Assembly: GCA_037447605.1 (NCBI GenBank)
Contig: CM074808.1
Span: 3,224,001-3,288,000, forward strand
Reading direction: 5' to 3'
DNA from: Zygnema circumcarinatum SAG 698-1b
Lineage: Eukaryota > Plantae > Zygnematophyceae
DNA length: 64,000 bases
Positions 1 through 64,000 of this stretch are shown here, piece after piece; the stretch's first letter is position 1; each line of letters opens with the position of its first letter. The notes below the pieces were generated by a model. The model saw only the letters and a program-made list of their open reading frames with translations. It was not told the origin of the DNA and ran no database searches. The position numbers were made by a program, and so were the translations under genes.

Positions 1-652
1 CTTTCTCATATCAGGAACAATTTGAAAGCCCTAAGATGGTCAAAGTGAGACCGTTTCAATGGATCCATAAATTCCGAATATCCGGCTAACAAGAGGCCTC
101 TTTTGTGGGAACAGGTTGGAATGATGCTTTCAGGAATGGGGAATAAAGGGATTGATGTCTTCGCTCAGGTGCTCCATGGAAACCCTAAAAGTTTCTAAAC
201 TCTAGTAACTGCATAAACCACTAATTTTCATATTCTAGAAAGCACGTGTATCAAGGCTTATGTGAGAGAGCAGGTTTTTGGATGTTAATTATTCTTTATC
301 TTTTCTGTTGGAATAAATTTAAGAGGAGCAAAAAGGGAATGCGGGAATGTAGGCAAGTTGGAGGTGGCAGAAAAGACAAGCCAAGGCACTGGTGAGTTTT
401 TGAGAGGCGTTTGCTGTTTGTGGCTTCTTTCTTAGTTTTCGAGTTTGAATATTTCTTCCTGTTCTCCTTGGGCCGCTGGGAGCAACTGAGACTATCTGTA
501 TAAGTAGGCAAGCAAGCAAGCCGTACGTAAGCAAGTATAACATAACTACTAAAAAGATCAGTACCTGTTTTTTTGTCAATCCCAAAGAGAAGTCGGATTA
601 TGCATGACCTGTCTCATTTGTATTCACAAAGGGAACTCCGTTTGGCTTGCAG

Positions 653-1413
653 GATACTGCCCGAATGAGGAAAATGAGGGAACAGGGCCGCCAGCAGTCA
701 CAGTGGGGAGAATTTTGGGAGCCTGCAACTGCTTCTCAGGAGTCCGAAGAGCCGACTTCAGGTGAGGTTTCTCCTCTTGAGAAGTTCCATGAATGGGGCG
801 AAGTGAAACATGCGAGAAGTTCTATGCATGCAACCATCGTGTAAGTGATTTTAAGTAATCAGCATCCAAACATTGTTCCCCAGTTCTTTGTTTTGTAGCT
901 CTCAGCCGTCCGTTTGGCGGTTCGTGTCAATAGCATTCTATGGGACCGGCTATGTGTCAGTTTTTCCTTTATTTGTTTCGTTTAATTCTCAGTGTTTTTT
1001 TTTCCATGTTTCCTCAGCTAATGGTCTTTCCAAACGCAGTCTAGAATATCCCTAATGAGTGGCAGATTCATGTATGTCTGCTGTTTAAGAGCTGATTTAT
1101 GCTCAAGTAAGGAGCCGAAAGTCACCTTCAATAAGCAGAGGCTTTTAAGAACACTCTTAGAACTTGCATATCCCTCCCAAGTTAAAATATACTAACTTCA
1201 AACTCCATGATATTGATAAGGCTGTGCGTGTGGAGCGAATTTGCTGCAGAGAGGTCTTCCTCCTCAGGGCGACGGTACAACAAGGAGAAGATGGCGCAGG
1301 CAGCTGCTGCAGCTCGAAGGTGGCGCGAATATTCTCGCAGTGGAATGGACCGCCGCCCAACTCGCTATATAGCTGCTACCGCCGTAGAAGAAAGCGAAGA
1401 GGCTCGGGTTTAG
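653..1413 (+). CDS. 3' exons of an unidentified protein-coding gene (partial; 5' part upstream or unresolved)
   Basis: Exon 653-761 (ttgcag|GATACT...TCAG|gtgagg; DTARMRKMREQGRQQSQWGEFWEP...) splices in consistent phase 1 to 1250-1413 (ctgcag|AGAGG...; ERSSSSGRRYNKEKMAQAAAAARRWREYSRSGMDRRPTRY...EEARV*). No family recognised. Confidence 0.5.
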
Positions 1414-2502
1414 CTTTAATCCTAGATGAACCTAGAAATTCTCCTATTTGGGTGTGTTTCAGCGGTAGGGAAAGGGGGTTGGGGGGGATAGAATTGGTGC
1501 CGTTGTTTGGTTGCAGCTTCCCTATGCTGTATAGGTTTAGTATTCATTGGGAAGTACATAAGGTAGGAATGGTCTTGGAAGGCGCGGAGTCTGTGTAGAT
1601 ATGTTATTTTTGATTGTTTTGGCAGTGCACGTTTTTTTCCCCCGGAGAGGCAATAAGGGCAATAAGTCTGTTCAGGTTGCTCCCGATGCTCCTTCGCTCG
1701 CTGCTGTTGATTGGCTATAGAATCAGAGGGTCGTTGATGTGGGTTTGCAAATAAATTACCGTTGCCACTCTTTCGGACATAGTATTTAGTTTCGGATGTG
1801 CAACGGTTTGTTTTGTCTTGTGTAGATTTGACTCCGACTATGGTTTTAGAAAAGAGGCTTAAAGGGAATAAAAAATGGCATTGAACTCACGATGGCGAGG
1901 CTATCAAATGTACATGGACAAAAGCAGCATGGGGAATCAAGAGGGACGGGTGGCAAAGTACTTAAGCACAAACGAAAGAAGCTAAGATCGGAAAACTACG
2001 CCTAGGCGCAACAACGCAGCCCTAGAAGCAGCCGCGAAGATCATCGGTGTGAGGCTAAAAGACGTTTTGTTATTACTAAGTCCAAAATGACACATTACAT
2101 AACACGCCATCTCAAATCAACATGGCATAACATATCACATGCCACGATCGGTGCACGATGTACATAACTCTTGAACTTCATTTGTTCAGGTCACAACTCC
2201 ATGCTCATCTTCTAACAAAACTCGCTAAACAAAGCGACGGACTCACAGGAAATCCTTGTCCTCTGCAGTGTGAACTTCCCTTCTTGACCACTCCCGGCAT
2301 AGATAATTACAAAACGACGAGGGACCAACAAAGCTAAATATGCCTGCTAGGGACAATGGCCAAATAAAGGCCGATAGACATCAAGTAGTCGGGTCGCAAT
2401 CACAATGACAATTAGAATGCCTACTGAATCTTAAGGTGGGAATTGAAGAGTCAGTGAGAGCCCGATACGCTTATCACCCCCCCCCCTTACAGGGCGCGCA
2501 TT

Positions 2503-5500
2503 TCAGGGCCTGGTGGTGGATACTTGCTGGGCTTGAAGGAGCATTTGAGAGCCAGAGAGGCGCTGAAGGGAGAGGAAATGAGTGGAAATAATGTCAGCCC
2601 ACCAGCTCCACAGGAGAGACGCAGTGGACCTCCTGGATGTTACCAAACGAGAGAAGGTATGTCCCACTCTTTGAAATAATGTAATTCCCGCCTTGAGGTG
2701 ATCTGTACAACGTGATAAAAAAGCAGTCATGTGTGGACCGTCAGTCCCAGGGAAGATGCTCCTGCCATTCTGAGCATGTGAGAAGAAGTAAAAATGCATG
2801 GCCGCGAGAAGGGGCTCTAGGAATGTCTGGACTAGCGAGGGGGATGTTTGAGACATTCAAATGCATAGAACAAGCGTGGCAGAACGTTTTCAATAGCAGA
2901 ACAAAGATGATTGCGAGGGAATAGGAAGGACGTACTTGTCCCAGTCATTCTGCCCATTCGTCAAGACAAACTCCAAACTCTCCCCTTCAAGAACCAAGAC
3001 CTGCATTCCAGACAGGCTTATTAACAGAGTGCTCTCAATTCGCTTTCCACTGTTACTCTACCTCCTTGTTCATTGACGCTATCCAAGATTGCAACACACA
3101 AGAAACGTCATGTCTAGTGGCACTTTGATGGATGTCAAAAAAGTGGATGCTCCATCGAGGGCAAGTACAAGTGACACTCTCACGCGCAATGATCCTCCTC
3201 TCTACAGCCCGAATGAGGCCAAAAGTCAGAGCAAAAGTTTCCCGGATAAATGATATCGCCGCTACCTTCCATGGAGCCTCGTCGTCCATAGTATGCATTG
3301 TCTCCATAAGAACTCCGGGAACCTCTGTCCACCTGCAAATCGCTTCAAAACTACAAACGTCAATATCACGGTGAAGGAGCAGCAGCAGTGTAGAAATTCC
3401 TCTTGAGGCACGAGATAACTTACGGTTTGCTATCAATTGAATAGTGTAGATAGGCAACTTCCCATCCTGTCTGATAATGTAATGTGATGTGCGGTTTTAG
3501 CGGCAGATACTCCACTTCCTTGTCTTCATGAGAATGAGCATGCAATGATTCTGCAAAAAGAAGCAAAGTAAAGCAAGGGATCAGCTCAGGGCCATTACTC
3601 CTGGAGTGAGGAGGGAACTAGATAGTCAGAATCCACCAAACCTTTGGCACAGCTTTAAATGTTTGGTTGATTGGAATTGACAAGATTGATATTTGGTGCA
3701 CTGAGGCCGCACATTACTGTAAGCAGCCTAAATCCTTAGCAGCAACCTTGGTCTAATTCAAATGTGATTTGGATGCAGGTAGTAATGTGAGTGTAAATCC
3801 AAGCTACATCCTTCACTGATTTGGGGACATTCAGGGTACCCACCTTCAGCTTCTTCAATACTGACAGAGGCTCCGGCAACCAGGCGACTGCCACTTCCTA
3901 AGCTCTGCTGAAGATTTTCCCATTGATGCTCCTCTGAAGCTTCCAGGAGGTCAGTGTGCAATTCTCCCTCTATTTCTTCTGTTTTTTCTCCTTCTTCTAC
4001 TTCATTCTTCTCGTGCTCTTCTTCTTCCTTTGCTGGATCTGTACACTCTTCCGATTTCTCAGTATCCTCACCAACAGCTCCGACCTGCACCTCCTCTTCA
4101 GATCCCCGGTTCTCAACTTCCACTGCTCCATTCAATCCCAGAATTTCCTCTCCACCATCTTCCGAAGGCATTGAAACCTCCACTATTTGAGAAGGTTCTT
4201 CTTCTCCGCCCTGTTTCTCATGCGGATGAACTTCTATCGCCGGTTTTAACTCTTCCCCATCATTATACAGCACCCATCCAAAATCATCTATTTTTCGTTC
4301 TGTGGGTTTCAACCAACCCATGCGAGTTATCTCTGCCATGTTCTTACTATCAGGCCCATCAGATGTGCCTTCACCTCCTTCCCTCTTAAATTCACCTGCC
4401 TGCAATCTGTCCAAGCCGCCTTTTCGCAAAATTTGTCCCCTCAACGACGCTTCAGAGATCAATCGAATATCGTTTCGGATATCTGTAAAAAGAGGTAGCT
4501 GCGGATTATGTCCTGTCATCAAGGGCCCCATATTTTTCGAAATACTAATGGAATCAGCTGACAGATTAGAGCTAGACCTTACTTGCTCAACATCCTCTCC
4601 CCGTGGATTCTCTCCTCTTGCTAAACGCGGAATACTGAAGGGCTTTACTGCAACTCCATTGATAGCTCCCGCCTCTACTAGTGGCTGAGTTCCGGCTTCC
4701 AGCTGTGTGTCATCTCCCTCCGGCATAAAGGCTGGATACGGAGGATATATCTCCTGCTTGACCATCACTTCAACCTGCATTGCCCTCGCCTCTACTTGCA
4801 GCTACTAAGACAATCCTTCATACATTGAAGATTTTCAAATTAAATGGAGATGAGCCGGAAAGCCGCTGCTGCCTTACTTTTATTTCATTTGTCACATTTA
4901 GGACTCAGACTGGGTAGTTGTTATCTACAATTCCAGAGGACATGAAGGTACAGAGCATGGGGAATCTAAGTGTTCAATTCCGTCACTTTCAAGGAACGAG
5001 GCTGCCAAGAACTCTTCACTTATCTCTTTACTTCTCCTACATCCTTTTCACTTTTCTTTTCAAGCACCAATTTTCCAACTGCCATCTGAAATTCGAACCA
5101 ATTTCAACACTTACAGCTGATTTGCTGTCCTTCTCCACAACTCCATGCTCAGGACCGTTGGAAACTGGTGATAACTTAATGAAAGTCTTTGAATCGGCAG
5201 AACAAGGCACGGCCTCCTCATCCACATCCTCATGTGCATGTGCCAAGGGCCCACTTCTGCAATATTACGCAACAGCCACTCCTCAACTGAAAGCAACTGA
5301 TTGTCCAAAAACGTTTGATGCCTGAAAGCTTATCTGCAGGTCAACATCAGCGATGGATCCTGCGATATGGATCGCACATCTAAGGCAAGTAGTTTCTGCT
5401 CGCTTAGGACTAGGCCATAAATGCAAGCGTCATTGGTCACAAAGTTATTTTTTTTACATAAAATCTTCGTCCGTGCAGAGTAACACTGTCATTAAGGGTC

Positions 5501-7656
5501 ATCATTGACGGAAATATCTGACTTACATCATAATTTCCTCCACTTGAATGAATCCCGAGATGTACTCTTCTGGCGGGTCATCGAGTTTGATCGCACCGGT
5601 GTCAATGGACATTGTCTCAGATACTCTGCTCATCTCCCCTTCTAAGGCAACCTGCACTACCTCCATGATTGCCTTCTCCTCCTGCCCTTCACGTTTGCTG
5701 ATAGCTATGTCAATGGAAACAGTTGTTATTTCTCTGCTTTCTGCCTCCATAGAAACCTCACATTCAGTCTCTATTGTCCGGCCGTTGACAATCTCCAGCG
5801 CTTGGTTTTGAGCACTTTCAAACAAGGACACAATGTCCTGACTAGATTGGTCAGCCTTCACAGTTGCTTCCTCCTTGCTAGCAATATCCGTGACTACAGT
5901 TTCACCAACAGACTGTCTGCTACCACTTTCTTCTTCTTCTTTATCAAGCACAGAAGCTGAGGTTGATCCCAAATCCTCGAGGACAAGTGCTGAGCTTAGT
6001 GCGAGGTTCACTTCTTCAGCCGGTGAAGGAAGAAGGAGTTCTTCCAAAGCTAAATCTGAAGAAAGTGAAGTTGGAGATAAGGCTTCTACCGTTCTGTTCA
6101 TCTGCAGCAGCCATCCAGTTGAACACTTCCAGAATATCTGAGCTCCTTAACAAAAGACAAGTCATACAATTGTAGAAGTTCAGAACTAGTCAATAACCGA
6201 AGTTCATAGACATGTCAACAAGTTACCTTTCTTCCTACCTGTGCTCGGACACGCCGTTGTATCTCATCCCGAAAGCCGCCATACTGAGATATCTCCTTCA
6301 ACGATCACAAAAGCCCAGGTCAATATGGCAAATATGAGACTTCAATGCTCCGCTCAGCTCTGCAAGAATTCAGCTTCAATGGGCATCGACAGAAAGGTAA
6401 ACCAAAAAGCTTCATTGCCTTGAATAACGCCGCAGCAGACGACATAAGCCAGCTCTTCTCAAACGTTTCAAAATCATTTGATCACTTGCCAGCGAACACA
6501 AAGTGCATTCAGGAAGCATTACAAGGATAAGCCATAAGTTACACATATACAACGGTTGCAAAACAATAGTGCATACACTTACTCCAGATGGCGAAGCGGT
6601 AATATGATACACGTTGTCCGTGTCTGAAGCTTCCAACTCATTTATACCAGTGGCCTGCATGTGTTTGGTGGTAGACTCGTTTCCGCTTGATAGACTCTGC
6701 TCAGGAAATTGCTCCAGCAGTTTATCACTTTTCAAAGTCGTCTGTCCCATTGGGGTAGCTGGCAATGCGATTCCTTGACTGGTTTGTTGGTCAGAGCTTG
6801 CCAGTGCCTTAGTACCAGCCTTTGGAGAGAAGGCAAATCTAGTTGCGGACAGGCGCAAAATATTCTCCAAAGAACGGTATTCCCGCTCCAGGGCCTGCAA
6901 AGTTCCCCTCAAGCCAAGATGCTAAACCACATAGCTCGGACAAGATTCCGATTCCTTCACTGGCATCAATACCATCTTGAACTATATCGGCATAGGGGAG
7001 TGCTCGGCGAATTGTCCGAAGGTAGGGTTGCCTTGGTAGTTTCCAGCAGTTTTCACACATACCTGCAGATCTGCAGAAACTTGGGGAGGAACACGGCGCC
7101 CTGCTGTGACGCTGCGTTCAACCATTTGCTGCAGGAGCTCGGCTCTCCTTCTGAGAGCATTGACCCGCATCTTCAACTCCTCGGTCGGCCTTAGTAAGTT
7201 TCCAACTCCAGTTCCGCGATGTCCTCTAATAACCATGTCCTGCAGTTCTGCAATTTTTTGAACTAGAATATTTGATTCCAGTCCAGCATTTCCGCCTCTG
7301 TTATTCCTTGCTGCAGACCTAGCTGCCAGACTAGCGGCTAGTAACTGCAACCTTGATTCAAGGTTGGATACCACAGTTTCAGAATTAGAAACCATAGCAG
7401 AATTTACATTCTCTTTCGTGTCTTCTTCGATCCCAGGTATTTTCTGCGGATTTCCCCCACTTATTCCTGTCTGTGGTTTGCTGGAACAGCTCACTGGTTT
7501 GCTTCTACTGCCCCTGGCATGTCCGTGCATTATAAGTTTTATTTCAAGACTATCCTCCCTGAAACCTAAGCGCTTCCCCGACTTCAAATTCCAATTCTTG
7601 CTGCTGCTAGTACCTGCGAAAGTGAGCTGTGCATTGCACAGAGTTGCTGAAGCCAT
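2503..7656 (-). CDS. Large acidic/coiled-coil protein with putative plastid transit peptide and C-terminal CBM25-like starch-binding domain (multi-exon)
   Basis: Exon 1 7656-7063 starts MASATLCNAQLTFAGTSSSK (Ser/Thr-rich) and becomes helical. Exon 2 6921-6583 joins in phase 0. Long acidic exons lie at ~5524-6101 and ~3850-4790. Small exons 3550-3424, 3332-3266, 3000-2936 and 2702-~2630 splice in consistent phase to HITLHYQTGWEVAYLHYSIDSKPWTEVPGVLME...LEFVLTNGQNDWDKSPQGGNYIISKSGTYLLSFGNIQE, matching the recalled CBM25 pattern (Y.TGW...Y.HY...WT..PG..M...EFV.T.G...WD...G.NY). Middle exons are approximate. Confidence 0.65.
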
Positions 7657-8794
7657 GCTTGTCTAAACAAAAGTTTCTAAGACTTCTACAGATTTCAGAA
7701 GACACTGGTGTCACTTCGTATTCACAAAAAGTGCACGCGCGTCGACAGGATGGCTAGAGTCAATTGAGACGCATGTGACAGTTCCACCAGCTCTGCACGA
7801 GTGAAAGAAAAGATCAGTAGAATGAATAGACAATATGAACAAGCTCTACTTTCAGGCGTTTTGCTCGATCAGTGAAATCGGCAATGTTACTATAGACTGC
7901 CGCATGGTACAAAACTGCTACGGTGATCTAGCAGGAAGTTTGATCCTATTGGAACAAACATGGCAGTTGGAGAGATTCCTCCATTTTTTTTCATTTTTGC
8001 TTAACGGAAAGCGTAAGGCAACACTTGATATAGCATAGTGCTGTAGTGTAAAGCACAGAGTGACCACACGTTTTCAAGTTTGACAATAACATAAGCTCGC
8101 CTGTATCCTTAGAGAAGCATGCCTAATATACGTGACTGGCACACTAACAGGTGGGAGCCTGAAAGTCACCCTCGCTTCTCAGAAACACGGAACGGTAAAA
8201 TTAAATCCAATGCGAATGATCAAGTGCTACAAAAAAGTCTTGCAGCTGCAATATCCCTCGCTTGACTCGCTTATTTGCCTTACCAATAAACTCAGCAATC
8301 TGCAGTGAAGTTCATCACTTATGCGAATGTTCCACCATTAGAAAAACGTTCAGAAACAATAAAACACATCTAAGCAGCAGACAGTCATGCACATTCTCTA
8401 ACGATTAGTCAATATGCCCTCCCTGCCCACTCTACCTCGCGCGCATCCCACTCCTACTCACTCCCTCTCCCACTCCACCATCGCCACTTCCCCTCCCTCT
8501 CCCTTCACCACTGCCAGTCCATCATCAACTTCATGTATTGCCTTAAGCCTCTCCTTCCCGTCTCCCCCTTCCCACCCTCACCCTCCCTCTGCAGGCAGCT
8601 CCTCACCAATAGCGACCCTTCCAGAAGCGCTGTCCACAACAACATCGCCGTGGCCCGCCCCACTGTCTCCAGCTCCCTCCCCCTTCTCTTCTCCCTGCCT
8701 CCCTCCCTCCCCCTTTCCTTCTCCCTCCCTCTCCTACCCCCGTCTCTCTACTCCAGCCCCCCCTCCTGCCATTAGCGCCCTCTCCCCTCCCCCG

Positions 8795-8954
8795 CACGTG
8801 CGAACCCCCCTCCGAGCGCCACGTGGGCGCTCCGGCTGCCCACCCGCCCGCCAGTCCGAGCTGGCTGACACGTGGCCTCCCTCACAGCCATGCCACGTGG
8901 CGCGCTCCCTTTTGAACCGACCGCGGCAGCCAATCGTACGTTCGCACGTGCGAA
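8795..8954. promoter_or_regulatory. G-box/ABRE cluster upstream of the CBM25 gene
   Basis: CACGTG at 8795, 8820, 8869, 8894 and 8945, including GACACGTGGC and GCCACGTGGC contexts and the 14-bp palindrome TTCGCACGTGCGAA (8941-8954), in a GC-rich island. Confidence 0.55.
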
Positions 8955-10175
8955 GTCCGCTCTGGAGTGGCCGCCCGCCTCGGCCGCTCCCTACGGCCGA
9001 GCTCCCACCAGCGCTGGCGACTTTCCTAGAATAGGGGAGAAAGGGGGGGTGGGGGGGTCCTTGTGGAAGAGCGCGATTGCATGTTGCCCAGAAAGTGGTT
9101 TCATGCGCCTCTCGTCTCCTGACATGGGCCAGGAGGTCAAGCCAATGTTGGCCAATGTCTTGGTTCAAGTTTTCACATTGCTTGCGTTGGAGGAGTGGAC
9201 AATGTTAAGAGTTGCGCATTTGTTTGTGTTTGAGCATCGTGTAGCCTGAGGTTTGGATGGATGTCGCTGGGCATGTAGCATTGATGGTATTATGTCTATT
9301 TCTGCAGTGACACCAAAGTCAGCATAAAGCAGTGCATGGGTCTCATGGTAGGCCCGACCAGCATGATGGATGGATGCCCATGTTCAAGCTTCTCGCCTGC
9401 CTCTCCAAAGCATTCCAATCAACAAGCATGACAACTTTAGGGTTGGGAAACATTTTAGATTTGCATTGGGGCTTCCTAAAGATTATTTCCAGAAGGAGCA
9501 GTTGCCCTGCTCCTTGACAGCGGGAAATACAAATAAGTGACAAGCTACACAGGATGCAGAGAGCACCTTTCATTCCGATTTTGGACTAAAGAGCCTTCCA
9601 TCCTGTTCCATCCTGTTCATCCTGTTCTGTTCCTGTTCCTGTTTCCACTTAAACCAACTTGAGAGACATGCATGACATCGCTACCAGCCTCCCTTACATG
9701 CTTCCTTCCTTCACCATGTACAACAAACTGCAGAACCAGACAGGCTCGCTGCACAGCTCAGCATGCTCTTATATACATTGCCTGCAACCAATTGACGACC
9801 CCTGCCTTCAAGGAGTTACCGAACCACTTTAGATGCCGCCTTCTTCATGCAGCCTTAGTTCCGTCAAGGCTACCCTTGTGTCAATGTGCGCTTCAGTCGA
9901 AGTTGACCTAAGTCAAGGGGGCAGTCATTACAAGGCAGCCACCTCAATGTCTCCAAGAATTGGGAACGCCCAATGCCGGCCAAATGGCATCCTGCGAAGG
10001 CATGCTTAAAACTAATCTCGTCATCACATCCAATCCTAGCAACACGCACGACTTTGTTAAATTGCAGTGAATTCATGGGAAACTATATAGAACTCCGCGT
10101 TGTAGGATTTCTGGGTTTTGGCTTTAAGAGTTTCAAGCTTTGCTCCTACCTGTTGTTTCTGCAACGTGCTGCAGC

Positions 10176-11871
10176 TCAAGTACTGAGATGCTCCAACAGC
10201 GCCAGGGCACTTTCAATATCTTCAGGTCCTACAAACTCGTGTACTGCCACCTGCAGCTCAGTAGCACTGCCTGCCCGTCATTCTCACAGATCGCTCCAAT
10301 GCAAGCTCTACAACTGTCATGCTCTTCCCCGAAAACTAGACGCCAATACTTGATATTTTACGACGGTATCTTGTGAAAAGGGCACTTCCAAAAGCAGAGC
10401 AGTCGTTTAGGGCAATTTGATGCGCACCCATTGATCCGCTGTCATGTGGAGCTTAAGAGTGTCGCTTTTCTCGGCGCGCCGTGCTTTCTGACGACTTATA
10501 TTCTTCAACTTGGAATGCTCCAACGCAATCTGCAATACCATTCCCAACAACCACTCAATACTTTCACTGTCATCCTAATCTGCTACTGTAGGCAGCAAGA
10601 CGACACGTCACAGTATGTAGCAGCCGTTACAGCATGCATGCATGGCCTCAAATTCGCAACATTATCAGCCCCAGGGACAGGAATCGTGAGCTCAAACTTA
10701 CAGAGATTCGTTGATTTTTGTCAGAAACGTGAAAACAGACATTCTTGTCAGTGATGTACAAAGTGCCGGGGAAGCTCATCGGTAACTCAGGTGTGAAGCT
10801 GTTGTGAGTACAACGGAAAGTCTGTAACAACTTGCAGGGGAAGGCTGCAGAAATCGTAGCCGCAACAAAATGAGAATGGAGTAAGTGTACGGGCAAATTC
10901 ATATAGAGCACTCTGACAGACTCACTGTGGTCCAAATATGTCGTTCAAGACTGCGACCTCATAACGTTCAAGTTCCATATGCACAAACCCTTGGCACTGC
11001 AACACAAATGCAAGATGTTGCCTGTCACGAAAAGCGTCAGGTTAAGTTGCCCATTTTTTGTTATGCCTAATGGTACCTACCTTCTATAAGGCTCTCTTGT
11101 GCTGGGAGACCAAACAAGGCCTGCAAGTTAACCGACTTCTTGTCCAGAGGTGCCTCTACTCCTGTCTCTTCAGAACCCGAAATTTGCGGCACGAGTACAG
11201 CCTTTTCGTGATCCTGGTAGGCCTTCTCGCCCATATCAAAACTGCTCCACCAGCTGGAGAGTGTGCTACTAAGGCCTGTGAGCCCTGGCATCTGCAACGA
11301 CAGTCGCAGTCATCCATAAAATAAGCAGAGGCATCACGTAAATTCACAATTGCATTTTCAAACCGACCGCACTGGGACGTGCCAGTCCACCCGCTCCTGC
11401 CCTCCTTGTAAAACCAGTTTGCGACAACAGCGTCAAATTGCTCACCTTGCTACTTAGCTCCTGCACTGCGGCCGCAGCTTCCTTACTCGCAGTCGATGCT
11501 ATGTCCACCACATTCCTCCCAAGCTCCTGCACGTTGGAAGTCACCTGCTCAATGTCTTTCAAGGCGTCCTCCGGTGCCCACTCCATGGTCCCCACGTTCT
11601 GATCCATAACCATGAGCGACAACGGGTCATACGAGGGCAAACCGACCCCCTCATTCTGCGTACTTGCACTTTCAGAGGATTTCTCCGCCGCAGAATCCAC
11701 TTTCTTTCCGTCAAGAGAGGCGGACGCTGCGGAGGAAGCCCCGACTGTGTTAGGGGTAGCCGCAGCCAGATCATCGACGGCGATGGAGTCTGCTTTCTCA
11801 ACGATCACCGCCGGCCCCCCGAGCTCCGCCTCAGCAGGTGGGGAAGCCGCCATGGACTCTTGGCCCTCCAA
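10176..11871 (-). CDS. GRAM (PH-like) domain protein with acidic disordered N-terminus
   Basis: Spliced exons give ...VNLQALFGLPAQESLIE-AFPCKLLQTFRCTHNSFTPELPMSFPGTLYITDKNVCFHV-IALEHSKLKNISRQK...DQW-VAVHEFVGPEDIESALALLEHLST*. The FGLP..E.L...F.C.L...G.LYIT...VCF motif is typical of GRAM domains. Confidence 0.75.
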
Positions 11872-12530
11872 GAGCCCCTGCAGCTGCCACGCGGCAGCCT
11901 CAAATACCTGTCAGAATGCACATCAGCTGGCGGACATGGACATGACCTGCACAGAATTAGGGTTAGGGCTAAGCCGGCCGGCGGGGCGGGCGGGCAGAAG
12001 GACTTGGTCAGGGCGAGCACCTGAGCAGCCCATTTCCCTGCGTATTCTGGGGCTTACGTCACCGGGTTTTCCGGGCCCCTAAACGACAGAGCGCGCCCCA
12101 TGCATTCCGCGCAGGCTCACGCATATTCTGCGCCTGTTTTCACGATCCAATGACGTCAGCAAAACCTAAGTTGTTCACTCCGACAAACCGAGAAGCCGAG
12201 GGGGCGAGGGTCCCTTGGCGACCGTACGGTAGTCCCTCCGCAGTATGCATGCGAGCGGCCGCCAGTTCAACGGCGCGGGAGACAGGGCTTCACGCGATCA
12301 GCGTGCATATATGTGTGCATTTCTATGTCACAGTTTCCGATCTGTTCTGTGTTGTATTCTGAGCCCGTTGATCAACTTCCCTTCCATGGCTCGAGTGGCT
12401 TGTTTCCCATACCATCCCATAGTCCCATCCATCCATGCATGCATGTATGCAATCCATCGTACAATGGTGGGCTGCATTTTTTCAAACCCATTTCCGTTCC
12501 TGGCTGCGTGATCCATGGATGGTGCCATGA

Positions 12531-12655
12531 GCATGGCATGGCATGGCAGGGCATGGCATGGCATGGCATGGCACGGCATGGCATGGCAGGGCATGGCATG
12601 GCACGGCATGGCATGGCAGGGCATGGCATGGCATGACCTGGCATAGCATGGCACG
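12531..12655. repeat. (GGCAT)n pentanucleotide microsatellite with 30-bp higher-order unit
   Basis: gcatggcatg repeats with a recurring GCACGGCATGGCATGGCAGGGCATGGCATG unit. Confidence 0.95.
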
Positions 12656-12890
12656 CCCAAGTATTGTGCACGACTTCTTTGGCACAAAGTGCACAGCTAG
12701 CAGCCCCCCATGGTGCCCCACAGCGACTGACCATTGTCCGCTGCCCCACCAGGTGCCTGCCTGCCTGACTAATTGCCTGCCTCAGCCGTGCACCATTTAG
12801 CAGCACTGTTGGGCTCGTCCGGTACTTGGCATCTGGGTTGGGCCCCTTCTGACTCCCAAGTCCCAACTGCCAAAGCAAGAGGAAGGCTCA

Positions 12891-12913
12891 GGGTGGGTTT
12901 CCATCAGCCCGTT
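12891..12913 (+). repeat. Left TIR of Harbinger element
   Basis: Exact reverse complement of 18124-18146. Confidence 0.95.
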
Positions 12914-13077
12914 ACTCCGACGTGGCATCGTAATGGACGACGACCCATGGGTTCCAAGGGAGGCCGCTTTCCACCAACGCGGGCGCCGGCTATGGCCGCT
13001 ATAATGCCGAGGCAATCGCTCCTCAGGACGGTCCGAGGAAGGTGTAACGCCATTACGCATCATTCGTACCGCCACTG

Positions 13078-16000
13078 GCAAGAAGCAAGAAGCAAGAAGC
13101 AAGCAAGAAGCAAGAAGCCAGAAGCCAGAAGCAAGAGAAGCAAGAAGCAAGAAGCCAGAAGCAAGAAGCAAGAAGCAAGAAGCAAGAAGCAAGAAGCAAG
13201 AAGCAAGAAGCAAGAAGCAAGAAGCCAGAAGCAAGAAGCCAGAAGCCAGAAGCCAGAAGCCAGAAGCAAGAAGCAAGCAAGAAGCAAGAAGCAAGAAGCT
13301 AAGAAGCAAGAAGCAAGCATAAGAAGCAAGAAGCAAGAAGCCAAGAAGCAAGAAGCCAAGAAGCAAGAAGCTAAGAAGCAAGAAGCTAAGAAGCAAGAAG
13401 CAAGAAGCCAAGAAGCAAGAAGCCAAGAAGCAAGAAGCGAAGCAAGAAGCAAGAAGCCAAGAAGCAAGAAGCAAGCAAGAAGCAAGAAGCCAAGAAGCAA
13501 GAAGCAAGAAGCAAGAAGCAAGAAACAGAAGCAAGAAGCAAGAAGCGAAGCAAGAAGCAAGCATAAGAAGCAAGAAGCAAGAAGCTAAGAAGCAAGAAGC
13601 AGAAGCAAGAAGCAAGAAGCAAGAAGCCAAGAAGCAAGAAGCCAAGAAGCAAGAAGCCAAGAAGCAAGAAGCCAAGAAGCAAGAAGCAAGCATAAGAAGC
13701 AAGAAGCAAGCATAAGAAGCAAGAAGCAGAAGCAAAAGCAAAAGCAAAAGCAGAAGCAAGAAGCAGAAGCAAGAAGCAAGAAGCCAAGAAGCAAGAAGCC
13801 AAGAAGCAAGAAGCAAGAAGCAAGAAGCAGAAGCAAGAAGCAAGAAGCAAGAAGCAAGAAGCGAAGCAAGAAGCAAGAAGCGAAGCAAGAAGCAAGAAGC
13901 AAGAAGCAAGAAGCAAGAAGCGAAGCAAGAAGCAAGAAGCCAAGAAGCAAGAAGCCAAGAAGCAAGAAGCTAAGAAGCAAGAAGCAAGAAGCAAGAAGCA
14001 AGAAGCCAAGAAGCAAGAAGCCAAGAAGCAAGAAGCCAAGAAGCAAGAAGCGAAGCAAGAAGCAAGCATAAGAAGCAAGAAGCAAGAAGCAAGAAGCCAA
14101 GAAGCAAGAAGCTAAGAAGCAAGAAGCAGAAGCAAGAAGCAAGAAGCCAGAAGCAAGAAGCAAGAAGCAAGAAGCCAGCAGCAAGAAGCAAGAAGCAAGC
14201 AAGAAGCAAGAAGCCAAGAAGCAAGAAGCCAAGAAGCAAGAAGCCAAGAAGCAAGAAGCCAAGAAGCAAGAAGCAAGAAGCTAAGAAGCAAGAAGCAAGC
14301 AAGAAGCAAGAAACAAGAAGCAAGAAACACGAAGCAAGAAGCAAGAAGCAAGAAGCAAGAAGCAAGAACCAAGAAACAAGAAGCAAGAAGCAGGAAGCAA
14401 GAAGCAAGAAGCAAGAAGCAAGCAGCAAGAAGCAAGAAGCAAGAAGCAAGAAGCAAGAAGCAAGAAGCAAGAAGCAAGAAGCAAGAAGCAAGAAGCAAGA
14501 AGCAGAAGCAAGAAGCAAGAAGCAAGAAGCAAAAAGCAAGAAGCAGAAGCCAGAAGCAAGAAGCAAGCATAAGAAGCAAGAAGCAAGCAAGAAGCAAGAA
14601 GCGAAGCAAGAAGCAAGAAGCGAAGCAAGAAGCAAGAAGCAAGAAGCTAAGAAGCAAGAAGCAAGCATAAGAAGCAAGAAGCAAGCAAGAAGCAAGAAGC
14701 GAAGCAAGAAGCAAGAAGCCAAGAAGCAAGAAGCAAGAAGCTAAGAAGCAAGAAGCAAGAAGCCAAGAAGCAAGAAGCTAAGAAGCAAGAAGCAAAACAA
14801 GAAGCAAAAGCAAAAGCAAGAAGCAAGAAGCAAGAAGCCAAGAAGCAAGAAGCTAAGAAGCAAGAAGCAGAAGCAAGAAGCAAGAAGCCAAGAAGCAAGA
14901 AGCTAAGAAGCAAGAAGCAAGAAGAAGAAGCAAGAAGCAAGAAGCCAAGAAGCAAGAAGCAAGAAGCGAAGCAAGAAGCAAGCAAGAAGCAAGAAGCAAG
15001 AAGCTAAGAAGCAAGAAGCAAGAAGCTAAGAAGCAAGAAGCAAGAAGCAAGAAGCAAGAAACAGAAGCAAGAAGCAGAAGCAAGAAGCAAGAAGCAAGAA
15101 GCAAGAAGCAAGAAGCAAGAAGCAAGAAGCAAGAAGCAAGAAGCAAGAAGCGAAGCAAGAAGCAAGCATAAGAAGCAAGAAGCAAGCAAGAAGCAAGAAG
15201 CCAAGAAGCAAGAAGCCAAGAAGCAAGAAGCAAGAAGCCAAGAAGCAAGAAGCTAAGAAGCAAGAAGCAAGAAGCTAAGAAGCAAGAAGCAAGAAGCAAG
15301 AAGCCAAGAAGCAAGAAGCAAGAAGCCAAGAAGCAAGAAGCAAAACAAGAAGCAAGAAGCAAGAAGCCAAGAAGCAAGAAGCCAAGAAGCAAGAAGCCAA
15401 GAAGCAAGAAGCAAGCAGCAAGAAGCAAGAAGCAAGAAGCAAGTAGCAAGAAGCAAGAAGCAAGAAGCAAGAAGAAAGAAGCAAGAAGCAAGAAGCAAGA
15501 AGCAAGAAGCAAGAAGCAAGAAGCAAGAAGCAAGAAGCAAGAAGCAAGAAGCAAGAAACAAGAAGCAAAAAGCAAGAAGCAAGAAGCAAGAAGCAAGAAG
15601 CAAGAAGCAAGAAGCAAGAAGCAAGAAGCAAGAAGCAAGAAGCAAGAAGCAAGAAGCAAGAAGCAAGAAGCAAGAAGCAAGAAGCAAGAAGCAAGAAGCA
15701 AGAAACAAGAAGCAAGAAGCAAGAAGCAAGAAGCAAGAAGCAAGAAGCAAGAAGCAAGAAGCAAGAAGCAAGAAGCAAGAAGCAAGAAGCAAGAAGCAAA
15801 AAGCAAGAAGCAAGAAGCAAGAAGCAAGAAGCAAAAAGCAAGAAAGAAGCAAGAAGCAAGAAGCAAGAAACAAGAAGCAAGAAGCAAGAAGCAAGAAGCA
15901 AGAAGCAAGAAGAAGCAAGAAGCAAGAAGCAAGAAGCAAGAAGCAAGAAGCAAGAAGCAAGAAGCAAGAAGCAAGAAGCAAGAAGCAAGAAGCAAGAAGC

Positions 16001-16291
16001 AAGAAGCAAGAAGCAAGAAGCAAGAAGCAAGAAGCAAGAAGCAAGAAACAAGAAACAAGAAACAAGAAGCAAAAAGCAAGAAGCAAGAAGCAAGCAGCAA
16101 GAAGCAAGAAGCAAGAAGCAAGAAGCAAGAAGCAAGAAGCAAGAAGCAAAAAGCAAAAAGCAAGAAGCAAGAAGCAAGAAGCAAGAAGCAAAAAGCAAAA
16201 AGCAAAAAGCAAAAAGCAAGAAGCAAAAAGCAAGAAGCAAGAAGCAAAAAGCAAGAAGCAAGAAGCAAGCAGCAAGCAGCAAGCAGCAAAA
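13078..16291. repeat. ~3.2-kb (AAGCAAG)n heptamer satellite with variant units
   Basis: Continuous array of AAGCAAG with AAGCCAAG, AAGCTAAG, AAGCG, AAGCATAAG, AAGCAG and AAACAAG variants. Nearly pure heptamer at ~15480-16040. The + strand is almost T-free. Confidence 0.98.
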
Positions 16292-16368
16292 GACGATGAC
16301 ATAGCCTCTTAACAAAAAAGAGAGAATTCAACCAAAAGAGAAGAGAGAATAAAAGACAGCCGTATGTA

Positions 16369-17761
16369 TCACATGTCTTTTTCACAACTTCCACCACAAC
16401 AATAATGTTTAATGCTCTTCAGCAGGGCCGTACTGTCTAAACAACTTTTCAGCAAGTGCCATCCGCAACACCGCCCCGTCCACATCATCTTCAACCATAT
16501 GTGCATCCCTATCCGCAACACCGCCCCGTCCACATCATCTTCAACCATATGTGCATCCCTATACTCATTTTCTCTACCGCTCATTGCAATTTCAATTTCC
16601 TCATCACCAATGTCCTCTACCCTTTCATGTGTGAGCAAAAAAATGTGTAAAGTACATGCTGTTATAGAACTATCAATAAGATCTTGCGGGTCAGTCATCT
16701 GCTGTTTGGAATCTAAGATAACCCATCGTTTTTTTAAAATTCTATAGCATCTTTCGATACACATGCAAGCTTTGCTATGATAAACATTAAATGACTGTTG
16801 TGGCTCCATACTGGAGTTGCCTACAAAAAGCCTTAACAAGCTTTTTTTCAAAGGGTAACCTGCATCCCCAATGATGTACGGTGAGATACTCATGCCTTCT
16901 ACTTCCTTCGCATTTCCTTCTAAGCCTCCCCCGAACGTGATTGCTCTGCCAATTCCTGAGTTTACAAATACTCGAGCCAATTCCTGAGTTTACAAACACT
17001 CGAGCATCATGAACTGATCCTTCTAACCTGAACATCTAATATACGGGTATCAAGAGCCACCACAGTTTGCATAACCAACGCTATAATTGTGGTTCCTATT
17101 GTACCAATCTTTATTGCGTAAACCCGAACCTAAAGTAATGTTTATATGAGTTGCGTCAATGGCTCCATAACAATTTATAAACCCTGTATGCTCCTCAAAT
17201 TGTCTTGACACATTCTCAAACTGTTCCGCACTTGGCCAACCCATATATTGAGGAGTTAAAATAGATCTTACGCTTACAGAAAGCTGAGTGCTTTCACCGG
17301 ACAGTCAACACTTACTCCAAAAACTGCACTGACAACAGATGAACGTACTCCTTGGGCTAACCTATATAAAGACATCTCTATCTGCCTACGTATTTCTAAG
17401 GCGACGGTTTGGAATGGTAAGGAAAACTGTGGGAGGATTTGTTTTTAACTCTTCACCTAACTCATCAGTCAACATAGAGACAAGCCCCTTGGAAAGTCTA
17501 AACTTTTCTATATATTACTCACTTGTTATGTCCTCGATCAGAAACAATGAAAAATGCGGTCTCCATAATACGCATACTAATACGTCTTTGACGGACATTC
17601 CATAAATACTTTCTAAACTGAATAAGTAACTGCCGCTTTCGTGAGCTCCTCCTTTGTAGAAATACTTCAAGTAATAATATATTTAACATTATTGCATTTT
17701 CTTCTTCATTGATCAGCATGTTCAAGAGCCCAAAAAACAATAGGAGGGCTCTTCGATCCAT
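16369..17761 (-). pseudogene. Disrupted PIF/Harbinger (HARBI1-like, DDE_Tnp_4) transposase
   Basis: Fragments in several frames: FRLSKGLVSMLTDEL (HTH region), QYMGWPS, FINCYGAIDATHI, DWYNRNHNYS, GSVHDARVFVNS, YIIGDAGYPL, FNVYHSKACMCIERCYRILKKRW. Internal stops, frameshifts and tandem duplications of 28 bp (16948-17003) and 50 bp (16461-16560). Confidence 0.9.
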
Positions 17762-18123
17762 ACTGTTGCCGGAGAGTGTTGCTAGTACTACCAAACCTGG
17801 GAGAAGACAACGCAGAAAGGGAACGGAAGCCTCCGGCCGTGGAATTGCGAGGCAAACGCCGCGAATGGCGTTGCCGCGAAAGGTAAGGAAGTGGGGAAGA
17901 GAAGGTAGGGGGGAGGTGGCGGCTGTAGTGGCGGCGTCCGTCGCCTCCTGCAAACCCTAAAAAATTGTCGACGGTGACGCGCGTACGGTAACCGCGGTGG
18001 GCCACGGCGGACGCTTCAAATCGTGCACGTGGCGATCGCTGATTGGAAAACGGCGTTTTGATGGAACTCGTCGTTTTATCTGCAAAACGGCGTCCTACGT
18101 GGCCCGTAACGAGCTCGTTACGA

Positions 18124-18146
18124 AACGGGCTGATGGAAACCCACCC
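18124..18146 (-). repeat. Right TIR of Harbinger element
   Basis: Exact reverse complement of 12891-12913, followed by TSD TCA. Confidence 0.95.
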
Positions 18147-19394
18147 TCAGACTTGCAGGGGGAGGGGGGCGGGGGTCTCACAGACCAATCCCAAGTCCAG
18201 TTCACGCCAGCATGAGGTTCAACAAGGGGGGGGACTGTGTGGATTGATCATTGGTAAGGTGCCATGTGGATGACACGTGGTGTTTTTTCGTTGGCGGTAG
18301 CTGCGCAAAGTTCGGCGCCCCTCCGGCTTTCATTGGCCTTCCAACTGGCGTGCACGTGCGGGCGGTTGAAGCTCAGCAGTTGGTGGTTGAAAAACGTCGT
18401 TGGAAAACGCTCCGCAATCTCCGGAGCTTCAACCGGTTGAAAGAAAGTTCAACCACGCCAACAAAACTGACCTGTGGACAGGTTAGGACACAGGATTGCC
18501 AACCATTGGATTGGCCAACCATTGGACAGCCGTTGAACCATTCATTAGAAAAAGTTGCAGCCGTAGGTCTAAAAATTCAAGACAAACGTAATTCATTCCT
18601 GATGTCTCTCGTTCAATTGAACGCAGCAAAAATGAACAATTTAAAATACCAAAGGTGTCCATAGACCGCGGTGGTACGTTACAAGCAAACCCCGGACCAC
18701 TTCTAAGTCTGACACGCCCTATTTGGGGGTTTCAAATCGGAGAAAAACGGCGCTGAAATGGCCGTCTTTGTGCTGACTCGACTGTCACAATCCGCTGAAT
18801 CTAGACCGGATGTGTCGGAATACTCATTGCCTGTCGCACTGAAAACCGCACTTTCGACTCTGATGGATATTTAAGATTGACACCCCCTATTGGAGTCAAC
18901 TTTTTTTGAACCAGTGTCTGTCAAATAACAGAGGCTCGCATTTGCATTTTTTGACGTAAAATTAAAAAGATTTTCAGCATCGTCAGTTTTGAGAACTATA
19001 CTTCTGACAAAATTCACCAGAGGTAAGGAAGGCTTCTACAAAAATAACTCAGCCTACAAACAGCGCCACACGGTGGTAATGAATTTCAGAGTTCCATGTG
19101 TGGCTGCTTCCATGGTCGGTCAACCCCGGTGGTCGTGGGGCGAGTGAACCCCCCCCCTCCTTTATTCCTGCAAGAGAAAAGCGGCAGACTTCACTACTTT
19201 CTCATAGCCTATGTAGAGTGGGCTTGAACCCTGAACTCTTGAAAGCGCTTGTAGATAAAAGAGAATTTGAATCTCGATTTTGGAAGAGGGACATAAAAGG
19301 AATTCACATAGAGTCATTAGTGTTGCAAATGGATGCGTCTGATATAGGCCAAGGCTCTTACCCTGACATAGAACTGTACCCTACGACTGGCTAA

Positions 19395-24310
<4,916 letters not shown>

Positions 24311-24503
24311 CTCTGGCCCTTCCTCTACAGCTTAGAAGCAAGACGATCTTGCACGGATGAGAAACAAAGAGAGAGTGAGAGAGAGAGAGAGAGAGAGACA
24401 GAAGGAAATAAAAAAGAGGAACAAAAAAGAGAAAGGAGCACAGGAAGGGAAAGGGGGGAGAGGCTCAATGCACAAGGCGGTGAGGAAGGAGGCGGGGGAA
24501 GCG

Positions 24504-24505
<2 letters not shown>

Positions 24506-24561
<56 letters not shown>
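24506..24561. repeat. (GA)n microsatellite in the SEC23 5' region
   Basis: Direct sequence observation. Confidence 0.95.
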
Positions 24562-24562
<1 letters not shown>

Positions 24563-24589
24563 GGGGGGGAGCCCGCAAAAGCGCGCTGG

Positions 24590-24760
24590 CTGACACGTGG
24601 CACTGCACAAACCCTAACAAGCGAAGGCGCTGATCGCTGCTTCTTCCTTCTTTGAGCCGAACCGGACGCCAGCGGACAGGGGCCAATGTCCAGCTGCCAC
24701 GTGGACACTTGTTCTGACGTGGCAAGCTCTGATTGGCATACGTGCGTGCCAAGTGGACCC
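24590..24760. promoter_or_regulatory. Probable bidirectional promoter between divergent SEC23 and glycosyltransferase genes
   Basis: Start codons at 24310 (-) and ~25012 (+). GACACGTGGC, GCCACGTGG, TGACGTGGC, GATTGG (CCAAT) and AAACCCTAA telo-box lie between opposite-polarity GA/CT tracts. Confidence 0.55.
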
Positions 24761-25011
24761 CCCCAAACGGTAACTCATCCTGAGGGGAAAAGTGGAGGAC
24801 GAGGAAGGAGGAGAGCGCCTGAAGGAGGAGGGGATGCCTCTGCAGGGAGGAGATATGTCTCTCTATCAGCCATGGTGAAGCTGCCTGCCTCAGCACAGGT
24901 GGGAGAACAGGAGAAGGGAGGACGGGGGGGGTCTTGCAGTGGTTCTGCTGGAGAAGATAGTAAGGAGGTCATGGATGGAAGGGCAGGGAAAGCGAAGGAA
25001 GGATTAGGGTT

Positions 25012-27647
25012 ATGCTGACAGCGGCCTTGTGTTGTTGCTGGGATCAGAGTGCAGGAAGAAGGTCAACAGCGCTTGTTGGGGCAGTCTGTGTTCCTTTGCT
25101 GTTGCTGTGGCTGTTTTTGTTACTGTTGCGTAGATCCACATTGCAGATGGAAACATCAACAGTGGTAGAGGATATAAAGGAAAGCAATGGACAGGAAAAT
25201 CTGAGGCTTCTGTTCATGACGCTGGAATACAAGTCTGAAACGTTTTCTGGCAATGGCGTATATGCGCAAAGCATGGTTCGCTCGCTTGCCGCGCTCGGCC
25301 ATTCAGTGTTGGTTATCAGGTGAAATCCCAGACCTGCAATGGTCAGGCCTGAAATTTTTATCATCCTCCACGGATGCTTGTCCATGTTTCAACTCTCCCT
25401 TTTTTCCTCTGACAGAGGTTGAGCTACTGGCATTTTGAGCAGTCAGTTTGAAGGGCTGATGGAGCCCTAGGAGCGCCACAACCACTCGGAGCAAATAACG
25501 TGTTGGTGAAAGCAGCAGCGCCACTGGAAAGCAGCATCTTACGTGTTCTACAGCTCGGGTATTGCTATGCAGTGCAGCACCTTCACCTGAATGGGGGCCA
25601 CAGGCAAGACCTGGAGAGCGAACTTGTGAATGGAAGCTGGTGGAAGTAACGGTGCCAGTATGGGGCCGCCTCGATTGGAAATGCGGCTGGCGCGAATTTG
25701 CAGCAAGAATCTCCTCGGAGTTAGTGGAGGAAGTTGTCCGCTTCCGCCCACATTGGGGCCTGGTTGTAGACTGGTCTGCGGTAGAAGCTTTCAAGCAGGT
25801 TGTGAGCAGCTCTGTTTGGGCGTTAAGAGGCGTGGAAGCTCCTCCTATGGCGTATCTGAACTATCGCATATACACATTTTCGGAGTATGCTGGAGATGAT
25901 GCAGCTTCTGAAAAGGAGTTTTATCGCACTCATGAATCTCACGCTGTGGCTATGGCATCTGCGGTGGCAGCCCTGAGCACTCGGTACGTGCCTGATCAGC
26001 ATGAGTGAAGCGGGCATTAGCATATTTTGATTAAGGTTTGCTTTGGACGACCAACAACTTGATCGTTTTGGTGCTTCGGATTTTGGCTTTCCCACATTCA
26101 ATTTCCAACTCGTTCACTCTCTGCCCGAGGGTGTCTTGACAACAAATGCAACGTGTGAATTGTTTGGGAGGAGTTTAGTCCTTTTATTTGAAGCTTAACG
26201 CCTGATAGCAGTGGAAGGCATTAGGGGACAAGACAGATTGTTAGAAATGGTGGTGTGCACCAATCCAAAGATCTTCATCTTGGAAGCTTCATCGATTTTC
26301 ATCAAGTTGCTAGCATGTAGTTAAGAAGGAATGCCTTACAAAATAAGCTGTGTCATCTCCTTCGTAGCCTGGCTGCAACAATTCGCCCGGCCTTATATTC
26401 TTTTCAAGTTCTCGCCTTGCAGGGACGCAGACTTTCTAGCAGCTGGAGATGGCTTGGGCCGCTTGAGGCGTCAGGGCGTGGAGGGACGCGCTTTGCTCCC
26501 CCCCCTGCGTGAAGACGTCCGATTACTTGCATTGAAATCAAAAGCACTACGTCAGCCAGAGGTGCGTGGAAATAACAAAGTGAGTAGGTAGCTATTTTTA
26601 GTTGTACAGTGCATGTAACTATCAGGACCTATACACTTTTTCTGGAGATTTCTTATGGTTTTTTCTTTCCGCCCCTCCTTTTTTTTTTTTGGAGACGTCC
26701 TTAAGGCCTGTGCATGCTATTTTAATGGATGTGGCAGGTTGAGGCAACCCTCGAGTCAAGCTGGCTTGAAGGTCGACAGTACCTGTCATGCTGTGTGAGG
26801 CTGAGCCCGGAGAAGAACGCTGCGCTATTTGCAACCATAGTGGAGCACCTCGCTTCCTTCCTGCAGAGTGCTGGCATTACACCTCTGCTCTGTATGGGAG
26901 CAGGCGGCGGAGGTGCCTATGGCAGTGAAATCCGCCAGCGAGTAGTGACAGCTGTCCCGTCCTCAGTGGTCGTTGAGGGCTTTATGGGTGCTGAACGTCT
27001 GACAGAAGTGTACTCACAGGTGGGCATGTATAGTCTGACCTAGGATGCATCATAAGGCCAAGGGTTTGGCCATCGTTAATTATAGCAGAATCAGATTGTA
27101 CAAATTATCTCCACATGAATGTTTTGCAAAATTCATTGGAATGCATTACTTTCTCTCTCGGTCTGTTTCTTTCTCTCACTCCCTCGTCATCTCACCTCCT
27201 TTCCCCGTTTCCCCTCAATTGGACGCCATTTTGAGTTCCTCTGTACCTCTCTTTCGCTGCCATGAATTGACTTTCCTGCGGCATTTACGATGCTTGCAGA
27301 CCCTGCTGAATGTGCATCCCTGCCTTTACGATGCATACGGCATGACAATTGTGGAGGCTGCGGCCTTCAGCGCTCCTTCAGTGGTTCACGACGGGCCAGG
27401 TGGTGCTGTTGGAGCTGCCGAGCTTTTGGCCCCATCCCGAGGTCTGGCCATTGGGGTCAACTTGGCAGGGCCCCTCGCAGACATCTGTGAGTACATTCAG
27501 ACTGCCTTGGAGGGTCCAAGGCGCTTGGCTCAAGTGGGTTTGGCTGCGGCTGAGAGGAGTGTGTCGTGGAGCGAGCGAGCCAATGCGGAGCAGCTCACTC
27601 GCATTATTGAAGAGGCTCCTCGACTGCCTGCTCTGGTGGGCCAGTAG
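25012..27647 (+). CDS. GT-B fold glycosyltransferase (GT4/Glycos_transf_1-like) with N-terminal transmembrane segment
   Basis: Hydrophobic LVGAVCVPLLLLWLFLLLL, then TLEYKSETFSGNGVYAQSMVRSLAALGHSVLVI, RLSPEKNAALF, and LNVHPCLYDAYGMTIVEAAAFSAPSVV (E/D-x7-E nucleotide-sugar motif). GT-AG exons join in consistent phase. Start codon uncertain. Confidence 0.8.
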
Positions 27648-28567
27648 GCATTGGCTGTTCCAAGCTGGGCAGCGTGCTAATGCTATTGGAGCTACTCGGC
27701 CGGTGCAGCTTTTTGTTTCTTTATCAGGGATAGATATATTATTTTCCCCCAAACTTTTACTTCTTTAAGGGTTATGGAGTTATTGTAGGTTGAATGTATT
27801 CAGAAGGTAGCTCAGCTGTGGGGAGTCCAAGTACAGTACCCCGGGGCCTCCCTCCATTCCTGAGTCGATCTTATTGGAGATTTTTAATCATAGTGAGCAG
27901 GTGAAAGTGGTCGAACGGGCCCATACTCATCTAACATTCTGATGATGCCGTGACATTTTTTTCTTTACTCTCTGAAGAGATTGTTGTGAGGTAGTGTCTT
28001 TGCATACATTTTTCATGCCAGGACAGACATCGAAACAGCTAATGATGTTAACTTGTGCCTGTTGATTGCTTCTTAATAAAAAATGAATCATGTAACTCTC
28101 TCGGCATTGTTGTGGTCTTGCGATGTATGAAGCCATCTTGGTTTCACAATTTTATCTGACAAGTGAGCATCAAGCATCGAACCATAACCAAGGGCAGTAG
28201 CAGCAATGAGTCGATGGCGCCCTACCATGGGGCCATGAAGTCTTAATTTGTGTTATGAGATCCAATAGAGTTCATGGAATTGCAAAGCACATTCACAGTA
28301 TCAGCCAAAAATGTGAACGGCATGGCCATGGGATGCATGCAGGAACACGGAATGTCAAAAATCGAGCCGTCCCATGTAGCCGTTTAACGGCGCGTAGAAC
28401 GCCCAGTTCTCCACATGGAACGCGGCGACCGCTTCACCCTGAGCCTGACGAGGGCGTTTGCTCAACCCCATTTTCAGGCCGGAGGAGAGAGAGAGAGCGA
28501 GAGAGAGGGAGAGGGAGAGGGAGAGGGGAAGAAGAAGGTAAATCTTGAAAAGGAATAGCGGGAGGCC

Positions 28568-31500
28568 ATGGCTACCCAAGCCGTAAATGGCGCCTGCCAC
28601 CACCTCGATGCCTCCCTCCGCTCCAACTTCCTTGGCTCCCTCTCCTCCTCCTCCCGTAGTAGCTGCAGTAGCAGCAGTAGCCAGCTCCTTCAAGCTTCCC
28701 CTCGAGGCCGCAGCCTGCGCACCATGGCCATCCGCTCCCGCCGCAGCAACGTCGTCCTGCAGCCCTTTCAGGACAAGTTCCTGCCATGGTTGGCCGATGC
28801 AGCTCGCAGCGAGGAAGGGCAGGACCAGCTCTCCGATTCGCGCAGAGGGAAGTTTGAGGGCCCGCCATTGCTGGACATCGCTGCTCGCAACATGGCCAAT
28901 TGGCAGATGACTGCTCCCGCGCAGGTGGAGAGGGGCGGAGGCTATGACGAGCATCGCTCCAGGAGGCCTCCGCCGGACTTGCCCTCGCTCATGTTGAACA
29001 GTCGAATTGTGTACATCGGCATGCCGGTGCGTTTCGGCAGTGTATATGGCTTTTTTTGCAGCTACCCTATTTGGTAGTTTGTCAGTTTCTCGACGGTGTC
29101 TGCTAGCAGTTGCATTTGCTGGACATTAGGGTTTGGGTAGGAGTGCATTGCGGTTTGGTGGGACCATTAGTGATGGTTTGTGCTCAAAGGCGAAGGAGCA
29201 GAGTTGAGATTGTAATTTGTGGAACTAATTTGTGATTGTGGGGAACTCTTATGGGATTTCAGCTCGTGCCTGCTGTAACGGAGCTTATTATTGCAGAGCT
29301 GCTGTACCTTCAGCACCAGGATCCTCGCCAACCGGCATATGTGTATATTAACTCGACGGGAACATCGCGAGCAGACGGAGAGACGGTGAGACATGAAAAG
29401 CCCTTCTGTTGTTTTGGGCCTTCGATGATGCAGTAGAGTTAATATTCACATTTTCCATGCGTTTAGGGTAAACGAGGACAAGAAGCCATGAGTTGCAAAG
29501 GTAACTCTGTGAACAAGGTTGACCGAAGCAAAACCATTACAGTCTTTGGACATAAGCTTCTTTAAAAACGAATGGGTGAATATAGGAGAAGTGGAATAAT
29601 TCGCTCGAATGGTGGAACAGTGATAAGGGCAACTGTCACTCACTGGCAGGATGAAGATGTTTTTTTGGGTGCGAATGTTGCACACGACGCGCAATACAGA
29701 GAGGGATTGCTAGTTTTGTTATTTAAAGTAGAATGAAGAGTCATGCGATTTCGTAACATAGTTCCAGAACAGTATGGCACACACTTGTTGGAATGTTCAC
29801 TTACCTTTTTAGGGTTCAAAGAAACTTAATTTTGACTTGGCTAATCTGGTGGGATGCGGCAGGTTGGAATGGAGACAGAGGGATTCGCAATTTACGATAC
29901 GATGAACTTGGTGAAGAATGAGGTCCGTTTGTGCTCTTCGTTGTGTAGTGCCTCGTGCATCGTCAGCCGCCCTTGAACCCAATCAGAAAGTAGAACCTCT
30001 ATTGCTTTGATTAACAGTATGACCAGATACACCAAATACATCTGTAACTTGCCACTCGGATGGGAATTTTTTCTGTGACAGATGTGCGTGGGCCTTAGGC
30101 AGTCAGTTAGCCTTGAAGTTGACTTCGAGCTTGACCATCAAACTGAAAACTGTGTAGACCTTGTTGCTCATGCCTATAGTCTGAGTGAATTTGTTCTTTG
30201 CCACCTTTGATTGACGAAGTAAAGTTTCATGAAGCTTAGATTATTATGATGGAGATTTCTTTGTGAGCAGATCCAAACAGTGGCTGTAGGAGCAGCCATA
30301 GGGCAGGCGTGCCTGCTGCTTGCGTCGGGAGAGAAGGGCCGCCGATATATGATGCCACATTCGACAGGTAGTGTGTCCATCCTCATACGGATGGAGCAAT
30401 AGCGTTTCTTGATTACGCTTGAAGCATTCCGACGATTCATCACAAACTCAATGGTTGGTGTTTCTCATAAAAGAAAGTACGCCATTTGTTTGGTGCACTT
30501 GCAGCTATGATTCAGCAGCCTCGGGTTCCATCTATGGGCCAGATGTCGGCCATTGACGTGCACATTCGTGCAAGGGAGGTATGTCCTCAATGTCAAAGTT
30601 TGCCCTTTTCTCATCACAGGTTGCTGTACGGACATGGAGCAGTGCCACACTGAACATTTCTGAACCGCCCTTCTTTTCTTTCGGACTGGCATTGACTGGA
30701 TATTGATTATCTTGCAGCTTTGTAATGAACTTGTTAGCGCTCTGTTTGCGAGAGTCGTGATGGGTTGCATGAGTTGACTTGTGAACTTCTGAGAGATGTG
30801 TATGTGGCATAAACCCATGCAATTTCTATCAGTAAATGTTAAGGGAAATTGGTCAGTACAACATCGTTTAACATGTTTTCGGCGAGTGTTTACAGGTGAT
30901 CAACAACCGCGATACACTCGTCCGCCTTCTTGCTAAGCACACGGAGAATGTGAGATGCTGACACCTTTGCGTGCTGATCTTGAAAAGGGATCCATTGAGA
31001 TATATATAGTTCTGACATAGAGTTTTGAACATATCTCAGGGCATGCATGCCCGACAAATATGTTGAGCGGCTTCCAATGTACTTATGAAGCACACAGTAG
31101 AGCTTCAGGCGCTACAGTTTTGCTTGCATGCTGAAATTCTAGGGTAAACTTTTACCTACAAAAAGGTATGACGCAGACATCTGTGCTTCTGAGTGCCATG
31201 GCGACAAAACTTTTTCAACTTTTGATAGATTGCTGATGGGAGAATGTAGGGGGGTTTGGGGAGAATGTCGCTTCTTTGCAGTCCTTTGAGGTAGTGGGGA
31301 AGACGATGGAGAGGCCGTACTACATGAATCCGACAAAGGCCATCGAGTTTGGTGTTGCAGATAAGGTGAGAGAAGGTCACGGAAGCGGAAAGGCATTCTA
31401 GTTTTAGCTGCCCTGGGTTGGGTGAGCAAGGGAAAAGAGACAATGTTATTATGAAGAGGGGCTCATATGATTCTGGTGTTTTCTGTGGAGCAGATCTTGT

Positions 31501-31589
31501 GGAGAGGCCAGGAGGCCATGGCAGATACTCTTTCTGAAGAGGGGTGGGATAAGAGGGCAGGCATTCGGATGGTGGAGCGGCCCGCATAG
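28568..31589 (+). CDS. CLPR3: Plastid Clp protease non-catalytic subunit ClpR3
   Basis: Transit peptide, then PPPDLPSLMLNSRIVYIGMP-LVPAVTELIIAELLYLQ...YINSTGTSRADGETVGMETEGFAIYDTM...GAAIGQACLLL...RYMMPH...QQPRVP...ERPYYMNPTKAIEFGVADKILWRGQE, closer to recalled ClpR3 than ClpR1. Confidence 0.85.
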
Positions 31590-32323
31590 GGGGAGAGAGA
31601 GGAGAGAGAAAGAGAGGGAGAGCGAGAGAGAGAGAGAGAGAGAGTGAGATAGAGAGAGAGGAAGAAAGAGAGAGTTGGGTGGGGGCGTCCTGGATAGCTG
31701 TGGGATCTGAGTATGTATATAATGTCGAGGTAGGAGTGGTGGACGCGTTTGTCAAATTCAGTCTGTGCAGGGCAATAATGCCTCGGCAATGCGGATGAGC
31801 TCTTACGATACAATCCTGTCTGTTCTGTTCTAGCATTACCACTTCTGTGAGACAGGATTAAACGGCTGACATATGTGGAATATAAATAGATTATTCTGGG
31901 GCTTGTGCTTTCGCCCAGCATCAGACCAACCATTCGTTTTGTGACTGTCAGTGTTCGGTGCCACCCCTCAGCAAGACGAATTGCAAAAAAGAACCATGAC
32001 CTGAATGAATGTCACTCCCAATCATTGAAGTGTTGTCTTTTTATCATCCCTCTTTGAATGTTTACAGCATCGGCAAATTGCCAATTGCTGTGAGTACAGC
32101 ACCAAATTTTGATGTGGATGGCTCTCGCAACAATCACACTAAACAGCTCACCTCATGATAAAAGGGGTTAAGTCAGTGCGAACTCGTGCCATTCTCATCA
32201 TGATTTTAAAACTATATTCTGACCTGCAAGTCATCCCTTACTACAGTACATATCAGAAATCAAGTTGTCCTGGGTTTTAAAAGAGGGTCAGTTTAGACTG
32301 CCCATTTTAGGGTTTCGTTCGCC

Positions 32324-34666
32324 ATGGCTATGCAGGCCGCTACATCTCCCACCTCCCATGTCTCTCTTATTTCTGAATGGAGCAAACCGTCTCTCTGCTC
32401 GCATTCCTCAAAAAACCCTTTCTTTCCTCCGCATTCCCTACAAAAGTTAGAGACGCTCTGCATTCCAAAACATTCGTTTCTAGTGCGATGCGAGGTTAAT
32501 GCTAACCCTAAAAACGAGGCGAGCAAGAAGGTGGTAGTGGTAGGAGGTGGCTGGGCGGGGCTAGGAGCTGCTCATCAGCTCGCAAAAGCTGGAGCAGATG
32601 TCACGCTTTTGGATGCAGCTCCTTATGCAGGAGGGCTTAGCGGTGGGTTCCGGACAAAGGCCGGGAGGGCTGTGGAAGCAGGAATTAAGGGATTCTGGTA
32701 AGACAATCCCTTCCATGCGAGCTCTATTTTTTCTGCATTGGCTCAAATTTCTACCTCAACTTTCTTAAGTGATTCCTTGGGAGAACCGCGCAAATTAATA
32801 CTAGGTCGGAGATATGTGACGGGCAAAGTCGCAGCTTTAAAAAAAAACTAAAACTTTATGTAGATCAGATGTATAAGATTAAGATGTATATGATTGTGCT
32901 GGTCATCCTGCAAGAGTGAGATGTTTGCGTCCAAATTTAAGTGAGGTACTTGTTACCTTACACGTACGCCTGCGTCATTCCTTTGTGGTAACCCGTTCAA
33001 ATATGCAGCTTTTCCTAAGCCTCATTGGGAAGATGTGGCGAATGGGAACAGGTGGCAGTACCACAACATCAATGCTTTAGTCGACGAGCTTAAGTTGGTG
33101 CGTACTCCGTGTAGAATGAGAAGAGATGCCAACCTATTTTGTCTTTGTGGCAATTCTGAAACCTGAGATACAAAGATTTCTTTCAATGTTGAGTGCTGGA
33201 TAAGCGGAAGCGGCTGTTATTTGTCCCCATATTAGTCCTTCCAGAAATCATTAATTAAAGCATTTGGGAAAGCAGAAGAGACATCCACTAACATACTTGA
33301 AAACTTTCAGGTTTGCTTGTTCATTTCTTTCTACAATTTCTGCATTGCCAGGTCCAACCCTTTACAGACTGGACTCGAAGCTCGTTCTATTCGCCTGCAG
33401 GCATTGCCGTGGAGGCCCCAGTTTTCCACGAGCTTCCTCGCCTTCCCACTCCTTTGGGATCTTTCCTCTACACACTGCCCCTATTTCGGTAAGAAAGACC
33501 AACCGAACACTCAACAACGCTATAATCTATAGCTCGTTCCCCACTTCCACTTTGTCTGTCTGACTAATGCTATTTAACAAATTACAGATTCAACATATTC
33601 CACCTCAAATTTGTCTGGTGCAATTTTTTTTCCTCACACAGTATTCCATGTTTGTTTTGGCTTTCACAGCCGCCTTCCTCTCATCGATCGACTCACTGCG
33701 TTGCCACTCCTGCAAGCACTTCTAGAATTTGATGTGGTAAATTCTTGAAACTTTTTCCCACTTTTATGTCTAACACTTTGCTATCTTTGAATGAATCCAT
33801 TGCTAGATAACACACCGAGCTACATTTCTGGCTCAGAAAATGCATGTTTTACGTTTCTTCACCCCCTTTCTTGCGCAACTACGTGCACCAAAAGACTCGT
33901 CCTTTCCCTTTTATAAGTCAGGGCATGCTGAAATTGCCCCTTTTTTTCAGTGGTCTCTGAAAGATGGGCTTGTAGCAAGAGATTGACCCCACTCAGCATG
34001 CGTTGTGCGGAACTGTAACGGAACAGGATGAAGAGACATATGCATCCTACGATGCAATGAGTGCCCGTGAGCTTTTTCGCAGGGCGGGGGTCTCTGCTCG
34101 CCTTTATCGAGAATTTCTAGAGCCCATTCTGCTGGTCACTCTGTTTGCTCCGGGGGAAAAACTGTCAGGTCTAAACCCTACTACTCTTGACCTTATTTCA
34201 ATCCAATTTCCCTCTTGGATGGTAGCACTTGTCGACAGACTAAATTGAGTGTTGAAAGCACTTTATGATAGTGGAAATGTGAGGTGGAAACGGGTCCAAA
34301 CGTAGTGAATTTTCAACTGATAAACTGGATGGTTTCCCCCCTCCTGTATGGCAGCTGCTGCTGCTCTCGGAGCACTCTATTACTATGTACTCGCGCATCA
34401 GGCAGACTTCGATGTGCGGTGGTGTAAGGGCTCCGTTGGGGAACGAATTTTTCGACCATGGCTGCAAGCGGCAGAAGCTGCCGGAGTGAAGGTTCGGAAC
34501 AGTCGGAGAGTGGAGAAGGTGGAGGTGGACGAGGGAGGGAGGAAGGTGAATGGCGTGGCGGCAGGTTTGTGGGGAGAGAGAGAGAGGGAGGGCGAGAGAG
34601 AGGGAGGGAGGGTGATGGTCATGGAGGAGAAGTGGCTGGAGAGGGTCGGATGGAAAGTCACAAACA

Positions 34667-34704
<38 letters not shown>

Positions 34705-36050
34705 GAGAGAGATAGAGAGAGGACTTTAGTGTATTAACAGCTTGGAGATACTGTAAGGTAGTTGGTGGGAGAGCTGAGGACTGATTCAGGCACTTGATAT
34801 CGCAGTGAATTCGGAGGGAGAGAGAGAAGTGTATTTGGCGGACGCCATAGTTTTTGCGGTGGGCGTCCAGGCCATGCAGGTGCGAAAATTAAAGTTTGAA
34901 TATCCCTTTAAGGGGCTTCTTATACTCTCTCCTCACTGTCAAGATTCTGACTTGGACCCTTTCTTTAACGCAGATCTGATGATACCTACATCCTACTCCT
35001 TACTCCCTCCCTTCCTTTTCGCAATCTATGGTGCAGAAAATAGTGGCAGCATCTCCCGGCCTTTCGGCTCATGCAGATTTTTGCGCCTTCGCAAACCTTG
35101 GAGGGATCGATGTGCTTGCAGTGCGGCTTTGGCTCGATCGTCACGTCACGCTTCTGAATCCGTCCAACGTATTGGCAGGCTTTGAGCCGACAAGTGGCGC
35201 AACCCTATTCGACCTGAATGCGCTTCAGGTATTTTTAGGGTTTTTTGGGTTTTTAGGGTATTAGGGTTTTAGGGTTTTTAGGGTTTTTAGGGTTTTTAGG
35301 GGTATGAGTTTTCGTTCTCATTGAAGTGTTCGCCAGTTTTCTGGTGGGCTTCATTTGGAGAGTATCCGAGAACAGCACTGGTTTTACCGCCGGTCTGTGA
35401 AGAGTATCCAGAAGTGGTGCTGGTGACAGGATGAATACCGAAACGAGGAGGGCAGTGTGGTGGAGGTGGATGTTTACCATGCCAATCAATTATTGCCGCT
35501 CTCAGATGAAGATATCATCTCTGCTGTAAGCCGCCTCTCTCTCTCTCTCTCTCCCCCTAACACTCTCTCCCCCCCCCCCCCCNNNNNNNNNNCCCCCCCC
35601 CCCCCAAACCAGCCCTCCCAACCGTCCTCCCGCCTCCCCCCATTGCAGATCCAAAATCGGTATCTCGCCAGGTGCGAGCCCGCCTTCGCTTCCGCCCAAG
35701 TCCTCGACAGCAGTGTACTCCGTTTCCGCGGAGCCGTAACTCTCTTCGGCGCAGGGTCCCACCAGCACATGCCCTCCACCTCCACCTCCCTCCCCAACGC
35801 CTTCATGGCGGGCGACTGCCTCAAGCAGGGCCCGGGCAGCCATGGCGCGCGGGGCCTCTCCCAGGAGAAGGCATACGTCACGGGCCTGCAGGCTGCCGCC
35901 GCGGCCGCCCAATGGTTGGGGCTGGAGGGGGGCCATGGGGGGGTGCTGCCGGTGGAGGGGGACGAGGGGCACATCGCGGCAGGGAGGGCAATCGTGGGGG
36001 GGGTTAGGGGGGTTCTGAAGGGGATGGGTGTTAAGCGGGTGTTTCTTTGA
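32324..36050 (+). CDS. Plastid FAD-dependent amine-oxidase-family oxidoreductase (PDS/ZDS-related, cyanobacterial type)
   Basis: Transit peptide, Rossmann KKVVVVGGGWAGLGAAHQL...GGL, GIKGFWWQYHNI, RLPTPLG, SARELFRRAGVSARLYREFLEPILLVTLFAPGE, LAHQADFDVRWCKG, ADAIVFAVG, FMAGD...GLSQEKAYVTGLQAA. Confidence 0.85.
35232..35302 (+). repeat. Intronic telomere-like (T4-5AGGG)n array
   Basis: TTTTTAGGG TTTTTTGGG TTTTTAGGG TATTAGGG TTTTAGGG TTTTTAGGG TTTTTAGGG TTTTTAGGGG, directly after a 5' splice site. Confidence 0.85.
35583..35592. other. Assembly gap (10 N) inside an intronic poly-C run
   Basis: N run flanked by C homopolymers. Confidence 0.95.
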
Positions 36051-36606
36051 AGGGGTTGGAGAGGGTGAGGGAGGGGGTGGGGGAGAGGGAGAGGGGGAGG
36101 GGGAGGGAGAGGGAGAGGGAGCGGGAGAGGGAGAGAAGGGGGGGTTGGTGAGTGTCAGTTTGGTCGGTTTTGGTGACTGGTTAGCGATGTTAGAACAGTA
36201 GGTCATTGTGGAAGGTGCGTATTCGATTGATTGCAGATCATTTACATTTTAGGTTTTTGCTTTTAATCGATTCAATTTATTGCGAATGTTAGTTCAACGA
36301 GCGAAGCGCTGTTTTGTATGACAATTTTGGGTATTTACTTTTTTCGGATTTGCACAAGTGCAGTACATGACAAGGTTTCCCGGGTACCCCTAAAGGCACA
36401 TCTTAACAGGAGGCAGACACAGTACATTAACGCAGACCATTCTTCAAAAAGTATCATCCAAAACTGATCGTACATTAAAAAGAATCGGCTTGTTTGAGAC
36501 CACAAATATTCGAATCAGCACATCAAAAAGAAAGTAATGTTCCGCTATTTACACCACAGCAATACCCTCAGAGTTTTCCTGCCTCCCTCCTCTCCCTCCG
36601 CCTTCC

Positions 36607-38392
36607 TTACGACGTTAATGGCTGCAAGTGACACCTGTCAGAGCCACACCAGCCAAAAAAATCGTCAGCCTTCTCACAGCAAACGTCCCCATCCAACACA
36701 CCCTCAACCTCTAACCAGATTGTTGAAAAAACGCCATAAAATTGCTTACAAAAAATTAGACGACATCTAACCCTAATGCCACCCTCCCTCCCTCCCTCCC
36801 ACTCACCCAAGAAGGCCTCTCCCTGACCACGAGCGTGGAGTGACCTCCAAGAGCACCTCCCGCCCTTCTCTCCGCACCAAAACTGCCACCTTCTGCCCAG
36901 CGTTCCGTTGCAGATGCTGTGCAACTGACTGCATGGAACTGCTTCCTTCGGCGGCAATGGGGCCGAACCTCAGCAGGAGGTCTCCCAAGCGGAGGCCATC
37001 GATCTCAGCGGGGGAACCGCTGGTCAGCTCGTCGATTACAGCGTAGGGCCGGAGGTATGTCGTCGATGTCGACATCATCTCTTGGGCAAGAGGTGATGTG
37101 GAAGGAGGGGGTTCGGATGATGTTGGAGTTGCCACAGATACGCCATCTACTGAGTCATTTGAATGAGACCAAGGCAATGGCGAGAGGAGAAGGTGGAAGA
37201 AGATAGGCTTTCAGGATGTCTGAGCTTTAAAAAGGTTAGCTGGTTTTTTTAATTTAGAGTTTGAGAGAGTCTGTATAGATAACAGCCGAAGGAATGGTTA
37301 TTTACGTGCAAAACAAGCGTGAATCGAAGCAGGTGATATGACAGGGCGGATACATTGACAGGTAAATGAATCAATGTATGCAGATTCTGCAGGTTACTTT
37401 CAAGAAAACATGAAACATTTGCCATATAAAATTTCTGATGTACCTGTTCGCTTTGCAGGCACCGCTGCTGCCTGCTGTGACGATGTCTGCTTTGCAGCGG
37501 CGTGAAGTTCATGGATAACCCTTTCAATTTTCACCGTCAATTCTTTGTGATCGTTGTAAAGGACTGCAGGAAGATGACGAAAAATCTCAGGGCATGCTTG
37601 CAGTTGATCGAGACAGGTAGTTTGGGCATAGATTTATTTAAATCCCGAGGACACTACTTCAAATAATTCAAGAAGCTCAGACAGTTTGATTAAATTTTAC
37701 CCGAAAGGCTTTGGCATAAAAAAAAATGTTTAACCATCATGGTAGTGTTGCAGCTAATATTGGCTAAAACATCGTCCCGAAAAAAAAAACTACAGAAATA
37801 ATAATCCATGTCATTCCAATCAATCTATGAATATATCATACATCACCTCAAGGACCAGAACTCACCTGCTAGTCTGTGCCGATCGCCTCGAATTGCAGGA
37901 ATATCGATATCGGCCCGAGGAAAACCCTAAAGTACAAAGCCACGCGGATGGACCTCAGCTGGCGAAGCGATTCATGGCCAAATTAAAACCCAGTACACAG
38001 CGGCCCCTCGTTACTTCCCTTTCTCTTCCTCCATTCAATTCTCCTCCTCCCCCTTTCCCTACCCAGACAGCCTGTTCACAAATCTCCTCTTCCTCTCCTC
38101 CTTCACCTCTCCTCTTTTCCCATAACTCTCCCTCCTCTCTCTCCCGCCACCCCCCCCTCTCCCCCTCCCCCTCCTCCCCTTTCTCTATCTCTCTCTCGCC
38201 CCTCCCCCCCCTTCCCTCTTCTCCCGCCCCCCTCCACCCCCTGCACCTCACCTCGGCGTCGACAAGGTTCCCCTGCAGGCCCGGCCCGCCCGGCGCTGAG
38301 AGCCGCTCAGTGATGGCGCCGATCTCGGCCTCCACTCCGCCGCGCCGCTCTATCAACGCCGCCGCCTGCGCGCGAAGAGAGGGGCCCGCCAT
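36607..38392 (-). CDS. PSMD9: 26S proteasome assembly chaperone p27 (PSMD9/Nas2), PDZ domain
   Basis: MAGPSLRAQAAALIERRGGVEAEI...GPGLQGNLVDAE-GFPRADIDIPAIRGDRHRLA-LYNDHKEL...PYAVIDELTSGSPAEIDGLRLGD...VTPRSWSGRGLLG-CHLQPLTS*. Confidence 0.95.
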
Positions 38393-38828
38393 GCCGAGAG
38401 AGGGAGAGGGAGAGAGGGAGAGGGAGAGGGAGTGGGAGTGGGAGGGGGCGTGTGGGGGGAAGGCTCTTCTTAAAAGGGGAGGCGGAGCAGCGAAGGGAGA
38501 ATGAGGCGACGAGAGGAAACATGTGTCGTGGTCCGTACGGTTATGGCGGACGGAGCTTCCTCTCCCTTTCCGCCATGGCCTGCTGCTGTGGACTGGCCTG
38601 CCTGCAGGCTGGCTCTCGCACCATTGCTGTTTAGCCCAAACCCTAATTTTCGTACGATTCTCGATTCTTCCAGTCTCAGATTCGGGCAAACCCCTCACTC
38701 TTTTATTGACGAACGTTTGAAGTTTCCCTCCTTCCAACCCATAATCTTTACTCTAATCGCTGGGTTTCTGGAACCCTTCTCCAAGTCCTCCAAGTGCGCT
38801 TATCCTTACCATTTCAGTCATGTCGCAG

Positions 38829-39149
38829 TTATGTTTCTAGCCCTAATTTTTCAACCTCAACAAGTTCTTTTTCCAAATCGTTCAAGACAGTTCTATCCAA
38901 TTCCCCGTGTTTGAGCATTTCAGAGCAGCAGAAGGGTTTGTTTCTTAGTGTATTAAGCGTTTCTGTTCGACTCTGAGCAGAAGGAAGCAGACGGCATTTT
39001 TGAAGGATTTTGCGCAATTCTTGTGCAGTAAACCTCTCTACCATCTTGAGGAAATCGTCATTAGTTGACGCATACAAATTGCGCACCATGTCACGTGCCT
39101 TCTTCGGCGAACTAACTTCATCAAGAGACAACGATTCAAAATAAAGCAT
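38829..39149 (-). CDS. Intronless 106-aa ORF of unknown function (possible SAP/HeH-like helix pair)
   Basis: Charged, natural-looking composition (ERFTAQELRKILQKCRLLPSAQSRTETLNTLR) in an AT-richer segment between genes. No independent support. Confidence 0.3.
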   Translation of the reverse strand: MLYFESLSLDEVSSPKKARDMVRNLYASTNDDFLKMVERFTAQELRKILQKCRLLPSAQSRTETLNTLRNKPFCCSEMLKHGELDRTVLNDLEKELVEVEKLGLET

Positions 39150-39530
39150 TCCTCCTCTTATTGCTTAACGATTCCGAATGAATTGATCGTCGCTTTGCCT
39201 TCCGAGACGACATTTTCGTTCCAAACCGTCTAAGAAACAATGAAGGCTATGCTATCATTTCTCGTCCGGAGGCCTTCCAACCTCCCATTCCTCTCTTCTC
39301 ACCCTCTCCTTCCCTTCTCTCCATCCAGCTCCCTCCCTCTCTCTCTCTCTCCGCTTCATCCTTCTCTCTTCCCGCCGCCCCCTTCCCCCACCTCCTTAAT
39401 AATGCATCTCCCTTATGCCTGACCTGCTTGACCAGCTACATCGTCTCCCCCATCTCTCCATCCCCCCCCTTCCCTCCCTCCATCTCTCCCCCCCTCCCTA
39501 TCCCTCTCTCTCTCTCTCACACTCTCTCAA

Positions 39531-40038
39531 TCACCTGACGCTCTCAACAAGCGACAGGTGGCGCTGCAATTTTGGCACTTTCGAGACTCCTGTCCGGCGC
39601 AGTGCCTGTGGGTTCACACCAGCCTTGTGAGCAGCCATCACTCCGAGAGCCTCCCAATAGTTGCTCACACGCAGCTGCACCCCAAAAACCCTAAAAACTT
39701 CAACATCTAAAATTGCTGAAAACTTAGTTTGCTGTCTGACTCCACTACCTCCTCGATTAATTAGAATCTTCAGCAGGTCCCCGCTTCAAATTTTGAGGTC
39801 TTGGAATACCGGATTCTTTAGATTTTGGAAACTAGGGAGTTTGCAAGCTAGAGAATAGGAACAGTTGAGGTTGAATAGTTTGCGAGCTCTAGATATTGGG
39901 AATGGGTTTTAGGGATTGCTTTTGGCTCCCCTCACCGCCTGCATGTTGAGTGACTCGGGCGTGTCATGCAGCACGGTCTCGTTCTCCTCCACTGCAATGA
40001 TCAACGGCTGCAGAGAGCCTCCTCCCACCACTAAATTT

Positions 40039-40101
<63 letters not shown>

Positions 40102-42840
40102 AGCTTCAAAAACAACGCTCAAGCTCTCTGCCCTCACAACGGACTGAACTCTTATTTCCAACTCCCTTAGGAACCCGAAATTCGCAAATCCAACAATCCT
40201 CGAGCAACATAGACCTAAACTAGCCTGAGAAACCTGAAACCTTTGATAAACCCCACCTTGCGACCAATGAGACGGGAGAAAGCGCGCGTTCCCTCTCCCC
40301 CGCAGGCAGTTGCGGGCACCACAACACAGTCCACATCATGTGCCCAAATGGCTCCACCTCCCCTCCTCCCACTTCCTCCCTCCTCTCTCTCTATGAATTG
40401 GGGGGCCCGGCTGAGCCCCGCCAAAATGCAGGGAAGGAAAGTGTGGCCTATCTGCAGCCCCCCACCGATTACAAGAGTTCAGAGTTTGAACGTCTGCCGA
40501 TAGAGATTCAGTTTTTGAGCACTTCAGGTTCGCTCTTGTATTTGAGAGAGGGTCAGAATTCGATTGAGTTTCAGAGGCTTCCAGGTAAACAGGACCTTTA
40601 AGAGGGTTCACTTCCAATAAACCACGGTTTGATATTTGCAAACTTCGCCCTGTGGAGAACAATAGCAATAAGGACGTTTTTGCTTTGGATTTAAACTTTT
40701 AATAAGAACCACTGGCCATCCTATTGGGCACTCAACTGCGATATATCACAGCGAGATAAAACCTGGGAAAGCAGTTCGCAACTCACAAAAAATCCACTTC
40801 AGGAGTCCTAGGCTTGCTTTGGAATTTTTAACAATCTCAAGTTATTTGCAATCATCGAGGTGTTCGCAGGGACTTTAAGACTCTCAACTTTGTTCGGCTT
40901 TAGAATGTCAAGTCCTTCTCCAAATACTAAGTGCAACGACCTGGAGGGGGGGTGGAGGAGGGAGGGGGAAGGAGGGAAAGAGAGAGAGAGAGAGAGGTGC
41001 GAAACCTCTTCTGCAGCAGAGCGAGGGGATATGGAAGGGTCAAATGGAATCGGAGCAAGAGCGGGAGCGTGGGCACATGGAACACGGAGACTCTCGACCA
41101 CTGCGTGGCTGATCACAGCCTCCACTCCCGAAAGCGCGTCCACGCCCTGCTCGCCTTCCCCCCTCCCGCCTCCCCACTCTCAGTACAACCTCTCCATATG
41201 CTTCTCCTTTCCTAATTCTAACACCCTTAATCAGAAACACTTCTGCTCTCACCTCTCTCTCTCTCTCTCTCTCTCTCTCTTCACTCCCTCTTTTATCCCA
41301 CTCGTCCTCGCTCCCCCCTCACCCCTCCCCCTCCCCCCTCCCCCTCCCCCTCCCCCTCCCCCTCCCCCTCCCCCTCCCCCCTCCCCCTCCCCCTCCCCCT
41401 CCCCCTCCCCCCTCCCCCTCCCCCCTCCCCCGCTCCCCCTCTCCCCCTCTCCCCCATCCCCCTCCCCCTCTCCCCCTCCCCCGTCCCCCTCCCTCACCTG
41501 GCCCTGCCTGTACTGTTCAATGTCTTGGAGGTCGTCGTCGGGGAAGCGCGCCACGACGCCCAGCGCCTCCGCGCCCTCGCGGAGGAGTCCCTCCGCCGCG
41601 CGAAGGAGCGAGTCTCTGCGCGCGACCCGCCCCGTGGAGGCGCCCGTGGAGGGGTCCAACCACTTGGACACCTGCACTCCAATAAGGCCTCTCAGCCATG
41701 GCGACTGTCCCTCCCTTCTCTCCTACTTTCTCTCTCACTCTCGTCAAGTCGCCCCACCTTTTCAGCAGTCGTTTAGCAGTGGTCGGTTTGGGAATGGAGT
41801 GGAAAAGCGAACCTCGAGAGGGGTGTCTGTGAGAGTGTAGGTGATAAGGGGGAGGCCCAGCGTGGCTCTCGCAGCATCTACTGCTTGAAGGTGCCGCTGC
41901 AAAAGCTCCTCCTCTATGGCACAGTCAAACACAAGGCCGACCTGCAGTGCCAAACACAGCTCACAGTTAACAACGACTTTCTTTCGTTCGTTTTGTCATC
42001 GTCAAAACCAACTTGAAGGCCTTCACACCTCCCTAGGTGAAGCTCCGGTTCGAACTCGGGTATTTTATTACAATGTCGGTTGAAGTTTGTCATAGATGGA
42101 CAAAATTGGACAGGTAACATGATGATATTGATGATGATGATGATGATGATGTTAAAGAGGTGATGCAGAACATACCCTATTTTGATGCACAGGCTGCAAA
42201 CCCCAAATTCCTTCCGCAAACCTGTCGAGGCCATAGCCCTCCACATACAGCGCGTTCGACATGGGCCAATACATCATGGCGCCGTTCAGCACCTGCTTCC
42301 CCCCGCTTCCGTACAACATGACGAAACCCTAAAACCGCAACCCTCATCCCTGAACCCTGAAAACCCTGTTTCCCTAAAACATCCTCCTGTACACGCACAA
42401 CCCGGCCGCTCTGTCCTGAACCCCGGGCGCACATTAGGGTGAGTGATGAGACAGTCGGCTGTAGCCGCCATGGCGCGCGCTACAGGCAGCGCATCCCCTG
42501 CAAAGCCTCCAATGGCTGCGCCCACACCCGTGGGCACTATCAGCACCGCCGTGTACGGACGCTGCCCCAGCTGAACCCCGCCGCCCCCCGCGCAGGTCGA
42601 GGGTTTAGCGAGGCTTAGGGCTTTCGAGGGTTTGGTCTTTGAGGGCTTTAGGGTTTGCAGGGAGGGAGGGGCTGGCGGCGCCCCCACCTGTTCTGCGGAC
42701 ACGTGGAGGCTCCTGCTACGCCGCCGCCGGGTTTCTGGACACGTGGTGATCTGTGGCGGTTGCTGCGACCGTCCGGAGAGGCGCAGGGGAGGCCCCGAGA
42801 ACGCGCCACGTGGCAGCAGCGCGGCTCCCGGCGAGGCCAT
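39531..42840 (-). CDS. DUF3326 family protein (plastid-targeted, cyanobacterial homologues)
   Basis: RPYTAVLIVPTGVGAAIGGFAGDALP...LITHPNVLNGAMMYWP...YVEGYGLDRF...NRVGLVFDCAIE...GVDALSGVEAVISHAVV...CAHAPAL...SPRSAAEE...VDCVVVPATACGG...IAVEEN...EALGVMAAHKAGVNP. Confidence 0.9.
40041..40098. repeat. (CT)n intronic microsatellite
   Basis: Direct sequence observation. Confidence 0.95.
41311..41495. repeat. (CCCCCT)n-like tract in a DUF3326 intron, (GGGGGA)n on the sense strand
   Basis: Degenerate hexamer array just after the 5' splice site at ~41497. Confidence 0.9.
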
Positions 42841-43129
42841 GGCGGGGCGGAGGAGGGAGAGCCTCGCGGGGGAGCGACGGGCGCCCACAAGCACGCGGCG
42901 CGCGCGCCTGGGCGGACCGTTGGCGCGGGCAAGTTGGCAACTTGAGGCGGTCGGTTTGCAACCGCCGGAAGAGTTCGCGCACGAAATAAAATTAGTCTCG
43001 AGGAATAATGAATTTTAGTTTATCGATTTGAGACTGGAACTGGAACTGTAACTGCACACACGATTGGAGGCTCAGCTGTAGAACTATAGATTACGGGACT
43101 AGTAAGCATAGATCCAGCCCTCATAGAAC

Positions 43130-44340
43130 CCGCAGGGCCGGGCGGTCCCGGGGCGTCGATTGGGCCGTTGCCCCCCCCCCCCGGAGAGTCGGCAGAGATG
43201 GCGGCGATCTGGGCCGTCCAGCTGGCGCCCCGCTGGCGCCCCCGGGCGGCAGTGCGCGGCGACAAGAGACCGCCGCCCGCCGGTCGGCCGCCGCCTGGGC
43301 GGGCGGGCGGGCGGCAGGGACGCGTCTTGACGCCATCATTGCTCCTCGCTTCCGGGTCAACGCCCGGCGGCGACCTGCCGCGTGGGCCCTCCGGCGCCGG
43401 CCGCTCGGTTAGCGGCCGGCCGGCGACCAATGCAATGCAAGTGGCAGGCCGGCCGGCCGGTAGAGTGGGCGGGTGGGCGTCAGCCACGTGGCAGCCACGC
43501 ACGCCGCCTGGGAAGTCGCGTGACTTCTCGAAGCGCCGACCGCGTCCGGTTGGGAGGGCCGGGCGGGAGGGCGCCCACGTCACCCACGCCTTTGATGGCG
43601 TCATCATGAACGGAGCGGCCTCTGGCGCGCCGATCGTTCTGTCGCGAGCGTCATGTCACGTTCGTACAGTGATGTCGCCATGACGTCATGATTCCGCACG
43701 TGGCAGCCGTCGGTTCCAGAATCGGCGGGGCAGGTCGCGACAGGCGACGTGCCGGTAACGACAAGCCACTTGCTGGCGACACGCGACCGACCGTACCGCT
43801 GTTTGTCGTATGGGCTATGGCCTGCGGCCGCGCAAGCCGACAGCGTCGGGTTCGAGCGGTCAGAGAAATTTGGCGGCGTAAAGTCGCGGGCGGCGCGCGG
43901 TCGGGCCCGTCCGATGTCCGCGCGGGGGCGGACATCCCACGGCCGCGAGGGCGCACGGCGGGCCAGGGAGGGAATATCGGGCGGAGCCGTACGGATTGGA
44001 TGCGGGAGTCATGATGGCGGGCGGGCGGGCACGCGGCAAATCTTCTTTCCTTCCGTGCGCGCGTGCGTATGCGCTGCGTCGAACCACGCGCTCCGCCTCG
44101 CACGCGCATGCATGCATGCATCCATCCATCCATCGCGGCGGGCGGCCCGCGGCGCGAGTCCAGCCGACAGCAGCCGCAGCGACGAGGAGGCGGAGGGTGC
44201 GCGCGCGTCATTGCGCGGCGGCGCGGTATTCCGCGCTTCCGCCGGCGCGCGCGCGAACAGGAATGCGGCGGTTGGCGATTGTCGGTCGGTCGGCAGCGCG
44301 TGGCGGAATATGCCACCGCGCAGTTGGGAGGGAGGGGAGG
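43130..44340. promoter_or_regulatory. Very GC/CpG-rich intergenic island upstream of the DUF3326 gene
   Basis: GC-rich with GCCACGTGGC, CATGACGTCATG, GCACGTGGC and CCAAT motifs. No convincing protein motif in any frame. Confidence 0.45.
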
Positions 44341-44469
44341 CCCGCGCTGGCTCTGACTCTGGCTCTGACTTTGGGGGCGGGGGGCGGGAGGGATGGACAG
44401 AGAGGCTCGTTTGATTCGCTGGCTTTACGGGGAGGTGGGCCTTCCCTTTCCCGCGCACGTCCGACAACC

Positions 44470-44708
44470 CGACAGGCAGACAGACAGGCAGACAGACGGA
44501 CAGACAGACAGACAGATAGACAGTCAAACAGGCAGACAGACAAACAGGCAGTCAGACATACAGACAGTCAAACAGGTAGACAAACAAACAGGCGGATAGA
44601 CAGGCCGAGACAGGCGGGCAGAGACAAGCAGACAGACAGATAAACAGGCGTCATGCAGACAGACAGGCAGAGACAGGCAAGCAGGGACAGGCAGACAGAC
44701 AGACAGAC
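44470..44708. repeat. (CAGA)n degenerate tetranucleotide repeat, followed by (GGAG)n at ~44815-44860
   Basis: Direct sequence observation. Confidence 0.9.
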
Positions 44709-45807
44709 GCGGGCCGGCCTGGCCTAGCGCTTTCCCTCGCGCCATGGCGATGGCCATGGCCGCAACAGCACCGACCCCCCCAGCAGCAGCATGGGGGGGA
44801 GAGAGAGGGAAGGAAGGAGGGAGGGAGGGAGGGAGGGAGGGAGGGAGGGAGGGAGGGAGGGGAGCACCGCATGAACACGAGCAGCAGCAGCGAAAGCAAG
44901 CAAGCAAGAGCAGATAGCAAGCCTCGCTGGAAACCACCCGCACTTGTAGATATTTCGCGTCTTCACAAAAAAGAAAAAATCCTCAACAAAAAATTCTTGG
45001 ACCTTTGCTGAATAGCACTCCTCCTTTCTATACTCTTTCTTAACTTTCTTCTCCATCCTCCTCCTCCCCATATTTAATCACACTTTTCACTCTAGCCTGC
45101 CTGCCTGCCTACTTCTCTACGCCTACCGCTGCGGTACGTGGTACAACCAGACTACTTTCGCGTCTGGGCATCTAGAGACAACAGTATGAGGTGCCCCAAA
45201 TGAACATTCCGCCCAAAAATGAGAGTGGAGCGAAGACTACAATGCGAACGGGCATGCGATCGATATTTAGCGAGAGGGCGAGAGGGAGAGGGAGGGAGAG
45301 AGAGAGAGGGGAAGGGAGGGGAAGGGAAGAGAGAAAGGGATTGAAATGGTAGCCCTCAGGAGAGGGCTCCCGTGTTACACAAGGATAAACATGGGGAGAG
45401 AGAGAGAGTGATGAACCTCAGGTGGTCAATGTTCCCCACTACGTTTAAATATACATTCGGTGAAGGATCGTGCTCTCCATCATTGATGATAACAATGGTC
45501 CTCACACAATGATAGCGGCGGCGACTATGACGACGGATGATGATTTAAGGACTGATAATGACGATGAGAATTGAAGATAACGAATACGGTAATGATGTGA
45601 AGACGATGAGCATGGCATGGTGGGAGAGGAGAAGAAGAAGATGATGATGATGCACGGCCTCTCGGCGGCTCCCAAAGGGAGAGCAAGTTGAATGTACATC
45701 CTGCGATCAGACTGCCCGTCGTCACATTCGCTCCACATTCATTTCTTGGCGTTCAAATGAAAAACTTTCCTTACGGCACTCTCGAGGGCGTCCCCCCCCC
45801 CCCCTTC

Positions 45808-48097
45808 CTAAGTGTCATCCTCCGTCTGCCTGTAAGAGCGCCACTCGATATCATCACTCAGCCCCGAGGCATCCAGCCTCCTCTGAAGCTCCTGAACCCC
45901 CAAAACCTCACCCCATCGGTTAATCTCCAAGCTCAACAAAGGCATCACCTTCCTCACCATCACAACAAAGAACATAAAACCCTCGATAGCTCCGTTTCAC
46001 TTTCCCCCATCTCTGAGCCCCGCCCTCCTCCCGCGCCCTCCTCCCTCCTCCCTCCTCCTCACCTGCACTTTGCGTTTGAGAAACTTCATGTACTCCACAG
46101 CTTCCTCCAGCATCTCCGCTGTGTTGGCCTGACTGTTGATGTTGGGCACCAAGTCCTGCAGCCGCTTCATGTTCTCGCTGATGCGTGTGCGCCGCACCTG
46201 CACTCAAATCAAATCAAGCAAATGCAGCAAGTTTCTTAAGGAGCAGTTTGACAGATGAATCTCGTGTTCCAGCATCCGGGCTATCTCGTCACATGCCTAC
46301 TTGTGTGCATGCATGCGTTACATGTATTGCACTTACTACACGAATTGCGCTATAGCTGGCCGATTGGCAAGGCTGAGACTCAGTAGTCCGACAGCCAAAC
46401 AGTGACTCCTTGCATGGACCAAAGATATAAAGAGGCAGAAAGTGCGGGGGAGGAAGGATATGAGTTGAGAATGAGGGGAAGCGGGTAGGAAGGGTGTAGG
46501 GAGGTGAAGTGGAGAGGGGTACAAGGGACGAAAGGGTGCAGTCAAACAATATACTCCAACTGCAACTGCCAAGCAAAGACCATACGCATTCCACATTTTC
46601 ACATTCACGTGCATGAGTTCCGACAAGTCCTCACAAACACAGCCACGTCTTTTCACCACGTCTTGTCGCTGCAAGCATTCTGCTTTATCTCTCCCTCGCC
46701 CTCTCCCTCTCCCTCTCCCTCTCCCTGTCTCGCACTCACCCTCTCGGCAATGCTGCGAGGATGCGTTGCGCAGCCCCGCTTGGCCCTCGCCTTGCAGAGG
46801 ACTGAGTTTTCAGGAGTGAGGCTCGCCATATCCCCGCTTCCGTACTGCAGGCCCTGGTAGTCGTCATCCCTCCTCTGCATCACATCACATTTCACATCAT
46901 TCCCTGTCATTCTCTCGTTCACATCAATACCACCCTGGCATACCTCAACTTAGCAAACACAACAATTTTGGCTACAAACCGATAAATTCTGTGAATCCTC
47001 GACACAAGTAAAGTACTCACATCCATCCCTGATTCTCCCTGCGGCGATTTCGGCCTCTTTTTTGCCAACAAGTCGAGGTCCGCCAAATCATCCATTTCCA
47101 TTGCCAGGTCAGAGCTTGTTCGCTTTTTCGAATCGCCCCTTGGCATGGGTCCCAGCTGGTCGCTAAAGTCAATGGTGGGGCCCACCACCCTCTCCCAGTT
47201 GGCCCTATTGTCTCCACTCCCTGACCCGAGCCGGAGGCTCTCCAACCCCACACCCTTTGCCGCCTCTCCTGATTGGTGGAGAGGCTGGGCCCTATGATGA
47301 CTCCGTTGACTCTCTCTCCCTCCCTCCTCCCCTCCCTCGTCCGGCTGACTGGGCTGAGCCCTCATCAGACTCAGCTGATGATGCCTCCAATTTGCTGCCG
47401 CGCTCTCTGCAGGACTCAGCTCCTCATTATCTCCGCCAGGCAAAGGACCCGACTGACCCAACAAAGAACCTCTGTGTCCAGTTTCTCTCCCCAAGATATT
47501 CCCTGTTTGGGGCCACACATTCCCTAAGATTGCTTCCGGGGCGGAGTGACGCCGGAGGAGGGCTCCTGCCTGCACTCCTGCTAGCTGTCCTCTCCCTGCC
47601 AACATTCTCCCTCCCCCTCCCTCCTGCATCCCTCCCCCCTGCGAGAGCCGTAGTGTGCTGACCAAATCTGCAGTAGGTTCTTCTCCATCCCTCTGCAACG
47701 ACAATGTTGGAACCTTTCTAGGAGCATGTAGGCTTGACAGCTGTCCCCCTGCTCCTCCATTGCTCATTCCGAGGCTTCCATCGGAATTAAGTTGCGAGCT
47801 TGAGGAGCCGCGGAGGCCGAGAGAGGAAGGAGTGCTCTGCGGCTCCGCCATGGAGGACTCGTGAGGGGAGGAGGAAAGGGAATGCATTTCTCCATTAAAA
47901 TGGAGGCCGCGATTGTGACCATGATTATTAAGGTTGTTGTATTGCCCAAGCTGCAGCGACTGCAGAAGGTCTCTGCTTCCGTGCTGTAAGCCGTTTGAGA
48001 GAGAATTAGGGTTTCCAGAGGGGAGACTTGCGCTCCTTCTTGGAGGGAGCTCAAAGTAGGTGTTCGCATGGTTATGTGAAGGGGCCCTGCGTGGCAT
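45808..48097 (-). CDS. bHLH transcription factor, subfamily IX (FBH-like)
   Basis: Long disordered exon 1 (48097-~47019), then CKARAKRGCATHPRSIAER|VRRTRISENMKRLQDLVPNINSQANTAEMLEEAVEYMKFLKRKVQ|ELQRRL...EDDT*. RAKRGCATHPRSIAERVRRTRIS is diagnostic of plant group IX. Confidence 0.9.
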
Positions 48098-49274
48098 GGT
48101 AGCATTTAAATTTAGAGGTGTTGCAGATTAGAAAGGTGTGAGCATAAAGAATGCTAGCTTTCAGTTCCAGTTCCAGTTGCAGTTCCAGTTGCAGTTCCAC
48201 ACGCTGTTCCCTTTCTTTTGTTGTTCCAACAGGGAAAAGAGGGAGAGCAGGAAAAATGCAGAATAAGCCATGGCATGGCTCTGAAGATATAGGGGAGTGC
48301 ACATTGCAGGAGAGTCTTGGCACTGTAGTATCTATCAGTGAATCAGGTTTCTAGTCAAAATCTGGAAAAAAAAATGAACGTGCGACTAATAAGCAAATAA
48401 ACATGGAACACGTCAGAGAGAGATGAAAGGTGCAGCGTGACGGGACACACCAGCGCTCTTCCGGCAGGGCTTGTACACCGTTGTGTTTCGGAGGCCAGCG
48501 GGAGTGCATTTCTTCATCTCTTGGAACCATCTCTTCTCTCTCTCTCTCTCTCTTTCTCTCTCTCCCTCTCTATCTCTCTTTCTTCCGGTTCCTCCGCTTC
48601 TCCACCTCCAGTCCTATTCAGCCCTTCCCTTCTCCGCTACCACACTCTCTCCGTTTCTCCACCTTAAACTCACTCTCTTGCTCCCCTCCTACACTTCCTC
48701 CGCCACGCCTCCTGACTTCCCTCCAGCCTCTCTTTCCTCTATCCCGTCTCTATGACTCCCTTCTCTCTTTCTCTTTCCCTCCTCCCTCTCCAACCCTACC
48801 CTTGATGCCCGGCGCCTCCCTCTTCCCCCCTCCTTCCTCCCTTTCCCTCCCTCTCCGTCCCTCTCCCTCCCTCCCTCCCTCCCTCCCTCCCTCCCTCCCT
48901 CCCTCCCCCGCCTGTCCCTGCCCCTGCCCCTGCCCCTGACCCCGCCCCGCCCCGCCCCGCCCCTTGAGCGCTCCCCGCGGACGCGCTTCGCCGCCTCTGC
49001 CCGCCCGGATCCGATCGGCCCTCCCTCCCTCCCTCCCTCGAGTCCACTTGCCCCCCCGCCCGTGCCCGCCCACGTGCCGTGATTCCCGGCTGCACGTGCC
49101 GTCGTCGGATGCCCCGATCCAAGGGCGCCGCCCGGTCCGCCGCCCGCGTGGATCCGCGGTTGACCCCCTGTGGATCTCCGCCGGCCGGCCCGCCCGCCCG
49201 CCGGCCGGCCAGGCTGGGCCCAGCGCGGCGGCCGCCCAAGTGGCACTCGCATTGCTGGCCGCGCGCCACTGGCC

Positions 49275-49340
49275 GTACGTCGTCGTACGCTGTCGAGTTT
49301 TCTCGTACATCTTCGTACGGCATAAGTACAGTACACGTAC
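49275..49340. promoter_or_regulatory. Dense GTAC (SBP-box / copper-response-element core) cluster
   Basis: GTAC at 49275, 49285, 49305, 49315, 49326, 49331 and 49337, mostly in CGTAC context. Confidence 0.55.
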
Positions 49341-49706
49341 GGCAGGGCCGCGACAGGTCCCCGCGTTGCACGCGCAAGTGGCACTTTGTCGTATTTGTGG
49401 GGGCGCCACGCGGCGGACGGACGCAACGGACAGGACGGACGGACACCGACCGCGTGACGCGACATACCGTACGCTAACGCAAGAAGTCGCGTTATGGCCC
49501 CGCCCGCCCGCCAGCAAGACGACAGGACCGTACGGCGGCATGCGGGCGGGCGGGCGGCAGGGCGGGCGGGGCGACGTGGCGCGCGGGGAGGCAAGTGCAA
49601 TGATGACGCCACGTGACGTGATGGGGGGCGGAGGCATCAACAAATACCGTACAACCGGGAAGGTTGAGAAAAAAAAGTTCAAGATTTTGGGTTTGAAATT
49701 AATAAA

Positions 49707-50629
49707 GGAAAGTGCTATTTACAGTCACTTTTTTTTCTGAAAACAGTGACCTTTTCGCAGGACAACTTTTACAAAGGATTTTTTAGAGAAAAATGTTGTT
49801 CATACTTTTGTAGAATAGATACAGACCTTTTTTCGTCGGGTGTACGGATGGTGATTTGAATGTACGAAGCGCGCGCGTCTACCAAGTATAAGGGCGCAAC
49901 ACGTGGATCGACATGATTGGTCGCGGCATCATATGACGTGACAAGTACGTTTGGGACCGTGACGTGACGAAACGAGACGCGAAAAAACTGGAGTCCGCGG
50001 ACGGCAGTCGGAAATGGCGGGAAAGAAAATTGACAAACCCTAAAAACCCATTTTAGGGTTTTTGAGTGCGTCTGCCGCACCTCCTTTGTACAGTTCGCGC
50101 ATGGCAGCAGGAGATGGAGTTCGTTACGCGGGAGGAGTTGATCAAAGATATCAGGAAGAGGTATATACAAGGAGTTGTCCTCGCCATCAAGAGTAGTACG
50201 AAGAAACGGTTGGTGTTCAACTTTGATCGAGGTGGGCAGTATAGAAATGCTCTAAACCTGGCAGAAATAAAATTGACAAACCCTAATGGGTTTTTAGGGT
50301 TTGTCAATTTTTTTTCCCGCCATTTCCGACTGCCGTCCGCGGACCACTTTTTTCGCGTTTCGTTTCGTCACGTCACGGTCCCAAACATAACTGTCACGTC
50401 ATATGGTGCCGCGACCAATCATGTCACTCCACGTGTTGCGCCCTTATACTTTGTAGACGCGTGCGCTTCGTACATTCAAATTCATCATTCGTACACCCGA
50501 CGAAAAAAGGTCTGTATCTATTCTATAAAAGTATGAAACAGCATTTTACTCCAAAAAAACCTTTGTAAAAGCTGCCGGGCGAAAAAGTCACTGTTTTCAG
50601 AAAAAAGGTGACTGTAAATAGAACTTTCC
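49707..50629. mobile_element. Mutator-like (MULE) foldback non-autonomous element, 923 bp
   Basis: Inverted arms 49707-50052 and 50285-50629 (about 90% identical by eye) starting GGAAAGT(G/T)CTATTTACAGTCAC. 8-bp direct repeat TTAATAAA at 49699-49706 and 50630-50637. The internal fragment MEFVTREELIKDIRKRYIQGVVLAIKSSTKKRLVFNFDRGGQYRN resembles the FAR1-like N-terminus of MULE transposases. Confidence 0.85.
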
Positions 50630-50763
50630 TTAATAAAAACCAGTTTCTCAAAGTAAAAAAAAACCCTACGTTTGTGAACACGGTTCCGTTTTGAGAAATG
50701 AAAAAAAAATTCGACGATGCCCGCTGGCGGGGCGGCACGAGCGGGGAGGGCAGGGCCGGAACC

Positions 50764-50795
50764 GTACAGATACGTACAGGCGTACGAGGACGTAC
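50764..50795. promoter_or_regulatory. Second GTAC cluster, distal to the MULE
   Basis: CGTAC cores at 50764, 50774, 50782 and 50792. Confidence 0.5.
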
Positions 50796-51634
50796 GGTTC
50801 GTGACATGTGGCCCTTTTTCCATGAGACAGTTTACCGTTAAACTGTGCGCAAGCACAGGCACGTATTAGCCAAACTGAACGCTACGCTGCTCACATGGAA
50901 CTTCAACAGCTGCCTTGAGCAGGCGCAGACCCATTCCCTCGCGGTGGAGAAGGCGGTATGGTCTCACTTTTACGTTTTGATTTTCTGAGGGTCTATCTAC
51001 ACACCTTTTTTGGATAGATTACCTTTTTTTTTTTTTTTTTTAAGTAAATTCCAACTTTTGGCAAGGTCCAGGTCTGTGGGCTTGCGCCAAACGAGCCGTG
51101 TGGCGGCACTACTCGCAGCCATGGCAGCGAAAAGTGGGCCCAAAGTGACTGACAGTCCCAAAAGGTGAACTTCCCTCGTAGCTAAAACTTTTCACTTACG
51201 GATAACACTCCATGCTTGACTCTCATAACAAGTACTTCACAACTAAACTCACGCAAAAAGCTTCCGCATCAGTCGACGTCCTATTGGCTGAGTCACATGC
51301 AATAACACATCCGTGGAAAGCTCTCTTTAGACACCAACAAGTGACAGCATTCGCGTCCCAATCACTGAAAATCCCAAACGACAATTGCGTGTAACCAACC
51401 AACCAACCAACCGACTATAAAAAAAACAAATGAACCAAAAGCCATGGAATACAAGGACCTGCTCAAAAAGGCCCACATAGAGCGCCATTCTTACCGCCAA
51501 TTTTGAACTCAACTCAACTCAACTCAACTGAGCTACGACATAGAACCCTACCGCAAAACTTGGGCCTTTCCGTATTTATTTTGAGGAATTACACGAGGAA
51601 ACACCGAAGGTCCTTCCTTGAATTTTATGGGAAA

Positions 51635-54600
51635 TTAGCTCCGACTTCTGCAGCACTCGACAGAAGGAACCGTTCAGTCACGTGTGCTTCAAGGAAGCCA
51701 ACAAAACTGCCACGAAAACATCTTAACAACTTAAATTTCTGCTTTTTTGTTAGTTCCTTTCTTTTGGGCGTTTCTTGCTAGTTTTGGAGGATTAAAAGCA
51801 TACGCCCAACACCCTGTTTTAGATTTGGCTCGTACTTCAGCAATCGTCAACCCTAAAACTGACAGACAAGACGTGGTGCGGAAACAAATTTCCTTCCAAA
51901 AAACGACATATTTCACTGGAAAAGCAAGATAGGCGATGAACCATAAGTTGACGCACCTGTGCCCTCCACTGCGCGGTGAAGGAGAGTGGGAGGTCTCTCT
52001 GCGAGAGGATCGGCTCCGCGTCTTCTCGGGAGACCTGCGTTTGGCAGAACTAGAGACGTTAGCAGACGCAGGATTTGCAGCGTTTAGGGTTTTCTGCTTC
52101 AGAATTCTTCCAACCTGTTCCTAGTTTTCAGATTGAAATAACCTTACCTCGAAAAGGAGCGTGAATAGCGTCTCTTTATGGGACTCCGACTCCGGCTTCT
52201 GCTTCGTCTGTCAGAGTACCTGCATGGGGAAGAGTAGAGCAGATGGGTCATACCATGCAGGCCCCACTCCTGAAAAGGAGACATCCTAAGAAGCTTAGAA
52301 TACCAAAGAAAAAGCAAGTGCTTGTCCTGTCCCGCCCTTACTTGGGAGAGCGGCTACGACTTCGGCTTCGGCTCCGATACTGCGCTTGAGCTCTCGTAGC
52401 AGCAGCCCTTTCCCGCATCTGCTTTTCTACTTCAGATTTTTTGGCTATCTCTGCTGCTGAATCCTTCTTGACTGCAGGGGAAAGCCAACCAAATGTTCAA
52501 ACTTCAGGAGTAGACATCAGCCTTTTATTGCGCATGATTGTTCGGCATCCTCACCGCATGCATCAGTGGAAAGGAGCACAGCAGAAACTTGTGGCAATAC
52601 GGATAGAAAGTAGGAGATGGATTTAACAAAAACACTAGACGCACATCAGGTTAAGGATTTCTGGCTTTGTTAACCCACTTTGCTTTGTCAGCTGTTTGCT
52701 CATTATCCGCTTTAGCCTCTCTTGAGGTGTCTCTTTCTTCTCTCCTTTACTTGCAGCCGAAACTGACTTACTCAGCTTCGCCAACGCAGCGGTTGAACTG
52801 CAAAACCCAGCAAGGTAGCCTCCGTTAGATAAGAAAGATAAGAAAAAACGGGAAAGGGCGGGGGGGGGGGGGGGGGGGGGGGGGNNNNNNNNNNGGGGGG
52901 GGGGGGGGGGGGGGGAAGGGTGATAATGTCAGTGACGCAATTCATGCAACCCCTGAAAACTACTACCCCCTTGGCCTCCATCTTGCTTCCCCTTCGGCTT
53001 TCCTTCCACCCCTTCATACAAGTGCCCTCTTAGCGCAGACTTGCCTGCCAGTGCTCTGAGGCTTGGCCTCCCACATGCGTCTCTCTCTCTCTCTCTCTGC
53101 TGTGGTAGGGAGGACTGCTGCAGGGCCTGCAGACGCCGCAGGGTCACCTCGCAGGGCCTCCAGGATGGGGCCCTGCCCGGGGGGGGGGCTGCTCGCACCA
53201 AGGAGGAAGTCAGAGGGAGTGTGTCTTTCTCACATACAAAGACTGAGAATGCACATGATGGGAATTGGAAGTCAAGAGGGGGAGCGCACTGCACCCCTTT
53301 GAAGTAGGGAATCCCACAGAATGGGCAAGACTTAGCTTGAATGCTCGAATTGAAAAACCGTTAAAAATGAATTGAACCAACAACAAACCTTGGTAGGCGG
53401 GATAATCTAAGGCCCGGTAATGTTGTCACAGCATCCTAGGCAAGTTATCAGAAGCAAAATAAATTGTAACAGATGTCCTCCACCCAACTTAACAAGCTGC
53501 TAAGGTCCCTCACATGCCGTACGTCCCACAACATGAACACGCTCCCGTTGATGACATAACACAAACCTGTACAAGAATGATGTACAGGACCCTCCATACG
53601 TCCTATCACGACTTCCCTACCTGGGTTGTTTTTGGACATTCTATATGGTTTTCGGGGCTAGTAACGAGCCCAAAGTGGGCCCAACCTACCCAACACGAAC
53701 TGCGTCTCGGCCTCGGCAGCTAGTCACAGCAGCCCACCCTGATGCTGCGGAGCAGAGTATGAGCACAGAGGGCCGCACTTTTTTCCATCAGACAACCGTT
53801 GAGAGGGAAAGGAGGGGCCAGTGCTCCGACCGGGTTGTGGAGTTACGCTGAGGCGACGAGGGTGGAGTCATCCCACGAGCAGCGACAGGAGCCTTATCGC
53901 CTGCCACATCAAACTCGGTAATAAACTCTATCTTTGGAAGCGGCTTCTCTCGTTCTCTGCCTCTCTCCCGCTCCCTCTCATAGTCTCGCCGGCTGTCACG
54001 ATCACGGCTTCTCCACCGGCTCCGTGCAGGCGAGACCGAACGAGAACGTGAGCGGGGTCTGAAAGTGCAGAAAAGAGAGAGCGAGAGGGAGAGAGAGAGA
54101 GAGAGAGACAGGAGGAGAGATGTTGGAGGAGGATAGGGAAGGGTCGGCGTGGAAAGGCGATGGAATTGGAGTGTACTTGAAAGAGTAAAGAAAAATCTTC
54201 AGATTCTTTTAAATTCCAATGTTCACATGTACTAGAATCACTAAACTTGGTGTGCATACAGAACAGATTTACTTACCTTTGTGGGCGAGGATATGGTTCG
54301 TATGTCGGACTCCCTCGACGCTCCCTGAGAAGAAGAAAAAAAAATTCTTGAAGGAATCAGATTCGAAATTCTTAAGAGTTCCCGTTGCCCTTTTCAGCAG
54401 TGCTTCTCAGCTGCATGGTTATGAATGGTCCACAACACATTTCCATGAGTGAAAACAACAAACAGTTCCCACACCTGTGATGATCTGAAAATTTGCTGAT
54501 TGCCCTCATTGTCGCATCATAGTCTTTATCTTTGGCCTGCCGTGCAGCCCGTCGTCTCTCCTTTCTGCTCAATTTCCTCTGTTCAACAATTGTGACAAAA

Positions 54601-56509
54601 GTTTTCCAGATCTCAGAGTTTTCATAACTCACTCGACATGCATGAATGCCGTTGGATCTAAGATGCGAGAACTTGCAAAGCATCGTTTGAGGAGCAATGG
54701 TAAGGCATCTGATCTCTTCAGGTAATTACTACCCCTAGCGCTTGTCGAGCTCAGGTATTTGAGATTATTCAAGCCCAAGGTGACAGCAGCTCTGATGAAG
54801 TTCCCAACACTCCCTTGGAAGAGATCTGATGTGAGCTACATACCATCGCTGGGTCACCTTGGGCCACCTGCTTTTGGCGCTTCTCCTCCTCTTTCGCTTT
54901 CCTTTCCAAAAATATCATTCGATTAAAATCCTCCACCCCGTATTCCTTTCCAATGGCAACAATTTCCTCATCTTCACTATCCTCACTGCTAAGCTCCTCC
55001 TCTTCTTCTTCCTCATCCTCATCGTCACTCCCCTCTGAATCATTCTTAGGGACGGCAGAGTCGTCTCCATTGTATGTAAAACCTATCTTCGCATAGGTGG
55101 TTTTCCCTGACTGTGACGAACCTCCTGCCTGTTTCTGCCTGCAACGTTTCAACCAGAGGACAAAAAGAAGAGAGAAAAAGTGGCTTAACATAACGCAACT
55201 CGCAGCAACAGAACTTGCAGCACAGAAGGGTTGGTCCTTGGGCTTCACGCACCAAAGGTGGTCTCAATCTCTACAGGAACTGCAACAAAAGGGCATACTC
55301 CAAGCACTATAGTTGTTTCAGCCTCATCGAATAGCATTCATCAATAATTACCATGTGACACGAAGGCGGCTTACCTCTCTGTCGCCATTGGAGCAGTCAC
55401 TCTGGCCTCTATCTCCTCCTCAACATCCTCCAGCCCCCCTTCGTCCGTCACTGGACAACACGCACAATTCATGTCAGCCTCCTATAGCAATAATGTCTAA
55501 GCCGACTGGAAGGCTTGGCAGGAGCGCCCTCTATTATGGGAATCACCGTGCCCTCGATATGTGTGTATGCGTCCCGAGGAGGGGTGTAAAGTACTGACAT
55601 CCTCTCCGGCGCTGCTTGACTAAATCTCGGAAGCGCTCAAAATTCACACGTTCATCCAATTCCTCCTCTTCTTCTGTCTTTTCTCGAGGAGGTTGACGCC
55701 TCGGGTCATATTCCCTGATGAAGTCTAAAAGTGCGCGACCATCAAACCTGCACCAATAGAGGGGGAGGGAGGGAGAGGGAAGGAGAAGAAGACAAACAGA
55801 GAGCGCGCGGGAGAGAGAGGAGAGAGGAGGAGAGAGAGTGAATGAAAGGGAAAGGGATGATCCAAAGAATTTGCTTGATCACGTCTACGGTTAACGGTTG
55901 AGTTAGGGAGGAAGAGAAAAACATTAATTTTATAATTCAAGTAAACGGAAAAAAAAAGATGTTATTAGTTTTCAAGGCGCCCATTCCTTCAGGACGAATG
56001 TGAGGTACACCACATGCTGTTGAACAGCGGAAAAGTTACTCCAAGAACACTGAGACTCACCTGTCAATCAGGACATCTTCTTTACCGTTCCAGGGAATCC
56101 TGCAGGCGCATGAGATGTACCCAATTCAATAGATAGCCCTCATGGAAGTCCAAGTTACAGACACAATCAAATGCAGGAAACTGACACTGAAACTTATAGT
56201 TTGACGTTTACAACCAGAAAACAAGTAAAGAGAGGAAAACTAAAATATGCATGTGTTTAATAGAAGCAAACCAACTGCCTGACTATAGTTCTCTACTAAA
56301 TGACTTACTCACATTCCTTGCTGTTCCTCTGTAGCTTTGTACATAGAGACATCATGATGCAGTTTACATCTCATTCCGACAATCCTCAGTCCCTGCGATG
56401 GATCTCCTCTTCGTTTGGCAAGAAAAACAGCCCTCCTTTCCGCTCGTTTTTTCGCAGTATCCATCATGTCATGCACCTTCTTTTCGGATCTTCTCGCTTC
56501 GTGCCACAT
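51635..56509 (-). CDS. CLASRP: CLK4-associating serine/arginine-rich protein (SWAP-domain splicing regulator)
   Basis: MWHEARRSEKKVHDMMDTAKKRAERR...GDPSQGLRIVG, IPWNGKEDVLIDR-FDGRALLDFI, EEEELDERVNFERFRDL, YAKIGFTY, RRGSPTYEPY, KIEFITEF, and RS-rich 3' exons. Last exon and stop are tentative. Confidence 0.88.
52885..52894. other. Assembly gap (10 N) inside an intronic poly-G run
   Basis: N run flanked by G homopolymers. Confidence 0.95.
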
Positions 56510-57395
56510 TTCTGGCACTTACTCTTTCCTCGACTCAAACTTATCAGTTTGCTCCTAGCCCCTTTTGTACTTTCCCTCCTTAAACTTCCAAAGAACGGCA
56601 GAAACGTCTTCTTCCCTTCAAGAAACACCTTTTGCCTGTTCCCTACTGCATTATTTTCATACAGCTCCCTCAAAGTATGTCTAAAAACGCCACAGCTAGG
56701 TACAGATACTGTGGTAGCGAGGTGAAAGTTTGCAGCAGTGGAGCGGGGAAGCGCTCGTGATGGCAGACAGGAGATTAGCGTTAGGGATGACGTCAGCGTG
56801 ACATTTTGAGACGTGTGCGTCCGAAAGGGGGATCGACTGAAGGAGAGAGTGGAAGACGAGAAAGAGAGAAGCTTGTACAGGGAGGGAAGTGGGAGAGAGT
56901 GAGGGAGAGAGGGGGAAATTCGAGAGACTTCGCGAGGGTTGAGGGGAAGGTGGAGAGTCAGCCCTCTGAGAGGTAAAGAAGATGGGATGGGTAGGCACCG
57001 TCCTGCTTCAAGCCTTCCTTTCTGTGGCTGTGCTGGGCGCCTGCAAACGTGCCGGCTGGATAACGTGAGTGAACGCTCTTGTAAATTGGAATGCATTCGC
57101 GGTAAAGAAGAAGAAAGGTCGATTATTAGCATGATTTGATGAAGGTAGCAGCTTTTGCTGAGAGGAAACAATCGAGAATGGGGAACTCGGGAAGATGAAG
57201 AACAAGAGAGAGGCTGTGGAAATATGGGGGGCGTCAATAAAGAATGAGCAGTTTCAAAAAATGTTTAACGATAAGTCAAACGTGAGCTCTGACTGAAGCG
57301 TTAAATTATGCCAAAAATAAACACCATGAAGGCGACATGAGAAGGAAGAAAGATTTGCTTGGAGAGTAAGGCGAGCAAATTTTTGGAACGTTTAG

Positions 57396-58202
57396 TGGCC
57401 AGATTATTCAAGCGCTGGCACGCGCAGAAGTTTCCGTTCCTCTTGTGGGCACTGTTGGACCGCTGCGCTCCTTCATACCCTAAATAAAGAGATAATGCAA
57501 GCATCTTCGACGGATATTTCTATGATTGTGCAGAGTTCACCCAACGAGAGTCACGAACAAACAAGCACGAAAAGTATTTGAGACTGCCATCTGGCTTGGT
57601 GACAGCATTACTGAGAAGGTGAGTATAACCGTGTAAGACACGCTTTAATTATTCATACTTTTGGCGAACCTATTGATCATTCTGTGAATGGAGTTCATGA
57701 GCAATGACTGCAGTCTCCTTTTGTTTGGCTTCAGACAACAGGTGCTGTAAGTGAGCTAAAGAAGTTGGTACTCCCCAAGGACAAGAAAAGGCTTCGATGA
57801 TCAGCGCATGACTTTCCCAATCATTAGTGTTTCTGCAGAAGCAATAAATCACGGTGCTACCACATAACATATGTGGCTATCTCGTTTGACGTTCTAGATG
57901 TATATTACATATACGGAGATCAGAACCATTGATTCCGCCAGAAATAAAGCCTGATCTTGATGCTTGATAGGCTATTTCTGCAGACCTCGCCTGCTGCATT
58001 TTGTAAACGTACAAAGAAAGATTGTGCATATGTTTGTACCAGATACACTTGATTCGAGAACTAGCTCCATTGAGCTCAGTTGTTTGAAACGTATATTGGC
58101 CAGATGTTTCAAGCGCTGGCACGGGCAAGAAGTTGCCGTTCCTCTTGTAGGCACTGTTGGACCGCTGCGTTCCTTCATACCCTAAATAAAGCGATAACGC
58201 AA
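57396..58202. repeat. Pair of diverged ~105-bp direct repeats (57396-57500 and 58097-58202)
   Basis: Shared core GGCACTGTTGGACCGCTGCG(C/T)TCCTTCATACCCTAAATAAAG. Confidence 0.9.
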
Positions 58203-59392
58203 TCGAAAGCGGCACTTCTGGTCGCCATTTTCTGACTGTGGAGCTGTGGCAATTCCCTTTTCCATGAGGTAATTCCTCGACTTTGAGAGGAATGGCATCT
58301 GAATCGCCAGTGCCGACCTGCTATCCGCTTGCTTCCATGCAGCTGTATTGTTTCTCCTCTTCCTTTAGTCGATTGGTCAGCAAGAAAATCACACATGTCA
58401 TTCCAATAAATTGCGATTAGGGAGGGAGGGGGGGGGGTGGGAAACCTTCTGTTAGGGGGTTATAAACGATTTGAAAAGAGTTCCACTATTTGAGAATTCG
58501 AAATCATCATGCTCTTTTCCTCGAAGTAGATTAGTAACATCTGAAGTACTTGAAAACGAGTTCCAAATCGATTCTTCAAGTCTGAATGCCCCTACAAGAC
58601 AATGTGCCATTTATTTCCTTGAAACATCATTGCAAATATACCAAAAGGAAAAGAAAAAAAGGAGGGATTTCAAAAACAGGTTTTCTATGTATACCTAAAG
58701 ACTCGCCTCCCTCACTCTTTTCCTTTTTGTCTCTTGTTTTCATTTCTCATTAGAAAGGGACCCAAGGTGGCAGACGGATGAATGAGTTACGTGACCATGA
58801 GTCGAATAAATGAACCCCATATTTCAAATGTACATACCCTCTCCTCCCTCCCCCTCCCTCCCTCAGCTCCCCACCCCCTGACTCCAACTACTTGCCAGCT
58901 ACTACAATATGGAATCTCCAACTCTGGACGGAACAATAATCACAGAACATTGCTTGCAGCAAAGGAAAAAGGTTCAGAGATTGAAGCGATTAGATCATGC
59001 ACTTTAAAGCTATCCCGCCCTCATTTATTCTTCTTCAGGCAGATGCAGGTGCCCGCAAAACACGAGTCGGTTCGCCGGGTCGCAAGTACATGCAGGAATG
59101 TACTGCCAACTAATCTTATCAACCTTGATCTTCTGAACGAACGTATCTACACGTGCCAAATGTGGGTACCTATCAATGAGCATAAAACAGACTTGACGTT
59201 AAGCAAAGGTTCACCAGCTCCAATAAGAGCATCGGGTTCCCAAAAAAGCACGTACGTTGTCCTAAAAACTTTGTCCGCTTACCCCCACCCAGCGCCACAG
59301 TGCACATACTCCAAGTCTCAACACCAATACAAGTGGCAAGAGGGCCGACCCTGTCATTAATTCTGCAAAATTGTAAATGATACATAGTGTCT

Positions 59393-62300
59393 TCACGGCG
59401 CCCTCAAGGAAGACGAGTGCTCCCTTCCCATTCGCCATGACGAGAGACACCTCCTGAACGACATGGAGAGGAGTTGCAGCTGGTGGGGGTGGACCAGCAG
59501 CACGCAGACACAGGCACAAGCCACCAATACCACCAACACAGAAGCCATCACATGGTGCCCTATACGCCTCTCTGTTCGGAGTGCCACTTGGCAGCTGCTC
59601 AGCCCTTCTTTGACCGACCGTAACCGGCTCTGCCAAGACCCCCATCTGAGACTTGTCTCTTTCCTGCTGCCTGGGTATGAAAGAAGAGGCTCTTCCTCCA
59701 CAGCACGTTTCTCACAAGGCATTGGGAGTCGGATTTCATTGCTACTCTCCTGTTTGGAGGTCTGGACAGCGGCTGGTGAACTAAGTGACTGGCCTATAGC
59801 ACTTGCCAGAAGCTGTCTAGCGACAATGAGGTCCAAGTGCGAACGCTTCACTTGAGCCGCATAGTCTCGAGGAGTCTTCCCATAAACATCACGTGCAGTG
59901 GTCCAAGACAGGGCCTGCAAATGACAAAGAATAATAGTTGTCAGAGACCTGCTTGTGCTCAAACTCATCATTAGCTTCAATCTCAGCTCCACCATACAGA
60001 GAAAAGTTCGCGGTGGTGCCTTCTAATATCGTGCATCAGTGCAATAGGACACACGACACAGCTTGAAGAACCGCATGAGATTTTCCAAAATTGTTCTTTC
60101 AGCCATTTGGGAACTCACAGCTTCGCCAACGCTTGCAAATAGCAGTACAAAATCTTCTGCACTTTCTTGCAGTGCTGCCAAATGCAGTGGTGTTAACCCT
60201 CCAGGACCTGCCCAGCTAGCTCGCCACCATGCCTCTGCACCATCACAGCCAATCTGTTTCTTCCCAAAATTGAGCAGTTCTTCTGCTAGCGTAAAGTGTC
60301 TTCCCACCACTGCTCCATGGAGTAAACTAAAGCCGTTCGCATCTATGCCAACGGCTTGCACTACCTCGCCTTCATAACAGACACCTTGCAAGGCAGCATT
60401 CCTGTCAAGCGTACCGGCTGCATGCAGAAGTTCGCCGGTAACGGCACACCATCCCCTCTCTACTGCAAAGGCCACCAGCCTCTTCAATCTCTCCAACGAG
60501 CTCCAATAATTTACAGCTATTGGCATTGTTTCTGCCGTTTCTTTAACCAGAATTTCTCCAGCCTTTGTGACTTCCCTGCTCCGACAAGCAAGCACCCAGC
60601 CAAGATCCTCCAACAGGTCTGCAACTTCCCTTTCTTTCTTCATACGAGCACGCAGGCCTGCACAGACTGCTGCATTTAAGTCTTCCTCCAAATCACAAAC
60701 TTGTGATCCTTTCAAACGCACTTGCGCTGCTGCTGCTTGACCTGCGGCTTCTACCTCTTCTGCAAGGGTGTTCACCTCCTGACAAATCGATTCACTAGCA
60801 ACAAGAAGAGGCAAAGCATTGCTGCAGCAGACTCCATGTTCCACCTGCATACCACAAACAACCCCTCTACCCCTAGTTGGATCATCAAAAAACAAAGCGA
60901 AAAATAATCAGCTTCCAGTTTATTTGAGCCAATGTTTGCATGATTGAACTAAATCCGGTTTCAGTGGGTATCAACCCACAAGACGATACCAAAGAAACAA
61001 TCGACCTCACTGACTGACCTCGATGTGAGCGCTCCCCCAGGTGCCACCATCCATCTTCGGAAACACGAACTTGAATGACTCTCGCATCATCTTCCAAACC
61101 GAAATACTCTTATCCTCCCTCGCTCCATTTTCTCCTTCACTCGATTCTTCATCACTATCGTCTAAACCTTCTTCGTCATCCTCTCCTCTTAAGTCTCCAG
61201 CATCTGCTCCACAAGCATTATTTGTCACATCGGCTGCATGAATGAGCTCGCTCAATATGTACTTGCCCCCCGTAGAGCACAATAGCCTGCATGGCATCCC
61301 ATTACACAAGGTTGGTTACGAACTTACGAACTTCTCACAAACTTCAGCAAGCTTGTGGGCCAAGCATCTGAACATGGCAATGGCGGCACTACCCGCCAAC
61401 AAACTTACTTCATGCAAAGATGGGAACCACCTGCACCTGTTCCTTTGGCTCAATCAATTACGATTCAAGTTTAAGAGCGTCTCATCTATGCAGCAAAGCA
61501 GGTATTCATCCATCCACCCCTTGTCACGGGAAGGGAATGGACAACACACAACATGTAGGATAACATGAAGCATTGTGTAGTGCCTTCCTGACCTTGTTGC
61601 CGGCAAGAGGAAATTACATCCCCGCACCACAACTTGTGTAGGCTTTCCAGACTGTACACAGAGCGGCCGCACAGAGCACAAGAGAGGACCATCCATCTTG
61701 TGGAGCCGTGACACACTTGTCACAACACCTGCAATGATCAACTTACTTATCGTAAGCTTGGTTGATTTTTAGAGTTTTTAGGGGTTTTAGGGGTTCAGGG
61801 TTCTTTAGTTTTGGCACATACAATGACGAAATTGGCACTTTGAGGACACAAGAGTCCAAATATTCGCAGGGTCATGGACAGTCACAGTCCCCGCAACTGC
61901 TCGTCGGAACTTTCAACCACACAGTCAGCCGTGCCCTTTAAGTGTCTTCTTTCATGTTGTATTGAAGCTGCAAAGTACTACTACCTGACATCATCAACTC
62001 CTTCAGTTTAATCCTTCATTCAGGTCAATTGCCCTATGCTTAAAGACTCACCATCCTCCACGACTGCCACCTGCTCACTAGCTTGTACGAGCATGCATCC
62101 TGTGCCGAACATATCTTTTCCCTGCCCCTCTATTAGCCGTTGAAGGCTCCCCTTGAGATTCGATTCCAACTGCAAACGAAATCCAACGTCCACTGCCTCC
62201 CGTTTAGCTTCACTAGCGATCGCACGGGATGACAACATGAGACAGCTTGACCTGACAACGTTGAGGGTTAACTCGGCAAAGGTTGAAGGGCACAAAGAAA

Positions 62301-62688
62301 AATGTCAACTAAGAGTTTTGGGTCGAGGACCACCTAGACACATGACAGGTATCGTTTGGAACGTGAAAGTGTTCTGGAGAAGGGTGTCGTAGCTACACAT
62401 TCATGTAATGGTGGCCAATTCCGCTCTCAATCCTACACGTCTATGCTGGATAATACACAAACGAATGCTGTTAGTTGTAAGCATGAGCCACATACGAACC
62501 GACCCTTACCTCAGCCCAGCCGGAAGAGGGCATTGCGATTCTGATGGTGAGTACAGTGCACCCCGGCCGAATATATCCTTCAAGGTCTGAAGGCATTTGT
62601 GCGAGCCAGTCCATAATCTGCAACAAGAGACACCATGTTGCAGCATAACGTTAAACATCCAAAGCTGTCCGGATATCAACTTGCAATC

Positions 62689-62732
<44 letters not shown>

Positions 62733-64000
62733 GTGACGCAAATGTCAGTCGATTTACATTCCCCATAAACTAGATTGAGCTCCGGCAACATGTCGGCGAA
62801 GATTTGCACCTGGTGTCGCAAACTTCGAGGGAAATCTCCAGGATTCCAGTTGTACAGCTTGAAAGACATCCGACTAGTTGTATGCTGCAAAGTGCAATTC
62901 CAATCAGCCCAGGAAAAAACTCATTAACAAGGTGTCTCAAGTTACTCCCATTCTATACAGGGTGTGACAGCTAAACAGTATACCATCCCCTCGACGCACA
63001 ACAAACCGATTGATAAGACGCAACACAAATGGAAATAAAAAAAAGTGAACAGTAGCCAAACCTGAGGAGAATATGCTAGATGTTCTATTGCGAGCTGCTG
63101 TGCAGGGAACAACCCAAGGTTCGTCGGCGGGAGTGAGGAGAGTGAAGGATTATGTGTATGCTGTGTCTGCTGGAAAGCAGGCTGAGATTGCTGCTCCACT
63201 TCCTCGTTGTCAATAAGCAATCCAAGAAGCGAGTGGTCCGGGTCGGCCTGCCTCCACTCAGTGCCAAATCCTGTACCAATTACTGGATAGGAGTTTGTTT
63301 CTGACACGTGCTGGTGACCTGTTGAGAACAGAACTTGGACCGGAGGAAGAATTCGAGATCCCTGCAGCATGCTAGAAGGCATCTCTTGTGTAGGAGGAGA
63401 GGGATTCAAAGTGGCTATATAAGGTTCTCCGATCAATTGATCTGACGAAAGTCCAGCTGGCGACATGTTGTCAGGTTGCCAAGGAGTGGCACTTCTGCTT
63501 GCAATTGGCTCTACGTAACTAGTCGCTTTCACCGAGCTGCTGCTCAAAGGCATTTCTGGCAACATGCTGCTAGTGCCACTTGTCATTGTGAAAGCTTCCT
63601 GAACATCACTAGCATCTGAGTTTGTAATTTCAGCAAGCTGACAGGCTTGCCCTGCCAACAGTGGAGATGATTCGACTTGAGGGGCCTCTGAAGTTGCTGC
63701 CCCAATATCCGTGGAAGCTGCTGAGCCTGAAGGAGGTTCAAGGACACAATCACTAGAAGACAGAACTTCACACGAGAGCTTCCCCTCTTGAAGCACGCTT
63801 TTAATCGAAGTCTCCTTCTTTGCCTTCTTCAATGTGCTCACTTTCCCAGCCACGTCCTCAACATTCTTGCGGTTCTTCCTTGATTCAGAAAACTTCTTCC
63901 GCGTCTTGGGGGTCTCCCCTCCATCAGACGATGCATCGTTGACTTCTGCAACCCCATACCATATTGCCAACTGTCAGTTCTTGGCAGAGCCCGACACAAT
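59393..64000 (-). CDS. SPL7: SPL7/CRR1-type SQUAMOSA promoter-binding protein-like gene, 3' portion (SBP domain lies beyond the window)
   Basis: SRMSFKLYNWNPGDFPRSLRHQ|IMDWLAQMPSDLEGYIRPGCTVLTI, Ig-like PLLCSVRPLCVQSG...VRGCN, AHIEVE, LPLLVASESICQEV, ankyrin-like GLTPLHLAA and GKTPRDYA, and C-terminal TM VLVVLVACACVCVLLVHP. Confidence 0.85.
62692..62732. repeat. (AT)n intronic microsatellite
   Basis: Direct sequence observation. Confidence 0.95.

Follow-up and report, generated by a model that had tools for sequence, protein, structure and literature searches.

In Zygnema circumcarinatum SAG 698-1b a Harbinger-type element of 5.3 kb (contig CM074808.1, positions 12891-18146 of the window, by which we mean the whole 64-kb stretch of DNA analysed here) carries a long array of a seven-base repeat between its ends. 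Such an arrangement can be understood in two ways: either the array is cargo, which the element brings along and disperses through the genome, as the preliminary description of this locus had proposed, or it is the product of local events within one particular copy. The question raised by the locus is which of these two histories its sequence speaks for.

Anatomy of the element and its insertion site

The element is bounded by terminal inverted repeats (TIRs) of 23 bp at 12891-12913 (+ strand) and 18124-18146 (- strand), which match each other at 23 of 23 positions. Exactly two copies of the 23-mer, with 0 mismatches, are present in the window, while shuffled sequences are expected to contain it 0 times, and the two arms diverge immediately inside, the complementarity being restricted to these 23 bp. 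The triplet TCA is read on both sides of the element (12888-12890 and 18147-18149) as a target-site duplication (TSD); the chance of such a 3-bp match is 1/64. Taken together, the matching TIRs and the TSD point to a single insertion event. The empty site rebuilt from this one insertion, AAGGC-TCA-GACTT, is palindromic around TCA at 10 of its 13 positions, and a search for palindromes at the target gave 31-nt arms at 94%. The neighbours of the insertion are a GRAM-domain gene and Sec23, and the element lies about 1 kb upstream of the former. The perfect ends, the intact duplication and the near-palindromic target thus stand as they had been described.

Between the TIRs, the 164 bp next to the left end (12914-13077) are non-coding: the ORFs there have no Pfam match, and no copy of the heptamer is present. 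This distance from the TIR to the array had been put at about 165 bp. The array itself follows at 13078-16289 (+ strand, 3,212 bp) and lies wholly within the TIRs, again in agreement with the preliminary description. It is separated by a 119-bp stretch (16290-16408, - strand) from the inferred original stop codon of the transposase (16409-16411), and the decayed transposase gene extends from there to 17761. The remaining 362 bp before the right TIR (17762-18123) comprise the right subterminal region together with the 5' region of the transposase and match no Pfam family. No Rfam family was found in 12000-19000.

The subterminal regions are rich in CpG. The GC content is 61% and the observed/expected CpG ratio 1.15 across 12891-13077, the left TIR included, and the corresponding values for 17762-18123 are 58% and 1.39; the ratio for the whole window is 0.68. 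An internal 8-mer resembling the TIR, TGATGGAA, is located in the right subterminal region at 18059-18066.

Just 164 bp of element sequence on the left of the array could be taken as a trace of a composite origin, a macro-transposon in which the ends of separate copies flank a pre-existing array and the segment was moved or fused by recombination. Alternative transposition with the ends of different copies is known in other cut-and-paste superfamilies and offers a precedent for it. However, one ordinary element would account for the matching 3-bp TSD and for the single coherent transposase beside the array, the parts of the element adjoin the array with no unique host-like sequence in between, and there are no other copies nearby; we regard a composite origin as barely credible.

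The transposase and the superfamily

The ORF at 16369-16980 (- strand) matches the Pfam family DDE_Tnp_4 (PF13359) with E=4.2e-9 and 36.7 bits, which is above the gathering cut-off of 24.8 bits. In tblastn, distant Harbinger-type transposases of 340-611 aa cover 17565-16495, or about 350 residues, with E-values down to 5e-26, the best of them coming from a 454-aa relative. The pseudogene (16409-17761, - strand) has about 450 codons and no introns, and its catalytic motifs can still be read: D in GAIDATH, D in GSVHDARV and E in CIERCYRILKKRW. Its reading path runs through the frames 0/2/0/2/1/0 with at least six frameshifts, and at least one in-frame stop is found near 17517. Introns in place of frameshifts were considered and rejected, because the homology is unbroken across all frame changes. 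Two of the disruptions are frame-shifting tandem duplications: one of 28 bp at the second catalytic D motif (16948-17005; TRF, 2.1 copies, 96% matches), where the frame switches from 1 to 0, and one of 50 bp in the C-terminus (16461-16562; TRF, 2.0 copies, 100% matches). With at least seven disabling lesions the transposase gene is dead, as had been noticed before.

The features that define the PIF/Harbinger superfamily (PMC2836001) include a DDE transposase (DDE_Tnp_4 or Plant_tran), short TIRs and a 3-bp TSD, and these three are found here, with the TIRs identical over 23 of 23 bp and TCA on both sides. The Harbinger identity given in the preliminary description is therefore supported, and the element can be assigned to the PIF/Harbinger type as a non-autonomous member. 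With maize PIF, rice Ping/Pong/mPing and zebrafish Harbinger3_DR it shares a transposase of the DDE_Tnp_4 type in which D, D and E can be read, the short TIRs and the 3-bp TSD, and the 5.3 kb of its full length are typical for coding elements. The extended target is near-palindromic in the single insertion seen here. The element differs from these characterised members in its TSD, which is TTA or TAA there and TCA in the one insertion seen here, and in its dead transposase. Furthermore, they carry ORF1, a Myb-like gene, whereas neither this gene nor a remnant of it is present in the Zygnema element.

The ORFs of 12773-13090 and 17706-18273 gave no Myb/SANT signal in Pfam at E<=1; their sole match, to MRP-L27, is at chance level (E=0.067; 13.7 bits, with the cut-off at 25). 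The DNA of the element that belongs neither to the array nor to the transposase is limited to three stretches of 164 bp, 119 bp and 362 bp, and the earlier remark that no room is left for a second, Myb/SANT-like ORF is borne out. The accompanying statement that the array sits "in place of" that gene can probably be kept in a positional sense only: the array would occupy a place where ORF1 could have been. A degenerate copy can be expected to lack ORF1, and its absence still allows membership in PIF/Harbinger.

The combination of pristine ends and decayed interior had been read as a sign of recent mobilisation in trans. At the lesion density of the interior, the 52 bp of TIRs and TSDs would stay unchanged with P of about 0.1-0.25. 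The perfect ends are thus not statistically at odds with the interior, and the argument for mobilisation in trans is a weak one. The ends and the high subterminal CpG do fit a fairly recent insertion of a copy which was already dead and already bore an array.

Structure and origin of the heptamer array

TRF finds one array of period 7, (GCAAGAA)n, and counts 461.6 copies in it at 89% matches and 7% indels; in length it exceeds all other tandem arrays of the window more than 13-fold. The label "satellite" that it had been given refers to a single visible locus, one array of 3.2 kb. A census and map of the units and the spacing of their variants revealed that the array is far from uniform. Its left two-thirds are heterogeneous, with higher-order blocks of a 15-mer and recurrences 501 bp apart, while a block of 700 bp at 15400-16100 is nearly pure: canonical units make up 87.5% of the purest 400-bp bin, compared to 56-66% in the left two-thirds. 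The variants GCAAAAA and GCAAGCA are found at the right edge. The nearly pure block next to a heterogeneous remainder suggests that at least part of the array expanded recently in place. On the other hand, 11% mismatches and 7% indels imply that the array is not all young, and part of it may predate the insertion.

As for the place where the array began, the 119 bp that separate the array from the transposase stop, on the downstream side of that stop, are T/C-rich on the sense strand of the transposase and run into CTTGCTG/CTTGCTT units, which makes them a plausible seed zone. Two other sources were considered. The TIR and the subterminal sequence were rejected as the origin of the heptamer, since no rotation of it on either strand is found in the element outside the array. 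The octamer AAGCAAGA in the host flank (12873-12880) was rejected as well: its position is outside the TIR, and with rotations of the 7-mer turning up once in about 560 bp of the window it is probably a coincidence.

Within 5.3 kb the element contains three independent products of tandem duplication, namely the 7-bp array, the doubled 28-bp segment and the doubled 50-bp segment, of which the last is young as judged from the 100% identity of its copies. The tandem duplications, the gradient of purity and the segmental duplications within the array are internal evidence, read from one locus, which leans towards growth in situ.

An array of 3.2 kb made of 7-bp units is difficult to assemble, and the assembly has two gaps of 10 N, at 35583-35592 and 52885-52894, both within homopolymer runs, so it can be asked whether the length or the placement of the array is an artefact of a collapsed, expanded or chimeric join. 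The element and its surroundings are free of Ns, though. The variants in the array are rich and non-periodic, unlike those of a pure collapsed repeat, and both unique junctions lead into halves of one element with matching TIRs and TSD. An artefact of this kind is in our opinion very improbable.

We consider it probable that the locus represents one dead PIF/Harbinger copy whose array grew locally and is not a captured satellite. A divergent cut-and-paste copy would have been inserted as a unit at a near-palindromic site of the CTCAG type, duplicating TCA, and the transposase gene would then have gathered its disabling lesions, at least seven in number. The array would be an internal micro- or minisatellite which began in the short T/C-rich tract just past the transposase stop and grew by replication slippage first and by unequal exchange of larger blocks later, either at the present locus or in the immediate lineage of the copy. 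A local proneness to tandem duplication may lie behind both this growth and the duplications of 28 bp and 50 bp in the transposase. Growth of short arrays lying inside transposons has been described as a route (reviewed in PMC12628747).

Relatives, other copies and the possibility of dispersal

In the 64-kb window there is no further copy of the TIR and no further Harbinger transposase, and nowhere outside 13078-16289 do two or more heptamer units follow one another. The exact TIR had 0 matches in the metagenome collection, and the papers that were searched do not mention the heptamer for any alga. Among the proteins, a homologue search with a 203-aa piece of the transposase returned nothing, and a search for related loci with a clean 156-aa piece returned one relative with 27% identity on a 1.9-kb contig. 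A search of 1.84 billion cluster representatives (about 15 billion proteins) gave 503 transposase matches, the best of which are 34-40% identical; the clusters looked up contain Logan, ENA and JGI fragments and one arthropod protein annotated as ALP1, a Harbinger-derived protein. No close family member was found in the protein collections. With the closest proteins only 25-40% identical, the transposase belongs to a divergent lineage. The 392-aa bHLH ORF of the window matches only one Logan protein, at 56%, and the proteins of the host therefore seem to be absent from these collections. Blank protein searches thus carry no information on the number of copies in the genome.

These data bear on the proposal that a non-autonomous Harbinger subfamily, which is mobilised in trans by an autonomous partner and spreads the heptamer, has the array as a constitutive part or as cargo. 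The proposal is consistent with an array enclosed entirely by perfect TIRs and an intact TSD, with a dead interior between intact ends and with subterminal CpG which is not depleted, and transposons that disperse arrays are known among Helitrons/Helentrons, MITEs and the foldback element Tetris (PMC12628747, PMC4079207). Against it stand the 64 kb without another copy of either TIR or array, the TIR missing from the metagenome collection, the contrast of ends and interior, which is not significant, and the signs of ongoing local expansion, namely the pure block and the duplications of 28 bp and 50 bp, all of them young. No autonomous partner is known either, the closest transposases among the 1.84 billion representatives being at most 40% identical. 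Moreover, small PIF/Harbinger elements are better at transposing than larger ones (PMC9921582), and a copy of 5.3 kb laden with repeats is therefore unlikely to be an efficient vehicle. We judge the cargo proposal to be unlikely on balance. The array may nevertheless have sat already in a parent element of the one copy that is visible.

More improbable still is the far-reaching version, in which a divergent PIF/Harbinger subfamily of streptophyte algae has a standing (GCAAGAA)n array, is mobilised in trans and seeds multi-kb arrays close to genes; nothing observed in the 64-kb window points to a spread of the array through the genome or to a seeding of heterochromatin or centromeres. If true, it would be the first dispersal of a simple-sequence array by Harbinger elements, and it would be found in algal relatives of land plants. 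Should the array prove to be family-wide, PIF/Harbinger would join the groups of transposons known to spread tandem repeats, and a traceable source of new arrays would be at hand in a streptophyte alga. As it stands, the locus is a routine case for annotation, a single Harbinger copy in decay in which a simple repeat has probably expanded locally, and both tandem arrays inside transposons and their transposon-driven spread have already been described for other superfamilies.

Comparison with other array-bearing and non-autonomous transposons

The central arrays of Helitrons/Helentrons, the Xenopus MITEs miDNA4 and Xstir and Tetris of Drosophila virilis resemble the Zygnema element in having a tandem array between conserved termini, and in all of them, as here, the copy number of the array has changed (PMC12628747, PMC4079207). 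Their arrays, however, are present in many copies and often occur free as well, whereas one copy is visible here. As a rule their monomers measure tens to hundreds of bp and are derived from the element, in contrast to the simple 7-bp unit of the Zygnema element, which has no counterpart in the rest of it. Pack-type transposons are likewise non-autonomous, with intact ends and an interior that is largely non-transposon DNA. The difference is that Pack-type transposons contain captured fragments of host genes, while the interior of the Zygnema element holds a simple repeat, which expansion is able to produce without any capture.

Structure of the element and its transposase

Within the 64-kb window, the 23 bases at 12891-12913 have a single second occurrence, 18124-18146, which matches them perfectly in reverse complement; shuffled sequence yields no match. 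The pairing of these terminal inverted repeats (TIRs) ends at 23 bases, with divergence immediately inward, and the triplet TCA lies directly outside both ends as target-site duplication (TSD). The preliminary description had reported perfect TIRs and a TCA TSD bracketing a dead transposase and a whole satellite array, a near-palindromic target and about 165 bp between left TIR and array; sequence match and direct reading confirm the ends, the target rebuilt for a single insertion, AAGGC-TCA-GACTT, scores 10/13 as a palindrome, and the distance measures 164 bp. The 5,256 bp bounded by these ends fall into five parts: a GC-rich left subterminal stretch (164 bp), the period-7 array (GCAAGAA)n at 13078-16289 (3,212 bp, 461.6 copies, 89% matches, 7% indels), a 119-bp stretch that is T/C-rich as read on the minus strand, the AT-rich (40% GC) remnant of a minus-strand transposase, which extends from its ATG (17761) to the inferred original stop (16409-16411), and a GC-rich right subterminal stretch (362 bp). 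Rfam gave no match across 12000-19000. The TIR core (TGATGGAA) is repeated internally at 18059-18066, 81 bp inward of the right end, and may be a subterminal binding-site repeat.

The minus-strand ORF at 16369-16980 matches Pfam DDE_Tnp_4 (E=4.2e-9, above the gathering score). When 1.84 billion cluster representatives were searched exhaustively with HMMER, the transposase being queried solely as stop-free pieces, 503 relatives were returned, one of which is annotated as ALP1, a Harbinger-derived protein; the best identity is only 34-40%, within a protein collection that apparently lacks the host's own proteins. When the longer relatives were compared with the window by tblastn, the element was the sole match (E down to 5e-26 over 17565-16495). 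With all relatives as queries, ungapped tblastn traced the reading frame along the minus strand through frame 0 (17530-17410), frame 2 (17430-17310), frame 0 (17310-17070), frame 2 (about 17100-17040), frame 1 (17040-16980) and frame 0 (16980 down to 16512). Introns at these changes were rejected because homology is unbroken over each of them; they are therefore frameshifts, two of which are accounted for by tandem duplications of 28 bp (x2.1, 16948-17005) and 50 bp (x2.0, 16461-16562, 100% identical). Together with an in-frame stop near 17517, the lesions of the dead transposase amount to at least six frameshifting indels and at least one stop, and the catalytic motifs GAIDATH, GSVHDARV and CIERCYRILKKRW are still legible.

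Characterised coding PIF/Harbinger elements carry ORF1 alongside the transposase gene and need both to transpose (PMC2836001). The claim that no room is left for the Myb/SANT-like ORF1 holds: beyond array and transposase there are just 164, 119 and 362 bp, and no Myb/SANT signal was found in ORFs of the subterminal regions and flanks. Since ORF1 is missing and the transposase is dead, this copy is doubly non-autonomous. Downstream of the transposase, in the position now taken by the array, ORF1 may once have been located, with no remnant there; that the array sits in place of the gene is a guess from position. The element shares transposase type, TSD length and TIRs with PIF/Harbinger, but its TSD is TCA instead of TTA or TAA and it is without ORF1. 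It is a degenerate member of the superfamily from a divergent lineage.

Structure of the heptamer array

The unit GCAAGAA makes up 295 of the 453 parsed units, followed by GCCAAGAA (35), GCTAAGAA (16), GCAAAAA (13), GCGAA (11), GCCAGAA (10) and GCATAAGAA (8). The distribution of these variants is not random. The left two-thirds of the array consist of 15-mer higher-order blocks, in which a canonical unit is joined to GCCAAGAA or GCTAAGAA; GCCAGAA clusters at the left edge, GCAAAAA and GCAAGCA at the right. Marker variants recur at exactly 501-bp spacing (14066/14567 and 14665/15166), which shows that blocks of about 500 bp were duplicated. Between 15400 and 16100 the array is nearly pure: canonical units reach 87.5% in the purest 400-bp bin, versus 56-66% in the left two-thirds. 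Block structure, 501-bp recurrences and the nearly pure stretch point to a history of slippage and unequal exchange, in which part of the array expanded recently at its present location.

The heptamer, in any rotation, is absent from the remainder of the element, and runs of two or more units occur nowhere else in the window. A unit in the host flank (AAGCAAGA, 12873-12880), 8 bp ahead of the left TSD, is probably a coincidence because the 7-mer turns up in one rotation or another about every 560 bp. Next in size among the window's tandem repeats come a C-rich, (CCCCCT)n-like array of 181 bp (41313-41493) and a 238-bp (GACA)n array (44471-44708), each more than 13 times shorter than the heptamer array.

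Origin of the array

The array probably arose by local growth within this copy, a reading that rests on internal evidence from one copy. Three separate tandem-duplication products lie in 5.3 kb of element, two of them young because they are perfect or nearly perfect; the array contains a young pure block; its monomer, a simple repeat, bears no relation to the element sequence, and the adjoining T/C-rich tract could be its seed; and nothing related to element or array was found in the surrounding 58 kb. Against local growth, subterminal CpG is undepleted (o/e 1.15-1.39 versus 0.68 for the whole window), and the older, heterogeneous part of the array could predate the insertion. The alternative, that the array is cargo carried family-wide by the element, we regard as rather unlikely. 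In the metagenome collection, as in all the DNA collections searched a set without the host, the exact TIR had no match, and the sole find of a protein-guided metagenome scan was a 27% relative.

One could argue, as the preliminary description did, that pristine ends with a decayed interior speak for recent mobilisation. This argument is weak: at the interior indel rate (6 indels in about 1,350 bp, 0.0044 per bp) and an assumed 5-10 substitutions per indel, about 1.4-2.5 changes are expected in the 52 bp of TIRs and TSDs, which would stay intact by chance with a probability of about 0.08-0.25. What that description observed is accurate and confirmed. Its interpretation is partly supported, and on internal evidence the proposed dispersal of a satellite, with possible seeding of heterochromatin, is the less likely reading.

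Tandem arrays within transposons, their expansion and the dispersal of satellite repeats by transposons have already been described, with Helitron/Helentron elements, Xenopus MITEs and the foldback element Tetris as examples (PMC12628747; PMC4079207). In rice Ping/Pong, small derivatives transpose better than larger elements (PMC9921582). Our literature search found no mention of a (GCAAGAA)n heptamer in an alga. The locus is nothing out of the ordinary: a dead Harbinger copy in which a simple repeat has probably expanded internally.

Genomic surroundings

The element sits between two minus-strand genes, a GRAM-domain gene (exons 10648-10935 and 11344-11871; weak Pfam match, E=5e-4), whose putative ATG lies some 1 kb away from the element's left end, and Sec23 (E about 1e-11 for its trunk and beta-sandwich domains, at 21218-23983). 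A (CATGG)25 pentamer array occupies 12526-12653, about 240 bp beyond the left end of the element, where the GRAM-domain gene has its putative promoter region. The only assembly gaps in the window are two 10-N runs (35583-35592 and 52885-52894), far from the element; they sit within long stretches of poly-C and poly-G, and the assembly therefore has gaps at homopolymers. At 35232-35312 there is an interstitial telomere-like motif, TTTTTAGGG, in about 8 copies, far from any visible contig end.
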